From an uncultured Pseudomonadota bacterium (GTDB lineage: Bacteria > Myxococcota_A > UBA796 > SXON01): DNA of 64,000 nucleotides. The position numbers were made by a program, and so were the translations under genes. Location of the stretch: NCBI GenBank assembly GCA_903900265.1, contig CAIUMM010000015.1, forward strand, positions 93,438 to 157,437, given 5' to 3'. The notes below the pieces were generated by a model, which saw nothing but the letters and a program-made list of their open reading frames with translations, was not told where the DNA came from and did no database searches. How positions within the stretch are numbered: position 1 is the first letter of the stretch; each line of letters begins with the position of its first letter. This document shows, piece after piece, positions 1 through 64,000 of this stretch.

Positions 1-55
1 GGCGGCGATCGCCGCGATCGCGAGCCTGACCCGCACGCTCCCAGCGGGGACGCGG

Positions 56-499
56 GTGTTCGAGAGCGACGGCGGCGTCGCGATGTTGGGCCTGTCGGTG
101 CTTCCGTTGGCGGGCTGCTGCTTGCTGCTGGCTGGCGCGGCCGATCAGGTCGGACGCTACGGCCTGCGCGGCGTAGTGTGGGCGGTGCTGTGTACTGGCC
201 TCGCGGCGGCTTCGGGCGTAGCCGGGGGCGCGCTCGCGTGGACGCGCGAGGAAGTGCGCGTAGGACCCGGGCAGATCGCGGTGATCGCCGGCCGCGGGCT
301 CCCGAGGGTGCGCCTTTGGCGCGGAGCTGAGATCCGGCTGGAGTGCAGCGAGGTGCACGTGTACAAGGGAGTCAGCTGGAAAGTCGAGGTGGTCTCGGCT
401 TCTGGTGAGCGTCAGGTGGTCGGGCGTGCGCGCACCGAGGCGGACGCGACCGCGGCGCGGGATGCGATCCTTGCGTTGGTTCGAGCTCCGGGGGCCTGA
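56..499 (+). CDS. hypothetical membrane protein (two hydrophobic helices plus a soluble C-terminal domain)
   Basis: 147-aa ORF with hydrophobic stretches LGLSVLPLAGCCLLLAGAA and VVWAVLCTGLAAASGVAGGALAW. The same frame stays open back to base 2, so the true start may lie upstream of the window. Confidence 0.4.
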   Translation: MFESDGGVAMLGLSVLPLAGCCLLLAGAADQVGRYGLRGVVWAVLCTGLAAASGVAGGALAWTREEVRVGPGQIAVIAGRGLPRVRLWRGAEIRLECSEVHVYKGVSWKVEVVSASGERQVVGRARTEADATAARDAILALVRAPGA

Positions 500-780
500 C
501 CCGGGTGAGTCGGACTAGCGCCGACGGGCCAGATGTGTGCCCATCTCGACAACGAGCCTGAGGCGGTGTGCGCTCGGATCATCGTTTGGCGCCTTCAGGA
601 GCCACCAGCCCGCGGCGCACCGCCTGTACGGCTGCTTGTTGGAGGATGTCGGGCGGTAGCGGGCCCGCAGCACCATCCTGGAGGGTGCGCACTGCGCTCG
701 TGGTCGGGCGTCTCGCGCCGCGCGCTCGATGAACGCATTTTGAATGGTATTCATCACTCCGCGCGGACCCTTGAATCGTT

Positions 781-950
781 GCGACCGTCGCCGATTTGAT
801 GAATAAATAAGGTTATAAATTTATAAATGTCCAATCTTGCCAAGATCGTCCGGTACGGATCGATACCGGACTGCCGCGTTCTCCCCACAGTCGCGCTCAT
901 TCTGAACAGGTTTTGAGCAGGTCAATTCCGACCCTTGCCTGGAGGCAACG
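781..950 (+). promoter_or_regulatory. AT-rich upstream region of the rhodopsin gene (candidate promoter/operator plus RBS)
   Basis: Most AT-rich tract in the window. It contains TTGATG (796-801), a perfect tandem octamer TTATAAAT TTATAAAT (813-828), an imperfect hairpin CCGGTA..TACCGG (850-869), and GGAGG (941-945) 5 nt before the ATG at 951. Confidence 0.45.
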
Positions 951-1742
951 ATGTCCCTTCCCCTCGAACTCTCGTCTGGCGAGTTTCAGCTAGTCTACAA
1001 TATGTTATCGCTGGCTATCGCCGCGATGTTTGCCTCGTTCGCCTTCTTTGTGATGGTGCAGCAGCAGCTCACCGCCAAGTACCGTCCCGCGATGATCCTG
1101 TCGTCGCTCGTGGTCGGCATCGCCGGGTACCACTACTGGCGCATCTTCAACAGCTGGGAGGGTGCCTACGCGCTGAATGAAGCCGGCCGTTACGTAGCGA
1201 CCGGTGAAGCCTTCAACGACGCGTATCGGTACGTAGATTGGCTCCTGACCGTGCCGCTGTTGGTGGCCGAGCTCGTGGCCGTGTTGGCGTTGCCAAAGGA
1301 GCGTCGCGGCTCCATGATGGCGCGGTTGGTGGTCGCCAGCGCGCTCATGATCGGTCTCGGGTACCCCGGTGAAATCTCGGGCGATGCCACGACCCGCGTG
1401 GTCTGGGCGGTCTTGAGCACGATCCCCTTCGTCTACATCCTTTTCGTGCTCTACACCCAGCTCGGACAGGCGGCCAACATCAAGGATTCCGAGGTGAAGG
1501 TGCTCCTCCGCAACACGCAGTTGTTGCTTCTCGGGACTTGGGGCTTCTACCCCATCGCGTACGCGATGCCCCTGCTCGGTATCGGTGGCTCGGGGGCTAC
1601 CGTCGCACTGCAGGTCGGTTACTCGATCGCCGACATCGCTGCAAAGTGCGGCTACGGCACCATGATCTACCACATTGCACGTGCGAAGATGGCGGCTGAG
1701 GGCGTTGACGAGGCTGAAGAGCCCCGGCTCGCTTTGAAGTGA
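951..1742 (+). CDS. microbial rhodopsin, xanthorhodopsin/Gloeobacter-rhodopsin-like light-driven proton pump (DTE motif)
   Basis: 263 aa with seven hydrophobic segments. Helix-C string RYVDWLLTVPLLVAEL gives D96/T100/E107. Helix-G string YSIADIAAK gives D228 and Schiff-base K232 (nt 1644-1646). H61 lies in IAGYHYWRIFNSW. The blocks FNDAYRYVDWLLTVPLL, GYPGEIS, STIPFVYIL and GFYPIAY match my recollection of Gloeobacter rhodopsin/xanthorhodopsin. Confidence 0.95.
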   Translation: MSLPLELSSGEFQLVYNMLSLAIAAMFASFAFFVMVQQQLTAKYRPAMILSSLVVGIAGYHYWRIFNSWEGAYALNEAGRYVATGEAFNDAYRYVDWLLTVPLLVAELVAVLALPKERRGSMMARLVVASALMIGLGYPGEISGDATTRVVWAVLSTIPFVYILFVLYTQLGQAANIKDSEVKVLLRNTQLLLLGTWGFYPIAYAMPLLGIGGSGATVALQVGYSIADIAAKCGYGTMIYHIARAKMAAEGVDEAEEPRLALK

Positions 1743-1945
1743 TCGCATCCGACGATTCCGCGGTGGGTCACTACCGGACGAGCGCTGGGGCGCTGGGTTT
1801 CGTCGGCGCGCTCGGGGTTGTGGTCGGGGCGGTGTCCACGGCCACCGGCACCGAGCTGCACTTCATCGATGGGCAGGCGATGGTCGGGTTCTCCCTGCTT
1901 TATGTCGTAATCGCGATGTACATGGCGTTTGCCAAGACAGGATGA
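1739..1945 (+). CDS. small two-TM membrane protein translationally coupled to the rhodopsin gene
   Basis: The GTG start overlaps the rhodopsin TGA stop (GTGA at 1739-1742). 68 aa with two hydrophobic helices (GALGFVGALGVVVGAVSTA and MVGFSLLYVVIAMYMAF). Third-codon positions are mostly G/C, as in real genes here. Confidence 0.5.
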   Translation: MIASDDSAVGHYRTSAGALGFVGALGVVVGAVSTATGTELHFIDGQAMVGFSLLYVVIAMYMAFAKTG

Positions 1946-1952
1946 TCTCGCT

Positions 1953-1987
1953 CCGGTCTGCTGGGAAATCGACCCCCAGCGGACCGG
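1953..1987. terminator. candidate bidirectional terminator hairpin between convergent genes
   Basis: CCGGTCTGCTGGG (1953-1965), a 9-nt loop, then CCCAGCGGACCGG (1975-1987). This is a 13-bp stem with one mismatch, followed by TTCC. It lies between the rhodopsin operon (+) and the SDR gene (-). Confidence 0.45.
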
Positions 1988-2050
1988 TTCCTACCGTGGG
2001 CGGGGCGTGCGGGCGGCTGGCGTCTCTGGGGGAAAGGTCCGAAACAGGGG

Positions 2051-2773
2051 CTAGCCCTTGGTGCGCACCGTGGACCGGCCACCGTCGACTGGCAGGACCT
2101 GCCCGGTGATCCACCCCGCGTCCGGCCCGAGCAGGAAGGCAGCTGCCGCCGCCATGTCCGCCGCCTGGCCGAGCCGCGGGATCGGGTGGAGAGCGGCGAT
2201 GGACTTGGCTATGGCTTCGTTGCTCGTGAGCCCGGCCGCGAGCGGCGTGTCCGTGAGGCTGGGTGCGATGCAGTTCACCCGGATTGACGGAGCCAGATCG
2301 GCCGCGAGGCTCCGGGTGAGCGCCTCCACCGCGCCCTTCGCCGAGGCGATGACCACGTGGTTGGTGAACCCCTGCCCCGCCGCAATCGACGAGAACAACA
2401 CCACGGACCCGCCGCCGGCTCTGAGCGCGTCGTGGGCCTCGCGCACGGCCACCACCGCACCGACCACGTTTAGTCGGTAGGCGTCGACCATAGTGGCGGA
2501 GTCGACGCGACGGACCGGCTTCAACACGATGGACCCCACACAGTAGGCGAGTCCGGAGACAGTATCGCCGGCGGCGGCGATCGCGGCGGCGAGTTGGGTT
2601 TCGTCCACCACATCGGCGGCGGCCCAGGTGGCGCCGAGCTCGGCGGCAAGAGCAGCGAGGCGGCCTTCGTCGCGCGCGACGAGGTGCACGGCGCGGCCTT
2701 CGGCGACGAGCCGCCGCGCGAGCGCGGCCCCGATGCCACCGGTGCCACCAACGATCACGACGGGTCCAGACAT
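2051..2773 (-). CDS. short-chain dehydrogenase/reductase (SDR) family oxidoreductase
   Basis: 240 aa with the N-terminal Rossmann motif VVIVGGTGGIGAALARRL and a length and profile typical of classical SDRs (SSIAA...ASKGAVEAL). Confidence 0.9.
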   Translation of the reverse strand: MSGPVVIVGGTGGIGAALARRLVAEGRAVHLVARDEGRLAALAAELGATWAAADVVDETQLAAAIAAAGDTVSGLAYCVGSIVLKPVRRVDSATMVDAYRLNVVGAVVAVREAHDALRAGGGSVVLFSSIAAGQGFTNHVVIASAKGAVEALTRSLAADLAPSIRVNCIAPSLTDTPLAAGLTSNEAIAKSIAALHPIPRLGQAADMAAAAAFLLGPDAGWITGQVLPVDGGRSTVRTKG

Positions 2774-3034
2774 GTGCGCTCCATCCGAAGCGGTTCGCTT
2801 TAGCGCCGAGCACGGCGCCGGGCGAGCGTGTGCCGCGCAGTGCGAGAAGCAGCATACGGAGCGGGTGGTTCACGCGACGCCCATCCCGTGGTGGGGTGGG
2901 GGATGAGCGAGGCGGGCGCCCGGGTGCGCTCTGCGGGCGGACGGACAAGGGAAGTGCTGGGGCGCTGCAACGATGGGATGCTCTTCGCACCCGGAATGGC
3001 GAGGAGTCGAGCCGCGTCCGTAAGCCGCCGCGCG

Positions 3035-3775
3035 TCAAATCCGCCTTGCCCGCCGCGTCGGGCGGGCTGAGGGTTTACGGCGCCTCAGCAGCGCGGCGAA
3101 GAGGCCCATCGTGGTCGCCCATCCGGCAGTGGGGCTGCTCACGGTGGCGCAATGCGCGAGGTTCTCGGGGCCGACCCAACTGGAGAGCTCCCCCTCGCTG
3201 TCGATGGCGGCGGCGTAGACCTCGCCCTCGTACTCCGTGCTCCACCCTCCCCCCGGAAAGGCAAAGCCGAGCACGTCGGCCCCTTCCAGCGCGTCGAAGG
3301 GCGCTTCGGCGAACAGCACGGCCACCGCGTCCGTGCTTACCGTGATCCGGTTGGCGGGCACGGTGGGCCCGCTGCAATCCTCCTCTTTGATGTGGGTGAT
3401 GGCGGAGGCGGCGACGGTGATGCCCGGGGCGTCCGGCGCCACACCAGGGTCACCCAGCCCATCGGAGATCGTGGCCACGCAGCCTTCCTCGCCGCAACGG
3501 TCGGTGCGGTACGCGCCCGGCGCGAGCGGCGCGTCGGGGAGGATCAGCGTTTGCTCGCTGCCGTTGACGAAGAAGGACACGGACGTCGCCGCCACCTCGC
3601 CCGCTTCGCCGCTCACGGTGGCGCCCGCGTAGTCTGCGGTGAACACCGCTGCGGGCCCTGCGGTGAGACCCGGCAGGCCGAAGCCGAAGCCGTAGGGGCC
3701 GCGCGAGAGCGAGCAGGCGGAAGCAGGAGCGGGGGCGAAGGGGAGCAGGAAGATCAAGAAGAGAATGCGGCGCAT
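3035..3775 (-). CDS. secreted protein with a Cys-containing C-terminal sorting tail (MYXO-CTERM-like)
   Basis: Start trimmed to MRRILFLIFLLPFAPAPASAC (signal/lipobox-like). The C-terminus HCATVSSPTAGWATTMGLFAALLRRRKP has a Cys, a hydrophobic helix and a basic cluster. Confidence 0.6.
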   Translation of the reverse strand: MRRILFLIFLLPFAPAPASACSLSRGPYGFGFGLPGLTAGPAAVFTADYAGATVSGEAGEVAATSVSFFVNGSEQTLILPDAPLAPGAYRTDRCGEEGCVATISDGLGDPGVAPDAPGITVAASAITHIKEEDCSGPTVPANRITVSTDAVAVLFAEAPFDALEGADVLGFAFPGGGWSTEYEGEVYAAAIDSEGELSSWVGPENLAHCATVSSPTAGWATTMGLFAALLRRRKPSARPTRRARRI

Positions 3776-3955
3776 GGTGACCTCTGCAGGCACTGCAGCA
3801 ACAGGCGTGCCATGCGTGGGGTGAGCGTCGACCGGTGTAGCTTCGACCGGCTGGATCGCTCACCGGCCGCCGATGCGGCGGCCGCCGCTGGCGGCGCTCC
3901 GGGCGGACGTCGCGGCGGCGCTGTCGCGGCTGGTGGGACAGCTTAGGCTCCACCC

Positions 3956-5608
3956 ATGCCCGCACCCGTACACGTCCCCACCGCAAAGACCCACGCCCGC
4001 GTGAGCGCGCCCGTCCCTGAGCGCGTCGACGTCGCCGTGATCGGCGCCGGGCTCGGCGGCTTGATGACCGCCGCCCGACTCGCGAAGCGCGGCCGGAAGG
4101 TCGCCGTGTTGGACAGCCACTACGTCGCGGGCGGCTGCGCGACGATGTTCACCCGCGGCACCGGCGAGCAGCGGGTCAACTTCGACGTCGGCCTCCACTA
4201 CGTCGGGGACTGCGGCCCGGGCGGCCGGATCCCCGAGCTGCTGCAGGAGGTCGGGGTCGACGTCGACTGGCGCCCCCTCGACCCCGACGGCTTCGACGAG
4301 CTGGTGTTCCCCGACCTGCGCTTCCGCATCCCCGCGGACCGCGGGCTGTACCGCGACCGGCTGGTCGCTGCGTTCCCGAAGGAGAAGGCGGGCATCGATC
4401 GCTACGTGCGCCTGCTCCGGGAGGTCGAGGTGCTCGCCCGCCCCGGCGCGCCCAGAGGTTGGCGGCTCGCGTGGGAGGCCGCGACCCGCGCGCGTGTCGC
4501 CGCCGCGAACAAGGCAGAGACGCTCGGCGCATTCCTGGACTCGTGCACCCAAGACCGGCACCTGCGGGCGGTGATCGCCGGGCAGAACGGCGACTACGGC
4601 CTGCCGCCGTCCCGCGTGAGCGTGATGCTGCACGCCGGCCTCGTCAATCACTACTTCAAGGGGGCGTATTACCCGCGCGGCGGCGGCCAAGTCATCGCGG
4701 ACCAGCTGTGCGCGGTGATCGAGGCCGCAGGCGGCACGATCCACCTTCGACACCCGGTCACGGGCATCGTCGTCGAGGACGATCGCGCCGTCGGCGTGCG
4801 CTACCGCGGCCCGCACGGGATGGCGGACGCCCCCGATCCCGTTCTGCATGCGCCGCTCGTCGTCAGCAACGCCGACCTTCGGCGCACGGTGCTGGAGCTG
4901 ATGCCCTCGACCGCGGTGTCTCCCGCCTTGCGCGCAAAGGCCGAGGGCTGGGAGATGGGCGGGGCGATCTTCCTCACCTGCTTGGCGGTGCGTGCTGACC
5001 TCTCCGCGCTTGGCGCGACCAACTACTGGCAGTTCGACGACTACGACTTCGACACGATGTACTCAGAGACGCGTCACGCTGAGACGCGGGGTGTCGAGAC
5101 GCGAGGTGCCATCCCGCCCGTGCGCGGCTGCTACATCACCAGCGCCACGCAGAAGGACAAGGGCACGCCCGGCCACGCGCCCGAGGGCATCGAGACCGTC
5201 GAGGTGATGGCGCTGGTCCCCGGTGCGCCCGAGGCGTGGGGGGTGCCCGAGTCCGAGGTCGGACGCCCCCGCTACCGCAGCGGCGCCGTGTACCAGGCCC
5301 ACAAGGCGCGTATCGAGGCGGACCTCGTCGCCCGGTTGGAGCGGCTCTTCCCGGGCTCCACCCGCGAGATCGTCCACCGCGAGAGCGCGACCCCGGTGAC
5401 GCACAGCCGCTACACGAGCGCGACGGCGGGCAGCGGCTACGGTCTGGCCGCTACGCCGGACCAGTTTTTAGAGCACCGCCCGGGCCCGCGCGGGCCCGTA
5501 GCCGGGCTGTACTTCGCCGGCGGAAACCTTCGGTCCGGGCACGGGATCTCGGGCGCTTTGGCGTCCGGAGCCCAAGCGGTGCGGGTCATCGAGCGGGACG
5601 GCCGGTAG
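3956..5608 (+). CDS. FAD-dependent oxidoreductase of the CrtI / phytoene-desaturase / retinol-saturase (RetSat)-like family
   Basis: 550 aa. Carries the dinucleotide-binding motif VAVIGAGLGGL, HYFKGAYYPRGGGQ, and a C-terminal LYFAGG...GHGISGA motif typical of amine-oxidase-fold carotenoid/retinoid enzymes. Confidence 0.85.
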   Translation: MPAPVHVPTAKTHARVSAPVPERVDVAVIGAGLGGLMTAARLAKRGRKVAVLDSHYVAGGCATMFTRGTGEQRVNFDVGLHYVGDCGPGGRIPELLQEVGVDVDWRPLDPDGFDELVFPDLRFRIPADRGLYRDRLVAAFPKEKAGIDRYVRLLREVEVLARPGAPRGWRLAWEAATRARVAAANKAETLGAFLDSCTQDRHLRAVIAGQNGDYGLPPSRVSVMLHAGLVNHYFKGAYYPRGGGQVIADQLCAVIEAAGGTIHLRHPVTGIVVEDDRAVGVRYRGPHGMADAPDPVLHAPLVVSNADLRRTVLELMPSTAVSPALRAKAEGWEMGGAIFLTCLAVRADLSALGATNYWQFDDYDFDTMYSETRHAETRGVETRGAIPPVRGCYITSATQKDKGTPGHAPEGIETVEVMALVPGAPEAWGVPESEVGRPRYRSGAVYQAHKARIEADLVARLERLFPGSTREIVHRESATPVTHSRYTSATAGSGYGLAATPDQFLEHRPGPRGPVAGLYFAGGNLRSGHGISGALASGAQAVRVIERDGR

Positions 5609-5623
5609 GGTTCTGCGCGCGCC

Positions 5624-6382
5624 CTACCCAACCTTCTGCCCCCGCAGGTAGATCCACCAGTAGGTGAGCGCCACGAGGCCGCCCCCTCCGACCACGTTCC
5701 CGGCGGTCACCGCGACAAGGTTCCGCGCGGCACCTGCAAGGTCGAGCCCGCCGAGCATCGCGGCGAGCGGCAGCAGGTAGAAGTTGGCGACTGAGTGCTC
5801 AAACCCGCAGGCGACGAACGCCGCGATCGGCCCGACGATGACGAGCACCTTCTCGCCGGTGCCCTCGCACGCGGTCGCGCACCACACCGCGAGGCAAACG
5901 AGGACATTACAGAGGATCCCACGCACAAAGGCGACCCCGAAGGGCAGGGCGACCTTGGCGGTGGCGACCGCGATCACCGTGGCCCGCACCGGCTCGGCGG
6001 GGTGGGAGAGCGCGACGAGCACCGCGAGCCCAACCGCGCCGACGGCGTTTCCGGCCAACACCACCGCCCAGGTGCGGAGCAGCCGGCCGATCGAGAGCCG
6101 CCCGGCGGCCGCCGCGATCACCAGCAGGTTGTCGCCGGTGAAGAGCTCCGCGCCGGCCACCACCACGAGGACCAAGCCCACGGAGAACACCCCGCCCGCG
6201 AGCACCTGACGAAGCCCGTACCCGAGCCCTTCGGTGCCGGTGAGCGCCACCATCGCGAGCTGCGCGGCGATCGCGATGAACGCCCCGGCCAACACCGCGA
6301 GCGGGAACATCGTCGCCAGCGGCGCACGTGCGCGCTCCTCCCCCGCGGAGAGCACTTTTGCCGCAACATCTGCAGGGGTCAC
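5624..6382 (-). CDS. formate/nitrite transporter (FNT) family channel
   Basis: 252 aa and polytopic. GAELFTGDNLL and FEHSVANF are hallmark FNT motifs. Confidence 0.9.
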   Translation of the reverse strand: MTPADVAAKVLSAGEERARAPLATMFPLAVLAGAFIAIAAQLAMVALTGTEGLGYGLRQVLAGGVFSVGLVLVVVAGAELFTGDNLLVIAAAAGRLSIGRLLRTWAVVLAGNAVGAVGLAVLVALSHPAEPVRATVIAVATAKVALPFGVAFVRGILCNVLVCLAVWCATACEGTGEKVLVIVGPIAAFVACGFEHSVANFYLLPLAAMLGGLDLAGAARNLVAVTAGNVVGGGGLVALTYWWIYLRGQKVG

Positions 6383-6448
6383 GACGCCATCCTGTTTCTG
6401 GGGATCAAGCTACTCACGCGGAGGTAGATCGCGGAGCCCCCCGCGCAT

Positions 6449-6706
6449 TCAACCCGCCGGATCCTGACCCGCCGCGCGCCGCTTCAGCTCGCGCAGGTGC
6501 CACTGATACAGGCTCTCTACCTTGGTTCGCGCCCACGGGGTCTTGCGCAAGAACTTCAAGCTCGACGCGATGCTGGGATCCTTGCTGAAGCAGTTGAGCG
6601 GGATCATCTCAGCGAGCTGCTCCCACCCCCAGGTTTCGAACAGCTGGGTGACCATCTGCTCCAAGGTGATGCCGTGGAGCGGGTTCTTGGGTTGTACGAG
6701 CGGCAT
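6449..6706 (-). CDS. VF530/DUF2132-family small DNA-binding-like protein
   Basis: Start trimmed to [16 protein letters not shown], with AAGGAG 5 nt upstream. The [24 protein letters not shown] block matches my memory of DUF2132. Confidence 0.7.
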
Positions 6707-6717
6707 GGGGGCTCCTT

Positions 6718-7254
6718 TCAGCTGCGCGCGCGGCGGGGCTTGACCGACCATGTGAACGAAAAGCGGCTGACCTCGCTGCCGTCGGCGAGGGTACCGACGC
6801 TGTGCAGGGTGAACGTGCGTGACTCGCCGGTGGCTTTGGCCTCGCGCACCGCGTCGAACACCACCGCACCTTGCTCGCAGACGAACGTGGCCGTAGATGT
6901 CGCTTTTTTACCGAATGAAGCCTGCATGTCGACGATGAGGATCGAGAACGGCACGCCGGCGTCCTCCAGCGCGAGCATCCCCAAGGCGCCGGTGGACATC
7001 TCCGCGGCCATCGCCTGCGCGGCAAAGTACGTGGATCGAAAGGGGTTTTGGCTACGCCAGCCGTAGGGCACCGCCGCGACGCAGCGCTGCGTGTCGACGC
7101 TCACGAGGCGCACGCCGGTGAACCAAGCCGAGGGCAGCTTCAGCAGCGACCACGTCGCGAACGCGAAGGGGTAGCGGATCCGGTGCCGCAGCAGCTCAGC
7201 CGAGGGGGAGAGCGCGGTCGGGGCTGTCGGGGACTGCGAGGCGGGAGTTTCCAT
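6718..7254 (-). CDS. hot-dog-fold thioesterase-like protein (DUF4442-like)
   Basis: 178 aa. Overall pattern is a beta-sheet-wrapped helix domain, with [16 protein letters not shown]. The family call is from memory only. Confidence 0.5.
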
Positions 7255-7287
7255 CGAGTGGCATCTACCCCGCTGTCCGCCGGTCGG

Positions 7288-8931
7288 TCAGGGGTAGGCG
7301 CCGGTGCGCGGGATCGCGTAGATCCGGGCCTCCCCGCTCGTCGCGATCGGCTGGGATGCGGCGGTGATCCAAGCGTCCATGGCGCGGCGGGCGGGCGTGA
7401 GCTGGTCGTTCGGGAGCGCGTCGATCACCACGTACGGAATCGGGCCGTCGCCCTGACATTCATGGCGCATGATCGTGATGCACTCGGCAAAACCCTGCTC
7501 GGTCGCGGACATCGGACAGGCGGTGTGCGGGCAATAGGGCATGCCGGCGTAGGGCAAGGGGTCGCGCAGGATGCTCGCCGCGCCGCCGCCGGCCGGAAAG
7601 CGCTCGGCGAGCACTTTTCCAAGCTGCAACGCCTGTTCGGCGGGGTCCTCGCCGTTCTGGCGCGGCAAGGGCGCGCGCTGCAGGTCGTCGGCTTGATCGC
7701 GCAGCACGCACCCGACTGCCAGCACGCCTTCCGCCAGCATCGCGGCGCGCACCGCATCGAGGCGCCACCATCGAAACCGCAGCCCGGCGGCGTGCACGCC
7801 CGCCACCATCGTTGAAGCCCCGCGCGCGAGCAGCAAGATCCCGACCGGCAGCAGGTTCTGGCTGTAGCGCGCCGGCGCGTTTGCAGCGGCGAGCGCGATC
7901 ATCGGCGCGCAGGCCAGCACCAACGGCAAACCTTCGCCCACCGAGCGCGCGGCCCAGCGCAGCCGCTCCTTCCAGCGCGGCGCGCCTAAGACGTGCTCGC
8001 CGGGTTGAAAGGCGCGCGGTCCAAGCAACCCGGCCCAGAACAGCGCGATCGAGAAGGTCCACGGCGTCCCCAGATGAAACTCGGTGACGATGCGGTTCAG
8101 CGCGGTGGTGACGGCGCGCGGGGCGTTGGCTTGCAGCGTCTGCAGCGCCGCCGCCCGGGACGCCGCGGCCGCGGCCGGCGAGGTGTTCCCCGCGGTGGTG
8201 GCGATGCCTTCGGCAAAAACGTCGGTCACCATGTCGCGCGGCATCAGCGGGAACACCCGGTAGACGGCGTACACCGTCAACGCCGCGGAACCCACGTACA
8301 GCAGCAGCGCGAGCCAACGCCAGCCCCCCCGCCCAGTAAACAAGCACATCGCGGCGCCGGTCACCCAGAACGCGATCGCGGTCAGGTGGGCGGTCGCGGT
8401 CAGCCCGCCGATCATCCCGGCGACCGGCGCGAACCACCACCACCTGCCCGCGACGCGCGCGCTCAGCAGCGTCGCGACCACGAGCAGCTCCACCGTCGGA
8501 TCGACGCCAAACACCGCCGCCGCCGACAGCAGCGCGGGATGAAACGCGACCATCGCCGCCGCGGCAAACGCGGCGCCGCGCAGCCCGATCGCGCGCCCTA
8601 AGGCATAGACCGCGGGCCCCAACAGCAGGTGCATCCCGCGATTCAGCAGGTGACCGGCCGACGCGACGTCGAGGTGCGTCAGCGTCATGGTGATGCCGGT
8701 CAGCAGCGTCCACGTCGGCATGCGGTGGTCGTCGAGGTCGCCGTAGCGGCCTTGCGCGAACGCGACGGCGTTTTCGGCCCAGGACGCCGAGTCCGGCCCG
8801 GTGATGTACCGGTCGGAGACGTAGCGCCAGCCGCTGCTCACTGCGCCGGCGCGATGCCAGCCTTGAAAGGGCAGCAACAGCAGGATCGCGACCGCGAGCG
8901 CGTCGAAGGCCCGAGCGACGCGCGGGGTCAC
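7288..8931 (-). CDS. polytopic membrane protein, GT-C/ArnT-PMT-like glycosyltransferase candidate
   Basis: Start trimmed to a GTG overlapping the upstream stop (GTGA at 8928-8931). About 12 hydrophobic segments, plus a first-loop pattern DSASWAENAVAFAQGRYGDLDDHRMPTW like ArnT/PMT_2 proteins. Confidence 0.6.
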   Translation of the reverse strand: MTPRVARAFDALAVAILLLLPFQGWHRAGAVSSGWRYVSDRYITGPDSASWAENAVAFAQGRYGDLDDHRMPTWTLLTGITMTLTHLDVASAGHLLNRGMHLLLGPAVYALGRAIGLRGAAFAAAAMVAFHPALLSAAAVFGVDPTVELLVVATLLSARVAGRWWWFAPVAGMIGGLTATAHLTAIAFWVTGAAMCLFTGRGGWRWLALLLYVGSAALTVYAVYRVFPLMPRDMVTDVFAEGIATTAGNTSPAAAAASRAAALQTLQANAPRAVTTALNRIVTEFHLGTPWTFSIALFWAGLLGPRAFQPGEHVLGAPRWKERLRWAARSVGEGLPLVLACAPMIALAAANAPARYSQNLLPVGILLLARGASTMVAGVHAAGLRFRWWRLDAVRAAMLAEGVLAVGCVLRDQADDLQRAPLPRQNGEDPAEQALQLGKVLAERFPAGGGAASILRDPLPYAGMPYCPHTACPMSATEQGFAECITIMRHECQGDGPIPYVVIDALPNDQLTPARRAMDAWITAASQPIATSGEARIYAIPRTGAYP

Positions 8932-9425
8932 GGGCGCCAGTGTCGGTGCGCGACGTGCGCGCCGGCTCCCTTTCCGGGGCTCGGGTACTCGTCGAGCCGC
9001 TCGGCGAGCCACTGCATCCACTCGCCCTGCGAGATGCCGACGTCGATCCGGCGTTGTTCGGTGTGACGCCGCAGCTTGCGCCAGATCTGACGGACGTAGC
9101 CTCCCATCAGGTCATCCACGAGGTTCAAGGGCAGGATGCGGTGAAAGACCAGTACGCCGAGGCTCTCAAAAACGTGCCCGATCGACAGCGCGGCCGCCGC
9201 CATCTCGGGATCGTCGGCGATCTGCGCCGGGTCGGCGTCGTCGGGCAGGGTCATCACGATGCGCACGGTGCGGGCAAACTCGGCGGTGAGCATGGCGTGA
9301 ACCAGCTCGGTGGCGGTGAACAGCGCGCGGGTCTTGGCCATCTGCCGGATTTGCAGCGTGCCGAAGATGACCGCGAACACCACGGCGAGGCCCGATGCGA
9401 GGTTCGCTAAGGGGGCGAGGTTCAT
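8928..9425 (-). CDS. hypothetical N-terminally anchored protein
   Basis: 165 aa with one N-terminal helix (LASGLAVVFAVIFGTL). It is 21 nt downstream of the SPFH gene on the same strand. Confidence 0.55.
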   Translation of the reverse strand: MNLAPLANLASGLAVVFAVIFGTLQIRQMAKTRALFTATELVHAMLTAEFARTVRIVMTLPDDADPAQIADDPEMAAAALSIGHVFESLGVLVFHRILPLNLVDDLMGGYVRQIWRKLRRHTEQRRIDVGISQGEWMQWLAERLDEYPSPGKGAGAHVAHRHWRP

Positions 9426-9446
9426 GGGGCCGGCCTCCGGGTCTGC

Positions 9447-10388
9447 TTACCGCGGCTTCGGCGGGGCGAGCTTGTTCATCGCCATCATCTGGCGCATGGT
9501 CTTGTCCATCCCGTCGGCCGAGCCGTCGAGGAACATCACGTTGCCACGCCCGTTCTCGGCGAAGTGCTTGAGCGACTCGGTCCACATCGAGAACAGGATG
9601 AAGCTGACGTCGAGATCGGCCTTCTGCATCTCCTGCGCGGCTTCGGTCATGCCCTTGGCGACCTCGGCGCGGAACAGCGCGATGCCCTGACCGCGCAGCT
9701 GGGCTGCGGTCTTTTCCGCCTCGGCGGCGATCTTGATCGCGTTGCCTTCGGCCTCGGCACCCTTGGTCTTGGTGATCAGCAGCGCCTGTCCTTCGTTCTC
9801 GGCGGCGGCCTTCAGGTTGCTGGACGCGACGACCTTGGCCATGGAGCGCGAGATCTCCTCGTCGAAGCCGATGTCGTTCATCTGCAGGTCGATGAGGTGG
9901 TAGCCCCAGCTTGCGAGCGCGAAGTCGAGCTGGTCCTTTACCGAGTCGATGATCTCGCGGCGCAGCGCGAGGATGTCCTGCTGCTTTTTGGTAGCGACGA
10001 ACGCGCGCACTGAGCCTTCGACCGAGCGGGTCAGCGCGACCATAAACGAGCGCTCGTCGACGAACTTGAACGCGACATTGAGGATGGTGTCTTCATCCGA
10101 GTTCAGCACCGAGTACAGCAACATCGCTTTGAAGTGTACGTTGGCCTGATCGGCGGTGATCGCCTGAAACGAAAGCTCGACCGACTGGTTTTGCAAGGAC
10201 AAGCGCTTGGCGGCGCTCTCGATGATCGGGATCTTGAAGTTCAGCCCGGCGCGTTGCACCCGCGCGAACTTGCCAAAGCGCGTCAGCACCACCACCGTGC
10301 CTTGGCCCACGACGTTGAAGCAGCCGGCAAAGAGGGAAAGGCCAAAGAGCCCGCCCATAAGGATGAGCGAGAGGGCGATGAGTTCCAT
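9447..10388 (-). CDS. SPFH/band-7 (stomatin-prohibitin-flotillin) domain protein
   Basis: Start trimmed to ATG at 10388 (MELIALSLILMGGLFGL membrane anchor). This is followed by VVVLTRFGKFARVQRAGLNFKIPIIE and a coiled AE/AK-rich C-terminal region typical of SPFH proteins. Confidence 0.9.
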   Translation of the reverse strand: MELIALSLILMGGLFGLSLFAGCFNVVGQGTVVVLTRFGKFARVQRAGLNFKIPIIESAAKRLSLQNQSVELSFQAITADQANVHFKAMLLYSVLNSDEDTILNVAFKFVDERSFMVALTRSVEGSVRAFVATKKQQDILALRREIIDSVKDQLDFALASWGYHLIDLQMNDIGFDEEISRSMAKVVASSNLKAAAENEGQALLITKTKGAEAEGNAIKIAAEAEKTAAQLRGQGIALFRAEVAKGMTEAAQEMQKADLDVSFILFSMWTESLKHFAENGRGNVMFLDGSADGMDKTMRQMMAMNKLAPPKPR

Positions 10389-10420
10389 GGGCAGTTCCGG
10401 GGTTTGAATTCTTGTTCTGG

Positions 10421-10648
10421 CTAACGCGCCTCGCCAACCTTGGACATGGATCCTGCCAGCAGCGCGGCGACCCCGTACGCCGCCAGCGCCACGAGGAAGC
10501 CGTCGGTGTAGCCCCACATCCGCGCCACCAGCACCGTCCCGAGGCTCGCGACCACGCTCATCCAGCCGTTGATCGCCCACGCCCACGGCACCAACGGCCG
10601 CGCGGCGTCGGGCAGCGCGCGCATGCCCATCGGGAACGGCATGCCCAT
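10421..10648 (-). pseudogene. orphan duplicated 3' tail (75 codons) of the spermidine-synthase-like membrane protein gene
   Basis: Translation MGMPFPMGMRALPDAARPLVPWAWAINGWMSVVASLGTVLVARMWGYTDGFLVALAAYG.. is almost identical to the last 75 residues of the 762-aa protein at 11174-13462. No upstream part of the gene is attached. Confidence 0.7.
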
Positions 10649-10649
10649 C
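10437..10649. repeat. direct repeat copy A (213 bp)
   Basis: Aligns without gaps to 11187-11399 at a constant offset of 750 bp. I count 5 mismatches (10451, 10462, 10471, 10472, 10535). Confidence 0.95.
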
Positions 10650-10658
10650 TAGGCTTCG

Positions 10659-11162
10659 TCAGTATGGCGCTTCGCACGGCAGGTCGCTCACGTACATCTC
10701 GGCTGTCACGTATTCCGCAACACCCGTCGTGGCGTCCAACCGCGCCATGCTGAGTTTCCGCCCGTGCGGGAAGGAGTCATCGCAGGCGTCGAGCCATCCG
10801 ACCACTTCCCAATTGGCGCCTACCGCTGACCATTCGAACGTCGCGGTGCACCCGCTCACGCCGGGCACCAGACCCTGCGCTTGGGCGGCACAGATGGCAG
10901 CCGCCTCGCTCAGGTAGCGGTTCGGATCACACGCACCTCCGCTGCACGATGCAGGTATGAGCACAGCGTCTGCGCCGCGCCCGTGCGCCGCAATACAACA
11001 CCCCACAGCGTCCTCCACATCCCCACACGTCACCGCGCAGTCGTCCACCGGGCACGCCTCCGTCTCGGGACCGCCTGGGCCGCAGGGTTGGCAGCTGAGG
11101 ACCGTTGTGCAAGGGAACACAAGCAGGCCGCAAATCAATGCCCAAGAAAATTGCACGTTCAT
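10659..11162 (-). CDS. small Cys-rich secreted protein
   Basis: Start trimmed to ATG at 11162 (MNVQFSWALICGLLVFPCTTVLSC signal-like). About 18 Cys in 167 aa. It lies exactly between the two 213-bp repeat copies. Confidence 0.65.
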   Translation of the reverse strand: MNVQFSWALICGLLVFPCTTVLSCQPCGPGGPETEACPVDDCAVTCGDVEDAVGCCIAAHGRGADAVLIPASCSGGACDPNRYLSEAAAICAAQAQGLVPGVSGCTATFEWSAVGANWEVVGWLDACDDSFPHGRKLSMARLDATTGVAEYVTAEMYVSDLPCEAPY

Positions 11163-11173
11163 GGCGTCCCGTA

Positions 11174-13462
11174 CTATCCTCGGCCGACCTTGGACATGGA
11201 CCCTGCCAGCACCGCGGCGATGCCGTACGCCGCCAGCGCCACGAGGAAGCCGTCGGTGTAGCCCCACATCCGCGCCACCAGCACTGTCCCGAGGCTCGCG
11301 ACCACGCTCATCCAGCCGTTGATCGCCCACGCCCACGGCACCAACGGCCGCGCGGCGTCGGGCAGCGCGCGCATGCCCATCGGGAACGGCATGCCCATCA
11401 CGAAGCCTAACGGCAGCAGCAGCACGCCCACCGCGAGGCAGCGCCCAAGCAGCGACCACCCCAAGGCGTAGCTGTAGAGCAGCGGCGGTACGACGAAGGC
11501 CTGCACTGCGCCGAGGAGCACGACGGTCGCGAGCACCCAGCGCAGCTTGGAGGTGTCCAAGCGCTCAGCCACGAGGCTGCCGACGCCTGAGCTGACCAGC
11601 ATCGCCAGCACGACCACGGTGATCGCGTAGGTCGGGTGCCCGACAAACAGCACCAGCGCGTGAATGAGCACCGTCTCGATCGCGAGGTAGCCGTAGCCCA
11701 GGCACGCGACGTAGCCGAGGGCCGCGCCCGCGCCGGAGAGCCGCGCGATCTCGGAGCGCCCGCGCAGCGCCCAGGGCAGCGCCAGCAACAGCACCCCGGA
11801 GAGCAGCACCACGCCGCATTGAACGACGATCGAGCGCCACAGCACCGCCAACGGCGCTTCGGTGTCGCCCGCCGCGTGGGTCCACGCGTCATGCAGCGCG
11901 TCCGCCACGATGGACGGGCTGTCCTGGTAGGGATGGTCGTCGGTCATCGCCGGCTCGCTCATCACCTTCTTCCACGCGGAGGTCGGGCCCTCGGCCATGG
12001 GATCGAGCGTGAGCGTCGCCTTCACGTAGTTGGGGAGCAGCGCGACCATCGCGTCCCGCTCCGCCTGCGTCCACGCGCGTGGCCGCGCCAGCATTACCCG
12101 GCTGTTGCCTTCGATGTACGCGATGTTGTGCCACGGATCGGTGACACCGCGCGCGCGCAGCGCAGCCACACAGGCGCGCACGATCTCGTCGGTCTGTGAG
12201 CCCTTGCCGAACGAGACGATGCCGTCGGGGTTCAGGTGCGCGAAGTAGTCCTCAAACGCGTCTTGGGTCTCCAGCAGCGCGGGGGACCACACATTCGACA
12301 AGAGCCCAGCGGACGACCACAAGTTGGCGTGCACCATCAGGATGACGTCGTAGGGCTCGGTCGCGCGCAGGATCGCCGCGCGCCCGTCGGAGTGGACGCG
12401 CACGGTGTCGCCGTGGGTGTACGGGTTGACCGGGCTGTCGGCCCAGCGCGTAGCGACGATCTCGAAGATCTCCGAGGCGATGTCGACCGCCTCGATGTGG
12501 GTGTGACCGTAGGACTGCGCGATCGCGACGTCCGGGCCAGCGGACGCGGCGAGGATCGCGCCGTGCGCGGGCGGCGGCACGAGCTGCCAGGCCAGCGAGC
12601 GGTTGATGTTGGCGGCGCGCTGCTTGACGTCGCTCGCGGTGCGCACGATCTCGGAGGCCGAGGTGTTGTCGAGCAGCACGTAGGCGTGGTTGGGCTTGTC
12701 GAGCACGGACAGGCGGGTGAGCGGCGTCCAATAGGTCGCGACCACCTGATCTTCGGCGAAGCCTGCGGCGCGCTCGATCTTCAGCACGTCGGTGCGCGTC
12801 GACACGCCGATGAGCCCCAGACTCACGACGCCGGCGATCAACGAGGGCCAAAGCGGCGTTCCCGCCGCGCGTGATAGAAGCAGCGCCGAGAGCGCGCAGG
12901 CTGCGAGCACCACAAACACCACGTCCGGCCCGGCCAGCGCGCCGAGCAAGGGCAAGAACACCGCTGCCCCCGCCGCTGCTCCAAGCAGATCTGCGGCGTA
13001 CAGCTTGGCGATGTCCTCTTTGCGGCGCTGGAACAGCCCCGCGAACACGAGTCCCGCGGTCGCGAAGGGCGCGGCGAGCACCGGCAACAACGCGGCGAAC
13101 CACCAGCCGTTCAGCAGATCGTCTTTGATCGACGAGCGGTCTTGGTATGCGTCCGGCGGGGTCTCAAAGTAGCGCAGCACCGGGAAGTGCAGCACGGCGA
13201 GCACCGCGCATAGCGTGACCGCCGCTTGGATCAGCGAGAGCGTGGAGATGCGGCGCAGCAGGCCCTCGACTGGCACCAGCGAGGGGCGCAGGTGCTGGGC
13301 GAGCGCGCCCGCGGCGATGCCACACAGCGCCAGCGCCAGCGCGAGATGCGCAAAGTCGGCGAAGAGCACGACCGCGAAAAGGCGCGTCAACAGCAGCTCG
13401 TAGAGGAGCAGGGCAAAAGAAAGCAGGAACGCTGCGGCAGCGAGGGCGCGGTTCTCGGACAT
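11174..13462 (-). CDS. fused polytopic membrane / spermidine-synthase-like (class I SAM-dependent aminopropyltransferase fold) protein
   Basis: 762 aa. An N-terminal block of about 7 TM helices is followed by a central soluble domain with GAILAASAGPDVAIAQSYGHTHIEAVDIASEI and YDVILMVHANLW (SpeE-like), then a C-terminal TM bundle. Confidence 0.8.
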   Translation of the reverse strand: MSENRALAAAAFLLSFALLLYELLLTRLFAVVLFADFAHLALALALCGIAAGALAQHLRPSLVPVEGLLRRISTLSLIQAAVTLCAVLAVLHFPVLRYFETPPDAYQDRSSIKDDLLNGWWFAALLPVLAAPFATAGLVFAGLFQRRKEDIAKLYAADLLGAAAGAAVFLPLLGALAGPDVVFVVLAACALSALLLSRAAGTPLWPSLIAGVVSLGLIGVSTRTDVLKIERAAGFAEDQVVATYWTPLTRLSVLDKPNHAYVLLDNTSASEIVRTASDVKQRAANINRSLAWQLVPPPAHGAILAASAGPDVAIAQSYGHTHIEAVDIASEIFEIVATRWADSPVNPYTHGDTVRVHSDGRAAILRATEPYDVILMVHANLWSSAGLLSNVWSPALLETQDAFEDYFAHLNPDGIVSFGKGSQTDEIVRACVAALRARGVTDPWHNIAYIEGNSRVMLARPRAWTQAERDAMVALLPNYVKATLTLDPMAEGPTSAWKKVMSEPAMTDDHPYQDSPSIVADALHDAWTHAAGDTEAPLAVLWRSIVVQCGVVLLSGVLLLALPWALRGRSEIARLSGAGAALGYVACLGYGYLAIETVLIHALVLFVGHPTYAITVVVLAMLVSSGVGSLVAERLDTSKLRWVLATVVLLGAVQAFVVPPLLYSYALGWSLLGRCLAVGVLLLPLGFVMGMPFPMGMRALPDAARPLVPWAWAINGWMSVVASLGTVLVARMWGYTDGFLVALAAYGIAAVLAGSMSKVGRG
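11187..11399. repeat. direct repeat copy B (213 bp, inside the intact gene)
   Basis: See copy A. This copy forms the authentic 3' end of the 762-aa gene. Confidence 0.95.
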
Positions 13463-13584
13463 CAGCCTCTACTTGGGGTTTGGCGGGCTATCGCGTGATC
13501 GGCCGGAGCGGCACCCCTCGCGGTCCGGCGCCGCTCGCGGCCCGGCTCGCGCCCGTCCTTTGCTCAATGAAGTAGACTGGCGGC

Positions 13585-15408
13585 ATGAACCGCCTTCCTG
13601 CGTCTCTCCTGCTGCGTAACTCCCCGCTTGTCCTCGTTGCCCTGCTCGCGCTTGCGACGGCGCTGCCCGCGTCCGCCTCGCCCGCGAGGTCCCGTGCGCC
13701 ATCCGCGCCTGCGCAGTCCCGTGCGCCATCCGCGCCTGCGCCGTCCACGCCCGCCGCGTCCCCGCGTCTCGCGACCCTCAACATCCCCGGCGATCGTCGC
13801 TTCGCGCTCATCGCTCGTGACATCATCGACGCGCGCATCGCGTTGAACCCCGATCTGGCCTCCAGCGTCGGGCTTTTCGAAGACGCGGTGCGCGTCCCTT
13901 CGTACACCCCCGCCGCAGTGGCGGCTCAGGACGCGCGGCTCGCTCAGGACCTCGCCGTGTTGACCAAGATGCGCTGGCGCGGCTGGTCGGTCGACGCGCA
14001 GATCGACTACCGCTGGGTTTGGGCGAACGCGGAGGAGGCCCGACGCCGCTTGACCGTCGAGCGGATGTGGGAGCACCGCTATGGCGAGTACCTCGAGCCG
14101 GTCGCCAACACCTTCATCTCGCTGACCACGTACGCGCCCGAGCGGGTGGACCTGCGCGTGAAGCTCGCGGCGCTGCTCCCGGCGATGATCACCGAGATGC
14201 TGGCGCAGGTGACGGCGCCCACCCAGCGCGACGTGACCACGGCGCTTGGGCTCTTAGATGGCTTGGATGCGGTGGTGGCGCAGCTCCCCGAGGGTGCTGA
14301 GCGTCAGGCGGCGGCGGTGGCGTTGACCGAGGCGCGCACCCAGCTCAACGCGCGCGCCAAGGAGACGCTGCCCGAATTCGCGGTGATCGGAAAGGAGAAC
14401 TACGAGTGGCGGCTGACGCACGCGCTGCTGTTGCCGTGGGACTCCGCGGCGCTGCTGGAGCACGCGCAGGGCGAGCTCACCCGCGTAGACGCCGAGCTTG
14501 CCGCGTTGAAGCCCGCGGAGTTCAGTGGGGTCGCGACGCCGGCCGAGTCCGAAGCCGCGGCGGCGATGGACCGGGCGGGGTTCTTGAAGCTCTACGATGA
14601 CGTGGTGGCGCGCAACCTCGCCGCCTTGCGCGCGATGAACGTGCTGACCGTACCCGCCGACCTCCCGGCGATGCATTGCCGCGAGACGCCCGCCGCGCTG
14701 CTGCCGTTGACCGGGGACGGCGGGAGCATGAACCCGCCGCTCGCGTTCCCGTCGCTGGGAACCGGGGGCGCTGCGCCCGTAGGCTGGTGGAACGTGCAGC
14801 ACTACAGCGCGGACTGGACGCTCGCCGAGCGCGAAGCGATGATCGTGTCGGCCAGCCATGCGGAGCTTTCGGGTCTGGGGCCGTACGCGGTGCACGAGGG
14901 CGTGCCTGGGCACCACCTGCAGCTGTCGATGCTGCCGCAGCTCAACAACCCGATCCACGCCATCCTCCAAGACGGCAGCGCCGTCGAAGGCTGGGCGCTC
15001 TACGCCGAGCAGCTGTTCTGGGAGGGCGGCGGCTTCGGGGACTCCGAGCGCGCCCACGCCAACATGCTCCGGTCGTATCGGGGCCGTATCCGCCGGGTTT
15101 TCTACGACACGCACATTGAGGGCGGCGAGTGGACGCTGCAGCAAGGCGCCGATTGGAAGGCCGGCACCGCCCCGGGCGTGACCGCGCCGGATCCCGACGT
15201 GCTGCGGTCCATCCAGTGGCCGACGCAGCTGATCACCTACTTTGCGGGGAAGAGCCAGATCCTCGCCTTGCGGGAGGATGTGCGCGCGCTTCAGGGCGCT
15301 GCGTACTCCGATCGGGCGTTCAACGATGCTCTGCTGGCCGAAGGCCCGATCCCGGTCGCGCTCATCCGCGCCAAGATGTTGGGTGAGCCGGTGCCGGACG
15401 TTCGGTAG
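13585..15408 (+). CDS. DUF885-family secreted protein (metallopeptidase-like HExxPGHHxQ motif)
   Basis: 607 aa with a signal-like N-terminus. HEGVPGHHLQ and the later EGWALYAE blocks are typical of DUF885. Confidence 0.85.
   Translation: MNRLPASLLLRNSPLVLVALLALATALPASASPARSRAPSAPAQSRAPSAPAPSTPAASPRLATLNIPGDRRFALIARDIIDARIALNPDLASSVGLFEDAVRVPSYTPAAVAAQDARLAQDLAVLTKMRWRGWSVDAQIDYRWVWANAEEARRRLTVERMWEHRYGEYLEPVANTFISLTTYAPERVDLRVKLAALLPAMITEMLAQVTAPTQRDVTTALGLLDGLDAVVAQLPEGAERQAAAVALTEARTQLNARAKETLPEFAVIGKENYEWRLTHALLLPWDSAALLEHAQGELTRVDAELAALKPAEFSGVATPAESEAAAAMDRAGFLKLYDDVVARNLAALRAMNVLTVPADLPAMHCRETPAALLPLTGDGGSMNPPLAFPSLGTGGAAPVGWWNVQHYSADWTLAEREAMIVSASHAELSGLGPYAVHEGVPGHHLQLSMLPQLNNPIHAILQDGSAVEGWALYAEQLFWEGGGFGDSERAHANMLRSYRGRIRRVFYDTHIEGGEWTLQQGADWKAGTAPGVTAPDPDVLRSIQWPTQLITYFAGKSQILALREDVRALQGAAYSDRAFNDALLAEGPIPVALIRAKMLGEPVPDVR
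13690..13743 (+). repeat. 27-bp in-frame tandem duplication (2 units, 1 mismatch)
   Basis: TCCCGTGCGCCATCCGCGCCTGCGCAG / TCCCGTGCGCCATCCGCGCCTGCGCCG, encoding SRAPSAPAQ SRAPSAPAP in the linker after the signal peptide. Confidence 0.9.
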
Positions 15409-15427
15409 CGCGGGCCCGGTGCGCCCC

Positions 15428-17311
15428 TCAGTCCTCGGCGATCACGATGACCTTGTCGGCCTCATTGAACGTGATCATCGCTGACTTCTTGGGGTTGACC
15501 GCGACGCCGTACTTGCCTGCGGCATCATGGGATTTGCCCGCGATTCGGTAGCCGATGGCGATCTCGCCGCGGTGGCGCGCGGACTCGACGACGGTCGCAA
15601 AGTTGACCGGGACGCCGGGAGCGACGTAGTCGGCGCAGGGCTTGATGTAGATATCCGAGCCGTCGTTGAACACCGCGTTGAGCTCTTTGTTCTCCGAGAC
15701 CTGCGACAGCATCAGGCTGACCAGCTGGTCGCTGACGATGAAGTCGTCCGCTTTGGTGACCTCGGCGAGCGCGCGGTTGCGGACGTCGAGCATCTCACTG
15801 ACGATGGAGAAGTCGTGGTTCGCTTTCTCGCCGATGTCGCGCAGGTGCAGCAGCGTGACCAGCACGCGGGAGTCGGCGCGCTGGGGATCGAGCTGGTCGG
15901 AGCACAGCACGATGACGTGGTCAAATGACGTCAGCGCGAGGCTCTCGAGGGTGCGTCGGTGGGTGCTCTCGCCCTTGATGACGGAGATCGTCTGCCGGGT
16001 CAGCTGCGGGCGTGCGGCCTCGATATGGGCTTCGATGTCATCGGCTACGGCGAGCACGGTGACCGTAGACCCCTCCGCGACGTAGGCATCGAGGCCGGTC
16101 ACGATCCGCGCGCCTTTCCAATTCCATCCGAGGATCAACGTTCTCTCGACGCGTGCAATGGCTTTTTCTGCGGTGCGGATCGCGGGCTCCTGCACCCTAG
16201 GCTGGGCGCTGGAGAGCTTGATGGTGTCGTCGTCTTCGCTGATGGCGATCACCTTGTCGCTGGGCTGGATCACCGTGCTCATCGGCGGGTTGATCCTGAC
16301 GCTGCCGTCCGCAGCGCGCAGGCCGATCAGCGCGGAGTCCTCAAAGGCGTTCAGCGCGTCGCCGAAGGTCTTGCCAGACAAGCCAGGCTCGTGCTTGAAG
16401 TAGATCTCGCCGCCGCCGAAGTCGAGCAGCTCGGGGTGCACCACCGAGAGCCCGCTCTGGCGGCAGGTCTGCACCGTCACCCTGGAGAAGAGGTCGCCCG
16501 CGACGACGATCTCGAGCTCGTTGCGGCCGACCAGCCGTGCCGCGTCGATATTATCGGGGTTTCGGATCTCCGCGGTGATGTGGTAGGGCGCATCCCGCCG
16601 GTTGGGGCCGTTGGTCAGCGCGAGCACCGCCTTGATCACGTCGCTGTCGGGGTCGTCAGCCCCTGCCTCGGCGAGCACGATGATCGAGCGGCTGGTCTGC
16701 ACCGCCACGCGGTTTAGATCTTTGAGCTCCATCGGGGATCCCGACCGGCACACGATCCGCGTGTTCCCTGCGTGACCGATGGCATCGCGGATCGCATCCT
16801 CCATTTGCACTTTGTCGCGCTCGGCGAGGATCACGATGCAGGCGTTCTTGCGGTTGGCGTTGGCCTTAATCAGCTCGCCGAGGATGGTGAAGATGTGGGG
16901 CGACCAATTCAGGATGACCGTGTGATCCTTCTCAATCACCCTAGACCGACCCTTGCGTAGCTCGACAACGCTGGCACCGATGCCGTTGTTGAGCACGCCG
17001 ATCAGCGTGGACACGACAAACACGCCTCCCAGCGTGATCCACAGCATCGAGAGCTTGAACGGCCAGCTTCCTTTGTCCGAGCCCATCGTCCCCGAGTCGA
17101 GGGTGCGCATGAGGCCGTACCACACCGTCTCTGGCAAGCTCATCGCGGGGGTCTCTTCCGGCGTCCAACCCGCCAGCCAGACGACGAAGGTGGAGGCAAA
17201 AAGGAACCCGAAGGTGCCCACAGATAGCCAGCCGATCAGCGCGATGGTGCCCCGCGACATGGAATTGTCGAAGGCGTATTGTGCACGTAGCACGACGGTA
17301 GACTTTGCCAT
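15428..17311 (-). CDS. CASTOR/POLLUX-like ion channel with tandem RCK/TrkA-type domains
   Basis: 627 aa. The N-terminal TM helices are followed by two repeats of a Rossmann-like module (HTVILNWSPHIFTILGEL.. and RTLILGWNWKGARIVTGL..). The gene is visibly less GC-rich than its neighbours. Confidence 0.75.
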   Translation of the reverse strand: MAKSTVVLRAQYAFDNSMSRGTIALIGWLSVGTFGFLFASTFVVWLAGWTPEETPAMSLPETVWYGLMRTLDSGTMGSDKGSWPFKLSMLWITLGGVFVVSTLIGVLNNGIGASVVELRKGRSRVIEKDHTVILNWSPHIFTILGELIKANANRKNACIVILAERDKVQMEDAIRDAIGHAGNTRIVCRSGSPMELKDLNRVAVQTSRSIIVLAEAGADDPDSDVIKAVLALTNGPNRRDAPYHITAEIRNPDNIDAARLVGRNELEIVVAGDLFSRVTVQTCRQSGLSVVHPELLDFGGGEIYFKHEPGLSGKTFGDALNAFEDSALIGLRAADGSVRINPPMSTVIQPSDKVIAISEDDDTIKLSSAQPRVQEPAIRTAEKAIARVERTLILGWNWKGARIVTGLDAYVAEGSTVTVLAVADDIEAHIEAARPQLTRQTISVIKGESTHRRTLESLALTSFDHVIVLCSDQLDPQRADSRVLVTLLHLRDIGEKANHDFSIVSEMLDVRNRALAEVTKADDFIVSDQLVSLMLSQVSENKELNAVFNDGSDIYIKPCADYVAPGVPVNFATVVESARHRGEIAIGYRIAGKSHDAAGKYGVAVNPKKSAMITFNEADKVIVIAED

Positions 17312-17387
17312 TTTCTGTGCCTTCGAGGGCGGCGGGACTAACGCGCGGCGCGGGTGTGGCTACGTTGCTCGGGCCTTCGGAGTGCGC

Positions 17388-18407
17388 ATGTCTGTCTCCC
17401 CGGTCGTCCTCGACGTAAAGCCCCTTGGCTTTGTGTGGCACACCGCTGATCCCTTCCTGTTCTGCGTACACCACGACGACGCGTACCCTGCGGGCAACGA
17501 CCGGCTGGGGCCGGCGGCGAGCCTCGCCGGTCGGGACATCGGGCAGGACTTCGAAGGAAAAGACGGGTGGCGGATGTACCATGGCGACGTTGTCCCTGGC
17601 TTTCCTTCGCATCCACACCGGGGTTTTGAGACGGTGACCATCGTGCGGCGCGGGCTGATCGATCACTCGGACTCGCTCGGCGCAACTGCCCGGTTTGGCG
17701 GCGGCGATGTGCAGTGGTTGACCGCCGGCAAAGGCATCGTTCACTCCGAGATGTTCCCGCTGGTCAAGAGCGCCGCGCCCAACCCGGTGGAGCTGTTTCA
17801 GATCTGGTTGAACCTCCCGAAGCGCTCCAAGATGGTGGAGCCCTACTTCACGATGCTCTGGGCCGACACGATTCCGACCCTCGACCTAGTAGACGCTGCC
17901 GGGCGCGCGGTTTCGATCACCGTGGTCGCCGGCGCGCTGGACGGCGCGACGCCGCCGTCGCCGCCGCCGAATTCTTGGGCGGCGCAGGCGGACAACCACC
18001 TCGCGATCTGGACCATCCGGCTGGCCCCGAACGCCCGTTGGACGGTGCCAGCGGCTCCGGCTGGCGCGAGCCGGATGCTGTACTTCTTTGAGGGCCAGAC
18101 GATGCACATCGGCGGCGTAGCCGTGCGGTCAGGCGTGGGCGCGCGGGTGCGCGGCGACGCCGACGTCGATCTCGTCAACGGCGACGTCGCGGCGGAGCTG
18201 CTCTTGTTGCAGGGCCGCCCCATCGGGGAGCCCGTCGCCCAGCACGGTCCGTTCGTGATGAACACCAACACCGAGATCCATCAGGCGTTTTCCGACTACC
18301 AGCGCACACGCTTCGGCGGCTGGCCGTTCTCCAGCAACGCGCCGGTGCACCCCCGCGCCAAAACGCGCTTTGCCCGTCACGCCGACGGGCGCGTCGAAGA
18401 GCGGTGA
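17388..18407 (+). CDS. pirin family (bicupin) protein
   Basis: Start trimmed to ATG 17388, because the longer ORF overlaps the channel gene. PSHPHRGFETVTIV and DVQWLTAGKGIVHSE are pirin metal-site motifs. Confidence 0.9.
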   Translation: MSVSPVVLDVKPLGFVWHTADPFLFCVHHDDAYPAGNDRLGPAASLAGRDIGQDFEGKDGWRMYHGDVVPGFPSHPHRGFETVTIVRRGLIDHSDSLGATARFGGGDVQWLTAGKGIVHSEMFPLVKSAAPNPVELFQIWLNLPKRSKMVEPYFTMLWADTIPTLDLVDAAGRAVSITVVAGALDGATPPSPPPNSWAAQADNHLAIWTIRLAPNARWTVPAAPAGASRMLYFFEGQTMHIGGVAVRSGVGARVRGDADVDLVNGDVAAELLLLQGRPIGEPVAQHGPFVMNTNTEIHQAFSDYQRTRFGGWPFSSNAPVHPRAKTRFARHADGRVEER

Positions 18408-18420
18408 AGCCGGATTTTTC

Positions 18421-20361
18421 ATGCTTGGGCTGATCGGGCTGCTGGTTGGCTGCACGGACTTCGTGCCGGTGGCGCCGACCTGTGATCCGCGGGTGTTGGA
18501 CGCCGGTGAGGTGCGCGCGCGGCAGCTGCTGTGCACCGACGAGCTGATCCCCGGCGGGGAGGCGCGGGTCGGCGACTGGGTGATCGAGAACAGCGTGGCG
18601 CGGTTTGCGCTGCGCGGCACGTACTCGGCGCTCTACACCCTCGACGATCAAGGCGGTACGCTGATCGACGCGGTCTCGCTCAGCCCGGAGGCAGGCGCGG
18701 ACGACGAGGCGGACGGCGAGGCTGCCGACGAGGGCGGCGTGTCCGTGGATGCGCTCGGCGAGATCCGCGTCGAGGGGGATCGCAGCAGCATCGCCGCGGT
18801 AAACGAAGGTGGCACCTCCTCTTTGGTGCTGCCCGGCATGACCTGGACGCTCGCGGCCGACGAGGGCGTGCTGCGGCTGTCTGGAGCCAGCGGCGCGAGC
18901 GCGGCGACGATACAACCGCTGCCCGGCGGCACCCGCACCGGAAGCAGCTGGCAGGGCGCTTCGGGGGGGATTTTGGGCGGGTTTTTGGGCACGGACGGCA
19001 GCGCGGAGGACGGTCTAAGCGCGGCGGTGATCCAGGCGGAGATCACCTTCGTGACTGCGGATCGCGAGGCCTGGACCGCCGCGCAGTATGGTTCGGCCGA
19101 GGCGGTTTTGGAGACGGTCGACGCCGACTCCGTCGCGGTGGAGCTCGATGGCGCGGTGCTCACGCGGCTGCCGGTGACCGACGGCGTGGTCAGCGGGTGG
19201 GCGCCCGAGGGCGCGACGCTGCGCGGGGAGCGCGAGGGCTGCACCTACGAGGGGCTAATCCAGACCGCCTGCGGGTTCATGCATGTGCGCGTGCGGGACG
19301 ACGCCGGCAACGATCTGGTCTCGAGCTTCTACACGGCCAGCGCCCGCTGGGTTTTGCCTGCCGGCGGCGGCGTGATCCCCGGCGGGCTTGAGCCCTTCGC
19401 GGGCACGCTCTGGGCGGGCCCCGCCTACGGCTACACGGCGCTGACGTTCACGCCCGGGACCGATCAGGCGGTGACGCTTCGCCGGGAGATGAACACCGAC
19501 GGCGCGGTGCTGGCCGACCTGCGTCGCGCGGTCGCGCCGGACTCCGACGCTGCCTGGGCCTCCCCGGAAGCCGCGCATGACGCCTCGGGCGACGGGGTCG
19601 GGTTCGTGGTGGTGTACGCCGACGACGAAGTCCCGTCGGCCAGCGTCCTTCGTGCAGACACCCACGAGCGCGCGGTCGATGGCGCCTACCCGCTGATCGT
19701 GACCGCCGGAGTGCGCAGCCCGAGCGCGGATGGCGGCACGGTGCTGTCCTGGCCGTGGTCCGCGAACAGCAAGCGCCCCGCGCACGGCGCGCCCCAACAT
19801 GGCTGGTCGGCGCTGGACTTGTTGACGCTGGTGCGCAACAACAGCGCGGACCGGCGCACGATCGTAGACGCGGCGTGGGTTCAGGCTGCGCTCGCCGAAG
19901 CCCCGGTCTACGCGTGGTTTGACACGCCCCTATCGGTGTGGCTCGACGACGCCGACGCGATGACGGTGTACTTCGACCTGTTGGAGCACTACGTCCCCGT
20001 GGTCCCCGTCGGCCCGCGCACGTGGATCGAGCTCCCCAACGGCGACCGCAACATCCCGGGCATCGAAGCCGGGTTGTACGCTGGTCAGGCCACCGCTGGA
20101 AACGGGCCGCGCATCGAAGCCTCCAGCAGCGCCTCGCTGGTCGGCGATCGGCTTTGGCGCGTGCAGGTCGACGCCGCCCGCTGGATGGGCGTGCGCGCGC
20201 TCACGGTGTGGACGCCCGAAGGGAGCCGAACCCTAGTCTTGAGCCCGATCGGGCCGGGCCTGGGCGGGGGCTACACCACGTTCCATGTGCCCGAAGACAC
20301 CGCGTGGGTGGCGGTCAGCGTGGCGGGGGACGACGGGATCTGGGCGGTGCGCGGCCTGTGA
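18421..20361 (+). CDS. hypothetical lipoprotein
   Basis: Start trimmed to MLGLIGLLVGC (lipobox). About 646 aa, with no family recognised. Confidence 0.55.
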   Translation: MLGLIGLLVGCTDFVPVAPTCDPRVLDAGEVRARQLLCTDELIPGGEARVGDWVIENSVARFALRGTYSALYTLDDQGGTLIDAVSLSPEAGADDEADGEAADEGGVSVDALGEIRVEGDRSSIAAVNEGGTSSLVLPGMTWTLAADEGVLRLSGASGASAATIQPLPGGTRTGSSWQGASGGILGGFLGTDGSAEDGLSAAVIQAEITFVTADREAWTAAQYGSAEAVLETVDADSVAVELDGAVLTRLPVTDGVVSGWAPEGATLRGEREGCTYEGLIQTACGFMHVRVRDDAGNDLVSSFYTASARWVLPAGGGVIPGGLEPFAGTLWAGPAYGYTALTFTPGTDQAVTLRREMNTDGAVLADLRRAVAPDSDAAWASPEAAHDASGDGVGFVVVYADDEVPSASVLRADTHERAVDGAYPLIVTAGVRSPSADGGTVLSWPWSANSKRPAHGAPQHGWSALDLLTLVRNNSADRRTIVDAAWVQAALAEAPVYAWFDTPLSVWLDDADAMTVYFDLLEHYVPVVPVGPRTWIELPNGDRNIPGIEAGLYAGQATAGNGPRIEASSSASLVGDRLWRVQVDAARWMGVRALTVWTPEGSRTLVLSPIGPGLGGGYTTFHVPEDTAWVAVSVAGDDGIWAVRGL

Positions 20362-20368
20362 CGCGCGC

Positions 20369-20962
20369 CTACCCGACCTGCCGCAGGTTCAAGCCGCGGA
20401 TCAGCTGCGCTTCTTCGGCGTCCGCTTCGGCGAGGAACTGCACCTTCACATAGTCGCGCCCGTCAATGCCGACGTCGTTGGTGAGCGGAAGCCCGAGCGC
20501 ATCGAGCGCGTCGCGGAACGCGAGGTCATCCGGGTAGGTGTAGAGCACGCCCAGCTCGTCGAGCACGACTTGCTCGCCGTGGGCCTCGCCGCGGATCCAC
20601 AGCTGGTGCCGCCCGTCCTCCCAGACCAGCCGACGGGCTGCGTGCAGCGCCTCGATCACCTTGGCCGCCGGCAATACCATGCCGACCCAGCTCAACGCCT
20701 TGGGCAGCTGTCCCACCGCGCGGTCGGTGAGCTGCACGTAGCGGATGGACAGCTTGTCGCCTAACGCCGCGATCAGCGCGAGATGCACGGCGGGCAGCTG
20801 CTCGGCGCCCACCGAGATCACCAAGCGCGTAGCGCCATCCGGTGCGACCTGAGCGCGGTATCCGCTGGGCGGTGTCCAGCTGTCTGGGGTGCCGTCCTCC
20901 TGGACCGATTGGGCCTTGGGGAGCGAGCGGGTGCCGGGGGATGGGGGCGAGGCGTTCGACAT
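20369..20962 (-). CDS. hypothetical protein
   Basis: 197-aa ORF with ordinary amino-acid composition. No motif recognised. Confidence 0.45.
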   Translation of the reverse strand: MSNASPPSPGTRSLPKAQSVQEDGTPDSWTPPSGYRAQVAPDGATRLVISVGAEQLPAVHLALIAALGDKLSIRYVQLTDRAVGQLPKALSWVGMVLPAAKVIEALHAARRLVWEDGRHQLWIRGEAHGEQVVLDELGVLYTYPDDLAFRDALDALGLPLTNDVGIDGRDYVKVQFLAEADAEEAQLIRGLNLRQVG

Positions 20963-21060
20963 CGCGGGTGTCTACCACGCCGACGCCTGGTTGGGTCTTC
21001 GGTAGGCGCGCGCTTCGGTCCCGGGTATGCGTTCGCCGCATTTCGGGCTATGGCGCGACG

Positions 21061-21732
21061 GTGAACCCCTTGAAGCCCTTTCCGGTTGATCCCGATGTGC
21101 TCGGCCGCATCCGACCGATGCAATACCGCGACGCCGAACGCGTCGCCGAGCTGCACGAAGCTGCCATGGGCAAGAGCCTCTGGGCCCAGCTCGGACGTCC
21201 ATTTCTCGTGGCGCTGTATCGTGCGCTCGTAGACTCCCCGACCTTCATCGGCTTTGTCTACGTCGAAGAGGTCGAGGTCAAGGGCTTCATCGCGGGGTCG
21301 CTGGACACCCGCGCGATGTTCGGGGACATCCTGCGGCGTCGGAAGCAGTTTGTGCTCCCGCCCGCGGCGCTTGGCGTGCTGCGCCGTCCTTCGCTGATCC
21401 CGTTGCTGGTGCAGACCGCGCGCTACTCCGATGTGTCGGGGGCAGATGTGCCGGGGGAGAGCTTGTTCTGCTCGTTCGTTCCGAACCTCCGGGGCAAGCG
21501 CGTCAGCGGCCACATCAACAAGGTGCTGTTCGACGAGCTGCTCGCCCGTGGGCACGCGCAGGTCAAGATCACCACTGAGGTGGACAATCAGGAGGCGAAC
21601 CGCCAGCTTCAAAGCTGGGGTTTTGAAGACTCGGGGCGGTTCCGGTTCTATGGCAAAGACATGGTGACCTATGTCCTGCCGTTGCAGGGCCATCCGCGCC
21701 TCGATCCTATCAGCCGTCACCCGACGATCTGA
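21061..21732 (+). CDS. GNAT-family N-acetyltransferase
   Basis: In-frame GTG 21061 (alternative ATG 21118). Core pattern VEVKGFIAG...RGKRVSGHINKVLFDEL...NQEANRQLQSWGF resembles the acetyl-CoA binding segment of GNATs. Confidence 0.65.
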   Translation: MNPLKPFPVDPDVLGRIRPMQYRDAERVAELHEAAMGKSLWAQLGRPFLVALYRALVDSPTFIGFVYVEEVEVKGFIAGSLDTRAMFGDILRRRKQFVLPPAALGVLRRPSLIPLLVQTARYSDVSGADVPGESLFCSFVPNLRGKRVSGHINKVLFDELLARGHAQVKITTEVDNQEANRQLQSWGFEDSGRFRFYGKDMVTYVLPLQGHPRLDPISRHPTI

Positions 21733-21739
21733 AGGTTCC

Positions 21740-22612
21740 ATGGGCATCCTTCAGAGTCTGAACGCGCGTCGCAATGCCTGGATGTCGGGCTGCGTGCTGC
21801 TGTTGGTTTTTGGCTGCGGCGGCCTGCTGGTCCTATCGGTGGGAGCGGCGTTGATCGCGCTCTATACGATGGGAAAACTGCCCGGCGTCACGGCCGCACC
21901 GGTGACGGTGACGGTGCGCAACCTCCGCGCCGAGCCGGTAGACGTGAACTGCGTCCATCTGGACGGCGGCGAAAGCCTGTGGGAACCTACGCGAATCGCC
22001 CCGGGCGCGAGCGCGGATCTGGTGGTTTCAAGCCCGCCGGTGTACTGCTCCGGTAAGGTGGGCGAGGAGCCCGTGTGGAATTGGAGTGGAGATATCGGTG
22101 CAGTTTGGAGCGTGGATGTCCCGGCCGCCCCCGCTCTGGCCGCCGAAGCGACGCCTGCGGACGTCGCTCCAGTTGACCCCGCGGCGACCGAGCCTGCGGC
22201 GACCGAGCCCGCGGCGACCGAGCCTGTGCCCGCCCAAGCCGCCGCGCCGGTCCCTTCCGGTTCCCCCGCAGCTGCACCCGCCGCAAAGTCGGCGCGGCCG
22301 CCGGCTCGCCCGCGCGCTGCTGCGGAGCCCACGCCTGCGCCGGAGGTGGAGGCAGAGCCGGACGAAACGCCGCCGGTCGCAGCGCCTACGCCAGTGACCG
22401 TGCAGCTGTCCCGCAAGTCCAAGAAGCTCAAGGGCATCGCGGTCCTTGTGGACGGGCGGTCCGTCGGAACCGTGCCCTACAGCGGCGAGGTCTCGTTGGG
22501 GATGCACTCCATCCAGATCCGGAAGGGCGACCTCGATAAGACCTGCACCATCGCCGCGTCCGGCAACGCTTGGGTCTGGCAGGTCGACGTCGACGCGCCG
22601 GCCTGCCCCTGA
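21740..22612 (+). CDS. membrane-anchored protein with Pro/Ala-rich linker and C-terminal PEGA-like domain
   Basis: Start ATG 21740. TM anchor CVLLLVFGCGGLLVLSVGAALIAL. Contains a 15-bp x3 tandem repeat (22181-22225, PAATE x3). The C-terminal VLVDGRSVGTVPYSGEVSLGMHSIQIRK is PEGA-like. Confidence 0.55.
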   Translation: MGILQSLNARRNAWMSGCVLLLVFGCGGLLVLSVGAALIALYTMGKLPGVTAAPVTVTVRNLRAEPVDVNCVHLDGGESLWEPTRIAPGASADLVVSSPPVYCSGKVGEEPVWNWSGDIGAVWSVDVPAAPALAAEATPADVAPVDPAATEPAATEPAATEPVPAQAAAPVPSGSPAAAPAAKSARPPARPRAAAEPTPAPEVEAEPDETPPVAAPTPVTVQLSRKSKKLKGIAVLVDGRSVGTVPYSGEVSLGMHSIQIRKGDLDKTCTIAASGNAWVWQVDVDAPACP

Positions 22613-22628
22613 GGCTTTTGCTTTGGGC

Positions 22629-23915
22629 ATGAAGGTTTTTGCTGGCGCCTACGTTGCTCTGCTGGAGATGCTCATGGTCACGATTCGAAGCTTACTTGCT
22701 CCCACCGGTGTTCCCGCCGGTGTACCCGTCGGTGCTACCGCCAACCGCCTGTCGATGGGCGCTGCGCTGCTGCTGCTTTGCCCGTCGGCCGTGGGCGCCG
22801 CTACGCCGGCGGATCTCCCGTCGCGCCTCGCCGCGACCGCTCCGGGCTTGCAGCTGTGTATGCAAAAGGATGAAGGAACCAGCCCCGTGCCGAGCCTCGT
22901 GGACTTCACCGTCGCGGTGTCGTCGGTCGGGTCGGTGTCGGTCTCGATGGACACCGGCCCGCGGGGCGCGGCCAAGGCGTGTATGGAGCAGCTGGTGTTG
23001 AGCGCGGTCACGCCGCTCAGCGCGGCGCCGGGCACCTCGCTGCATTTTCAACTCCCGCCCGGGTTTGCGGTCGGTCAGCTCGTCGAGAGCGAGTTCGCGG
23101 GCGCGTGGTCCAACGCGACGGTGCTCGGGCTCGAAGCCCGCGGTCGCGTGCGCGTGGCTTGGGACGGATGGGGCTCGCCGACCGAGTACTCCCGCGCTGC
23201 GACCGAGGTGCGCCCGCGCCCAGGCGTGCCGGTCAAGGTCCCGGTGATCACCGAGATCCCCCCGGTGTCCGAGGCGAAGCCGGTGGTGCCCGCGGTCCCC
23301 GTGCCGCCCGCGAACGTCGCGCCCGCGTCCGCTTGCCAAGATCTGTCCGACACCTACGCGATCGTCGCCGGTGTGGGCTTCGGCTTTGCGCCTACCGCCG
23401 CGCGTTCCCAATGGACCCGCTCGGCCTGCAACACCCGCCCGTCGCTCGTCAGCGTGTCGGCCCTGTGCCAGTACATGAGCAACGCCTACGGCATCGACGT
23501 GAGCGGCGCTTCCGGCACCGCCGACATCGACGTGCAGGCGTCCTTCAAAGCGTTGGCGTGTATGACCCGCGCGCCGGCTCCCGCTGCTCCCGCGAAGCCG
23601 CTTCCCGCTGCTCCCGCGAAGCCGCCTCTGGCGGCGACGGCTCCTACCGCGCCGGTCACGCTGACCTGCCAGCAGCTGTCGGACGCCTACGCGATGACCC
23701 CGCAGGCGCGCGGGTTTGCGCCCGAGCCCGCCAAAGCTTCCTGGCGGCAGCAGATCTGCCGCACGCGCCCCTCGGCTACGATCACCGCCGGGCTGTGCCA
23801 GACGATGGCGGACCGCTTCGGCATCCTGAACGGCCAGAGCTTTGGATCCGCCGACGCCGACTCCGCGGGCTCTTGGGTGGCGCTCGGGTGCACCGCGGAG
23901 CCGCGCACGCGCTGA
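22629..23915 (+). CDS. secreted protein with Tudor/agenet-like module and four Cys-bracketed repeats
   Basis: Start uncertain (ATG 22629, 22670 or 22754). GQLVESEFAGAWSNATVLGLEARGRVRVAWDGWG is Tudor-like. There are four C-x(31-33)-C units with CQxLSDxY / CQxMxxxxG starts. Confidence 0.55.
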   Translation: MKVFAGAYVALLEMLMVTIRSLLAPTGVPAGVPVGATANRLSMGAALLLLCPSAVGAATPADLPSRLAATAPGLQLCMQKDEGTSPVPSLVDFTVAVSSVGSVSVSMDTGPRGAAKACMEQLVLSAVTPLSAAPGTSLHFQLPPGFAVGQLVESEFAGAWSNATVLGLEARGRVRVAWDGWGSPTEYSRAATEVRPRPGVPVKVPVITEIPPVSEAKPVVPAVPVPPANVAPASACQDLSDTYAIVAGVGFGFAPTAARSQWTRSACNTRPSLVSVSALCQYMSNAYGIDVSGASGTADIDVQASFKALACMTRAPAPAAPAKPLPAAPAKPPLAATAPTAPVTLTCQQLSDAYAMTPQARGFAPEPAKASWRQQICRTRPSATITAGLCQTMADRFGILNGQSFGSADADSAGSWVALGCTAEPRTR

Positions 23916-23928
23916 TTCTGCTTCGGGG

Positions 23929-24771
23929 CTACTTGTTGGCTTCGGTGGTCTTGGCGACGTCGATGTCGAAGCTCCACGCTTCGAGCGGGACCGGCATCAG
24001 CGCCGACTCCGAGAACGTGTCCCGAAACAGAGCCTGAAAGGGGATAAACTGCATGTCGCCGTCGGTCACGGGGATCTGGAACCACACGCCAAACTTGGCT
24101 TTGTCGCCGGGGAGCAGGACGTCGCGCTTGGCGTTCTTCAGGATGTTCGCGAACTCTTTTCCGCTCTGAGCGCGCGCGCTGACCGTGCGGGCGTCGATGA
24201 ACCCGACGCCGGTTCCGTGGTAGACGCACTGGAATTCGGCTTGGGTGTCTTTGGTGTCCTGAACGTGCATCGTCAGGTTGCAGTCGAACGGACCGGCGCT
24301 GAAGGTGTTTACCGCAGGCGGGAGCACAAACTCGGGGCCGGCAATCTTGGTTCCTGCGTTCGGCGCGCTGTAGAGACCGCTCACGTTCAGCGCGAAGCGA
24401 TCGACGTGGTAGTTCGTGGAGCCGTCGGCGCTCGCCCATGTGTACGAGCCCTTGTCGCCGGGAGGGATGACCATTGGGCCGCTGAACAGCGTCGGGGCCT
24501 TCACGGGGACATTCCCGGTGGGCAGCACAAATTCGCCTTGATCCTTGCGAAGGATGTACAGCGTGTCGCCCGTCGTGTTGGTGATCTTGCCGTCGACCTT
24601 GAGGAACGCCTGCTGCGACTGCGCCCCGTTCAGCGTGATCGTCGCCCCCGGCGCCGCGATGGTGTTGAGCGGCTTGTAGTGGTTCTCGTGCTTGGGATGG
24701 TCCGGCTTGCGCGCGGCGAGCAGGAACACCGCCACCACCGGGAGTGTGTAGGCGAGGGTGCGACGGGTCAT
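23929..24771 (-). CDS. hypothetical secreted/anchored protein
   Basis: 280 aa with an N-terminal hydrophobic segment YTLPVVAVFLLAA. Ordinary (non Arg/Pro-rich) composition, and less GC-rich than the flanks. Confidence 0.55.
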   Translation of the reverse strand: MTRRTLAYTLPVVAVFLLAARKPDHPKHENHYKPLNTIAAPGATITLNGAQSQQAFLKVDGKITNTTGDTLYILRKDQGEFVLPTGNVPVKAPTLFSGPMVIPPGDKGSYTWASADGSTNYHVDRFALNVSGLYSAPNAGTKIAGPEFVLPPAVNTFSAGPFDCNLTMHVQDTKDTQAEFQCVYHGTGVGFIDARTVSARAQSGKEFANILKNAKRDVLLPGDKAKFGVWFQIPVTDGDMQFIPFQALFRDTFSESALMPVPLEAWSFDIDVAKTTEANK

Positions 24772-24805
24772 GGGCTTTCCTCGATGGATGTTCGCGCGTT
24801 GTGCG

Positions 24806-26698
<1,893 letters not shown>

Positions 26699-26833
26699 CG
26701 GGAGCCTCGAATGGAACGCGGCGCACTATCGCGTTCTCGCGACGCGTTCCCGGTTCGTCGGAACTTCGGAGCGAAACGTCACCCGGTCGTGGGCGCATTC
26801 CGGATCGGCGCGCTTCGGGCTATACGGCGGTTC

Positions 26834-27379
26834 ATGGCGATCCTCGGAATCCTCACCGTGCCGAACCCCCTGCTCGCGCGCAAATGCCGCGCGGTTGAGC
26901 CGCAGGAGTTCAATGACGATCTACGCCGGTTCATCTCCGATCTGGCTGAGACGATGTACGCCGCGCCCGGCGTAGGCTTAGCCGCGCCTCAGTGCGGCGA
27001 TCTGCGGCGCATCGTCGTGATCGACCCCGGCAACGCCAAGCGCGAGGAGGACGAGAACGGTCGCCCGACGCGCCCGCGCTTCGCGGCGCTGTGCAACCCG
27101 ATCATCCTCGATGCGAGCAAGGAAAAAGTCGTTTGGGAGGAGGGCTGCTTGTCGGTGCCCGACTTCAACGACGACGTCGCGCGCCCCCGCCGCGTGCACG
27201 TGCGCTGGCTGGATGAGTATGGCAAGCCACAGCAACAGTGGTTTGAAGATTACGACGCGGTCGTGGTCCAGCACGAGATGGATCACCTCGAAGGGACCGT
27301 GATCCTCGACAAGGTCAGCCGACTCAAGAAAGGCCGCTACTTGCAGAAGCGCAGCCGCCAGAAGGTGTACGCGGAGTAG
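26834..27379 (+). CDS. def: peptide deformylase
   Basis: Start trimmed to MAILGILTVPNPLL. Motifs GVGLAAPQ, EGCLSVP and HEMDHLEG are all present. Confidence 0.95.
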   Translation: MAILGILTVPNPLLARKCRAVEPQEFNDDLRRFISDLAETMYAAPGVGLAAPQCGDLRRIVVIDPGNAKREEDENGRPTRPRFAALCNPIILDASKEKVVWEEGCLSVPDFNDDVARPRRVHVRWLDEYGKPQQQWFEDYDAVVVQHEMDHLEGTVILDKVSRLKKGRYLQKRSRQKVYAE

Positions 27380-27393
27380 CTGCGGCGGGAGGG

Positions 27394-28047
27394 TCAGCCC
27401 TGCAGCAGCGCGCGGCCGGCTTCCGCGAGCGTTTGGCGCTCGAGGTTCGGCAAGCGCGGCAGCGTTCGCACCGGCGTGTTCGGCAGCAGCGCGCGCAGGT
27501 CTTCGAGGTTCGCCGTAGGCTCTGGACCCGCGACCAGCACGATCCCGGCGACGAGCAGGCCCTTTGCGCGCACCGCCTCGACGGTGAGCAGCGTGTGATT
27601 GAGCGCGCCTAGCTTGTCGCCGGCGACGATGAGCACCGGCCAGCCGAGCCGCTCAGCGAGCGCGCTGACGCGGAAGTCCGCGGTGATCGGCACCTCCCAG
27701 CCGCCTACGCCCTCGACGAGCGTGATGGTGCCGCGCTCTTCGCCGATCCAGTCGAGGATCGCTTCGGGGCTGAGCGCGACGCCTTCCGCGATGGCCGCGC
27801 GGTGGGGGGACGCCGGCAAGCGCAGCCGAACGCCGCCGGGCGGGACCGCGTGACCTGCGGCATACGCGAGCAGCGCTGCGTCTTCGCCGGGCTCGCCGTC
27901 GCGCACGCCCGAGGCGATCGGCTTCAGCGCGCGCACGGATCCGCCGGCCAGCCCTTCCGCGATCGCCGCAGCCAGACACGCCGTCGTCACCGACTTACCG
28001 ATGTCGGTGTCGGTGCCGGTGATGAACAGGGCGTCGCCGAGTCTCAT
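27394..28047 (-). CDS. bioD: ATP-dependent dethiobiotin synthetase
   Basis: 217 aa. The N-terminal FITGTDTDIGKSVTTACL P-loop-like motif and the length are typical of BioD. Confidence 0.9.
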   Translation of the reverse strand: MRLGDALFITGTDTDIGKSVTTACLAAAIAEGLAGGSVRALKPIASGVRDGEPGEDAALLAYAAGHAVPPGGVRLRLPASPHRAAIAEGVALSPEAILDWIGEERGTITLVEGVGGWEVPITADFRVSALAERLGWPVLIVAGDKLGALNHTLLTVEAVRAKGLLVAGIVLVAGPEPTANLEDLRALLPNTPVRTLPRLPNLERQTLAEAGRALLQG

Positions 28048-28502
28048 GCTTTGGGCTCGCTGTCGGGCTCGCTGTCGGGCTTGCTGTCTGGCTTGCTATC
28101 GGGGCGGTTGCGCGGCGCGACCACGTCCAACACCCCTTCGGCGACCTTGTACAGGCCGCCGCCGAAGTCTCGCATGCCGGTGGTCAGCACGGTCTCGCCG
28201 TCTTTGGCCTCGGGGATGTCGTTGATGTGCTCCTGGGCTTCTTGCACCGCCGCGCCGGGGTCGAAGGGATGCGCTTCAATGGCTTTGCCGGCGGCGTGCA
28301 GCCACCTCCCGACCGTGGCGCCCGCGGCGTCGATCGCGACCGCGGCGTCGGGCGAGATCGCGTCGGCCTCGCCGCTTGGGGGAGGGACCACCTTGGCGCC
28401 GAACAAGCGAGTTCCTACGCCCCACATCGTGCGCCCGATGCGGTCTACCGTCTGGCTGACATCATCGGCGACGGTGTGTTCAGGGTCTTTCGGTTTGGAC
28501 AT
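28044..28502 (-). CDS. hypothetical protein with C-terminal PDSK/PDSE repeat
   Basis: Start trimmed to MSKPKDPEH. The stop overlaps the bioD start (ATGA). A 12-bp repeat x4 (about 28053-28100) encodes PDSKPDSKPDSEPDSEP. Confidence 0.5.
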   Translation of the reverse strand: MSKPKDPEHTVADDVSQTVDRIGRTMWGVGTRLFGAKVVPPPSGEADAISPDAAVAIDAAGATVGRWLHAAGKAIEAHPFDPGAAVQEAQEHINDIPEAKDGETVLTTGMRDFGGGLYKVAEGVLDVVAPRNRPDSKPDSKPDSEPDSEPKA

Positions 28503-29289
28503 GGGCTTCCTCTTCTTCGTGGATCCACTGGAGTATCGACGCGACCTGCAGCGCAGCGATGCTGGGGTCGACCCCGGGCAGGCCTCCATAGACTCGCTCG
28601 GCCAGCGCCCGCGGGTCGGCGCGCAAGGCGGGCGTGAGCACGGCGCGCACCTGATCGGTGCGCAGCTGCCGATGCGCGAGGTACTGACGCAGCGTCGCCT
28701 CGCCGGGCAGATCGGGGCCGTGCGCCGGGTACAGGCGCTTGGCGATGGGCAGCATCCGGCGCAAGCTGTTCAAGTAGGTGCGCAGGTGACCTTCGGCCCC
28801 GGCGATGAGGATGGTGCCCACGCCCGCGACCAGATCGCCGGCGATCACGTCGCCGTTGGGCGCGGCGTAGACGAGGTGCCCGTCGGCGTGGCCGGGGGTG
28901 TAGTACGCGGTCAGGGTCTCGTGATCCCCGGACTCTCCGGTCGGGATCACGTCGCCGTCTGCGAGCGTGCCGTCCAGCGCGAACGTCAGGCAGCTGTCGG
29001 CGTGGGCCAGCACGCGGATCGGCGCCCCACCCCGGTCGGCCAGGCCCGTCCGGCGCGCGTCTCGTAGCGCGTCCCGCAGCGCGATCACCCCGCCGACGTG
29101 ATCGGCGTGGTGGTGCGTGAGCAGGATCGTGTCCACCGGCGTCGGGCTGGCCAGCACCCACTGCAAGGTGCGCGCTTGCTCGTCCTCCCACGGGGACGCG
29201 GGATCGATGACCACGCGGCCGACGCGGTAGACGTTGGTGTGCGTCGCCGGGGGCAGCGTGGGGGTGCGTACGGGAAGGACGTGGATCAC
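28480..29289 (-). CDS. MBL-fold metallo-hydrolase
   Basis: Start trimmed to GTG 29289. The ILLTHHHADHVGG zinc motif is present. Confidence 0.85.
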   Translation of the reverse strand: MIHVLPVRTPTLPPATHTNVYRVGRVVIDPASPWEDEQARTLQWVLASPTPVDTILLTHHHADHVGGVIALRDALRDARRTGLADRGGAPIRVLAHADSCLTFALDGTLADGDVIPTGESGDHETLTAYYTPGHADGHLVYAAPNGDVIAGDLVAGVGTILIAGAEGHLRTYLNSLRRMLPIAKRLYPAHGPDLPGEATLRQYLAHRQLRTDQVRAVLTPALRADPRALAERVYGGLPGVDPSIAALQVASILQWIHEEEEAHVQTERP

Positions 29290-29326
29290 GCTAGGGAGTC
29301 TAAGCACGCCCGCGCGGCGCGCCCGC

Positions 29327-30925
29327 TCAAGTCCGCCCGCTGTTCCGCGCGGTGCCCGGCGCCCTGCGCCAGCGCTGGACGACCAGCCCGAGCGCGAGCA
29401 GCGCGCCGGTCGCTTGGGCCGACGCTGATCCCGCTTCCGCTCCCGCTCCGCCGCTGCAGCCGCCACAGCTCACCGCGTCGATCGGCGTGGCTACGCCGGG
29501 CAGGTTCGCGTCCCCGCTGCTCGCTGAGTCGCCGCCGCCGTTGGGGTCCAGACAGCCGGCGGTTGCGTCACACTCCAAGCCCGCGGCTGCGCAGTCTTGC
29601 TCGGTGTACACGCCCCCTGCGCACGCGGTGAGCACGCCGGCGTCGGAGCACGCGCGTGCGTCGGGCCCGTTGGTGCAGCGTGGGTCTACGCATGCGGCGG
29701 CGCCGTCGCCCTCCCAGCACGATTGAGCGGTCGCGGTGCAGTCGCTCTCGGCGTAGACGCCCGCCGCGCAGCTTCCATACAAGCCGGAGTCGGTGCAGAA
29801 CGCGCTGTTGGGGCCGGCTTCGCAGCGGGGGTCCATGCAGGAGGCGCCGCTCGCGTCGGTGCCGCAGACCAGCCCGAAGGCCGCGCAGTCTCCTTCGGAG
29901 TACACACCGTCGTTGCAGGAAGCGGCGCGGGTCGCGTCGAGGCAGGACACGCCCGAGCCCGAGCCGCCGGGGCAGCGGTAGTCGACGCAGTACGCGGTGT
30001 TGCCGTCTTCTTCGCAGGTCGCGCCGTACGCGGCGCAGTCTCCGGACCCGAGCGATCGCCCGCCCTGACAGGTGGTGATCACCGAGCCGTCGCACCAGCG
30101 GCCGTTGGCGAGGGTGCAGGCGGGATCGATGCTGTCCGAGTAGACGATGCCGAGGTGGTTGGCGACGGTGCGCGGAGAGCCGTCGGACGGGTTGTTTTTG
30201 ACGTCGCCTTCGATGACCAAGGTGGAGCTGCCGCCGCCGTCGAGCATCGCGCCGTCCCAGCAGTCGAATTGCAGCATCATGTCGCGCGTCTCGTCGCAGG
30301 TCATGCCGGCCGCGGTGCTGGTGCGGCCATCGATGACGAACAACCACAGCGTCGTGCCATCGGCGAGCAAGCACATCGCGCTGCGCGGGTTGCGGGAGGT
30401 GTCGTAGCACCCGGACTCAGCCGCGCCGTCGGAGACGAGGATCTCGCCGTTCATGCCGATGGCTTGAAAGTAGCGGTAGGGCGCGAGCGTCGGGGTGGTG
30501 AACCACCACGCGACATCGGTGGGCTTTTCGGCGTCGATGGTGCAGTCTTTGTCGACGGTGCAGCCAAAATAGCCCCAGCGCGAGCCAAGGTCGTTGTTGG
30601 CGAGGTGGTTGTGCCACTGCACGCCGTCGGAGATCGCGAGGCCGACCGGCGTGGTCGCGTCCGACCAGTCGCCGTTGATGCCGACCAGCACATCGGCGTT
30701 GTTCGCGAACGTCGGGGTCGTGACGTGGCGCTCGTCGCCGGTGGTGGAGTTCGACGAGTGGATGCCGACGTTCGGCACGGTGAGGTCGATGCGCGTGGCG
30801 TAGATGTCCTGCCCGTCGGCCTTGCGGTGCAGGTAGTCCACGCCGTTGCGGATGTTGGTCCAGGTGTCGCCCGCGTGCGCGGTGCGCGCGGCGAGCGTGG
30901 CGAGCAGGATTCCAGAGAGCAACAT
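29327..30925 (-). CDS. phosphodiester glycosidase (DUF2233/NAGPA-like) with Cys-rich repeats and MYXO-CTERM-like tail
   Basis: The ATG overlaps the upstream TAA (TAATG at 30923-30927). Signal peptide MLLSGILLATLAARTAHA. GINGDWSD and MLDGGGSSTLV blocks are present. There are five to six C..G....C..G.Y..GDCAA.G..C modules. The tail is CGGCSGG...LLALGLVVQRWRR. Confidence 0.7.
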   Translation of the reverse strand: MLLSGILLATLAARTAHAGDTWTNIRNGVDYLHRKADGQDIYATRIDLTVPNVGIHSSNSTTGDERHVTTPTFANNADVLVGINGDWSDATTPVGLAISDGVQWHNHLANNDLGSRWGYFGCTVDKDCTIDAEKPTDVAWWFTTPTLAPYRYFQAIGMNGEILVSDGAAESGCYDTSRNPRSAMCLLADGTTLWLFVIDGRTSTAAGMTCDETRDMMLQFDCWDGAMLDGGGSSTLVIEGDVKNNPSDGSPRTVANHLGIVYSDSIDPACTLANGRWCDGSVITTCQGGRSLGSGDCAAYGATCEEDGNTAYCVDYRCPGGSGSGVSCLDATRAASCNDGVYSEGDCAAFGLVCGTDASGASCMDPRCEAGPNSAFCTDSGLYGSCAAGVYAESDCTATAQSCWEGDGAAACVDPRCTNGPDARACSDAGVLTACAGGVYTEQDCAAAGLECDATAGCLDPNGGGDSASSGDANLPGVATPIDAVSCGGCSGGAGAEAGSASAQATGALLALGLVVQRWRRAPGTARNSGRT

Positions 30926-33900
30926 TACGAAGGCGACCCGTTTGCGCGGCGGCGACGAACCAGCGCCAGCGCGCCGATCATCCACGCTGCGCCGACCACG
31001 CTGGCGGGCGCGTCGGCCGTGGAGCAGCCACAGCCTCCGCCGCCCGCGGTCGTGCCGGTGTCATCGTCGACGTTGGGCACGTTGTCGCTGCTGTCCCCGG
31101 TATCGCCGCCGGTGTCGCCGCCGGTGTCGCCGCTGTCGCAGAGTCCGATGGCCGCGTCGGTGTCGTCACAGTCGTCTTCGACGCCGTAGCCGTCGCCGTC
31201 TTGATCCTGATCATTGCCGTCGCAGTTCTGATCGACGCCGTCGTACCAGGTCTCGGCCGCGTCGGGGTTGACCGAGGCGTCGTCGTCGTTGCAGTCATCG
31301 CCGCCGACCTCGGCGCTGTAGTCGGCGCTCGCGTGGCCGTCGGCGTCGGCGTCGTAGTCGTTGGCGCCGTCGCAGTCGCTGTCGATGCCGTCGTACCAAG
31401 CGTCGGCTGCGCCGGGGTTGACGTCGGAGTTGGCGTCGTCGCAGTCATCGCCGCCGACCTCGGTCGCGTAGTAGCCGTCTGCGTCGGCGTCGCCTTCGTG
31501 CGCGTTGTTGCAGTCGGTGATGCGGCCGTCGTAGGGGTCATCGGGGGCGCCGGGGTACACCGCGCTGTCGCTGTCGTCGCAGTCGTCCCCGCCGTAGGTA
31601 GCCGAGTTGTAGCCATCGCCGTCGGCGTCCAGATCGTTGCCATCGCAGTCCTGATCGACGCCGTCGTACCATACCTCCGGGGTGGCCGGGTTGATCGCTG
31701 CGTTGGTGTCGTCGCAGTCGTCACCGCCGTACGCAGACGACGTGTAGCCGTCGCCGTCGGCGTCGTAGTCGTTGGCGCCGTCGCAGTCGCTGTCCACGCC
31801 GTCGTAATCGCTGTCGGCCGCGCCCGGGTAGACGGCGGCGCTGGTGTCGTCGCAGTCGGCTCCGCCCGCGGCCACCGCGGCGTAGCCATCGCCGTCGACG
31901 TCGGTCACGTCGAGGCCGTCGCAGTCTTGATCGATGCCGTCGTACGGGACCTCGGTGGCGCCGGGGTACACGCTGGCGTCGGTGTCGTCGCAGTCGGTGC
32001 TCTCGTAGTAGCCGTCGGAGTCGGCGTCGGTCAGGATCGCCAGCGGACCGCCGAACGCGCCGATGTCCGAGGTGGTGCCGTCCGGGTCGACGATCGAGGG
32101 ATCGCCCGCGTCGATGAGCGTGCTCGCGGCGTCGAGGGTCAGATCGTCGTTGTCGCAGTCGCCGTCGAGGCTGTAGTCGGCCAGCAGCGGGTCCGCGGTG
32201 AGGTTGCCGCGCCCGGTGATCGACGCCGCGGTCAGGTAGCCGCCGGTGTCGGCGCTGGTGTTGCTGTACCAGTCGTTGTAGCGCAGCGACGCGTAGGTGG
32301 ATTCGTAGCCGGAGCCGTCGTAGATCGCCGTTCCCGACCCGGTCCAAGCAAAGATGTTGTTGGTGTAATCGACGTAAGCGCCGCCGAGGTACACGCCGCC
32401 GCCGTAAGTGGCGCTGTTGCCGATCACCGTGTTGTTGGTGAAGTCGGTGTAGTACTCGTAGTAGTGGAGCAGCGCGCCGCCGTAGGTCGCGGTGTTCTCC
32501 TCGAACACGTTGTTGCTCCAGTCGTCCGACATGCCGAGGTTGGAGTAGCTGTAGACGCCGCCGCCGTAGACCGCGGAGTTCCCGCAGAAGTGGTTGTTGG
32601 TGACCGACCGGGTGTTGTTGTAGTAGGTGTACATCGCGCCGCCGGCCGAGCTGGCGGTGTTGTCTTCGAAGTGGTTTCGGTCGAGGGCGACCGAGTCGAA
32701 GTAGTACGCGCCGAGGCCCCCAGCCGACACGGCGGTGTTGTCGGAGAACGTCGAGCTGGTCAGCGAGAACGTGCTGGTGCCGCCGTAGGTGCCCATCGCG
32801 ATGAAGCCGCCGCCGGTGCCCAACGTGGACGTGTTGCCCGCGAAGGTCGTGCTGTCGACGGTGGTGTCGGTGGCGTAGTACGCGTAGGCGCCGCCGCCGT
32901 CGTAGTACGCGGTGTTGTCGGTGAACACGCTGTCGTTGATCGCCGCGCCGGTGTTGTAATAGTAGTACAAACCGCCGCCGTAGCCGGCGGTGGCGCTGTT
33001 GCCGTCAAAGGTGACGGCGTTGAGCGCGAGCGTGTCGCCCAACGACGACACGTAGATGCCGCCGCCGCTGTAGTAGCTGGCGTTGTCGATGAACGAAGTG
33101 TCGGTGAACGACGCGGTGCCCGTCGAAGACAGGTAGGCTCCGCCCCCGGAGTACAAGCCGGTGTTGCCGGAGAACCGCGTGCCGCTGACGGTGAGGTCGA
33201 AGTTGTCGTAGGCGTAGATTCCGCCGCCATAGTAGTAGGCGTAGTTGCCTTCGAAGATGGAGTCTTCTACCGACAGTTCGCCGCGCGAATAGTCGGTGAT
33301 CGTGCCGTAGTAGCTGATGGTGCCGGTGAACGTGGTGTTGGTGATCACCGCGTCGGCGTGGTCGTACAGGCCGAGCGCGCCGCCGTAGAAGCCGACGTTC
33401 GACGTGAACGTGGCGCCGTCGATGACCCCGCTGGAGTTGTTGGTGAGCAAGACCGCGCCCCAGTACCCGGAGCTCCAGTAGACAGCGGCGTTTCCAGAGA
33501 AGGTGCCGCCCGAGATGGTGACGTCGGCGCCGGTGGCGTAGAGCGCAGCCCCGCTGGTGTAGTAGCCGGAGTTGTCAGTGAAGTCGGTGTCGGTGAACGT
33601 GCCGCTGGTCGAAGATTGCAGCGACACGCCGCCGGTGTAGTACGTGAACGTAGATCGCACGGTGGAGTCGCTGACGTCGAGCGTGCCGTCGGCCACGTAG
33701 ATGGCGCCGCCATAGTAGGCCCAGCCGCCGTCAAAATCGCAGTTCGTGAACACCGGCTCGGCGCCGCCGTCGACGTAGACGTGGCCGCCTTGATAGCCGT
33801 AGTTGTCCGAGAAGTTGACCGTGTCGAAGGTCGGCGCGCCGCCGTCTATCGAAACGCCGCCGCCGTACACGTAGCCGTACACATAGGAGGTGCTGCCGGA

Positions 33901-34293
33901 GTCGGTGATGCTGAGGTTGCTGAACGTCGGGCTGCTGTTCTCGGTCTGGATCGCGTGGCCGCCGGAATTGCGCACGGTAAAGCCGGACAGCGCTGCGCTG
34001 CTGGACTCGCCGGAGTCCAAGGTCACCGCGCTGGTGGCCCCATCGCCGTCGATGATCGTGACCGCCGCGCCGCCGGTGGAGGAGATGTCGAGGTTCTTGC
34101 CCTTGTAGTCGACGGTCTCTTTGTAGGTGGCGGGCAGCACCGAGATCGAGTCGCCGCTGCTCGCGGCGTTGATCGCGGCTTGGATGGTCGTGTAGTCGCC
34201 GGATCCGTAGCGATCGACGGTCCAAGAGGCCGCGAAGGCCGGGGTAGCGATTCCGCCGAGGGCGAGGACGATCAACAACCGATGTGCGCGCAT
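30925..34293 (-). CDS. giant secreted right-handed beta-helix protein (PMP-type GGAxY/FxxN repeats) with MopE-like acidic repeats and MYXO-CTERM tail
   Basis: Start trimmed to MRAHRLLIVLALGGIATPAFA. It has dozens of about 20-25-aa repeats containing GGA(I/L)Y, GGGIY and F.DN.. . Six and a half DGDGY..DCDD...PGA.E..YDG.DQDCDG repeats follow. It ends GGGGCGCSTA...GALALVRRRR. Confidence 0.85.
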   Translation of the reverse strand: MRAHRLLIVLALGGIATPAFAASWTVDRYGSGDYTTIQAAINAASSGDSISVLPATYKETVDYKGKNLDISSTGGAAVTIIDGDGATSAVTLDSGESSSAALSGFTVRNSGGHAIQTENSSPTFSNLSITDSGSTSYVYGYVYGGGVSIDGGAPTFDTVNFSDNYGYQGGHVYVDGGAEPVFTNCDFDGGWAYYGGAIYVADGTLDVSDSTVRSTFTYYTGGVSLQSSTSGTFTDTDFTDNSGYYTSGAALYATGADVTISGGTFSGNAAVYWSSGYWGAVLLTNNSSGVIDGATFTSNVGFYGGALGLYDHADAVITNTTFTGTISYYGTITDYSRGELSVEDSIFEGNYAYYYGGGIYAYDNFDLTVSGTRFSGNTGLYSGGGAYLSSTGTASFTDTSFIDNASYYSGGGIYVSSLGDTLALNAVTFDGNSATAGYGGGLYYYYNTGAAINDSVFTDNTAYYDGGGAYAYYATDTTVDSTTFAGNTSTLGTGGGFIAMGTYGGTSTFSLTSSTFSDNTAVSAGGLGAYYFDSVALDRNHFEDNTASSAGGAMYTYYNNTRSVTNNHFCGNSAVYGGGVYSYSNLGMSDDWSNNVFEENTATYGGALLHYYEYYTDFTNNTVIGNSATYGGGVYLGGAYVDYTNNIFAWTGSGTAIYDGSGYESTYASLRYNDWYSNTSADTGGYLTAASITGRGNLTADPLLADYSLDGDCDNDDLTLDAASTLIDAGDPSIVDPDGTTSDIGAFGGPLAILTDADSDGYYESTDCDDTDASVYPGATEVPYDGIDQDCDGLDVTDVDGDGYAAVAAGGADCDDTSAAVYPGAADSDYDGVDSDCDGANDYDADGDGYTSSAYGGDDCDDTNAAINPATPEVWYDGVDQDCDGNDLDADGDGYNSATYGGDDCDDSDSAVYPGAPDDPYDGRITDCNNAHEGDADADGYYATEVGGDDCDDANSDVNPGAADAWYDGIDSDCDGANDYDADADGHASADYSAEVGGDDCNDDDASVNPDAAETWYDGVDQNCDGNDQDQDGDGYGVEDDCDDTDAAIGLCDSGDTGGDTGGDTGDSSDNVPNVDDDTGTTAGGGGCGCSTADAPASVVGAAWMIGALALVRRRRANGSPS
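31138..32028 (-). repeat. about 138-bp coding tandem repeats (6.5 units) encoding MopE-like putative metal-binding motifs
   Basis: Repeat units of 44-49 aa were counted from the protein sequence. The first unit starts at GACGCCGACTCCGACGGC (minus strand, 32028). Confidence 0.85.
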
Positions 34294-34423
34294 ATAGAGC
34301 TCCGAGTCGCGGTGAGTATGCGTCATTCCGGCGGGGAGATCAAGGGGTTTGGGGGCGAGACGTGGGGGGCGCTACACCAGCGGCTACACCATGAAGCAAG
34401 CCCCCTTGTGCTACCGTCTGCCG

Positions 34424-35743
34424 ATGCGTCCTTCCATTCCGTGGATTGTCGTCGGTGTAGGCGCGCTGGTCGGGCTTTGGCTAGCCTGGCCGGAAGCCGA
34501 GCCTGCCCCGGCGCAGGTCAGGATTGTGCCGCCCTCGGCGGTCGCGCCGCCGGATGTGCCCGCGACCGAGGCGTTCCTCGAAGCCGCAGCGCTGTCGGCG
34601 AGCGTGCCAGATCGGGATCGCACGCGGGAGGCCTTAGCGCGTGCGTTGCTTCCCAAGGGCCCGCCTCCCGACGATGCGCGGGAGGCCTGGAAGCCCTTTG
34701 CCGAGGCTATCGCCGCGATCGAGGCGGTGGTGGCGCGGCCCGGGCTGACGATTCCGGACGAAGATCCTGACGCCACGTCGCTGCCGGTCATCGACGTGCA
34801 GCGGGTCATCTTCGCGCTGTTGGTGCGCGGTTGGGATCGGGCGCTCTCCGGGCAGCCTGAGGACGGCGTCGCCGACATGCTGCACGCCTACGCCTTCGCG
34901 GTGCGCATCGTGGATGCGGGGGAGAGTTTGCTGGATGTCGCGGTCGGCGTGGGGTTGCAAGGGGCGTCGTTGCGGGAGTTGGGCGAGCTGCTGGACGCGA
35001 CGGGGCCCGCGTCGGGGCCCGCGTCGGGGCCCACGTCGGCGCCCGCCTTGGCAGGCTCGCCCCCACATCGCGCCGCCCTCGCCGGCTTGCTGAAGTACCG
35101 GGCGCGCGGATCCGCGACGGCGCGGGTGGTGCCGCACGACTGCGCTGCGTTCAAGCTTCAGACCGCCAAGGATATGGCGGAGCCAGGGGCGATGCTCCGC
35201 TACACGCAGCTGGAAGAGGTGGTCAATAATCTGGGTGTCTCGCCCACCGTCGCGAACGCGGTCGTGTCTACGGCGGTCTACGATCCGGTGGAGACCCGCG
35301 CGCAGATCGACGCCGCCTGCCTCGCCGCGATGATGCGGCTCGCCGAAGGCCGTCCGCCGGTCCCCGATGTCAAGACCCCGCCGCCCGCCGCGCCGGTAGG
35401 GCCTGAGCTGGTGCTGGAGCTCTTCGACAACCCGGCCGGCCACGCTGCGGCGCGGGACACGGACCGGACGTTCCTGACCGTCGGGGCGCGCGAAGCCTCG
35501 ATCTTGGCCGCGCGCGAGGTGCTGACCACCGTGGTCGCGGCGCGGTTGTACCTGTGGGCGAGCGGCAACGCGCCTACGCGGGTGGCCGATCTGGTGCCGG
35601 CGTGGCTCCCGACCGAGCCGGTCGATCCCTACCGCCCCGAAGGTCTACGCATCGTCGATGGCCTTGTGCGCTCAGCCGGGCAGGATGTGCCCGATCGGCC
35701 GCGCGCCGACACCGATCCCCGGCTGGCGATCGCGATTCAGTAG
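34424..35743 (+). CDS. hypothetical N-terminally anchored protein
   Basis: Start trimmed to MRPSIPWIVVGVGALVGLWLAW. Contains a GPASGPASGPTS micro-repeat. No family recognised. Confidence 0.5.
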   Translation: MRPSIPWIVVGVGALVGLWLAWPEAEPAPAQVRIVPPSAVAPPDVPATEAFLEAAALSASVPDRDRTREALARALLPKGPPPDDAREAWKPFAEAIAAIEAVVARPGLTIPDEDPDATSLPVIDVQRVIFALLVRGWDRALSGQPEDGVADMLHAYAFAVRIVDAGESLLDVAVGVGLQGASLRELGELLDATGPASGPASGPTSAPALAGSPPHRAALAGLLKYRARGSATARVVPHDCAAFKLQTAKDMAEPGAMLRYTQLEEVVNNLGVSPTVANAVVSTAVYDPVETRAQIDAACLAAMMRLAEGRPPVPDVKTPPPAAPVGPELVLELFDNPAGHAAARDTDRTFLTVGAREASILAAREVLTTVVAARLYLWASGNAPTRVADLVPAWLPTEPVDPYRPEGLRIVDGLVRSAGQDVPDRPRADTDPRLAIAIQ

Positions 35744-35764
35744 GGGGCGATCTCTGTTCCTCGC

Positions 35765-36436
35765 CTAGTTCTGCACCCACTCGACCTTGCCGGTGTCGAG
35801 GTCGTAGCGGGCTCCAAGCAGGGTCACTTTGCCTTGGTGCTCCAGCTCGGTGAGGATCGCGCTGTTGGCCCGGAGCGCGGCGATCTGGGCGTTGATGTTG
35901 GCCCGCACCGCGGCGTCGAGGTCGGCAGCGCCCGCGATGCCGGGGCGGATCAGGCCGAGCAGCGTGTCGAGGTTGGGGCCCAGCGAGCCGGCGCCTTGCG
36001 CGGCTTTGACCGCGCCGCAGCTCTCGTGACCGAGCACGACGACCACCTGCGATCCAAGGTGCTCCGACGCGTATTCGACCGAGCCGATGGTGCTGGGCTC
36101 GGCGACGTTTCCGGCCACGCGCACGGTGAACAGGTCCCCGGTTCCGGTCTGGAACAGCACCTCGGGCGGCACGCGCGAGTCCGCGCAGCCGAGCACGGTG
36201 CACCAGGGATGTTGGCCCCCGGCCAGCTCGGTTCGGTGCTTGGCTGAGATGTCGACCTTCACAGCTTTGCCTTTCACGAACGCTGCGTTTCCAGCTTCAA
36301 GCCGGGAGATGACCTCGGCCTTGCCGGGCCCTGCGGGCACGGTCTCGGCGTGGACGGCGGGGGCTTCGGCATGGAGGGATGGGACGAGGAAGAGGCCGAT
36401 GAAGAAGCTGAGGAACGAGGGAAGCAGCGTGCGCAC
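35765..36436 (-). CDS. beta-class carbonic anhydrase (exported)
   Basis: GTG 36436 is preceded by GGAG with a 6-nt spacer. Signal-like VRTLLPSFLSFFIGLFLVPSLHA. CADSRVPPE and LGHESCGAV are the zinc-ligand motifs. Confidence 0.9.
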   Translation of the reverse strand: MRTLLPSFLSFFIGLFLVPSLHAEAPAVHAETVPAGPGKAEVISRLEAGNAAFVKGKAVKVDISAKHRTELAGGQHPWCTVLGCADSRVPPEVLFQTGTGDLFTVRVAGNVAEPSTIGSVEYASEHLGSQVVVVLGHESCGAVKAAQGAGSLGPNLDTLLGLIRPGIAGAADLDAAVRANINAQIAALRANSAILTELEHQGKVTLLGARYDLDTGKVEWVQN

Positions 36437-36602
36437 GAGAGGCTCCTGTAGAGGGTCCGCGAAGGGTATCGTGCCGCTGATCACACCGCCGCTGCGCTCC
36501 GGTCGGTCGTTACGGGATCGTGGCCGCCGGCTCGGGGAGCAGTACGGCGGAATCTATGCGCGTCGGTGACGCCGTGGGGAGATGGGGATACAGCATCCCA
36601 AT

Positions 36603-37541
36603 ATGCGTTTGCGCGGCGTTCTCTCCGTTGCTCCGACCCGCCCAGCGGCGGGCTTGGCGTTCTTCGTGTGCGTCGCGGGCTCGGCGTGCGACCGGACTCC
36701 GGAAGTCCCACCCGCGTCGTCCCCGTCGCCCCCGTCGGCCGCGCAGGCGGGCGCAGCTTCTCCCGCTCCTCCCGCTCACTTGACTTCGTTTGGGTACGAC
36801 CTCGTGCGGGTGGCCGCCGGTACCTACTCCATCGGCAGCCCTCCGGACGAGCCCGGCCGCCGCGCCGACGAGATCCAGCACTCGGTCACGCTCTCCCAGG
36901 GGCTCCTCATCGGCACCACCGAGCTGACGCAGGCGCAGTACCAGTCCGTGCAGAAAGACAACCCCGCAGCTCGCCCCGACTGCTACCGAGCGGGAAACGC
37001 GGCGGACCCTGCGGGCGACCAGCCGGCATACTGCGTGAGCTGGCTCGATGCCGTGGGGTTCGCCAACGCGGCAAGCATCGCCGAGGGGCTGCCGGAGTGC
37101 TACCGCATCGATGGTGTCACGGTCCTCTGGCCGGATTCCGCGTGTATCGGCTTCCGCCTTCCCACCGAGGCCGAGTGGGAGGTCGCCGCGCGCGCCGGCT
37201 CGCACGCCCCGTTCAGCGGGGCTGACACGATCGAGCCCGTGGGTTGGTTCGCCGGCAACAGCGGCGGCGCCAGCCACCCGGTCGGGCAGCTCGCTCCCAA
37301 CCCGCTTGGCCTGTACGACATGAGCGGCAACGTCTGGGAGTGGACCTGGGACATCTACGACGACGACCCCTACGGCTCCGACACGGATCCGCAGGGCGCG
37401 TTGGACGGCCCGGTCCGCTCGGTGCGGGGCGGTTCGTACCTCTACGCCTCGGCGTACGCACGCACGGCCGCGCGGGGGCGCAGCAGCCCCCAGGTCCGGT
37501 CGGACACCATCGGCGTCCGCCTCGTGCGCACCCTGCCCTGA
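36603..37541 (+). CDS. formylglycine-generating enzyme (FGE/SUMF1) family protein, lipoprotein-like
   Basis: Start trimmed to MRLRGVL...VAGSAC. PAYCVSWLDAVGFAN, FRLPTEAEWEVAARAG, YDMSGNVWEWTWD and RGGSY blocks are present. Confidence 0.9.
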   Translation: MRLRGVLSVAPTRPAAGLAFFVCVAGSACDRTPEVPPASSPSPPSAAQAGAASPAPPAHLTSFGYDLVRVAAGTYSIGSPPDEPGRRADEIQHSVTLSQGLLIGTTELTQAQYQSVQKDNPAARPDCYRAGNAADPAGDQPAYCVSWLDAVGFANAASIAEGLPECYRIDGVTVLWPDSACIGFRLPTEAEWEVAARAGSHAPFSGADTIEPVGWFAGNSGGASHPVGQLAPNPLGLYDMSGNVWEWTWDIYDDDPYGSDTDPQGALDGPVRSVRGGSYLYASAYARTAARGRSSPQVRSDTIGVRLVRTLP

Positions 37542-37635
37542 GCGCGTCGAACACGGTGGGGAACGTGGATGATCATCGATCATCGGCGCCGGCTTGCAAC
37601 CGCATCGGGGGCGGTGATAGCATCTGCAGAGGAGC

Positions 37636-38211
37636 GTGTCCGCCATGCTATTGCTCAGCCTGCTTTTCGCCTGCACAAATAAGCAAGAGGAGTCCACTCC
37701 CGGGTGCGACTCGGGTCGGGCCGACTCCGATGCCGACACCGATGCCGACACCGATTCGGACACCGATTCGGACACCGACGCCGACACCGATTCGGACACC
37801 GACGCCGACTCCGATTCGGACTCCGACTCCGACTCCGATTCAGACACTGACGCCGACGCCGTATGTCCGAGCGGAGTCACGGCCATCTGCGGCACGCTGT
37901 CCGGCACGCTGCCGACCCAGCTCTTTGCCATCACGTTGTTTGCCGACGGGAGCGAAGGCGCCCCCGCCGCCATCAACGCGCAGAACCCGGCGGAGATGTC
38001 CATCAGCTTCCCGCTGTTCTACATTTTAGACGCGTCCAACTTCGCCGGAGGCACCGCGTACCCGGGCACGTACAACGCGCGGGTCATCATCGACTCGAAC
38101 AACGACGGCATTCCCGATCCGGTGCGCGACACCGTGATCGACTACCCGTACAACCCGATCACGCTCTCCGAGGGCGTGGCCACGACCGGCATCGACTTCA
38201 CGCTGCCCTAA
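37636..38211 (+). CDS. lipoprotein with (D-T/S/A)n acidic repeat
   Basis: Lipobox LLSLLFAC, then DSDADTDADTDSDTDSDTDADTDSDTDADSDSDSDSDSDSDTDADA, then a roughly 115-aa globular domain. Confidence 0.6.
   Translation: MSAMLLLSLLFACTNKQEESTPGCDSGRADSDADTDADTDSDTDSDTDADTDSDTDADSDSDSDSDSDSDTDADAVCPSGVTAICGTLSGTLPTQLFAITLFADGSEGAPAAINAQNPAEMSISFPLFYILDASNFAGGTAYPGTYNARVIIDSNNDGIPDPVRDTVIDYPYNPITLSEGVATTGIDFTLP
37720..37860 (+). repeat. hexanucleotide-type coding microsatellite (GACxCCGAYKCS)n
   Basis: About 140 bp of imperfect GAC/GAT-NCC/TCG repeats. The antisense translation gives the SESESE.. artefact ORF. Confidence 0.9.
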
Positions 38212-38247
38212 GCGCCTGCGCGAAGGCCCGGCCAACGGGCAAAGGGG

Positions 38248-38730
38248 GTGCACGTGGAGCCTGAACAACAAGCGCTGGTCTTCTCGGTGGCAGGCCCGGC
38301 CAGCGGCGCCATCGCCGACATCACCTTTGAGTGGGAGCGCGCGGGTTCGGTTCACGAGCTCCGCCTGACAGACGACGGCAGCTACCCGTCGGACGTCCCC
38401 TGGGATGGCGTCTGGACCACCGAGGACGCTGGCATCGCCGTACACGAAGTGAGCGGTCGGCTGTACGTCACCGATCTGGAAGGCCGGAAGGCCGTCATCG
38501 ACACCGGTGCGGTGGCGGTTTACGACATGCGGCACGACGTCGTGTCCTGGCAACTGTCGGGGTCTGACGGGCAGTACGCCGCGCACCTGATCGTCGCCGC
38601 GTGGCCGGGAGAGTCGGTGCTGCTGCCCGAGGGGGCGTCGATCTATGTTGGCGCCGCGTGGACCGGCCTGTGCTTCGCGATCGCGGCGGCGCTGATCCAC
38701 GTCGTGCGGCGTGAGGGCGTGGGGTGGTGA
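38248..38730 (+). CDS. hypothetical protein with a C-terminal TM helix
   Basis: GTG start, 160 aa. LRLTDDGSYPSDVPWDGVW motif. C-terminal helix VGAAWTGLCFAIAAALI. The stop overlaps the next gene by 7 nt. Confidence 0.45.
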   Translation: MHVEPEQQALVFSVAGPASGAIADITFEWERAGSVHELRLTDDGSYPSDVPWDGVWTTEDAGIAVHEVSGRLYVTDLEGRKAVIDTGAVAVYDMRHDVVSWQLSGSDGQYAAHLIVAAWPGESVLLPEGASIYVGAAWTGLCFAIAAALIHVVRREGVGW

Positions 38731-40445
38731 CTCTGGAGCGGCTCAGCGCGCGCGCCTTTGCGCTGCTGTGCGTGGGGTATGCGCTGCTGTCGGTCGCGTG
38801 GAGCTGGCCGCTGGTCACCGATCCGCTCGGCCTCGACCTGGCCCGCCACGCGGACAGCCCGAACACGCTGGGGCTGGCGGCGGCCGTTGCCGGCGCGTCG
38901 AACGTGATGGCCCCCGAGCGTCTGGCGTGGCCCTGGGGCCAGTCGCTGGTACGCGGAGACTCCTTTGTGTACTTCCTGCTGGCGCGCGGACTGGGCGAAC
39001 ATCACCCGACACTCGTGGTGGCCCTCTGCATTCTTGTCGGGCCGGTGGTGTCCGCGCTGGGCGCCGAGCGGCTGGCGCGCGCGCTTGGCGCTGGCTTCCC
39101 GTGGAGCGCGCTCGCGGGCGTGGTGTACGGGTTTTCGGGTACCGCCGCCACCTCGGTGCTCGAGGGCTACGGCTTCAGCCTGCTGAACCCGTGGATGCCG
39201 TGGATGGTGGTGGCGGCGCTGCGCGCCAGCGGGCCGGACGGGCGGGTCCGGGATGCCGTCGTCGGCGCGGCCATGTGGGCGCTGTGCCTCGCGACCACCG
39301 CGTACACCGGCATCGCCGCGTCCATGATTCTCGCCGCGGTGGTCGTGGGCGGCTGGCTGCGGCACCGGCGGGTGCCGATGCCCAGCGTGCTGCTCAGTCT
39401 CGGCGTTCTCCTGCTCGGCATCGGCGCGGTCGCGTTCTTCCTGTCCGCGCCGCAGTACGGCCGGCGCTTCGATCCCGATCTCGACACCTCGATGGCGATG
39501 ATGACCGCAGGCTCGGCCTCGCTGGGCACGCTGCTCTGGCGCACGGCCGCGAGTGACGCCGCGGTGCACTCCCAGGGCGCGCTCGTGAGCTCCCTCGCGC
39601 TGGCGTTGAGCCTGCTGGGCAGCGTGCTCCCCGCCAGCCCCGGCGCGCGGCGTCTGCGGGTCACCGCTGCGGTCGGCATCGCGATCTCGCTCGGCCCCGC
39701 GTTGCGGTTCACCTCCACCGACGTGGGCGTGCCGTGGCTGCTCGCACCGCTGGCCCGATGGGGCGCCGGCGCCTACTTCCGGTTCCCGGAGCGCCTCCAC
39801 ACCGCCGTGGCGCTGGCGCTGGGGGCGCTGGCCGCAGTGGCGCTGACCCGGATCGCCGCGGCGCGGCCCCGGACCGCGGCGGTGCTGCTCGCAGCAGGAG
39901 TGCTGGAGGCCCTCGTGGGGGTCGGTCTGCCGTTCCGCGTGGCGCGCGGCGACTGGGGCGCTCCGACGGCGTACGACGCCGCTCCAGAGGGCGCGGCGGT
40001 GCTGGATGTCTGGCCGCGCATGTTGGGACGCAACGTCGAGCTGGAGGCCCGACTCTCCCGGCGCATGGTGGGCTACGCGGCGTTTCATCGCCGGCCGATT
40101 CTGAGCAACGGGCTCAACGTGTCGGCCGAAGAGGACGGTCGCGCGCCGGTCAGTGACTGGCTCGTGCTGCGCGCGCGCCCCGACCGGAGCGCAGAGGACG
40201 CCGACACCGTGGCGCAGCTGCGCGCGCTCGGCATCGGCGCCGTGGCCCTCCATCCCGACCTGTACACGATTTCCAATCGCGCGTGGCTGTCGGACGGGCT
40301 GACCCGGCTGTTCGACGCGCCCGTCGCCACCAGCGTCGACCACGGCGAGACCGTGACGGTATGGCGCGTGGCCAGCGGGCTGCCGGCAGGTGGCCGGGAC
40401 GACCGCATCGCCGCCTGGACCCTCATCCACGACGAGGTTCGATGA
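38724..40445 (+). CDS. polytopic membrane protein (GT-C-like glycosyltransferase candidate)
   Basis: 573 aa with about 11 hydrophobic segments followed by a roughly 150-aa soluble C-terminal domain. This architecture is shared with 41446-43242. Confidence 0.6.
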   Translation: MVTLERLSARAFALLCVGYALLSVAWSWPLVTDPLGLDLARHADSPNTLGLAAAVAGASNVMAPERLAWPWGQSLVRGDSFVYFLLARGLGEHHPTLVVALCILVGPVVSALGAERLARALGAGFPWSALAGVVYGFSGTAATSVLEGYGFSLLNPWMPWMVVAALRASGPDGRVRDAVVGAAMWALCLATTAYTGIAASMILAAVVVGGWLRHRRVPMPSVLLSLGVLLLGIGAVAFFLSAPQYGRRFDPDLDTSMAMMTAGSASLGTLLWRTAASDAAVHSQGALVSSLALALSLLGSVLPASPGARRLRVTAAVGIAISLGPALRFTSTDVGVPWLLAPLARWGAGAYFRFPERLHTAVALALGALAAVALTRIAAARPRTAAVLLAAGVLEALVGVGLPFRVARGDWGAPTAYDAAPEGAAVLDVWPRMLGRNVELEARLSRRMVGYAAFHRRPILSNGLNVSAEEDGRAPVSDWLVLRARPDRSAEDADTVAQLRALGIGAVALHPDLYTISNRAWLSDGLTRLFDAPVATSVDHGETVTVWRVASGLPAGGRDDRIAAWTLIHDEVR

Positions 40446-41467
40446 CCCCCACTCTTTCCCGCTCCGTCCTTGCCTGCGCCCTGCTGGTAGGGTGGATGGG
40501 CTCAGCGCACGCGGCGCCTCCAGCCGCCGAAACGCCCAACGCGCCCATCCCCGCGCCCCCCGGCACGCCCGGCGGTGCCCCGCCGACGGACGCCCCCGCG
40601 GGCGCGCCGCCGCCGATGGACAGCGGCACGATCACGCTGCAGCTCCATGACCCCAAGTCCAACTTGGACGGCCCGCCGGTGGTCACGCTGGCCGGTCTGG
40701 CAGCCGGGCCGCTGTACCCGCTCGACGACGGCACCCGCGGCGACCCCCACGCGGGAGACCACGTCTACACGGCCATCATCCCCGGCTGGGACGGCTCCAC
40801 CACGTCGATCGAAGTCACCGATGGCAGCCACGCCTGGACCGCTTCCGGCGCGCATGAGGGCGGTCCGTCTTTCTGGGTGCGCATCCACGACGCACGCACG
40901 CTCCAGATCGGGGAGCACATGCCCAACGCGGACCCGTCCAGCGGTCCGACCGAGGAGGCGCTGGGCGAAGCCTCGTCCTCGGCATCCGCGCCGAGCAGCA
41001 CGTGGACAGCGACACTGGTGCTCTGGGGCATCGCCGCGGGGGGCATGGCGTTCGGGCTTGGCTTCGGCCTGATGCGCACCGTGCGGCCGGACGCCCCGCC
41101 TGAGGCGCGTGTGCTCGGCACCGTACCGCGCTCGCCGTACCTCGAACTGCGCACCATCTACGCGGGGGACGTCGCGGGGACGCTGAGCGCGCTGGGCGCG
41201 CGTCGCCTGCTGATGATCGGCCCCCCGCCCGTGCGGCTGCCGCCCGGCACGATCGGCGTTCCGATCGAGGACGGCGCGCTGCCCGACGAGATCTACGCAA
41301 CCGCCTACGACCTGGCGCTGCAGGAGGGCCCGCCGATCGCGTTTCTGGTGACCGACCCGGGCGCGATGGAAGGACCGGACCCGGTCGAGCGACTCGCCTC
41401 GCGGATCGACGGGCGGTTCTGGCTGATACTACAGGCCTCCGGCGCTCAGGGCGCCGGCACCGCGTAG
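40442..41467 (+). CDS. single-pass membrane protein (exported N-domain, cytoplasmic C-domain)
   Basis: The ATG overlaps the upstream TGA (ATGA at 40442-40445). Signal peptide LACALLVGWMGSAHA. LYPLDDGTRGDPHAGDHVYTAII motif. TM helix ATLVLWGIAAGGMAFGLGFGL. Confidence 0.55.
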   Translation: MTPTLSRSVLACALLVGWMGSAHAAPPAAETPNAPIPAPPGTPGGAPPTDAPAGAPPPMDSGTITLQLHDPKSNLDGPPVVTLAGLAAGPLYPLDDGTRGDPHAGDHVYTAIIPGWDGSTTSIEVTDGSHAWTASGAHEGGPSFWVRIHDARTLQIGEHMPNADPSSGPTEEALGEASSSASAPSSTWTATLVLWGIAAGGMAFGLGFGLMRTVRPDAPPEARVLGTVPRSPYLELRTIYAGDVAGTLSALGARRLLMIGPPPVRLPPGTIGVPIEDGALPDEIYATAYDLALQEGPPIAFLVTDPGAMEGPDPVERLASRIDGRFWLILQASGAQGAGTA

Positions 41468-43242
41468 ACCCGGAACGGGCCGGCCGTGCCGGTTGGCGCG
41501 CCCATTAGGTCCTCGAAGCAGTCGCGCCAGACCTTCGCCACGTCCGCCGGTCCCTCCCGGGAAGGGTCCGCGTAGATCTCGTGCAGACCGGCACGGTAAA
41601 GGCGATGGAGCGACTCTGCGATGGCCTCGTGGAAGCCCGGGGAACGGTCCGGCACCGCGGACACGGTCTCACAGGCGCGGATCTCGTAGAGCACACCGGT
41701 GGACCAGAACTGCTGGTAGAGCGTGCCGGCCACAATGGCCTCCGGGTTCATCGGGCCGCCCAGCAGCGGCCTTTTGTGGGCGATCTGCTCGAGCAGGATG
41801 TTGCTCTGCCAGGCGCGAACGCCCACCGCCTGATCCAACTCCCGCGTTGGCACCATCAGCAGCGGCCCCGAGCCCGACGCCAACGCAGCCACCCGATCCG
41901 GGTCGGGACCCGGCGTGGACGGCATCGGCAGGTTGGGAAGCGTGAACCAGGCCTCTACGAGGAGGGCCAGCGCGGCCGCCACCACCAGACGCGCATGCCA
42001 GACCGGTCGGACACGCCCGGCCAGCCACGCGGGGAGCCCCGACACCAGCAGCACCGCGCCGAGGCAGGCGACCAGCAGGTACCGGTCCGGCCACCAGTAC
42101 CGCCGCATCAGCGGCACGAAGCTCTGCAGCAGGATCGGAGACAGCACCTTGAGCCCGGGGATGGACAGCACCGGGCCCTCCGCCAGCACCCATCCGGTGG
42201 CGATCCACACCACCGGCAGGAACACGCGACGCAGCGGCCGACGCGTGGCGCCGAGCACGATTGCGGCGACAAGCAAAGGGCGTATCGCCCAGCCGCCGTC
42301 CATGAAGCCCATGCCGCCAATGTCGCGCATCTCGAGCAGCACAATTAGGTACGTGGGCTCGCCGGGGATCTGCTCCACCACGCCCCACGGGCCCACCTCG
42401 GAGCCCGGATGGCTGCCGGCGTGGAACAACGTGTACAGCAGCGGGAACCCCGCGACAAGGCCGGCGCCCATCGCGCCCCACACCGTGTGCCGCACCACCG
42501 GCAGCCGCTCGAAGGCGCCCACGGCAAAGATCGGCAGCAGCATCAGCGCCACCCACACCGCCTGGTACCAGAACACCAGCGCCGACAGGCCGACGGCGGT
42601 GCCGGCCAAAAAGGACCAGCGACCGCGGTTCTCGACCACGCCCCGGCAGTAGGCGGCCAACGCCAGGGGAGCCAGCGCCAGGCCGAGCACGTGGGTCAGC
42701 CGGCCCTCTGCGATCTCCCGCAGTACGATGCCGCTGGTCTCGAGCGCCACCACGCCCAGCAGACCCGACGCCAGCGACCGCCACCACGAGGCGGCCAGCA
42801 AACCCGCAGTGGTGCCGGCCAGCGCGAGCGTGAGCACCGAGAACACCGTGAACCCGGTGGGCCAGCCCAGCAACGCGACAAAAGGCGCCGCCGCCATGCC
42901 GTCCGCGGGGAAGCTCATCTCCCCGTACAGGTTGTGGATGGACGGGTACATCATGAACCGGCTGTGCGCCCACGCGCCCGGGCCGCGCATGGCGATCTGG
43001 CTCAGCGCGTGCGCGAGGCCGGGAATGTCGGGCGGCCCGCCAACAATCGCGCTCGCCGGATGGGCGCTGGCCGGAAGGCACAGCACCCAAGCTAGCACCA
43101 CGGCGAGCGCGGGGATCCACCCCCAGCGCGCCGGAAACGGGCGGAAGCGCGGCACGAGCGCCCGCCGGCGCAGGGGCACATGCGGCGCGGGGCGTAGAGG
43201 TGCAGCCTTGGCTGCGGCCTCGGGGTTTTCGGGCGGTTCCAT
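41446..43242 (-). CDS. polytopic membrane protein (GT-C-like glycosyltransferase candidate)
   Basis: 598 aa with many hydrophobic segments and a soluble C-terminal domain. It converges on 40442-41467 with a 22-nt overlap. Confidence 0.6.
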   Translation of the reverse strand: MEPPENPEAAAKAAPLRPAPHVPLRRRALVPRFRPFPARWGWIPALAVVLAWVLCLPASAHPASAIVGGPPDIPGLAHALSQIAMRGPGAWAHSRFMMYPSIHNLYGEMSFPADGMAAAPFVALLGWPTGFTVFSVLTLALAGTTAGLLAASWWRSLASGLLGVVALETSGIVLREIAEGRLTHVLGLALAPLALAAYCRGVVENRGRWSFLAGTAVGLSALVFWYQAVWVALMLLPIFAVGAFERLPVVRHTVWGAMGAGLVAGFPLLYTLFHAGSHPGSEVGPWGVVEQIPGEPTYLIVLLEMRDIGGMGFMDGGWAIRPLLVAAIVLGATRRPLRRVFLPVVWIATGWVLAEGPVLSIPGLKVLSPILLQSFVPLMRRYWWPDRYLLVACLGAVLLVSGLPAWLAGRVRPVWHARLVVAAALALLVEAWFTLPNLPMPSTPGPDPDRVAALASGSGPLLMVPTRELDQAVGVRAWQSNILLEQIAHKRPLLGGPMNPEAIVAGTLYQQFWSTGVLYEIRACETVSAVPDRSPGFHEAIAESLHRLYRAGLHEIYADPSREGPADVAKVWRDCFEDLMGAPTGTAGPFRVYAVPAP

Positions 43243-43293
43243 ACTTCCGGGAGCGACTTGTGTTACGTAACCGACAAGGAGTAGCGCTGCGGC

Positions 43294-44064
43294 ATGAGCG
43301 ATCCCGCGTACCCGACCTCGCCCCCGACGCCGACGGCAGCCGCTCGTGTGCTGGTGCGCAGGCCCCCACTACGCGACTGCCTTGCCGCCCTCCGCTTTCC
43401 CGACATCTACCGTAACTTCGCTATCCACCTGTTCGTGATGTTGCCGGCTGCCGTGGTGATGTGCACGCTGGCGGCCCGGGTGGACGCCGCGCTGGGCTTG
43501 ACGCCGCCCGTGGCTCCGTGGCTGGCGTGGTCGCTGGGGCTGACCAGCATCGCCAGCGGCGGACTCTGGGTGGTGTACGTGTACGGGTACCTGTGTCTGT
43601 CCGGCGGCGGCTCGCCGGGTACGCACGTGGACGGTGGCCCGACCGCGCTAGTGGACACCGGGCCCTACACCATGGTGCGCCACCCGTCGGTGATCGGGAA
43701 ACTGGCCGGTGTCATCGGCCTGGGCGTGATCTTCCAGTCGGCCACGTTTCTGTTGGGCTTCGTGCCGATCCTCGTGGTGTACGCGCTGCTCACGAACCGC
43801 TACCTCCAGGAGCGGTTCTGCGACGAGCGCTTCGGGCCGCAGTACCAGCTCTACCGCCAGCGCGTGCCGATGCTCGTGCCGCGCCCGGCCGGTGTGCGCC
43901 GGTGGCTGCGCGACGAGGCGGCGGTGCCGGAAGACATGCCGCGGCCTGAGGGCATGACGCAGCCGGCGGGCATCTGGATGGAGTTCTACGGGTACCTGCT
44001 CGGTCTTGCGGGGTTGATCGCCCTGTTCGGCGCAATCGCCTGGGCCGTGGGGCACCCCACGTAG
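43294..44064 (+). CDS. isoprenylcysteine carboxyl methyltransferase (ICMT)/phospholipid methyltransferase family membrane protein
   Basis: 256 aa. LVDTGPYTMVRHPSVIGKLAG and a later ...RYLQERFCDERFGPQY block match the GPYxxxRHPxYxG family signature. Confidence 0.8.
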   Translation: MSDPAYPTSPPTPTAAARVLVRRPPLRDCLAALRFPDIYRNFAIHLFVMLPAAVVMCTLAARVDAALGLTPPVAPWLAWSLGLTSIASGGLWVVYVYGYLCLSGGGSPGTHVDGGPTALVDTGPYTMVRHPSVIGKLAGVIGLGVIFQSATFLLGFVPILVVYALLTNRYLQERFCDERFGPQYQLYRQRVPMLVPRPAGVRRWLRDEAAVPEDMPRPEGMTQPAGIWMEFYGYLLGLAGLIALFGAIAWAVGHPT

Positions 44065-44254
44065 GCGGAAAGGCTGTCGCTGTGCGCATCGGTGGTACTG
44101 GAAGATCGTGAGAATCCTGTCGAGGTGCACACACGACGCGGATTCTGCACTACCTTGAAGGAAGGAGTACGACCGTGCCTACGTACGCCGCGCCTTGGCG
44201 CCGATCTTTCCCCGCAGCTCGCCGCGTCGTCCGAACGGACGCCGTGCAGGGTGC

Positions 44255-44620
44255 GTGTTGACCGGGGGAGCCCGTCAGCGCATCGGCGTAGCGCTCGTCG
44301 CGCTCGCCGCAGGGGGTCTGGTGGTGGCGGCGCTCTACGCCCTGCCTCAAGGCTCGGCGGACTCCGACAGCTCCGACAGTGCCACGCTCGATCGCGGCGC
44401 GCAGATCCCGGGGTGGGACGTGGCGGGGATGGATCGCTACCTTAGCGGCATCGAGGATCCGATCGTGCGGCAGGCCGTGCTCTGGGAGTGGCTGCGGCTG
44501 AATAAGGGCCGGCAATCGCCGAGCGACCTGATGGTGCTGTGCGAGCGCATGTCCGGTAAGTCCCACGACCTGTGCATCCGGCGCGTCGGCTCCCCGCACC
44601 TGTACGTGGAGACCCGCTGA
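44255..44620 (+). CDS. hypothetical N-terminally anchored protein (start uncertain)
   Basis: The frame is open from TTG 44195. GTG 44255 immediately precedes the anchor IGVALVALAAGGLVVAALYAL. See the upstream-ORF finding. Confidence 0.4.
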   Translation: MLTGGARQRIGVALVALAAGGLVVAALYALPQGSADSDSSDSATLDRGAQIPGWDVAGMDRYLSGIEDPIVRQAVLWEWLRLNKGRQSPSDLMVLCERMSGKSHDLCIRRVGSPHLYVETR

Positions 44621-45228
44621 TGCGCCGCATGACCGGCTGGGTGCCGGCGCTGCTGAGCGTCCCGCTCTGGATGGTGTGCGGCTGCTCGGACCCCTGCGCC
44701 GACTACACGGACGACCCGCGCCTGCTCGGGCAGTGCACCGTCGTATCCGCAATCGACGCGCCGACGCTGGACGCCGCGCGCTGCGAACGAGCCGGGCCGC
44801 AGGCCGAGGAGTGCAGGATGGCCTGGATGGCGGGACACACCGACCTGCCGGTCGCCCGGCTGGCGCAGGGCTGCACCACCGACGAGTGCAGGTTCGCAGC
44901 GTCAGACCTCGCGATGGACGATCTTGCCGCGACCATCCCGGTGTGCGGCACGCTGGTGCTGTTCCAGAGCCAGTGCGTGGCGCACGCCACCCTCCGATTC
45001 TTAGGTGGGCATCCGACCGTAGAGGCGCAGAAGGCCGCGTTCGCGCTGCTCACGGCTTGGGACGACGTGCTGGCGCGGCAGGTTGGCAGCTATCTGGCGT
45101 GCGGCGGCGTGTCCGCGTGTGCGCTGGTCGGAGCGTCGGCGCAGGTCTGCGAAGACGCGCGCACCCTGCCCCAGGCGCAGGACCAGTGCTCGGCGTTTCG
45201 CCCCAACTTTCCGGCGCCGCCGCCCTAG
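44620..45228 (+). CDS. Cys-rich lipoprotein
   Basis: The ATG shares one base with the upstream TGA (TGATG). Lipobox LWMVCGC. About 16 Cys in 202 aa. Confidence 0.5.
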   Translation: MRRMTGWVPALLSVPLWMVCGCSDPCADYTDDPRLLGQCTVVSAIDAPTLDAARCERAGPQAEECRMAWMAGHTDLPVARLAQGCTTDECRFAASDLAMDDLAATIPVCGTLVLFQSQCVAHATLRFLGGHPTVEAQKAAFALLTAWDDVLARQVGSYLACGGVSACALVGASAQVCEDARTLPQAQDQCSAFRPNFPAPPP

Positions 45229-45240
45229 CCGTACACCCCG

Positions 45241-46509
45241 TCAGGCGATCGGCAGGGTCTCGCCTCCGTAGGTGCAGGACCACACGCCGTCCGTCTGCGA
45301 GAACGATGCATCGAGCCCGGACTCGGTGGAGGTGGTGACCACGATGATTCGGCAGCCGCGCGCCGGAAGCCGCCATGCGTCCAGCGGCGTGTCGAACGCC
45401 GGCACCACCACGATGACGGCCGGCCGAGCCCCGCTGGTGAGCCGCCCCGCGAGCGCCTCGATCTGCTCACGCCCGTCGGACGAGCGGAACACGCTCAACC
45501 CGCGCACCGACGGCACCGGCTCCGAGTTGGCCACCGCGACGACCACCGGATGGTAGGGCGCGAGCGCCGCGATGGTGCGCGCCACCAGCGCCGCCCGGTC
45601 CGGCCTCGCCACACCCCACACCTGCGCCGCCGTGTCGACCCCGGGGGTGCCCGCGCCGAACAGACCGGCGCCTGCCACCCGAAGCGCGTCGTAGTCGAAG
45701 GGGTCCGCGCCCGTATCGTCGGCGGTTCGGCGGAAAAGCAGCACGCCGATGCCCACCAGCGCCATGCCTGCCACAGCTAACGCCGCAAACACGATGGAGG
45801 AGGTCTTGGAGCGGGGACCGGTGGGCAGGTCGAGCTCCGGCACCGACGAGGCCGAGCCCATCATGCCCGGCCCGCCCGTCATGCCCGTCATGCCCGCGCC
45901 GCCCGTCATGCCGGGACCGCCCGTCATGCCGGGACCGCCCGTCATGCCGGGGCCGCCTGTCATGCCCGCGCCACCCATCATGCCCGCGCCGCCCGTCATG
46001 CCCGCGCCGCCCGTCATGCCCGCGCCGCCCGTCATGCCCGCGCCGCCCATCATGCCCTTGCCCGCATCTCCGACCTTAGCCTCGGCAGTGATGACCCCGT
46101 CGGTCCAGCGGATGGCAAGCAGGCGGCGCTCCTCTGACGCGCTCCACTTGACCGGAGGGGCGTCCGCGGATTTGCCGTCTACCTTCATGGAGATGGTGAC
46201 GCCGTCCCCTTCGACGGGGATGAGCGCGCCGAACTCGCTGTCAGCCGGCTTGGTGTCGGGTTCCTTCCCGTCGTCGTGCAGTTCGACCTCGGTCAGGCTG
46301 CCGTCCAACTTCTGCACCACGATCGTGACCTTGGAGCCGCCCTCCACGAGGGCGCGCACGACGGCTAACTTCGGCAGGGACGCAGCCGGCGCCGCGCCAG
46401 AAGCCCCGGCCGGGGCCGCGGTGGACGGCGCCGGGGTGGCAGGCGCCGCCTCGGCGGTGTTCGGCGCCTGCGCGAGCGCCAGACCGAAAATGCCTGCAAA
46501 GATGAGCAT
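45241..46509 (-). CDS. single-pass membrane protein with (G-M-T/M-G-G-A/P)n Met/Gly repeat
   Basis: Signal-like MLIFAGIFGLALAQA. An exported domain carries VELHDDGKEPDTKPADSEF. About 11 hexapeptide repeats follow, then the TM helix IVFAALAVAGMALVGIGVLLF and a cytoplasmic domain of about 190 aa. Confidence 0.65.
   Translation of the reverse strand: MLIFAGIFGLALAQAPNTAEAAPATPAPSTAAPAGASGAAPAASLPKLAVVRALVEGGSKVTIVVQKLDGSLTEVELHDDGKEPDTKPADSEFGALIPVEGDGVTISMKVDGKSADAPPVKWSASEERRLLAIRWTDGVITAEAKVGDAGKGMMGGAGMTGGAGMTGGAGMTGGAGMMGGAGMTGGPGMTGGPGMTGGPGMTGGAGMTGMTGGPGMMGSASSVPELDLPTGPRSKTSSIVFAALAVAGMALVGIGVLLFRRTADDTGADPFDYDALRVAGAGLFGAGTPGVDTAAQVWGVARPDRAALVARTIAALAPYHPVVVAVANSEPVPSVRGLSVFRSSDGREQIEALAGRLTSGARPAVIVVVPAFDTPLDAWRLPARGCRIIVVTTSTESGLDASFSQTDGVWSCTYGGETLPIA
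45858..46062 (-). repeat. 18-bp coding tandem repeat (CATGCCCGCGCCGCCCGT-type units)
   Basis: Repeated ..GTCATGCC(C/G)G(C/G)(G/A)CC(G/A)CCC.. units are visible from about 45860 to about 46060. Confidence 0.9.
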
Positions 46510-46552
46510 ACCGCCTCCAGCCGTGAACTAACACGTTCTGTACCCGCTGGTA

Positions 46553-47806
46553 TTACACCAGCAGCGCACCAATGGGCTCGCCAGCCTCCACCGACACGAA
46601 CTCCGCCGGATCCACGTCCGCGAGCGCCAGCAGCGTGGCCCCCACGTGACCGGGCAGCAGCGACGCGCCGCCGTCCGCGACCTCGCCCGTGTCCAGATCG
46701 ACCGGCCGTCCGATCAAGGCGTCGTCGTAGCCGCCGATGGTGCGCCCGCCCGGAAGCCCGCCGCCCAGCAGCATGGCCGAGGTCCAGGTCCAGTGATCCT
46801 TGCCGTTGGAGTGGTTCAGCTGCGGCGTGCGCCCCATCTCCGAGAGCACCACCACCACGGTCTCGTCGAGCAGCGTGCCGCCGGCATCGCCCGACGACGA
46901 CGCGAGCCGCGTCAGCGTGGCGTCGAGCGAGCGGAACAGCTCCACGTAGAGCGCGTCCTGCAGCGAGAGGTCCGCGTGCGTGTCCCAGCGGCCGTTCCCG
47001 CCGATGCCGAACGCCACAGTGGCCGTACGGCTCAAGCGCCGCTCCAGACAGGAGCACGCGACCGACAGCGCGTCCTGCAGCTCGGAGGTGCCTCCCCGCA
47101 GCGCGTCGACCTCTGGAGCCAACGCCCTGGCCCGATCGAGGGCCAGCAACTCGGCCGACGCGAGCGTGGCGGCCTGCCCGCCCCCCCGCTGATCGGACCA
47201 CCGCTGCACCCGCCGCCGAAGCACGGCGTCCTGCAGCGCCACGACTCCGGGATCGAGAGGCGAAACTTGCAGATCCGACCCGTCCAGCGCGCTGCCGTCC
47301 AGCAGAGACGCCAGCTGGCCGCTGGCACCCAGCCGCACGTGGGCGCTGCCGTAGCGGATCGGGTAGACCGACCCTGAGATGTGCACATTGGGCATGAGCA
47401 GGGACGACGAGCCGTGCCCGGCGATGATGGACACCCAGTCGTCGGTGGAGGAGAGCGCGTCTCCTGTCATCGTCCAGCGGGTACAGACATCGTGCGCCAC
47501 CGATGGTACCTCGACCCCGTTGATGAACACCGTCTGCTCACCCCAGGCCTCCAGGAAGGACGTCACCTCGCGCCGGGAGGTCGAGGCCGTGTAGGCCAGA
47601 TCGCCCACTCGCGCTGGCTCGTCGGCGCGGAGGTGATCGACGCCGCTGCTGAACACCGGCGCGAACACCAGCGCGGGGTCCCAGCCCCCGGGGCAGAACA
47701 CGAACAGGAACTTTCGCCCGTTCACGGTGGGTCCGGCGGCGAGGCGGCGGGGCAGCAGCAGCGCGAGCGCGCCGAGACCCAGAACGGCGCGGCGGGAGGT
47801 GCGCAT
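46553..47806 (-). CDS. DUF1501-family (sulfatase-fold) protein with twin-arginine signal
   Basis: MRTSRRAVLGLGALALL Tat-like signal. GGWDP, GNGRWDTH and NGKDHWTW blocks are typical of DUF1501. Confidence 0.85.
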   Translation of the reverse strand: MRTSRRAVLGLGALALLLPRRLAAGPTVNGRKFLFVFCPGGWDPALVFAPVFSSGVDHLRADEPARVGDLAYTASTSRREVTSFLEAWGEQTVFINGVEVPSVAHDVCTRWTMTGDALSSTDDWVSIIAGHGSSSLLMPNVHISGSVYPIRYGSAHVRLGASGQLASLLDGSALDGSDLQVSPLDPGVVALQDAVLRRRVQRWSDQRGGGQAATLASAELLALDRARALAPEVDALRGGTSELQDALSVACSCLERRLSRTATVAFGIGGNGRWDTHADLSLQDALYVELFRSLDATLTRLASSSGDAGGTLLDETVVVVLSEMGRTPQLNHSNGKDHWTWTSAMLLGGGLPGGRTIGGYDDALIGRPVDLDTGEVADGGASLLPGHVGATLLALADVDPAEFVSVEAGEPIGALLV

Positions 47807-49440
47807 CAGTACGTCCAGAACGCGGGATCGCGCAGCAGCAGGGAGACCGAGCCGATCCAGGCGGTGCGGGCATCAGAGGCCTGTTCGGCCGCAGACCAGA
47901 AGTCCTGGAGCTCGGTCGCCTCCTCCGCCGTGGGAGACGCGCCGATCAGCCGTCGGTGCAGCTCCGCGAGCGCGTCCGGCAGGTCGGCGTCGGGGCGCAG
48001 CGGGTCCGCAAGATCGGTCGGGAGCAGCGTGCGGGCTTCGGGCGCCGCAGCGAGGTCGCGATCGACGCCGTAGGCCGCCGCCGCCTCCGCCACCCGCTGC
48101 ATCGCCACCGCCTGCGACGCTGAGGGCAGGCGGTTCGGGCTGCGCACCGACACGCCGTCCACCCCACCGAGCAGCACGCGGAACCCCAGAGCGTCGCTGT
48201 CGAGCAGGTCCCAGCCGTCCTGGGTCCAACGGAAGCCGGTCAGATCGGCCAGCACGCTGGATAGCGTGGCGGGAGACATCACGCGTACGGTGACCGCGCC
48301 GTCGTCGCGTACGGTGACCGCGCCGTCGTCACGCACGCATGGCGTCGGCGAGCCCGCTCGGTAGGCGGGCGTGGCGAGCACGCCCCGCATTAGCGCGCGG
48401 TAGCGATGATCCCCGGCGGCGAACGTGTCTTGCAGGTCGACCAGCGTGGCAAACTCGTCGTAGTCGGGCTCGCGGCCCCAGAGCCGGGCCGCGGTGCGGC
48501 GCACCGCGCAGGCCTCGAAGCGCGGGTCCGCGGCGACCAGCGGCCCTAACTGCGCCACCGCGTCGATCGGGGTGCCGTACCACCCCGGAGAGGTCTCGAT
48601 CATGCGCTCACCTAGGCGCTCCCGCTCGGGGTGGTACCGGGTCAGCTCGTGCGCGTCCTTGTCCTGAAACGGGTAGAACCCGAACAGCGTGGACGCGATC
48701 GGGTCCAGCGATGCGTGGCAGGCGACACAGCCCGGCTCCGTTTGTACCGCGTTTTCGATCGCATCGTCGGTGGTCGAATCTATCGCGACGAAGTGGACCG
48801 GGCGGGCCAGGAAGTCCTGACAGAGCATCAGCCGGGCGATGGTGTTGGCGCGGCCGCGGTTGTAGTTGAACAGCGTGCTCGGAAAGCGCAGCCACAGCCC
48901 CGAGGTCATCAGCACGCCGCCCGCAGGGCGCCCATCGGTGTAGCGCGCCTCGCGCCAGCCCTGCCCGTCCGGGGCGGTGAACGCGAGCGGCACCAAGCTG
49001 GCCAGATCGTCGTTCGCCATCGTCCAGTCCACCGTGACGGTGTCGGACCAGGGACGGTCCTCGGCGGCCACGCGGGCGAGAATGCGCGCCGGCTCGTCGT
49101 CGAACGCCCGCGAGAAGTCCGCTGCGTTTAGGTCGGAGCCCAAGTCGGAGCCGAAGGACTCCGCGTCTACGCGGAGCTCATCCACCCGCAGCGCCCAGTC
49201 CTCCGCGAACGCGTCCACCAGATGGGACTCGAAGGCCGGGCTCGCCAGCCACTCCTCCCGCAGCCGGTCCACCTCCACGGCTCCCTGCTCCGCGCGCTCC
49301 AGCTCCTCGACCGACGGAACCACGCCCCGCACGTCGATGCTGATCCGGCGCGCCAGCGCCGCGCCCTCGAGCGGCACCGTGAGCTCAACGACCGACGGGG
49401 CCGACGGCTCCGCACAGGCCAGCAGCAGCAGCACAATCAC
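47806..49440 (-). CDS. large exported CxxCH-containing protein (planctomycete DUF1588/DUF1592-like partner of DUF1501)
   Basis: Start trimmed to GTG 49440 (VIVLLLLAC lipobox-like), overlapping the upstream stop as GTGA. Contains the CVACHASLDPIASTLFGFYPF heme-c-type motif. The stop shares a base with the DUF1501 ATG. Confidence 0.7.
   Translation of the reverse strand: MIVLLLLACAEPSAPSVVELTVPLEGAALARRISIDVRGVVPSVEELERAEQGAVEVDRLREEWLASPAFESHLVDAFAEDWALRVDELRVDAESFGSDLGSDLNAADFSRAFDDEPARILARVAAEDRPWSDTVTVDWTMANDDLASLVPLAFTAPDGQGWREARYTDGRPAGGVLMTSGLWLRFPSTLFNYNRGRANTIARLMLCQDFLARPVHFVAIDSTTDDAIENAVQTEPGCVACHASLDPIASTLFGFYPFQDKDAHELTRYHPERERLGERMIETSPGWYGTPIDAVAQLGPLVAADPRFEACAVRRTAARLWGREPDYDEFATLVDLQDTFAAGDHRYRALMRGVLATPAYRAGSPTPCVRDDGAVTVRDDGAVTVRVMSPATLSSVLADLTGFRWTQDGWDLLDSDALGFRVLLGGVDGVSVRSPNRLPSASQAVAMQRVAEAAAAYGVDRDLAAAPEARTLLPTDLADPLRPDADLPDALAELHRRLIGASPTAEEATELQDFWSAAEQASDARTAWIGSVSLLLRDPAFWTY
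48283..48330 (-). repeat. perfect 24-bp in-frame tandem duplication
   Basis: GCGTACGGTGACCGCGCCGTCGTC x2, encoding ..VRDDGAVT VRDDGAVT.. Confidence 0.95.
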
Positions 49441-50315
49441 TGCGCCCCCCAGCTCTGCGCGAACGACGAGGTCAGGCGGTCGCGCACCACGCCGCCGATG
49501 CAGGTCTCGCCGCGTACGTCGTCGCCCCACGCGACCGTGCCGCAGCCGCTGCAGTCGTCGTCGAACGCCACGGTCCACCAGCCCGATCCCGGGTCCCGGA
49601 GCTGGAGCTGGCCCGTGGGCCCGTCGCCGCACGATGGGTCCAGCGTGATGCCCGTCATGTCCAGCTGTACGTCGCCGCTGGCCAGGGGGCCCTCGAAGGT
49701 GCCCTGCAGCCCGCCGGCCTGGGAACCGAAGCGCCCCTGCCAGAGCCCGCCGGCGCTGACGCCGTTGGCCAGCGGCCCGTCTTCGCCCTCGTCCAAGAAG
49801 GTTCCGTCCAGCTCGAGGTAGAAGCTGTCGTCGGACGGATCGGTGCCGAGGATCGAGATCACCTGCCCGCCGCCCTCGATCCGGCCGCCATCCGCGCGGG
49901 TGCCGGCGAACGAGAGCACGAGCCAGGCCCACTGCATCTCCTTGCCGCCGGCCCCTGGAATGTGCCCGTAGGTCGTTACCCAGCCGCCGTCGACCGTCAG
50001 ATCGTCGACCTCGCAGTGCCCGCGCCAGTTGTTGGCCTCCTCGACGGTGGTGCGCGGGTCGGAGGTGAACGCGGACGGACAGCCCTCGCCCCCGGCCGAC
50101 AGCGCGTCTACGAGCCCGAAGAACCACTCCCGCACCGCGAGCGGATGCACCAGCCCCTCGTCCAGCCCGGACGTCACCGTCTGGTCGATGTCGTCGACCG
50201 AGGTGCCCGGCTCCACCGCGGGCGCCGACCAGTCGATGCCGGGCGCACACGGAACCGCCGGCGCTGCGTCTTCTGGCACCGCGACGCAGGCCAACGCCAG
50301 AAGCCACGCCACCAC
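49437..50315 (-). CDS. hypothetical lipoprotein
   Basis: Start trimmed to GTG 50315, one base after the upstream TAG. VVAWLLALAC lipobox. No family recognised. Confidence 0.5.
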   Translation of the reverse strand: MVAWLLALACVAVPEDAAPAVPCAPGIDWSAPAVEPGTSVDDIDQTVTSGLDEGLVHPLAVREWFFGLVDALSAGGEGCPSAFTSDPRTTVEEANNWRGHCEVDDLTVDGGWVTTYGHIPGAGGKEMQWAWLVLSFAGTRADGGRIEGGGQVISILGTDPSDDSFYLELDGTFLDEGEDGPLANGVSAGGLWQGRFGSQAGGLQGTFEGPLASGDVQLDMTGITLDPSCGDGPTGQLQLRDPGSGWWTVAFDDDCSGCGTVAWGDDVRGETCIGGVVRDRLTSSFAQSWGAQ

Positions 50316-50316
50316 G

Positions 50317-50649
50317 CTACAACCCGCACTGCAAGAAGGTGTCCAGCCGGGATAGGTCGTCGTCTGGCACACCCCCGCCTACCGGCATGTCCTGCTGTTC
50401 GAGCACCCGCACCCGCACCCGCGCGGCAAAGGCCCGCACGTCCGCCAGCGTGTCGAAGTCCACGCCATCAGGCGCGCCGTGCCGGTCCGCAGTGGTCGAC
50501 GAGTGGCAGGTGCGGCAATAGCCGCCGAAGAAGCCCGCCCCCCAGTCCTGCCACGTCACCCGTTCCTCGGCGCACGGGTCCGCGCTGTCCGAGCCGGGCG
50601 ACGCGCACGCGATGGCGAACAGAAGCAGCACTTGGTTACCATAGCACAA
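50317..50649 (-). CDS. small c-type cytochrome-like lipoprotein
   Basis: 110 aa (start could be GTG 50631). Lipobox LLFAIAC. CRTCH heme-binding motif, with a downstream DMPVGG as a possible Met ligand. Confidence 0.65.
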   Translation of the reverse strand: MCYGNQVLLLFAIACASPGSDSADPCAEERVTWQDWGAGFFGGYCRTCHSSTTADRHGAPDGVDFDTLADVRAFAARVRVRVLEQQDMPVGGGVPDDDLSRLDTFLQCGL

Positions 50650-50655
50650 CGCCGG

Positions 50656-52248
50656 TCACGGCGCGGCGCCCTCGCCGGGCGCATGGCGGCTTGCAGACGT
50701 CGGATCGACGAGACCCCAGTACCCCTGTCGCCGCAGCGCCTCGACCTCCGCCCCCGACAGCGGCTGCCCGACCGTACCGGCCACGGCCCGTGCCCGCTCG
50801 TCGAGGGTACGCAGCAGGGGCGGGAGCAGGGCGGCCGCGTCCTGCGGCGCCACGTCCACGAGGTTCCGCCTCTCACCGGGGTCGGCCCCCAAGTCGTAGT
50901 ACTCGACCAACACCGACCCGCGCCCGCCGAGCTCACCGCCTCCCATCATCGCGCAGTCGGGCAGGACGAGGTCGGTCAGGCCCTGTGCCTGCAGGAAGTC
51001 GGGGAGCGTGACATGTACCTGGTTCAGGCCTCCGGCTGGGAACCACTCGTCTCCGTCTTCCTGTTGGCGCAGCACCAACTTGCGCCCTCCCCCCGCCCGC
51101 CATGCCACGTGGCACGGGCTCGTCATCGCATAGACCGGGCCTTCGGTGTACGCGCCGGCTGAGAGCCCCAACAATGGCAGCAGCGACTGCCCGACCATGT
51201 CCTGCGCGCGCGGAACGCCGGCGCGCTCCAGTAGGGTCGGCGCCAGATCGGTGTACTGCACCACCGTGGACAGCTCCTGCCCCGACATCTGCGCGCGCGG
51301 GTCGTAGACGATCAGCGGCACGCGGATGGTGCTGTCGTACAGCAGTCCGTGCGCCACGTTCGCGTGCTCGAAGAAGTCGTCCCCGTGATCGGAGGTGACG
51401 ACGACGACCGTGTCGTCCGCCAGCCCGTCCTCTTCAAGCCGGTCGAGGATGGTCCCCACCGCCGCGTCGTAGTACCCCACCATGCGGTCGTAGTGGCGCC
51501 GGATGGCCTCCTGCGCGGCGGCCTCTCCCTGGGTGGCCGAAAGGTGCGCGTAGACGCTCGAGTAGAGCAGGTCCTTCTCGGAGGCCGTTGGCGGGGGAAA
51601 GCCCTCGGCGACGTCCTCTCGGTTGTACAGGTAGGTGTGGTGCATGTTGGCGTCGTGTACCAACGCGAAGAACGGCGTGGGCGCGCGGTCGAGAAAGGTC
51701 AGCACGTCCTCGGTGGGCGGGTCGGGTATGGGCCCCGAAGCGGGCGGCGTTCGTACATAGACGTGTTGGAACCGCGCGCTGAACGGTGAACTGCCGGCCA
51801 CGCCGTAGCCGAAGAACGCGGCGGTGGAGTACCCGTAGTAGCCGAGGATCTCCGGCATCAGGTGGGCCGAGGCCGGAAACCAGGGCACGCTGCGCCAGTT
51901 GGCCCGGGCCGGACTCGGCAGCATGCCGGAGAGCAGCGACGACAGCGCGGGCAGCGTCCAACCGGAGTGGCTGAAGGCGTTCGTGAACCGGACGCCGCGA
52001 CGGGCCAGCGCATCTATATTCGGGGTGTTGGACACGCCGTCACGCACCACGCCGATGTGGTCCCACGAGAGCACGTCGATGTCGATCACCAGGAAGTTGG
52101 GGCCACGCGCCGCGCTGTCGTCCGACGCTGAAAGCTCCAGCGCGATCACGGCGCACGCTCCGACAAGCACCACGCTCGCGCCTACGAGCGCGAGGAGCCG
52201 GTTGCGCATGGGGCGTTTCGGAGCCATCGTCGTCGGGGACAATACCAC
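50656..52248 (-). CDS. sulfatase-fold (alkaline-phosphatase superfamily) hydrolase/transferase, Thr-type active site
   Basis: TM anchor LLALVGASVVLVGACAVIAL. FLVIDIDVLSWDH, and GWTLPALSSLLSG where Cys-type sulfatases have C-x-P-x-R. VVVTSDHGDDF is present. Confidence 0.8.
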   Translation of the reverse strand: MVLSPTTMAPKRPMRNRLLALVGASVVLVGACAVIALELSASDDSAARGPNFLVIDIDVLSWDHIGVVRDGVSNTPNIDALARRGVRFTNAFSHSGWTLPALSSLLSGMLPSPARANWRSVPWFPASAHLMPEILGYYGYSTAAFFGYGVAGSSPFSARFQHVYVRTPPASGPIPDPPTEDVLTFLDRAPTPFFALVHDANMHHTYLYNREDVAEGFPPPTASEKDLLYSSVYAHLSATQGEAAAQEAIRRHYDRMVGYYDAAVGTILDRLEEDGLADDTVVVVTSDHGDDFFEHANVAHGLLYDSTIRVPLIVYDPRAQMSGQELSTVVQYTDLAPTLLERAGVPRAQDMVGQSLLPLLGLSAGAYTEGPVYAMTSPCHVAWRAGGGRKLVLRQQEDGDEWFPAGGLNQVHVTLPDFLQAQGLTDLVLPDCAMMGGGELGGRGSVLVEYYDLGADPGERRNLVDVAPQDAAALLPPLLRTLDERARAVAGTVGQPLSGAEVEALRRQGYWGLVDPTSASRHAPGEGAAP

Positions 52249-52330
52249 ATCCGTCCAAGCGTGCTACGGTCGGCCCAACATGCCGCGGCCACAAAGTCGC
52301 GCGTCGTGCCTACCGCGCGGACCGTGGCGC

Positions 52331-52867
52331 TCAGGGCGGCGTGGTCGGTGTGTTCGGCGGAGCTGTAGCGGGCGCAGGTCGCACGGTCGCCGGGAAGCGC
52401 AGGCCGGCGCGTGCGTAGCCTGCCTCGATGCGGTCGAGCAGCGCGGTCCCCTCCGGCGCGAGGAGCCCGGCCGCTGCCGCAGCCTCGATCTCCTCGTCCG
52501 TGGGCGCGGTCGCGTCGTGCGCGGCGCGCAGCTCCTCGACCAGAGCCTGCAGGACCTTGCGGTCGACGATGAGGTTCGGCAAATCGTCCGTATGGGGTCG
52601 CATGCGGAGGGGGGGGACGTAGGGCGCAGCGTAGACGCGGGGGTCCTGATGGGTGAGCAGCGCGACCAGCTCCGGGAGGTCCAGCGTTCCGCTTCCGTCC
52701 CGATCCACGGCGTCAAAGTCCTGGCCGCGTGCGCGCACGCGCTCGTACTCGGCGCGGTCGACCTGATGGTCTCCGTTCGTGTCCATGCGTTGCAGCGTGG
52801 GCGCCACCGCACCCTCGACGGTCCAGGTGGACTGGTAGGCCAGCAGCCACGCCAACCACAGCAGCAT
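52331..52867 (-). CDS. EF-hand calcium-binding protein (exported/anchored)
   Basis: Two canonical 12-residue loops, DTNGDHQVDRAE and DRDGSGTLDLPE. Hydrophobic N-terminus MLLWLAWLLAY. The ATG shares a base with the upstream TGA. Confidence 0.75.
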   Translation of the reverse strand: MLLWLAWLLAYQSTWTVEGAVAPTLQRMDTNGDHQVDRAEYERVRARGQDFDAVDRDGSGTLDLPELVALLTHQDPRVYAAPYVPPLRMRPHTDDLPNLIVDRKVLQALVEELRAAHDATAPTDEEIEAAAAAGLLAPEGTALLDRIEAGYARAGLRFPATVRPAPATAPPNTPTTPP

Positions 52868-54288
52868 CAGGGGGCTCCGGCATCAAAGTAGCCGTGCTCG
52901 CGCATCACCTTCTGCTGCTCCGCAGACAGCCCGTTCGCCGAGCGGGTCATCCGGCGCGGGGTGTCGCGCAGCCACGTCACGAGCTCGCCGCGCAGCCGCT
53001 CCGCATCCGCCTCGGGTGCGTCCGACTCGAAGCCCGGACCGGGGAGCAGCGCGGTCTCGACGATCTCGGGGAGGCCGGCCGCAGCGGGCGGCGGGCCGGT
53101 GTAGGTCAGCCGGCCGGTGGCATCGGCGATGGAGTACGCGTTCATGCGCTTGCTGCCCCCGGTGACCGTGAACGCGCGCCCGGTGAAGGCCTCGCCGCGG
53201 AGCGCCGGGGCAAAGGACGCGCCGGACTGCACGGCCGGGAGGGGCGCGCCCGCCAGCTCTATCAGCGTGGGAAACACGTCCAACAGGCCCACCCGCTCGG
53301 TCACGACGCGGCCCTCGTGCTGGCGGGGCAGCTTGACCATCAGCACCACGTTCGCGGTGGCGTCGGTCACGCCGTAGCTGTGGTCGAAGACGCCGCGCTC
53401 GCCCAGCTCCTCGCCGTGGTCGGACATCACCGCCACGAGGGTGTCGTCCAGCAGGCCGCGCTGCTCCAGCACGGCCATCAGCGTGCCGAACCACGCGTCT
53501 GCGTAGCTCGCGCCGCCGTCGTACACCTTCCGGAGCTGGGCCGTGTCGGCGTCGGAGAACGCGCGTGGACGGGGCAGCGTGGTGGCGTTGAGCGCCGCCA
53601 GTCGTGCGCGTCCGGCGGTCGAGCGCGGCCGGAGCATGCTGTCGGTGGCTTCGATCGCGGCGGACCCGGGCAGCAGCGCCCCATCGGCCACGAACATCGC
53701 TGCGCTTGGCCCTGCGTCCTGCCACGGGCCCGGCTGCGTGCCGTCCGCGTACAGGTAGCCCCACGGGGTCGGGCGCTGGTACTGGTGCGCGTCGTAGCTG
53801 TGAACGAAAAGGAAGAACGGCGCGTCGGGGCGCCGGCTGTCGAGCCACGCCAGCGAAGGCGGCACCGTGTGGAAGAAAGAGCCGAACTGGGTCGGGCTTT
53901 CGTAGGTGTCGAAGCCCTTAGTCAGCCCGTACTCCGGCGCCAGCGCACCCCCGGCCACGAACGCCGCGGTCTGGTAGCCGCAGATGTGCAGCACCTCGGC
54001 CAGCGTGGGCACGCCGCGCAGATCGGGGACCTTCGAGGTGTCGAACAGCTCCATCGGGTAGCGGCCGGTGAACACAGCGGAGTGGGCCTCGGTGGTGTGC
54101 GTGGCCTGCGTGTCCGCATGCGTGAACACGGTCGCGTCAGTTGCGAAACGGTTTAGGTTCGGGGTGATGCCGTCGGTGTTGCCGTACGCGGCGAGCCGAT
54201 CGGCGCGCAGCGTGTCTAGCGACACCAACAGGATGGACGGCGGCCCGTTGGTGGCCCCGGCGCACGCGAGCAGCAGCAGCAGGGTCAT
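52867..54288 (-). CDS. sulfatase-fold hydrolase/transferase, Thr-type active site, lipoprotein
   Basis: MTLLLLLAC lipobox. ILLVSLDTLRADRL, ATHTTEAHSAVFTG in place of CxPxR, and VAVMSDHGEELGE. Confidence 0.8.
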   Translation of the reverse strand: MTLLLLLACAGATNGPPSILLVSLDTLRADRLAAYGNTDGITPNLNRFATDATVFTHADTQATHTTEAHSAVFTGRYPMELFDTSKVPDLRGVPTLAEVLHICGYQTAAFVAGGALAPEYGLTKGFDTYESPTQFGSFFHTVPPSLAWLDSRRPDAPFFLFVHSYDAHQYQRPTPWGYLYADGTQPGPWQDAGPSAAMFVADGALLPGSAAIEATDSMLRPRSTAGRARLAALNATTLPRPRAFSDADTAQLRKVYDGGASYADAWFGTLMAVLEQRGLLDDTLVAVMSDHGEELGERGVFDHSYGVTDATANVVLMVKLPRQHEGRVVTERVGLLDVFPTLIELAGAPLPAVQSGASFAPALRGEAFTGRAFTVTGGSKRMNAYSIADATGRLTYTGPPPAAAGLPEIVETALLPGPGFESDAPEADAERLRGELVTWLRDTPRRMTRSANGLSAEQQKVMREHGYFDAGAP

Positions 54289-54385
54289 GTGGGGCGGCTC
54301 CGTTACACGCCCTCGGGCGTTTGTGCTTGTGTATCGCGTACGTGCCGATCGGCACGCCGCCGCACCCGGAGCGCGCGCTGCCGCG

Positions 54386-55939
54386 CTACTTGGCTCGGGG
54401 GTGCGCCTCCCGGGGCGCGTCCGTCCAAGGCATCCACAGGTGCTGCTGGAGTGCGTCGACTTTTAGGGCGTTTACGCACTCCTCGCCGTCCTCGCCGTCT
54501 GGCCATTCCCGTGCCAGCGTGGGCACAGGCGTGCCGCCGGAGGCCCGCGCGTAGGCGTCATACACGCGGTTGCGGTCCATGTACGGTACCCGCCAGGGCG
54601 CGACCGGGGACAAAAACCCCGGGATCACCCCGAGCACGGCGAGCGTGAGCAGGCCGATGAGCCCGATGGACGGCTTGACCGGCCAATGTTCACCGCCCGC
54701 AGCACCGCCCGCAGCACCGCCCGCGGCTGCGATGCCGACGCCGAGCATCACCGGGAGCGCGGTCATCCCAAGCGTGAAGTACGTCGGTTGGGCGAAGGTG
54801 TGGAACACCACGTACAGGTTCAGCAGCAGCGGTATCGTCGGGGCGAACGCCGCCAGCCACGCCGAGGGACGTCGGCGGATCATCGGGGCTGCGGCTACGC
54901 TGGCAAAGGCGAGGGGGATCAGCCAGGGGGTCAGCCACGCCTCGCGGGCCGCGCGCTCGGTGGCGCCGGCGGACGCGCTTGCCGGGACCAGCGCCGCCAT
55001 GATCGCGAGCGACCTCAGCGCGTCAGGCAGAGACGCGATCGGCGACACCCCCCACGCAAAGTCTGTGGCCATCAACGTGTGGTGCTCGGGCTCGGAAAAA
55101 TCACGCACTTCTTTTAAGTAGCCGAGCGCTTGGAGCACCACTCCAGCGGGCGGGCGTCCGCCCATCACCGCAGTGTGGGCGAGGCCGGCGACCCACCAGG
55201 ACAGCGCCAGCGTCCCGAGGACACAAAGCAGCCGGGCAGGGAGCCCGCGTACAGGCCCGATCCCCGCGCTGATCCCGACCAGTCCGGCGCACCACAGTCC
55301 GACGGTGAAAAAGCGAACGTCTGCGGCGAGGATGAGCCCCGCGCCGCCGGCCCCCACAAGCAGCGCCGGCACGGTGCGCCAGCGCAGGGCTGCAGCCACC
55401 CCTGCGGCGCCGAGCACGCAGAGCGCGGTGGTCTCCGGATAGAACGATGGGCTTCGGGCCAACCACACAAAAGTTTGGTTTGCTGCGGCAAGTAGGACTG
55501 CGCACGCGCCAGCGACCCGGCCCCCGGCGATCCTCGCCCAGCTGTAGATGCCGAGGCCCATCACGCCGCCCGAGACCAGCGCCCCGCCGGTCAGCGCGCC
55601 GAGGATACCGAGCTCCCGCGTAGGGATGAGCAGCAGCAATCCAGCCAACGGCGAGTGCTTTGCGCCCCAGTCGGTCGGTACGGCGTCCCGGAGCGATCCC
55701 AGCGACCGGCAATATCCGGCGACGTCGATCTCCGAGTAGTCACCGCCGATGATGTGGTACTTGGGAAAGTGGAGTCCGGTGAGCACGGCAAAAAGGCACG
55801 CGAACGCTGCGGCGATCAGCAGCTCCAGCCCGAGCGGGGGGCTACGAACTGGTGTGGGGCTCGCGGGGTTGGGCTGGGTCCGCCGGGCCCACAGCGCGCA
55901 CAGCGCGATGGCCGTTAGCGTAGGCCACACGCTCCACAT
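54386..55939 (-). CDS. polytopic membrane protein, GT-C/ArnT-like candidate
   Basis: 517 aa with about 12 hydrophobic segments and a short soluble C-terminus. The first-loop pattern ..GGDYSEIDVAGY...KHSPLAGLLLL resembles PMT_2/ArnT proteins. Confidence 0.6.
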   Translation of the reverse strand: MWSVWPTLTAIALCALWARRTQPNPASPTPVRSPPLGLELLIAAAFACLFAVLTGLHFPKYHIIGGDYSEIDVAGYCRSLGSLRDAVPTDWGAKHSPLAGLLLLIPTRELGILGALTGGALVSGGVMGLGIYSWARIAGGRVAGACAVLLAAANQTFVWLARSPSFYPETTALCVLGAAGVAAALRWRTVPALLVGAGGAGLILAADVRFFTVGLWCAGLVGISAGIGPVRGLPARLLCVLGTLALSWWVAGLAHTAVMGGRPPAGVVLQALGYLKEVRDFSEPEHHTLMATDFAWGVSPIASLPDALRSLAIMAALVPASASAGATERAAREAWLTPWLIPLAFASVAAAPMIRRRPSAWLAAFAPTIPLLLNLYVVFHTFAQPTYFTLGMTALPVMLGVGIAAAGGAAGGAAGGEHWPVKPSIGLIGLLTLAVLGVIPGFLSPVAPWRVPYMDRNRVYDAYARASGGTPVPTLAREWPDGEDGEECVNALKVDALQQHLWMPWTDAPREAHPRAK

Positions 55940-56065
55940 CAGCGGGCTCCGCAGTAGATGCCGACGCGGTCGTACGCAGCGCTGGTACGCTTGGGGTCGC
56001 TCATGGCGGGGTCATAGCCTATCCAGCCTCAAGTCGACGTAGGGACGGGCTATGCTGGCAACATC

Positions 56066-57628
56066 ATGTCTCGGTCCAGAAATCCAGTCCGCGGACGGGC
56101 GCGACGCAAGCAGGCCGAGCGCATGGCTGGGCTTGCGCTGGGCTGTGTCGGCTTCGCGCTGCTTCTGTTCGGCATTGGCACGACGTTTAGCGTGGAGATA
56201 GAGTCTTTGCAGGCGGTTTTGCAGACGCTTTTGCAGACGTCTTCGGGCCCCGCTCCCAATGCGGCTCCCAAAGCGGCCCCCGCTCCGATCGTAGCGGCTG
56301 TTCCCGCCGCGCCGCCTGCTGAGCCCCCGGAGCCGGTGCTTGACCCCGATCGTCCGCCCAACGTCTTGCTGATCACGCTCTGTTCGGTGCGGCAGGATCA
56401 CGTAGGGGCCAGCGGCTACGCGAGCGCCGCCACGCCGACGCTGGACGCGCTGGCGGCCGAAGGGGTCTGGTTCAGTCACGCATGGGCTCCGGCTACCTTC
56501 ACGCTGCCGAGCCACGCGTCGATGTTCACCGGCTTGCTGCCCAGCCGCGCCGGGGTCATGGAGACGGTCGACACCATTCGACCGTCGGTGCCGACCTTGC
56601 CGGAGATCATGAAGCTGTACGGCTACCACACGGTGGCCTACGCGCCGGTCTCGAGCCGGGCGAGCTTCAGCGCCGGATACGGCTTCGAGCGCGGCTTCGA
56701 TCAGTTCATCGAAGGCGGATCAGCCGCTGCGAGCGCGAGCTTGGGGGATCAAGCCGCGCTCGACGCGATCACGACTGCGCAGCCCTACTTTGCGGTCGTG
56801 CACTTGAAGGAGGCGCACCCTCCCTACACGCCGCCGCGGGGCACCGAGGTAGATCCTCGCATCCTCGAATGGAGCACGCGTCGTGGGGGCGGGCCGGGCG
56901 CACAGAACCCGGACGATTGGATGGTCGGCCAAATGCAGGACGATCCGGCGCTCGCCAAAGCCGTCGCCGGGCTCTACGACGGCGCCCTGCACCGTGTGGA
57001 CGAGCACGTAGGCCGGATCCTCGAGTGGTTGAAGGGCCGCGGCGCGCTCGACCACACCATCGTCATCGTCGCCGGGGATCACGGGCAGGCGTTGGGAGAG
57101 GGAGGGCACATCGGGCATCAGGGCTTGTTGCAGCCTGAGGTACTCAACGTGCCGCTTTTGGTGCGCATGCCGAGCGACATGCCCGAGGCCTCGCGTGGCT
57201 TGCGGGTGGACGCCGACGTCGGGCTCGTTGACCTGCTCCCGACCATCGTGGATCTGGTGGACGCGACGCCCCCTGCCACGCTGGATGGGCGTAGCCTCGT
57301 TCCGTTGCTCGAAGGAGGGACCTTGCCGGAGCGCGGCGCGTTGGCGCAGGCGGTGGTGCAGCAGCCCGATGGGCGTGGGTTCGCGACCGAGGTCCTCGTG
57401 CACGGTCCGCTCTGGCTGAACTTCCCGATGCACGAGCAGGGCGCGTGGAGCCTGCGGCGCTTGTCGAACGGAGTTTGGGAGCCTGTTGATGCCGGATCTG
57501 CAGCATCTGTCGCGGCGCCGATGCTCGCGGAGCGCACGTTGCTCTCGGGTGTTGAAGCGCCTCCGGGAACGCCGACCGCGCTCACGGCAAAGCAAAAAGA
57601 GGAGCTTCGGCTCCAAGGCTATTGGTAG
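56066..57628 (+). CDS. sulfatase-fold hydrolase/transferase, Thr-type active site
   Basis: TM anchor LALGCVGFALLLFGI. VLLITLCSVRQDH, ATFTLPSHASMFTG in place of CxPxR, and VIVAGDHGQALGE. Confidence 0.8.
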   Translation: MSRSRNPVRGRARRKQAERMAGLALGCVGFALLLFGIGTTFSVEIESLQAVLQTLLQTSSGPAPNAAPKAAPAPIVAAVPAAPPAEPPEPVLDPDRPPNVLLITLCSVRQDHVGASGYASAATPTLDALAAEGVWFSHAWAPATFTLPSHASMFTGLLPSRAGVMETVDTIRPSVPTLPEIMKLYGYHTVAYAPVSSRASFSAGYGFERGFDQFIEGGSAAASASLGDQAALDAITTAQPYFAVVHLKEAHPPYTPPRGTEVDPRILEWSTRRGGGPGAQNPDDWMVGQMQDDPALAKAVAGLYDGALHRVDEHVGRILEWLKGRGALDHTIVIVAGDHGQALGEGGHIGHQGLLQPEVLNVPLLVRMPSDMPEASRGLRVDADVGLVDLLPTIVDLVDATPPATLDGRSLVPLLEGGTLPERGALAQAVVQQPDGRGFATEVLVHGPLWLNFPMHEQGAWSLRRLSNGVWEPVDAGSAASVAAPMLAERTLLSGVEAPPGTPTALTAKQKEELRLQGYW

Positions 57629-57675
57629 CCGCTGTTCATCGTTGCGTGCGCGGGTCTAAGGCCGACGCGATTCGC

Positions 57676-59166
57676 CTACGGGTTCGCCGCGCCGGTCGGC
57701 GGTACCAGAAACAGCGGACCGGTGCACGCGCCTTTGCCCAGCGAGAGCGCGCCGGGGCCGGGCGCGCGACTCGGGCCGGTGATGCGCCATCCGTCGGGGA
57801 CGTCGTCGCAGGGGTACACCGGCGCGTCGTCGCGGACGTGAATCCAGGGCTCGTCGCTGCACACGGCAGCGCCGTCGGGGAGCAGCGGAGCCACGCGTTC
57901 GAGCGAGGCTTGCTGGTCCCGTGCGCAGGTCACGGCAAAGCCGGCGCGCGCGACCTCCACGGTAGACAGCCGCAGGCCGGTCCAACCCCACGCGAGCACA
58001 AGCGCGGTCCCGCCCGCGACCCAGCGCCGGGCCCCTCCGAGCTGGCCGAGCATGCCCGCGACCCCCAACACCGCGCCCAACAACGGCAGCTCGATGTGGC
58101 GCGCCTGAAAGACCATGAAGTACAGCGGCGTCCCTGCGGCCAGCATGGTGATCGGCAGCCAACGCCCGAAGCGCGCTGCGGCCGCCGCGCCAAGCCCCCC
58201 GCGCCGCGCCGCCCACAGCGTGACGGCGATCCCAAGCACCCACGGCCCGATCATCGCGACTGTGCGTACGACTTGCAGCGCCGCGAAGCCCGCCGCCCGC
58301 GTCCACGCGCTGCCCCCGTGGGGTCCGAGCACGGCGCGCACCGGCCGGGGCACGATCCACCCCGGGACGTCCGGCGACGCCAGCGCGTTCACGGCGCGGC
58401 CGTTCACGACGAGATCCCACGCTTGTTGCACCGGCATCACCACCCGCCCGCCGAGCCCGTCGGGGGGTTGTCCTACGGCGGCAAATACGGTGAGCGCGGC
58501 GACGCCCAAACCCAGCCCCAGCGCGGCCGCTCCGGCCCGGCGCTTGCGCGCGCGTGTTGAGGTGTTCCAGATCACCCCCGCGTACAACGCAATGAGTAGG
58601 CCTCCGAACACGACGCCGGTCTCTTTGAAGCCGGTCATCGCCCCGGCGAGCACGCCGAGGCCCAAGGACGCGCCGATGCCATCGGTCTCCCGGGCCGCTA
58701 CACGCTGAAGTCCGATCGCGAGCAGGACCACCGCGAGCGCGAGGGTGCTGGTCGGCTCCACGCGCGAGGACCACGCGAGCAGGGTCGGCAGCCCGAGGGT
58801 GAGCCAGCCCGCCCAACGTCCAGCTTTCAAGCCGCCAAGTTGTGCGCCTAAGGTCGCCATGGCCGCGGGCAACGCGGCGCCGGCGACGAGCGATAGAACT
58901 TGCGCCGCCCGCAGGGTGGAGAGGCCGCTCAGCAGGTGTAGCAGCGCAGCAAGGACGGGATAAAGCGGAGGATGTCCGCCGTTGATGTCCCCGTGGGCGA
59001 GGAACACTGCGCGGGCTCCCCAGAACACGGCGTCTTCGCCAAAGGGCGGCGCGCTCGCAGCCCCCGCGCGCGCCCCGAGCCCGAGGATGACCGCGGCGGC
59101 GACCGTGACGAGCAACGGCCGCTCCCAGATGGGCCAACGGGGAGTTTCGGGCATCTCGGACGGCAT
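57676..59166 (-). CDS. ArnT/PMT_2-like GT-C glycosyltransferase candidate
   Basis: Start trimmed to ATG 59166 (MPSEMPETPRWP). GEDAVFWGARAVFLAHGDINGGHPPLYPVLAALL resembles the conserved first periplasmic loop of ArnT-type enzymes. About 11 TM helices plus a soluble C-terminal domain. Confidence 0.65.
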   Translation of the reverse strand: MPSEMPETPRWPIWERPLLVTVAAAVILGLGARAGAASAPPFGEDAVFWGARAVFLAHGDINGGHPPLYPVLAALLHLLSGLSTLRAAQVLSLVAGAALPAAMATLGAQLGGLKAGRWAGWLTLGLPTLLAWSSRVEPTSTLALAVVLLAIGLQRVAARETDGIGASLGLGVLAGAMTGFKETGVVFGGLLIALYAGVIWNTSTRARKRRAGAAALGLGLGVAALTVFAAVGQPPDGLGGRVVMPVQQAWDLVVNGRAVNALASPDVPGWIVPRPVRAVLGPHGGSAWTRAAGFAALQVVRTVAMIGPWVLGIAVTLWAARRGGLGAAAAARFGRWLPITMLAAGTPLYFMVFQARHIELPLLGAVLGVAGMLGQLGGARRWVAGGTALVLAWGWTGLRLSTVEVARAGFAVTCARDQQASLERVAPLLPDGAAVCSDEPWIHVRDDAPVYPCDDVPDGWRITGPSRAPGPGALSLGKGACTGPLFLVPPTGAANP

Positions 59167-59174
59167 GGAGGCTT

Positions 59175-60683
59175 CTATGCCGCTCCGCGGGTCTCGCGCG
59201 TGGCGTACCAATCCCGCAAGCGGACACCGTAGGCGGCGTCCATCTCGGCGCGGATGTCTGAAGGGCCGGTGTGCGCATCGCGGAGCATCGCGGCGGCTTT
59301 GTCCCAAGCTGCGAGGTTCGCGGGCAGCGGGATCCTGCACACCTGCTTGGCGGCCAGCTTGATCGCCCCGCCGGTAAACCCAGCCCCGCCGTACTGCTCC
59401 AGCGCCCACGCGCTCGCGAACGGGGAGAGCAGCACCGCCAACACCCGCCACACGTCCTCGACCTGCGTCGGCGTGACGCTCACCACCGGCGTCACCGGCA
59501 AATACTGTCCTTCGGGGTCGGCGATCGCCTCGAGCACGCGGCTCTGCGTCGCGAGCAGCACCTTCGGCACCCGCCGCCTCGGGATCCACGGCGCGAGCCG
59601 CCCGGGCAGCACGGTGTCGCCGGGAATCGCCGGACCGATCCACGCCTGCTTGTGAAGCCGAACCTTGGTTTTACCCCACAGGCACTGCGCCGGATCGATG
59701 TGTCCGGACACGATCACCGGGATGTCGCCGGGCAGGGCCTCGCGCACGAGCCCGGCGAGCGCGTAGTACTCGTCGCGAAAATCGGCGGTGGCGGTGGCGA
59801 GATCGGCGAGCGTTCCCGAGGTCTGCGCGTTGAACGTGGGCAGTCCGAAGCCCTCGGGGATTAGTGGGCTCCAGGTGCCGGAGGCGTCGGCCGTCGCGTT
59901 GTCGGCGTCCGCGCTGGGCCGCGCGCTTAGGCGGGAGCCCGCAGGCAGGGCCGTGAACGTCGGCCCGCACCAGCGCAGCAGCTCGGGCGGGGCGGCCGCG
60001 GCCCCCTTCGCGGGGAGCAGCGCGGGCGCCAGCCCGATCACGCACACATCCACCAAGGCGTCGGGGAACATCTTTGCGTTGGCGACCCAGATGGCGGCGA
60101 GCTTCGGCGCGAGGTGCGCGCGGATCGGCGCGGCGTCGCGGCTGGCCAGCGTAGACACGGGTTGCACGAGCACGACGGTAGCGGCCAGATCGGCGGCGAT
60201 GCGGAGGAACATGGCGGCGGTGTCGGTGTACGCGCCGATGCCGCCCGGAAAGCGTGCGCGCAGGGCTCGCGCGCGGTCCTCGCTGAGCACGGTGTCGCCG
60301 CGCAGCTGTCCGAGGAACGGCGGGTTCCCGATTACGAGGTCAAAGGCGTAGGATGAAGCGCTGGAAATTGCCGATCCCAGCACGTCGCGGTGTTCGAGAC
60401 GCGCGCCTACAGCGTTGACGGCGGCTTCAGCGAGCGCCGCCGGATCGATGTCCCAGCCGTGGATCTCTGCGTTCGGCCAGCGCTTCTGGCAAGCCGCCAA
60501 CACGCGCCCGTCCCCGCACGAGGGATCGAGGATGCGTAGGGGCGCGCCGGGGGGCGCTGCCGGCAGCAGCCGCGCGGCGACCTCCACCAGAAAGTCGACC
60601 AGCGCGGGCGGCGTGTACCAAGCGCCATGCGAGCGCCGCGCGGTGCGGTCGCTAGAGTTTCCTAGGGCTTTGGTGGCGCTCAC
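59175..60683 (-). CDS. gamma-class N6-adenine DNA methyltransferase (TaqI/Eco57I-like)
   Basis: Motif order is GAWYTPPALVDFLV (X), ILDPSCGDG (I), DLVIGNPPFLG (IV). The likely GTG start at 60683 overlaps the glpD stop (GTGA). No endonuclease-like ORF is adjacent. Confidence 0.75.
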   Translation of the reverse strand: MSATKALGNSSDRTARRSHGAWYTPPALVDFLVEVAARLLPAAPPGAPLRILDPSCGDGRVLAACQKRWPNAEIHGWDIDPAALAEAAVNAVGARLEHRDVLGSAISSASSYAFDLVIGNPPFLGQLRGDTVLSEDRARALRARFPGGIGAYTDTAAMFLRIAADLAATVVLVQPVSTLASRDAAPIRAHLAPKLAAIWVANAKMFPDALVDVCVIGLAPALLPAKGAAAAPPELLRWCGPTFTALPAGSRLSARPSADADNATADASGTWSPLIPEGFGLPTFNAQTSGTLADLATATADFRDEYYALAGLVREALPGDIPVIVSGHIDPAQCLWGKTKVRLHKQAWIGPAIPGDTVLPGRLAPWIPRRRVPKVLLATQSRVLEAIADPEGQYLPVTPVVSVTPTQVEDVWRVLAVLLSPFASAWALEQYGGAGFTGGAIKLAAKQVCRIPLPANLAAWDKAAAMLRDAHTGPSDIRAEMDAAYGVRLRDWYATRETRGAA

Positions 60684-62272
60684 TCCTTCCAAGCGCGGCT
60701 CTGCGCGACCTCGGCCTGCCAAGCCAAGACCTCTGCGGTGCGCCGCGCTTCGTCCCAGCCGCACAGCATCGCCATCCGATCGGCCACGCGCTCGGTGGCG
60801 CCGAGGCCTTGGTCGTGGTCGCGGAAGTACAGCTGGGTGCGGCGGATCATCACGTCACGGACGGTGCGGGCGAGCTCATGCGCGACGGCAAAATCCACCT
60901 GCGCGAGGCGCTCGGGGCGGCCCTCCACCAGCGCCGCGCCCAGCTCGGGGTTGGCGCGGATGCTGGCTGCGACCTCGACGCCGCGCATGCCGTAGGTGCG
61001 CGCGAACAGCTGCGCCGTCGGCTCATCGACGGGCCCAGCCTCCTGAATCTGCCGGATGACGCTCGCGAGGTTGTCATCTTGCGGCCAGCCCACGGCGCCC
61101 GGCAAGGGCTTGCGGGCGGTGTGGGCCTCGCGGAAGTCCTGGGCGGGCGCGGTGAGCCTGAGCAGCGCCACGGCCCGATCCACCACCTCTTTGGACATCT
61201 TGCGGTAGGTCGTCAGCTTGCCGCCGGCGATGGTGATCAAGCCGTCGCTGCCGACCAAGATCTCATGCTCGCGCGACACCGAGCTCTCGCTGCCTTCGGC
61301 GTTGATCAGCGGGCGCAGGCCGGCCCAGGTAGAGAGCACGTCGGCGGTCGTGAGCTGTGCGGCCGGAAAGTAGACGTTCGCAGCGTCTAACAGGTAGCGG
61401 ACATCGTCCGCATCCGCGGCGACATCGGCCGGATCGCCGACGTAATCGGTGTCGGTGGTGCCGATGTAGGTGCGGTCGGCCCAGGGGATCGCGAACAGCA
61501 CGCGGCCATCGCTGGGATGGAAGCAGACGACGGCGTTGTTGACCGGTACGCGGCTGTGATCCACGACGATGTGCACGCCTTTGGTGGTGCGCAGCAGCGG
61601 CTTCGGGCCCCCGCGTACGGTGTCGGTCCACGGGCCGGTGGCGTTGATGATCACGCGGGCGTCGACGTCGCGCTCGATCCCGGTGATCATGTCGCGCACG
61701 CGGGCTCCAGACACGCGCCCGGCGGGATCGCGCCGGAAGCCGACCATCTTGGTCCAGGTGTGGATCTCGGCGCCTTCCTTCTGCGCATCGAGGGCGTTCT
61801 CGAGCGTCAGCCGGGCGTCGTCGGTCGCGCAGTCGTAGTACAGCGGCGCGCCTTTGAGATCGGTGTTGTCCAACGCCGGTTCTTCTTTGGCGATCTCCTT
61901 CCGCGAGAGGTTCCGGTGGATCTTCGGAGACCGAAACAGCGAGAGCCCGTCATAGAGCCACATGCCGAGGTTCACGGTGAACACGCCGCGCCGCGAGCGC
62001 TTGTAGACCGGGAACACAAAGCCTAAGGGCGTGACCAGATGCGGCGCGATGTCCATCAGCACGCGGCGTTCGGACACCGCCTCAAAAACAAGGGAGAACT
62101 CGCCTTGTTCGAGGTAGCGCAGCCCGCCGTGCACGAGCTTGGACGAGCGGGACGACGTGCCGGACGCGATGTCCGAGGCTTCGACCAGCCCCACCTTCAA
62201 GCCGCGCATCGCAGCGTCTCGCGCCGCTCCACACCCGACGATACCGCCACCGATGATCAGGACATCAAGCAT
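60680..62272 (-). CDS. glpD: FAD-dependent glycerol-3-phosphate dehydrogenase
   Basis: 530 aa. DVLIIGGGIVGCGAARDAAMRGL and GTSSRSSKLVHGGLRYLEQ are classic GlpD N-terminal motifs. Confidence 0.95.
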   Translation of the reverse strand: MLDVLIIGGGIVGCGAARDAAMRGLKVGLVEASDIASGTSSRSSKLVHGGLRYLEQGEFSLVFEAVSERRVLMDIAPHLVTPLGFVFPVYKRSRRGVFTVNLGMWLYDGLSLFRSPKIHRNLSRKEIAKEEPALDNTDLKGAPLYYDCATDDARLTLENALDAQKEGAEIHTWTKMVGFRRDPAGRVSGARVRDMITGIERDVDARVIINATGPWTDTVRGGPKPLLRTTKGVHIVVDHSRVPVNNAVVCFHPSDGRVLFAIPWADRTYIGTTDTDYVGDPADVAADADDVRYLLDAANVYFPAAQLTTADVLSTWAGLRPLINAEGSESSVSREHEILVGSDGLITIAGGKLTTYRKMSKEVVDRAVALLRLTAPAQDFREAHTARKPLPGAVGWPQDDNLASVIRQIQEAGPVDEPTAQLFARTYGMRGVEVAASIRANPELGAALVEGRPERLAQVDFAVAHELARTVRDVMIRRTQLYFRDHDQGLGATERVADRMAMLCGWDEARRTAEVLAWQAEVAQSRAWKE

Positions 62273-62326
62273 GGGGAGGTCTAACGCGCCGCGGTCTCGG
62301 GCCTCGTCTCAGGCCCAGGCCCAGTC

Positions 62327-62464
62327 TCAATCCTCGTCGAACATCCGCACCGCGGGGTCTTCGAGGTCATCGAACTGGCCCCGGCTCGCGGCGTACAGAA
62401 AAAGCGCCGCGAACAAGGCGCCGAGACCGACCGCGATGGGGACCAGAAAGATCAGCGCGTCCAT
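62327..62464 (-). CDS. ccoS: cbb3-type cytochrome oxidase maturation protein CcoS/FixS
   Basis: 45 aa, MDALIFLVPIAVGLGALFAALFLYAASRGQFDDLEDPAVRMFDED. One TM helix plus the GQFDDLE signature. The start overlaps the ATPase gene end by 13 nt. Confidence 0.8.
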   Translation of the reverse strand: MDALIFLVPIAVGLGALFAALFLYAASRGQFDDLEDPAVRMFDED

Positions 62465-64000
62465 TTTTCCACCCGGGCCGCTCCCCAGGCGACCATCGCG
62501 CTCGACAGCGGCATCAACACCGCGGCGATCAGCGGGTTCACCCAACCGGCGACCGCCGCGGTCACCGCGAGGGCGTTGTAGATCAGCGACCGCGACGCGT
62601 TGCCGCGGATCGCGCGCTTGGCGGCCCGCGCCGCGCGTAGTCCGGCCGCCACCGGTCCCAGTCCGTCCCGCGCCACGACGGCGTCCGCGACGGTGACGGT
62701 CGACGCGACGCCCGTGCCCATCGCGACGCCCACGGTCGCGGCTGCCAGCGCGGGTCCGTCGTTCACGCCGTCGCCGACAAACAGCACGCCGCCGCCCTGA
62801 GCCCGCACCCACGCGGCTTTGGCCTCGGGCGTCGCGCCGGCGAGCACCTCGGTGATGCCGGCTTCGGCGGCGATGCGCTGCACGACTTCGGGGTGGTCGC
62901 CGCTCACCAGCACGACGCGGTAGCCAGCGGCTTTGAGCGCCGCGACGGTGCGGGCGGCGTCGTCGCGGATGACGTCGCGCAGGCCGATGCGGCCGCCCTT
63001 GTTCTGGGAGGTGTGGGCGGGATCGGCGTCGCAGCAAAGCTCGACCTGACCTGCGGCGCCGGCGCGCAGGGTCCAGCGCACGCCGTCGATGACCCCGGAG
63101 ATGCCGGATCCGGGCTGCTCGACGAGGTCCAGCGCCTCGGGCATCGCGACGCCGCGGCGCGCGGCTTCGGCGCGGATGGCGCGGGCGATGGGATGGCCGC
63201 TGGCGCGCTCGAGCCCGGCGGCGATGCGCAGCACCGCGCTCTCGGTGGTGCCCGTGCCCGCGGTGATCGCGGTGACGGCAGGCTCGCCGTGGGTGATCGT
63301 GCCGGTCTTGTCGAACGCGACGGTCGTGATGGTGGCGAGGCTGCGCAGCGCCTCGCCGCTGCGGACCAACAGGCCGCGGCGCGCCGATGCGCCGAGCCCC
63401 GCGGCGGTCGACAGCGGCCCGGCGAGCGCGAGCGCGCACGGGCACGCGACGACAAGCACGGCCATCGCCCGCTCAGGGCCGCCGATCGCCAAGGCCAAAG
63501 CTGCCAAAATCAGCGTCAGTCCGGTGAACCACGGCGCGATGCGGTCGGTCAGCGACGGCGGGGTGGGACGATCGGCGGCGCGCGCCAGCTCGGCCGCCAT
63601 ACGCGCGAGCAGCGTGTCCCCGCCGGTCGCTTCGACCCGTACGACGATCGCGCCGTCCTCCACGAGGCTCCCCGCGACCACAGCGTCCCCGACGCGCACT
63701 TCGACCGGCTCGGCCTCGCCGGTCAACAGCGACATCCGCACCCGCGCCCGGGCGCCGGACAAGCGCACGATGATCCCGTCCGCAGCGATCTCTTCGCCGA
63801 GCCCGACGTCCAAGATGTCGCCCACGATGAGCGCGCTCGCGGCGACGTCCACCCCGGCGCGGCGCGCGACCCGCGGGGCGGTGCTGGCGAGCGCGGTCGC
63901 GGCTTCGACGGCGCTGCGTCGGCCCCGCTGCTCCCACAATCGCCCGGCGATCAGCAGCGTCACCAGCATCGACAGCGAGTCCAACCACGTGTCGCGCCCG
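62452..64000 (-). CDS. heavy-metal (Cu+) translocating P-type ATPase, CcoI/FixI-like, 5' end outside the window
   Basis: CPC motif (VVACPCALALAGP), DKTGTIT phosphorylation site and GDGVNDGPAL hinge. The frame runs to the window edge. Confidence 0.9.
   Translation of the reverse strand, partial: GRDTWLDSLSMLVTLLIAGRLWEQRGRRSAVEAATALASTAPRVARRAGVDVAASALIVGDILDVGLGEEIAADGIIVRLSGARARVRMSLLTGEAEPVEVRVGDAVVAGSLVEDGAIVVRVEATGGDTLLARMAAELARAADRPTPPSLTDRIAPWFTGLTLILAALALAIGGPERAMAVLVVACPCALALAGPLSTAAGLGASARRGLLVRSGEALRSLATITTVAFDKTGTITHGEPAVTAITAGTGTTESAVLRIAAGLERASGHPIARAIRAEAARRGVAMPEALDLVEQPGSGISGVIDGVRWTLRAGAAGQVELCCDADPAHTSQNKGGRIGLRDVIRDDAARTVAALKAAGYRVVLVSGDHPEVVQRIAAEAGITEVLAGATPEAKAAWVRAQGGGVLFVGDGVNDGPALAAATVGVAMGTGVASTVTVADAVVARDGLGPVAAGLRAARAAKRAIRGNASRSLIYNALAVTAAVAGWVNPLIAAVLMPLSSAMVAWGAARVEKWTR

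Follow-up and report, generated by a model that had tools for sequence, protein, structure and literature searches.

A translationally coupled heme-lipoprotein/DUF1501 gene module in Myxococcota-labelled freshwater genomes, a variant of the PSCyt/PSD plus DUF1501 systems

Gene pairs encoding PSCyt/PSD proteins and DUF1501 proteins, including a four-gene form, have been described in PVC bacteria with their function still uncharacterised (PMC3542564, PMC5615132). The PSCyt2/PSD1 (DUF1549/DUF1553) plus DUF1501 pairs occur in Planctomycetes, Verrucomicrobia, and Lentisphaerae (Studholme, 2004; Kamneva, 2012, PMC3542564; He, 2017, PMC5615132). Heme proteins of the PSCyt3/PSD4 type usually pair with DUF1552 in Verrucomicrobia, where they form ‘group III’ (He et al., 2017, PMC5615132). 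The four-gene cluster of Verrucomicrobium spinosum encodes a DUF1501 protein, a signal-peptide protein with weak PPC domains, a PSCyt1/Big_2/PSCyt2/PSD1 protein, and a PSCyt1/WD40 protein (Kamneva, 2012, PMC3542564).

A related locus was identified in the window, the 64,000-nucleotide stretch of DNA analysed here. Five genes, designated g1 to g5, are encoded on the minus strand, and their coordinates and junctions, read from the window sequence, match those given in an earlier note on this DNA (Table 1). Independent gene calls on public contigs with identical proteins yielded the same five products (110, 292, 544, 417, and 422 aa). The note had also described the products as exported, and export signals were found in the sequences of all of them. 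Sec/lipoprotein signals are present on the heme proteins g1 and g3, and a Tat signal on g4, the DUF1501 protein without heme. The lipoprotein signal peptides have no positively charged n-region and are shorter than usual. In the sole RNA run, depth was flat at 8–11 across convergent genes, with transcripts and carried-over DNA not separable.

Table 1. Positions of genes, motifs, and junctions in the window.
Feature	Position	Strand	Remarks
g1, 110-aa lipoprotein, predicted class I cytochrome c	50317..50649	-	TTG start; lipobox AIAC; CRTCH; Met88-Pro89; Cys26/Cys108
g1 heme motif Cys45-Arg-Thr-Cys48-His49	50503..50517	-	from sequence; invariant in the alignment of relatives
g1/g2 junction TAGcGTG	50313-50319	-	g1 stop TAG 50319-50317; g2 in-frame GTG 50315-50313
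g2, 292-aa lipoprotein	49437..50315	-	GTG start; lipobox LALAC
g2/g3 junction, GTGA overlap of g2 stop and g3 start	49437..49440	-	from sequence; related loci with comparable spacing
g3, 544-aa lipoprotein, compact PSD4-PSCyt3-PSD2	47806..49440	-	GTG start; lipobox LLAC; one c-type heme motif CVACH
g3 heme motif Cys238-Val-Ala-Cys241-His242	48715..48729	-	followed by conserved DPxA and Y[HF]PERE motifs
g3/g4 junction TGATG, g3 stop and g4 ATG	47804-47808	-	from sequence
g4, 417-aa twin-arginine-exported DUF1501 protein	46553..47806	-	ATG start, MRTSRRAVLGL; presumed alkaline-phosphatase-like superfamily (Pfam clan)
g4 twin-arginine codons Arg5-Arg6	47789..47794	-	signal peptide TSRRAVLGL; invariant in 44 sequences
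g4/g5 gap, 43 nt	g4 stop TAA 46555-46553 to g5 ATG at 46509	-	from sequence
g5, 422-aa single-pass membrane protein	45241..46509	-	GGAGG ribosome-binding site of its own
18-nt tandem repeat coding the g5 Met/Gly repeat	45883..46057	-	9.7 copies, 91% match
Sulfatase-family (PF00884) lipoprotein gene	50656..52248	-	ends 6 nt before g1

The conservation sample comprised 79 related loci and 68 related modules flanked by sufficient sequence, from uncultured Myxococcota-labelled genomes. Across the 68 modules, g4 adjoins g3 in 67; g2 occurs in 64, g1 in 33, and g5 in none. The five-gene arrangement proposed in the earlier note is thus not conserved, and the two lipoproteins that it had regarded as ‘extra’, a locus-specific extension, are therefore core parts of this subfamily. 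The real unit is very probably a self-contained g2-g3-g4 block plus g1, and we hold this identity and these boundaries with high confidence. Gene order is cyclically permuted (g2-g3-g4, g2-g3-g4-g1, g1-g2-g3-g4, and g4-g1-g2-g3). Median gaps within g2-g3-g4 range from −10 to +11 nt, and g2 sits directly upstream of g3 with a median gap of 11 nt. This tight spacing recurs in 60+ independent loci and, together with the CxxCH motifs invariant in 33 g3 and 41 g1 relatives, indicates that the observed arrangement exceeds chance. Single genomes contain 3–5 module copies; for example, CANLGL01 and JAQXDW01 each hold four loci, one of those in JAQXDW01 with two modules. The 87 genes adjoining related modules span 77 Pfam families, and none of them recurs as a partner. 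The module genes are translationally coupled, conserved as a block, and multiplied in variable surroundings. All hosts are Myxococcota-labelled freshwater genomes of a Myxococcota-like lineage, not Planctomycetes, an affiliation unremarked in the earlier note.

The g3 product belongs to the PSCyt3/PSD4 type, which had likewise gone unremarked. In Pfam it scores 25.6 bits against PSD4 (cut-off 23.3), while PSCyt2, PSD2, and PSCyt3 fall under their cut-offs. Among 33 g3 relatives, PSCyt2 is matched by 33, PSD4 by 32, PSCyt3 by 31, and PSD2 by 29; the PSCyt2 profile is matched only over the first ~60 residues, and PSD1 is found in 5 of the 33. A PSD5-like stretch, where detectable, lies at the C-terminus of g3-type proteins. 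C238, C241, and H242 are invariant in the 33 aligned relatives along with about 50 other columns, and a conserved Met ligand was not found. The lipobox Cys is nearly invariant, making g3 a lipoprotein, a point absent from the earlier note. The g3 structure model is confident and mostly alpha-helical (pLDDT 87.8, pTM 0.88); compared with solved structures it gave no fold match (best E 0.27, TM below 0.15).

The g4 product matches DUF1501 in Pfam with an E-value of 5.9e-20, over profile positions 174–338 only. DUF1501 is matched by all 44 g4 relatives and DUF1552 by none; g4 is a divergent DUF1501 protein. These matches and the g3 signatures bear out the large CxxCH protein/Tat DUF1501 pair recognised in the earlier note, which had also called such pairs uncharacterised, as the open literature examined here still does. 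Invariant g4 residues are R5, R6, GGWD43, H105, D275xH277, S322-E-M-x-R326, and H338. No Ser/Thr/formylglycine nucleophile motif is recognisable in g4, and a sequence-profile search for a solved relative found none. DUF1501, which we take to be filed in Pfam's alkaline-phosphatase-like clan, is weakly matched by a sulfatase in Pfam; for g4 itself, the alkaline-phosphatase fold received an hhalign probability of 1.5%, a weak match over one motif.

The g1 product is predicted to be a class I cytochrome c. C45, C48, H49, M88, and P89 are invariant across 41 relatives, and the Cys26/Cys108 pair is conserved. The g1 family profile matches CcoP (E 6.6e-7) and nearly the whole length of cytochrome c6 (E about 0.007), and PF13442 is matched by 33 of the 41 relatives; a Pfam search with the window g1 itself gave no match above reporting thresholds. 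As in class I cytochromes (Cytochrome_CBB3, PF13442; CcoP haem domains; cytochrome c6), its CxxCH lies near the N-terminus of the mature domain with the invariant Met about 40 residues downstream. Unlike them, g1 is lipid-anchored, has an extra conserved Cys pair, and is encoded within a DUF1501 module. Half of the modules lack g1; a dedicated cytochrome is thus no obligatory partner. The g2 product has no match in Pfam, NCBIfam, or solved structures. Its model (pLDDT 70.6) is beta-rich, with two helices predicted at the N-terminus, then about 12 antiparallel strands and one helix at the C-terminus; a Foldseek search found no fold match (best E 0.075, TM 0.22). Cys79, Cys258, and Cys272 are conserved.

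Compared to the PSCyt2/PSD1 pairs, the module shares a Tat/signal-peptide DUF1501 gene adjoining the gene for a large exported CxxCH protein, as well as many copies per genome in variable context. It differs in that g3 is a compact PSD4-PSCyt3-PSD2 lipoprotein, the cytochrome domain is a separate gene instead of a fused PSCyt1, g2, a lipoprotein of an unannotated family, almost always joins as the third partner, and the hosts lie outside the PVC bacteria. The PSD4, PSCyt3 (CxxCH), and PSD2 signatures of g3 are those of the PSCyt3/PSD4/PSD2(/PSD3/PSD5) plus DUF1552 pairs, but g3 is much shorter and its partner is never DUF1552, a cross-pairing against the Verrucomicrobia rule. Roles pair up with those in the V. 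spinosum cluster: DUF1501 with g4, the poorly annotated exported protein with g2, the large heme protein with g3, and the second cytochrome-motif protein with g1. Unlike in that cluster, the module proteins are much smaller and lipid-anchored, gene order is permuted, and no Big_2, WD40, PPC, or PSCyt1 domains were detected in them.

Whether the module extends further at this locus was considered on both sides. Downstream, all five genes could form one functional operon, in which g5, as a Met-rich membrane subunit binding metal in the Cu(I) manner, would anchor or supply the complex in the periplasm. No terminator-like site was found between g4 and g5, which are on the same strand 43 nt apart, and a strain with 90–96% identity retains the g1–g5 block including g5. 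Moreover, the Met residues of g5 recur at regular intervals (about 10 GMTGGA repeats), in a pattern similar to Met motifs that bind Cu(I). However, g5 is missing from every related module, the closest relatives (about 50% identity) end at g4, and the g5-family profile matches only 1–3 of the 79 related loci, never adjoining g4. The g5 relatives instead form a separate membrane-protein family with the same architecture: a signal peptide, a choice-of-anchor-X-like domain, a linker that is (GMTGGA)n in g5, a TM helix, and a conserved cytoplasmic domain. The choice_anch_X profile is matched by 15 of 23 relatives (the window g5, at 19.9 bits, stays below the cut-off of 25). The linker is variable and Gly/Pro-rich, and is Met-rich in only 2 of the 23 aligned members (the window g5 and one relative), which speaks against the metal-binding role suggested in the earlier note. 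In addition, g5 has a strong ribosome-binding site of its own, and its repeat copy number varies among public contigs and samples (contig L002 is two units shorter). The five-gene operon is thus very unlikely, and g5 is a local, lineage-specific neighbour outside the conserved module. Upstream, the module could be the last section of a longer operon for nutrient scavenging (517-aa ORF, sulfatase-like, EF-hand, second sulfatase-like, g1–g4), sharing its ester substrate, organic matter that is sulfated or phosphorylated, with the upstream alkaline-phosphatase-superfamily hydrolases. The block is not isolated: the upstream genes lie on the same strand, overlapping or within about 100 nt, and the sulfatase-family gene, which stops at 50656, only 6 nt from g1, is probably co-transcribed here. 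Three PF00884 genes and one FGE-sulfatase-domain gene occur in the window, a profile search of the 79 related loci found 13 sulfatase-family ORFs, and sulfatase genes lie near PSCyt genes in lake Verrucomicrobia (He et al., 2017, PMC5615132). Among the genes directly adjoining related modules, however, the sulfatase family accounts for only 3 of 87, and upstream of g1 the 90–96% identical strain carries sequence unlike the window. The local ‘sulfatases’ are probably not sulfatases, because Thr occupies the formylglycine position and the Cys/Ser-x-Pro/Ala-x-Arg formylglycine motif is lacking. We consider this longer operon rather unlikely, and the sulfatase-like genes are lineage-specific neighbours, not conserved module partners.

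The best reading, which we favour with moderate confidence, is an autonomous, periplasm-facing heme/DUF1501 enzyme module, all products of which act outside the cytoplasmic membrane. Alternatively, g3 and g4 could serve in binding or uptake, build an envelope structure, or sense redox state through heme, and the DUF1501 fold would then be a scaffold only. This would fit the lack of a recognisable nucleophile motif in g4 and of enzyme-like relatives of g3 and g2 by sequence or fold, and a membrane-associated electron-transport role, not catalysis, was proposed by Kamneva et al. (PMC3542564). Nevertheless, the invariant D43, H105, D275, H277, E323, R326, and H338 of g4 are typical of a metal-dependent active site, and 3–5 divergent copies per genome fit substrate diversification. 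Tat export is, moreover, the usual mark of cofactor-containing enzymes. A non-enzyme module thus appears quite improbable.

For the autonomous enzyme module, a mechanism combining redox chemistry with ester hydrolysis is proposed tentatively, and may well not be the right one. The g1–g4 proteins would form one membrane-tethered periplasmic complex, in which g4 might bind or cleave an ester-type group of a small organic molecule and g3 would perform a coupled redox reaction. Since g3 is large and has about 50 invariant polar residues without a conserved Met ligand, it is probably catalytic, not a simple carrier, and for a distal residue the strongest candidate is the invariant Tyr of the Y[HF]PERE motif. 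Where present, g1, as a His/Met class I cytochrome c, would link g3 to the respiratory chain, and g2 may be a scaffold or substrate-binding subunit. In the sulfite dehydrogenase SorAB, a periplasmic enzyme exported via Tat works with a cytochrome c exported via Sec. By analogy, the module may work like SorAB, with the catalytic cofactor subunit exported via Tat and the c-type cytochrome subunit via Sec; unlike in SorAB, g4 is a DUF1501 protein, not a molybdoenzyme, and there is no homology.

Collectively, the module belongs with the planctomycete ‘PSCyt/PSD + DUF1501’ systems, which have long gone uncharacterised, as a variant whose PSCyt3-type heme protein has DUF1501, not DUF1552, as its partner. 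Its occurrence in several copies per genome and in varied surroundings suggests a family of nutrient-processing enzymes, each specific for its substrate.

Five minus-strand genes, designated g1 to g5 from upstream to downstream, were identified in the window, which has a G+C content of approximately 70%. The five ORFs described in the earlier note, with their coordinates and junctions, were confirmed exactly from the window sequence, and gene calls on public contigs that carry identical proteins yield the same five products. From g1 to g5, the successive junctions are TAGcGTG, GTGA, TGATG, and a 43-nt spacer in which a GGAGG lies six bases 5' of the g5 ATG. A longer ORF of 833 aa (47806..50307) was considered as the true g3 and rejected as a high-GC read-through overlapping g2, because the homologues, like the public gene calls, begin with the GTG in the GTGA overlap, which gives the 544-aa form its lipoprotein signal. 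A promoter and terminator scan gave no informative sites within g1-g5. In g1, g2, and g3, only 9-14 residues, none of them Lys or Arg, precede the lipobox Cys, which is invariant or nearly so. Similar short signals are found across g3 homologues (e.g., MILLLLLSC and MFTLLLLAC), so they look like a trait of the lineage and not like wrongly called starts. An upstream sulfatase-like protein shares this type of signal without Lys/Arg (8-14 residues with g1-g3 included).

Coordinates of the five genes, their internal features, and neighbouring genes in the window
Feature	Position	Strand	Description
g1, small cytochrome c, putative lipoprotein	50649..50317	minus	110 aa; TTG start; lipobox AIAC; CRTCH at 50517-50503
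g2, unannotated putative lipoprotein	50315..49437	minus	292 aa; GTG start; lipobox LALAC
g3, large CxxCH protein, putative heme lipoprotein	49440..47806	minus	544 aa; GTG start; lipobox LLAC; CVACH at 48729-48715
g4, Tat-type DUF1501 protein	47806..46553	minus	417 aa; MRTSRRAVLGL N-terminus
g5, repeat membrane protein	46509..45241	minus	422 aa; Met/Gly repeat
g1 short signal peptide	50605-50649	minus
g2 short signal peptide	50286-50315	minus
g3 short signal peptide	49414-49440	minus
g3 tandem duplication, 24 nt	48282-48337	minus	VRDDGAVT twice
g3 tandem duplication, 12 nt	49132-49156	minus	GSDL twice
g5 tandem array	45883-46057	minus	18-nt unit, 9.7 copies, encoding GMTGGA
PF00884 gene	50656-52248		Pfam match
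EF-hand gene	52331-52867	minus	178 aa
PF00884 gene	52867-54288	minus	Pfam match
Short signal of upstream sulfatase-like protein	54262-54288
517-aa ORF	54386-55939	minus	no Pfam match
PF00884 gene	56066-57628		Pfam match
FGE-sulfatase-domain gene	about 36582-37541

A search with g3 retrieved more than 250 cluster representatives. The best 120 of these share 38-56% identity with g3 over the full length, and the window's own cluster shares 98%; those that are named come from Myxococcales, Myxococcota, or 'Deltaproteobacteria' MAGs. A scan of one genome per species gave 79 loci, all of them in genomes of uncultured organisms and most of them of lake origin. One genome often contributes several loci (for example, four each in CANLGL01, SXOM01, and JAQXDW01, the last holding five modules). 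Iterative profiles of each window protein were built on the ORFs of the 79 loci, and gene neighbours were counted for the 68 g3 genes with enough flanking sequence. Among these 68 modules, g3 is accompanied by g4 in 67, by g2 in 64, by g1 in 33, and by g5 in none. The order g2-g3-g4 was found 26 times, g2-g3-g4-g1 15 times, g1-g2-g3-g4 10 times, and g4-g1-g2-g3 five times, all of them cyclic permutations of one circle. Median intergenic distances lie between -10 and +11 nt. The 87 genes directly next to the modules represent 77 Pfam families, the commonest of which occurs five times and the sulfatase family three times. Based on these neighbour counts and the unrelated flanking genes, the conserved unit is g2-g3-g4, joined by g1 in about half of the cases, and we regard this definition of the module as highly secure. 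Its genes are translationally coupled and co-inherited, and the module sits in unrelated contexts and is multiplied within genomes. In some genomes, two or three complete modules also lie side by side, in tandem or divergently, within 12-20 kb (L008, L037, L054, and L083), which indicates local duplication.

These results change the composition of the locus proposed in the earlier note. The predicted exported heme/DUF1501 system is present, but as a unit of three to four genes instead of five. The two predicted lipoproteins, described there as extra to the locus, are core parts of the module, and the gene-neighbourhood check did not bear out a conserved five-gene arrangement, as g5 adjoins g3 in none of the 68 modules. 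All five genes stay together only in near-identical contigs and in one 90-96% identical strain.

This strain was found in one metatranscriptome, in which the g2/g3 and g3/g4 junctions are bridged by contigs at 95% likeness. With likeness lowered to 82%, depth is even, at 8-11, all the way from g1 into the convergent gene on the downstream side; such flat depth across convergent genes may come from carried-over DNA, so the junction contigs are not proof of co-transcription.

The g5 product belongs to a family of 370-440 aa proteins, retrieved by an exhaustive HMMER search, with a signal peptide, an N-terminal domain in which LxDxGxxPDxxxxD is invariant, a linker of low complexity, a single TM helix, and a cytoplasmic domain that is conserved. 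The choice-of-anchor X model (NF041940) is matched by 15 of 23 relatives at E <= 0.01; the window protein itself reaches 19.9 bits, short of the cut-off of 25. The Met repeat had been suggested to bind metal. A role as a Met-rich Cu(I)-binding protein is not supported, since the Met motifs are not conserved across the family: a Met-rich linker occurs in just the window protein and the relative P0130 (2 of 23 aligned members), and the other 21 have linkers of Gly/Pro/Ala/Ser. The g5-family profile matches one to three of the 79 loci, never beside g4. Therefore, g5 is a local neighbour outside the minimal parts list. The repeat differs by two units between public contigs (window versus L002 7560-7635), which reflects an in-frame polymorphism in copy number or else a collapse during assembly.

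The genes upstream of g1 were likewise assessed as possible members. The stop of a PF00884 'sulfatase' gene lies 6 nt from g1, and further upstream on the same strand come an EF-hand gene, another PF00884 gene, and the 517-aa ORF. The formylglycine motif C/S-x-P/A-x-R is absent from all three PF00884 proteins of the window and from those checked in related loci (L010, L027, L031, L033, L054, L063, and L072). A Thr occupies the Cys position (WTLPAL, HTTEAH, and FTLPSH), and these proteins are probably Thr-nucleophile hydrolases or transferases of the alkaline-phosphatase superfamily, not sulfatases. A gene with an FGE-sulfatase domain is nonetheless present in the window. In the 90-96% identical strain, the contig carrying g2 and g1 (RNA-run X15 contig 8; window ~50630-50700) extends past g1 on the upstream side for approximately 1.6 kb that do not resemble the window, so that a sulfatase-like gene there is either not adjacent to g1 or highly diverged. 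The sulfatase-like genes are local neighbours outside the module parts list. The EF-hand gene lies between two of them, its ATG overlapping the preceding stop (ATGA at 52867), and its product gives weak matches, well below cut-offs, to lanmodulin and XopAW-type Ca-binding models. Weak homologues of the 517-aa ORF occur on the opposite strand just 3' of g4 in two related loci (L042 12430-12993; L053 13308-14468).

Across 41 aligned members, the g1 family keeps an invariant lipobox Cys, the CxxCH motif (C45, C48, and H49), Met88-Pro89, and Gly92-Gly93, and a Cys26/Cys108 pair is also conserved. Its profile matches CcoP heme domains (E 6.6e-7) and aligns with cytochrome c6 over nearly the whole length (E about 0.007). 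The g1 product is a class I cytochrome c, predicted to be lipid-anchored and probably with His/Met ligation of its heme. It is not a PSCyt1 domain, as PF07635 is not matched and 33 of the 41 relatives match PF13442 instead.

The large putative heme protein g3 carries signatures of the planctomycete-type PSCyt and PSD families. In the HMM assignment, the PSD4, PSCyt3, and PSD2 signatures expected for the large CxxCH protein were recovered, although in the window protein only PSD4 (DUF1592) passes its Pfam cut-off and PSCyt2 (28.7 against 29.8), PSD2, and PSCyt3 fall below theirs. Among 33 relatives, PSCyt2 is matched by 33, PSD4 by 32, PSCyt3 by 31, and PSD2 by 29, several of them above cut-off. 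The PSCyt2 match is confined to the N-terminal ~60 residues (profile positions ~20-80 of 209), and PSD1 matches 5 of the 33 relatives, overlapping the PSD2 region. A DUF1800-type partner was rejected, with no such Pfam match in the family. C238, C241, and H242 are invariant in the 33 sequences, together with about 50 further columns, many of them Arg/Asp/Glu/Tyr/Trp and including Y269 of Y[HF]PERE, and no conserved Met was found in this alignment. The AlphaFold2 model of g3 is of high confidence (pLDDT 87.8, pTM 0.88) and mostly helical, and the heme loop alone is poorly defined. A Foldseek search of solved structures with this model gave no significant match (best E 0.27, TM below 0.15), and the sequence profile matched solved structures only locally at the CxxCH. 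Two in-frame tandem duplications in g3 lie in loops that are variable among homologues, and the 12-nt copy is missing from a 96% identical strain in a metatranscriptome.

The g4 product matches DUF1501 (PF07394) with an E value of 5.9e-20 (72 bits, cut-off 27) over profile positions 174-338 only. All 44 relatives match DUF1501 and none matches DUF1552 (PF07586). The Tat signal, TSRRAVLGLGALALLL, consists of an S/T-R-R-x-F-L-K-type motif followed by a hydrophobic stretch, and its RR is invariant in the 44 sequences, in agreement with the earlier description of g4 as a twin-arginine DUF1501 protein; the Pfam TAT_signal model matches just one of the 44. Invariant residues are Arg5-Arg6, GGWD43, H105, D275xH277, S322-E-M-x-R326, and H338. 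Sequence-profile searches of g4 against solved structures found no relative, and g4 contains no formylglycine motif (C/S-x-P/A-x-R). DUF1501 is a member of Pfam's alkaline-phosphatase-like clan, and the tentative fold assignment of g4 is based on this clan, since hhalign against the local PF00884 proteins aligned only a strand-plus-acid motif (VVVLSEMGR / VVVTSDHGD; hhalign probability 1.5%). For an alkaline-phosphatase-type core, the invariant D43, D275, H277, E323, and H338 are candidate metal-site residues.

The g2 family, with 80 profile matches in the loci, shows no match to Pfam, NCBIfam, or solved structures. The lipobox Cys, Cys79-Pro80, Cys258, Cys272, and several Gly and Trp are kept in an alignment of 44 sequences. 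The predicted structure has two helices, approximately 12 antiparallel strands, and a terminal helix, and Foldseek found no significant structural neighbour for it. Its confidence is moderate (pLDDT 70.6) because the word-indexed homologue searches gave few proteins (one, then six) and the model was built on a seven-sequence alignment.

The closest known systems are the PSCyt/PSD plus DUF1501/DUF1552 modules found in Planctomycetes, Verrucomicrobia, and Lentisphaerae, which were reported on the basis of sequence in 2004, 2012 (Kamneva et al., 2012; PMC3542564), and 2017 (He et al., 2017; PMC5615132). No function for these modules was found in the searchable literature. As in the PVC-type PSCyt/PSD plus DUF1501 module, the locus encodes an exported DUF1501 protein with a Tat signal (g4) and a large partner with a conserved CxxCH (g3, 33 sequences), but g3 lacks the PSCyt2 plus PSD1 (DUF1549/DUF1553) combination of the neighbour in that module. 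The g3 family shares PSD4 (PF07631), PSCyt3 (PF07627), and PSD2 (PF07624) with the group III PSCyt3/PSD4 proteins, but no DUF1552 neighbour is present here and 44 of 44 partners are DUF1501. In Verrucomicrobia, PSCyt2/PSD1 usually adjoins DUF1501 and PSCyt3/PSD4 usually adjoins DUF1552. Judged from its domain signatures, the locus is cross-paired, with a predicted PSCyt3/PSD4/PSD2-type protein beside DUF1501. The four-gene form of Kamneva et al. (PMC3542564) comprises a DUF1501 protein, an exported protein with poor annotation, a large PSCyt/PSD protein, and another protein with a cytochrome motif, whose roles parallel g4, g2, g3, and g1, respectively, but its accessory domains Big_2, WD40, PPC, and PSCyt1 are all missing here. 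New features of the present system are the compact split module, the putatively lipid-anchored g1-g3 products, the near-obligate partner family g2, and the non-PVC lineage.

Of the four module products, three carry lipoprotein-type export signals and g4 a Tat signal. The signals of g1 and g3, for which covalent heme is expected from the CxxCH, are Sec-type, as cytochrome c maturation requires, and the non-heme g4 uses Tat. The four products may form a membrane-tethered periplasmic complex in which g4 would act on an ester-type group of a small organic substrate and g3 would perform a coupled redox step. The size of g3, its invariant polar residues, and the lack of a Met ligand argue for a catalytic role rather than that of a simple electron carrier. 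The g1 cytochrome would wire g3 to the respiratory chain, and g2 could serve as a scaffold or binding subunit. We hold this redox-plus-ester mechanism only tentatively. The presence of three to five divergent copies per genome in changing contexts is consistent with a family of substrate-specific nutrient-processing enzymes, as proposed for lake Verrucomicrobia (He et al., 2017; PMC5615132). A still more speculative reading is that g2-g3-g4(+g1) represents an unrecognised type of periplasmic enzyme, in which a c-heme protein whose fold has no counterpart in solved structures is the catalytic redox partner of DUF1501, possibly cleaving ester or C-heteroatom bonds in dissolved organic matter oxidatively and passing electrons through its own cytochrome c to the respiratory chain.

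Few uncharacterised gene pairs are as abundant in Planctomycetes and Verrucomicrobia as the PSCyt/PSD plus DUF1501/DUF1552 pairs, which have been a puzzle since the 2004 and 2012 descriptions. The window locus and its ~80 relatives place the system, in multiple copies, in freshwater Myxococcota-like bacteria as well. They show that the system can be pared down to small parts of one domain each, with the cytochrome and the unannotated lipoprotein as separate genes, and that a PSCyt3-type heme protein is able to pair with DUF1501. As the hosts are uncultured, any dissection will be heterologous. With g5 and the sulfatase-like genes removed, the minimal conserved parts list is g2, g3, and g4, with or without g1. 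These results do not contradict expectations for the families involved, and what they contribute is a cleaner parts list for an old question. If the proposed enzyme type is real, this compact split version would reveal the minimal parts list for hundreds of PSCyt/PSD-DUF1501/DUF1552 systems in Planctomycetes and Verrucomicrobia.
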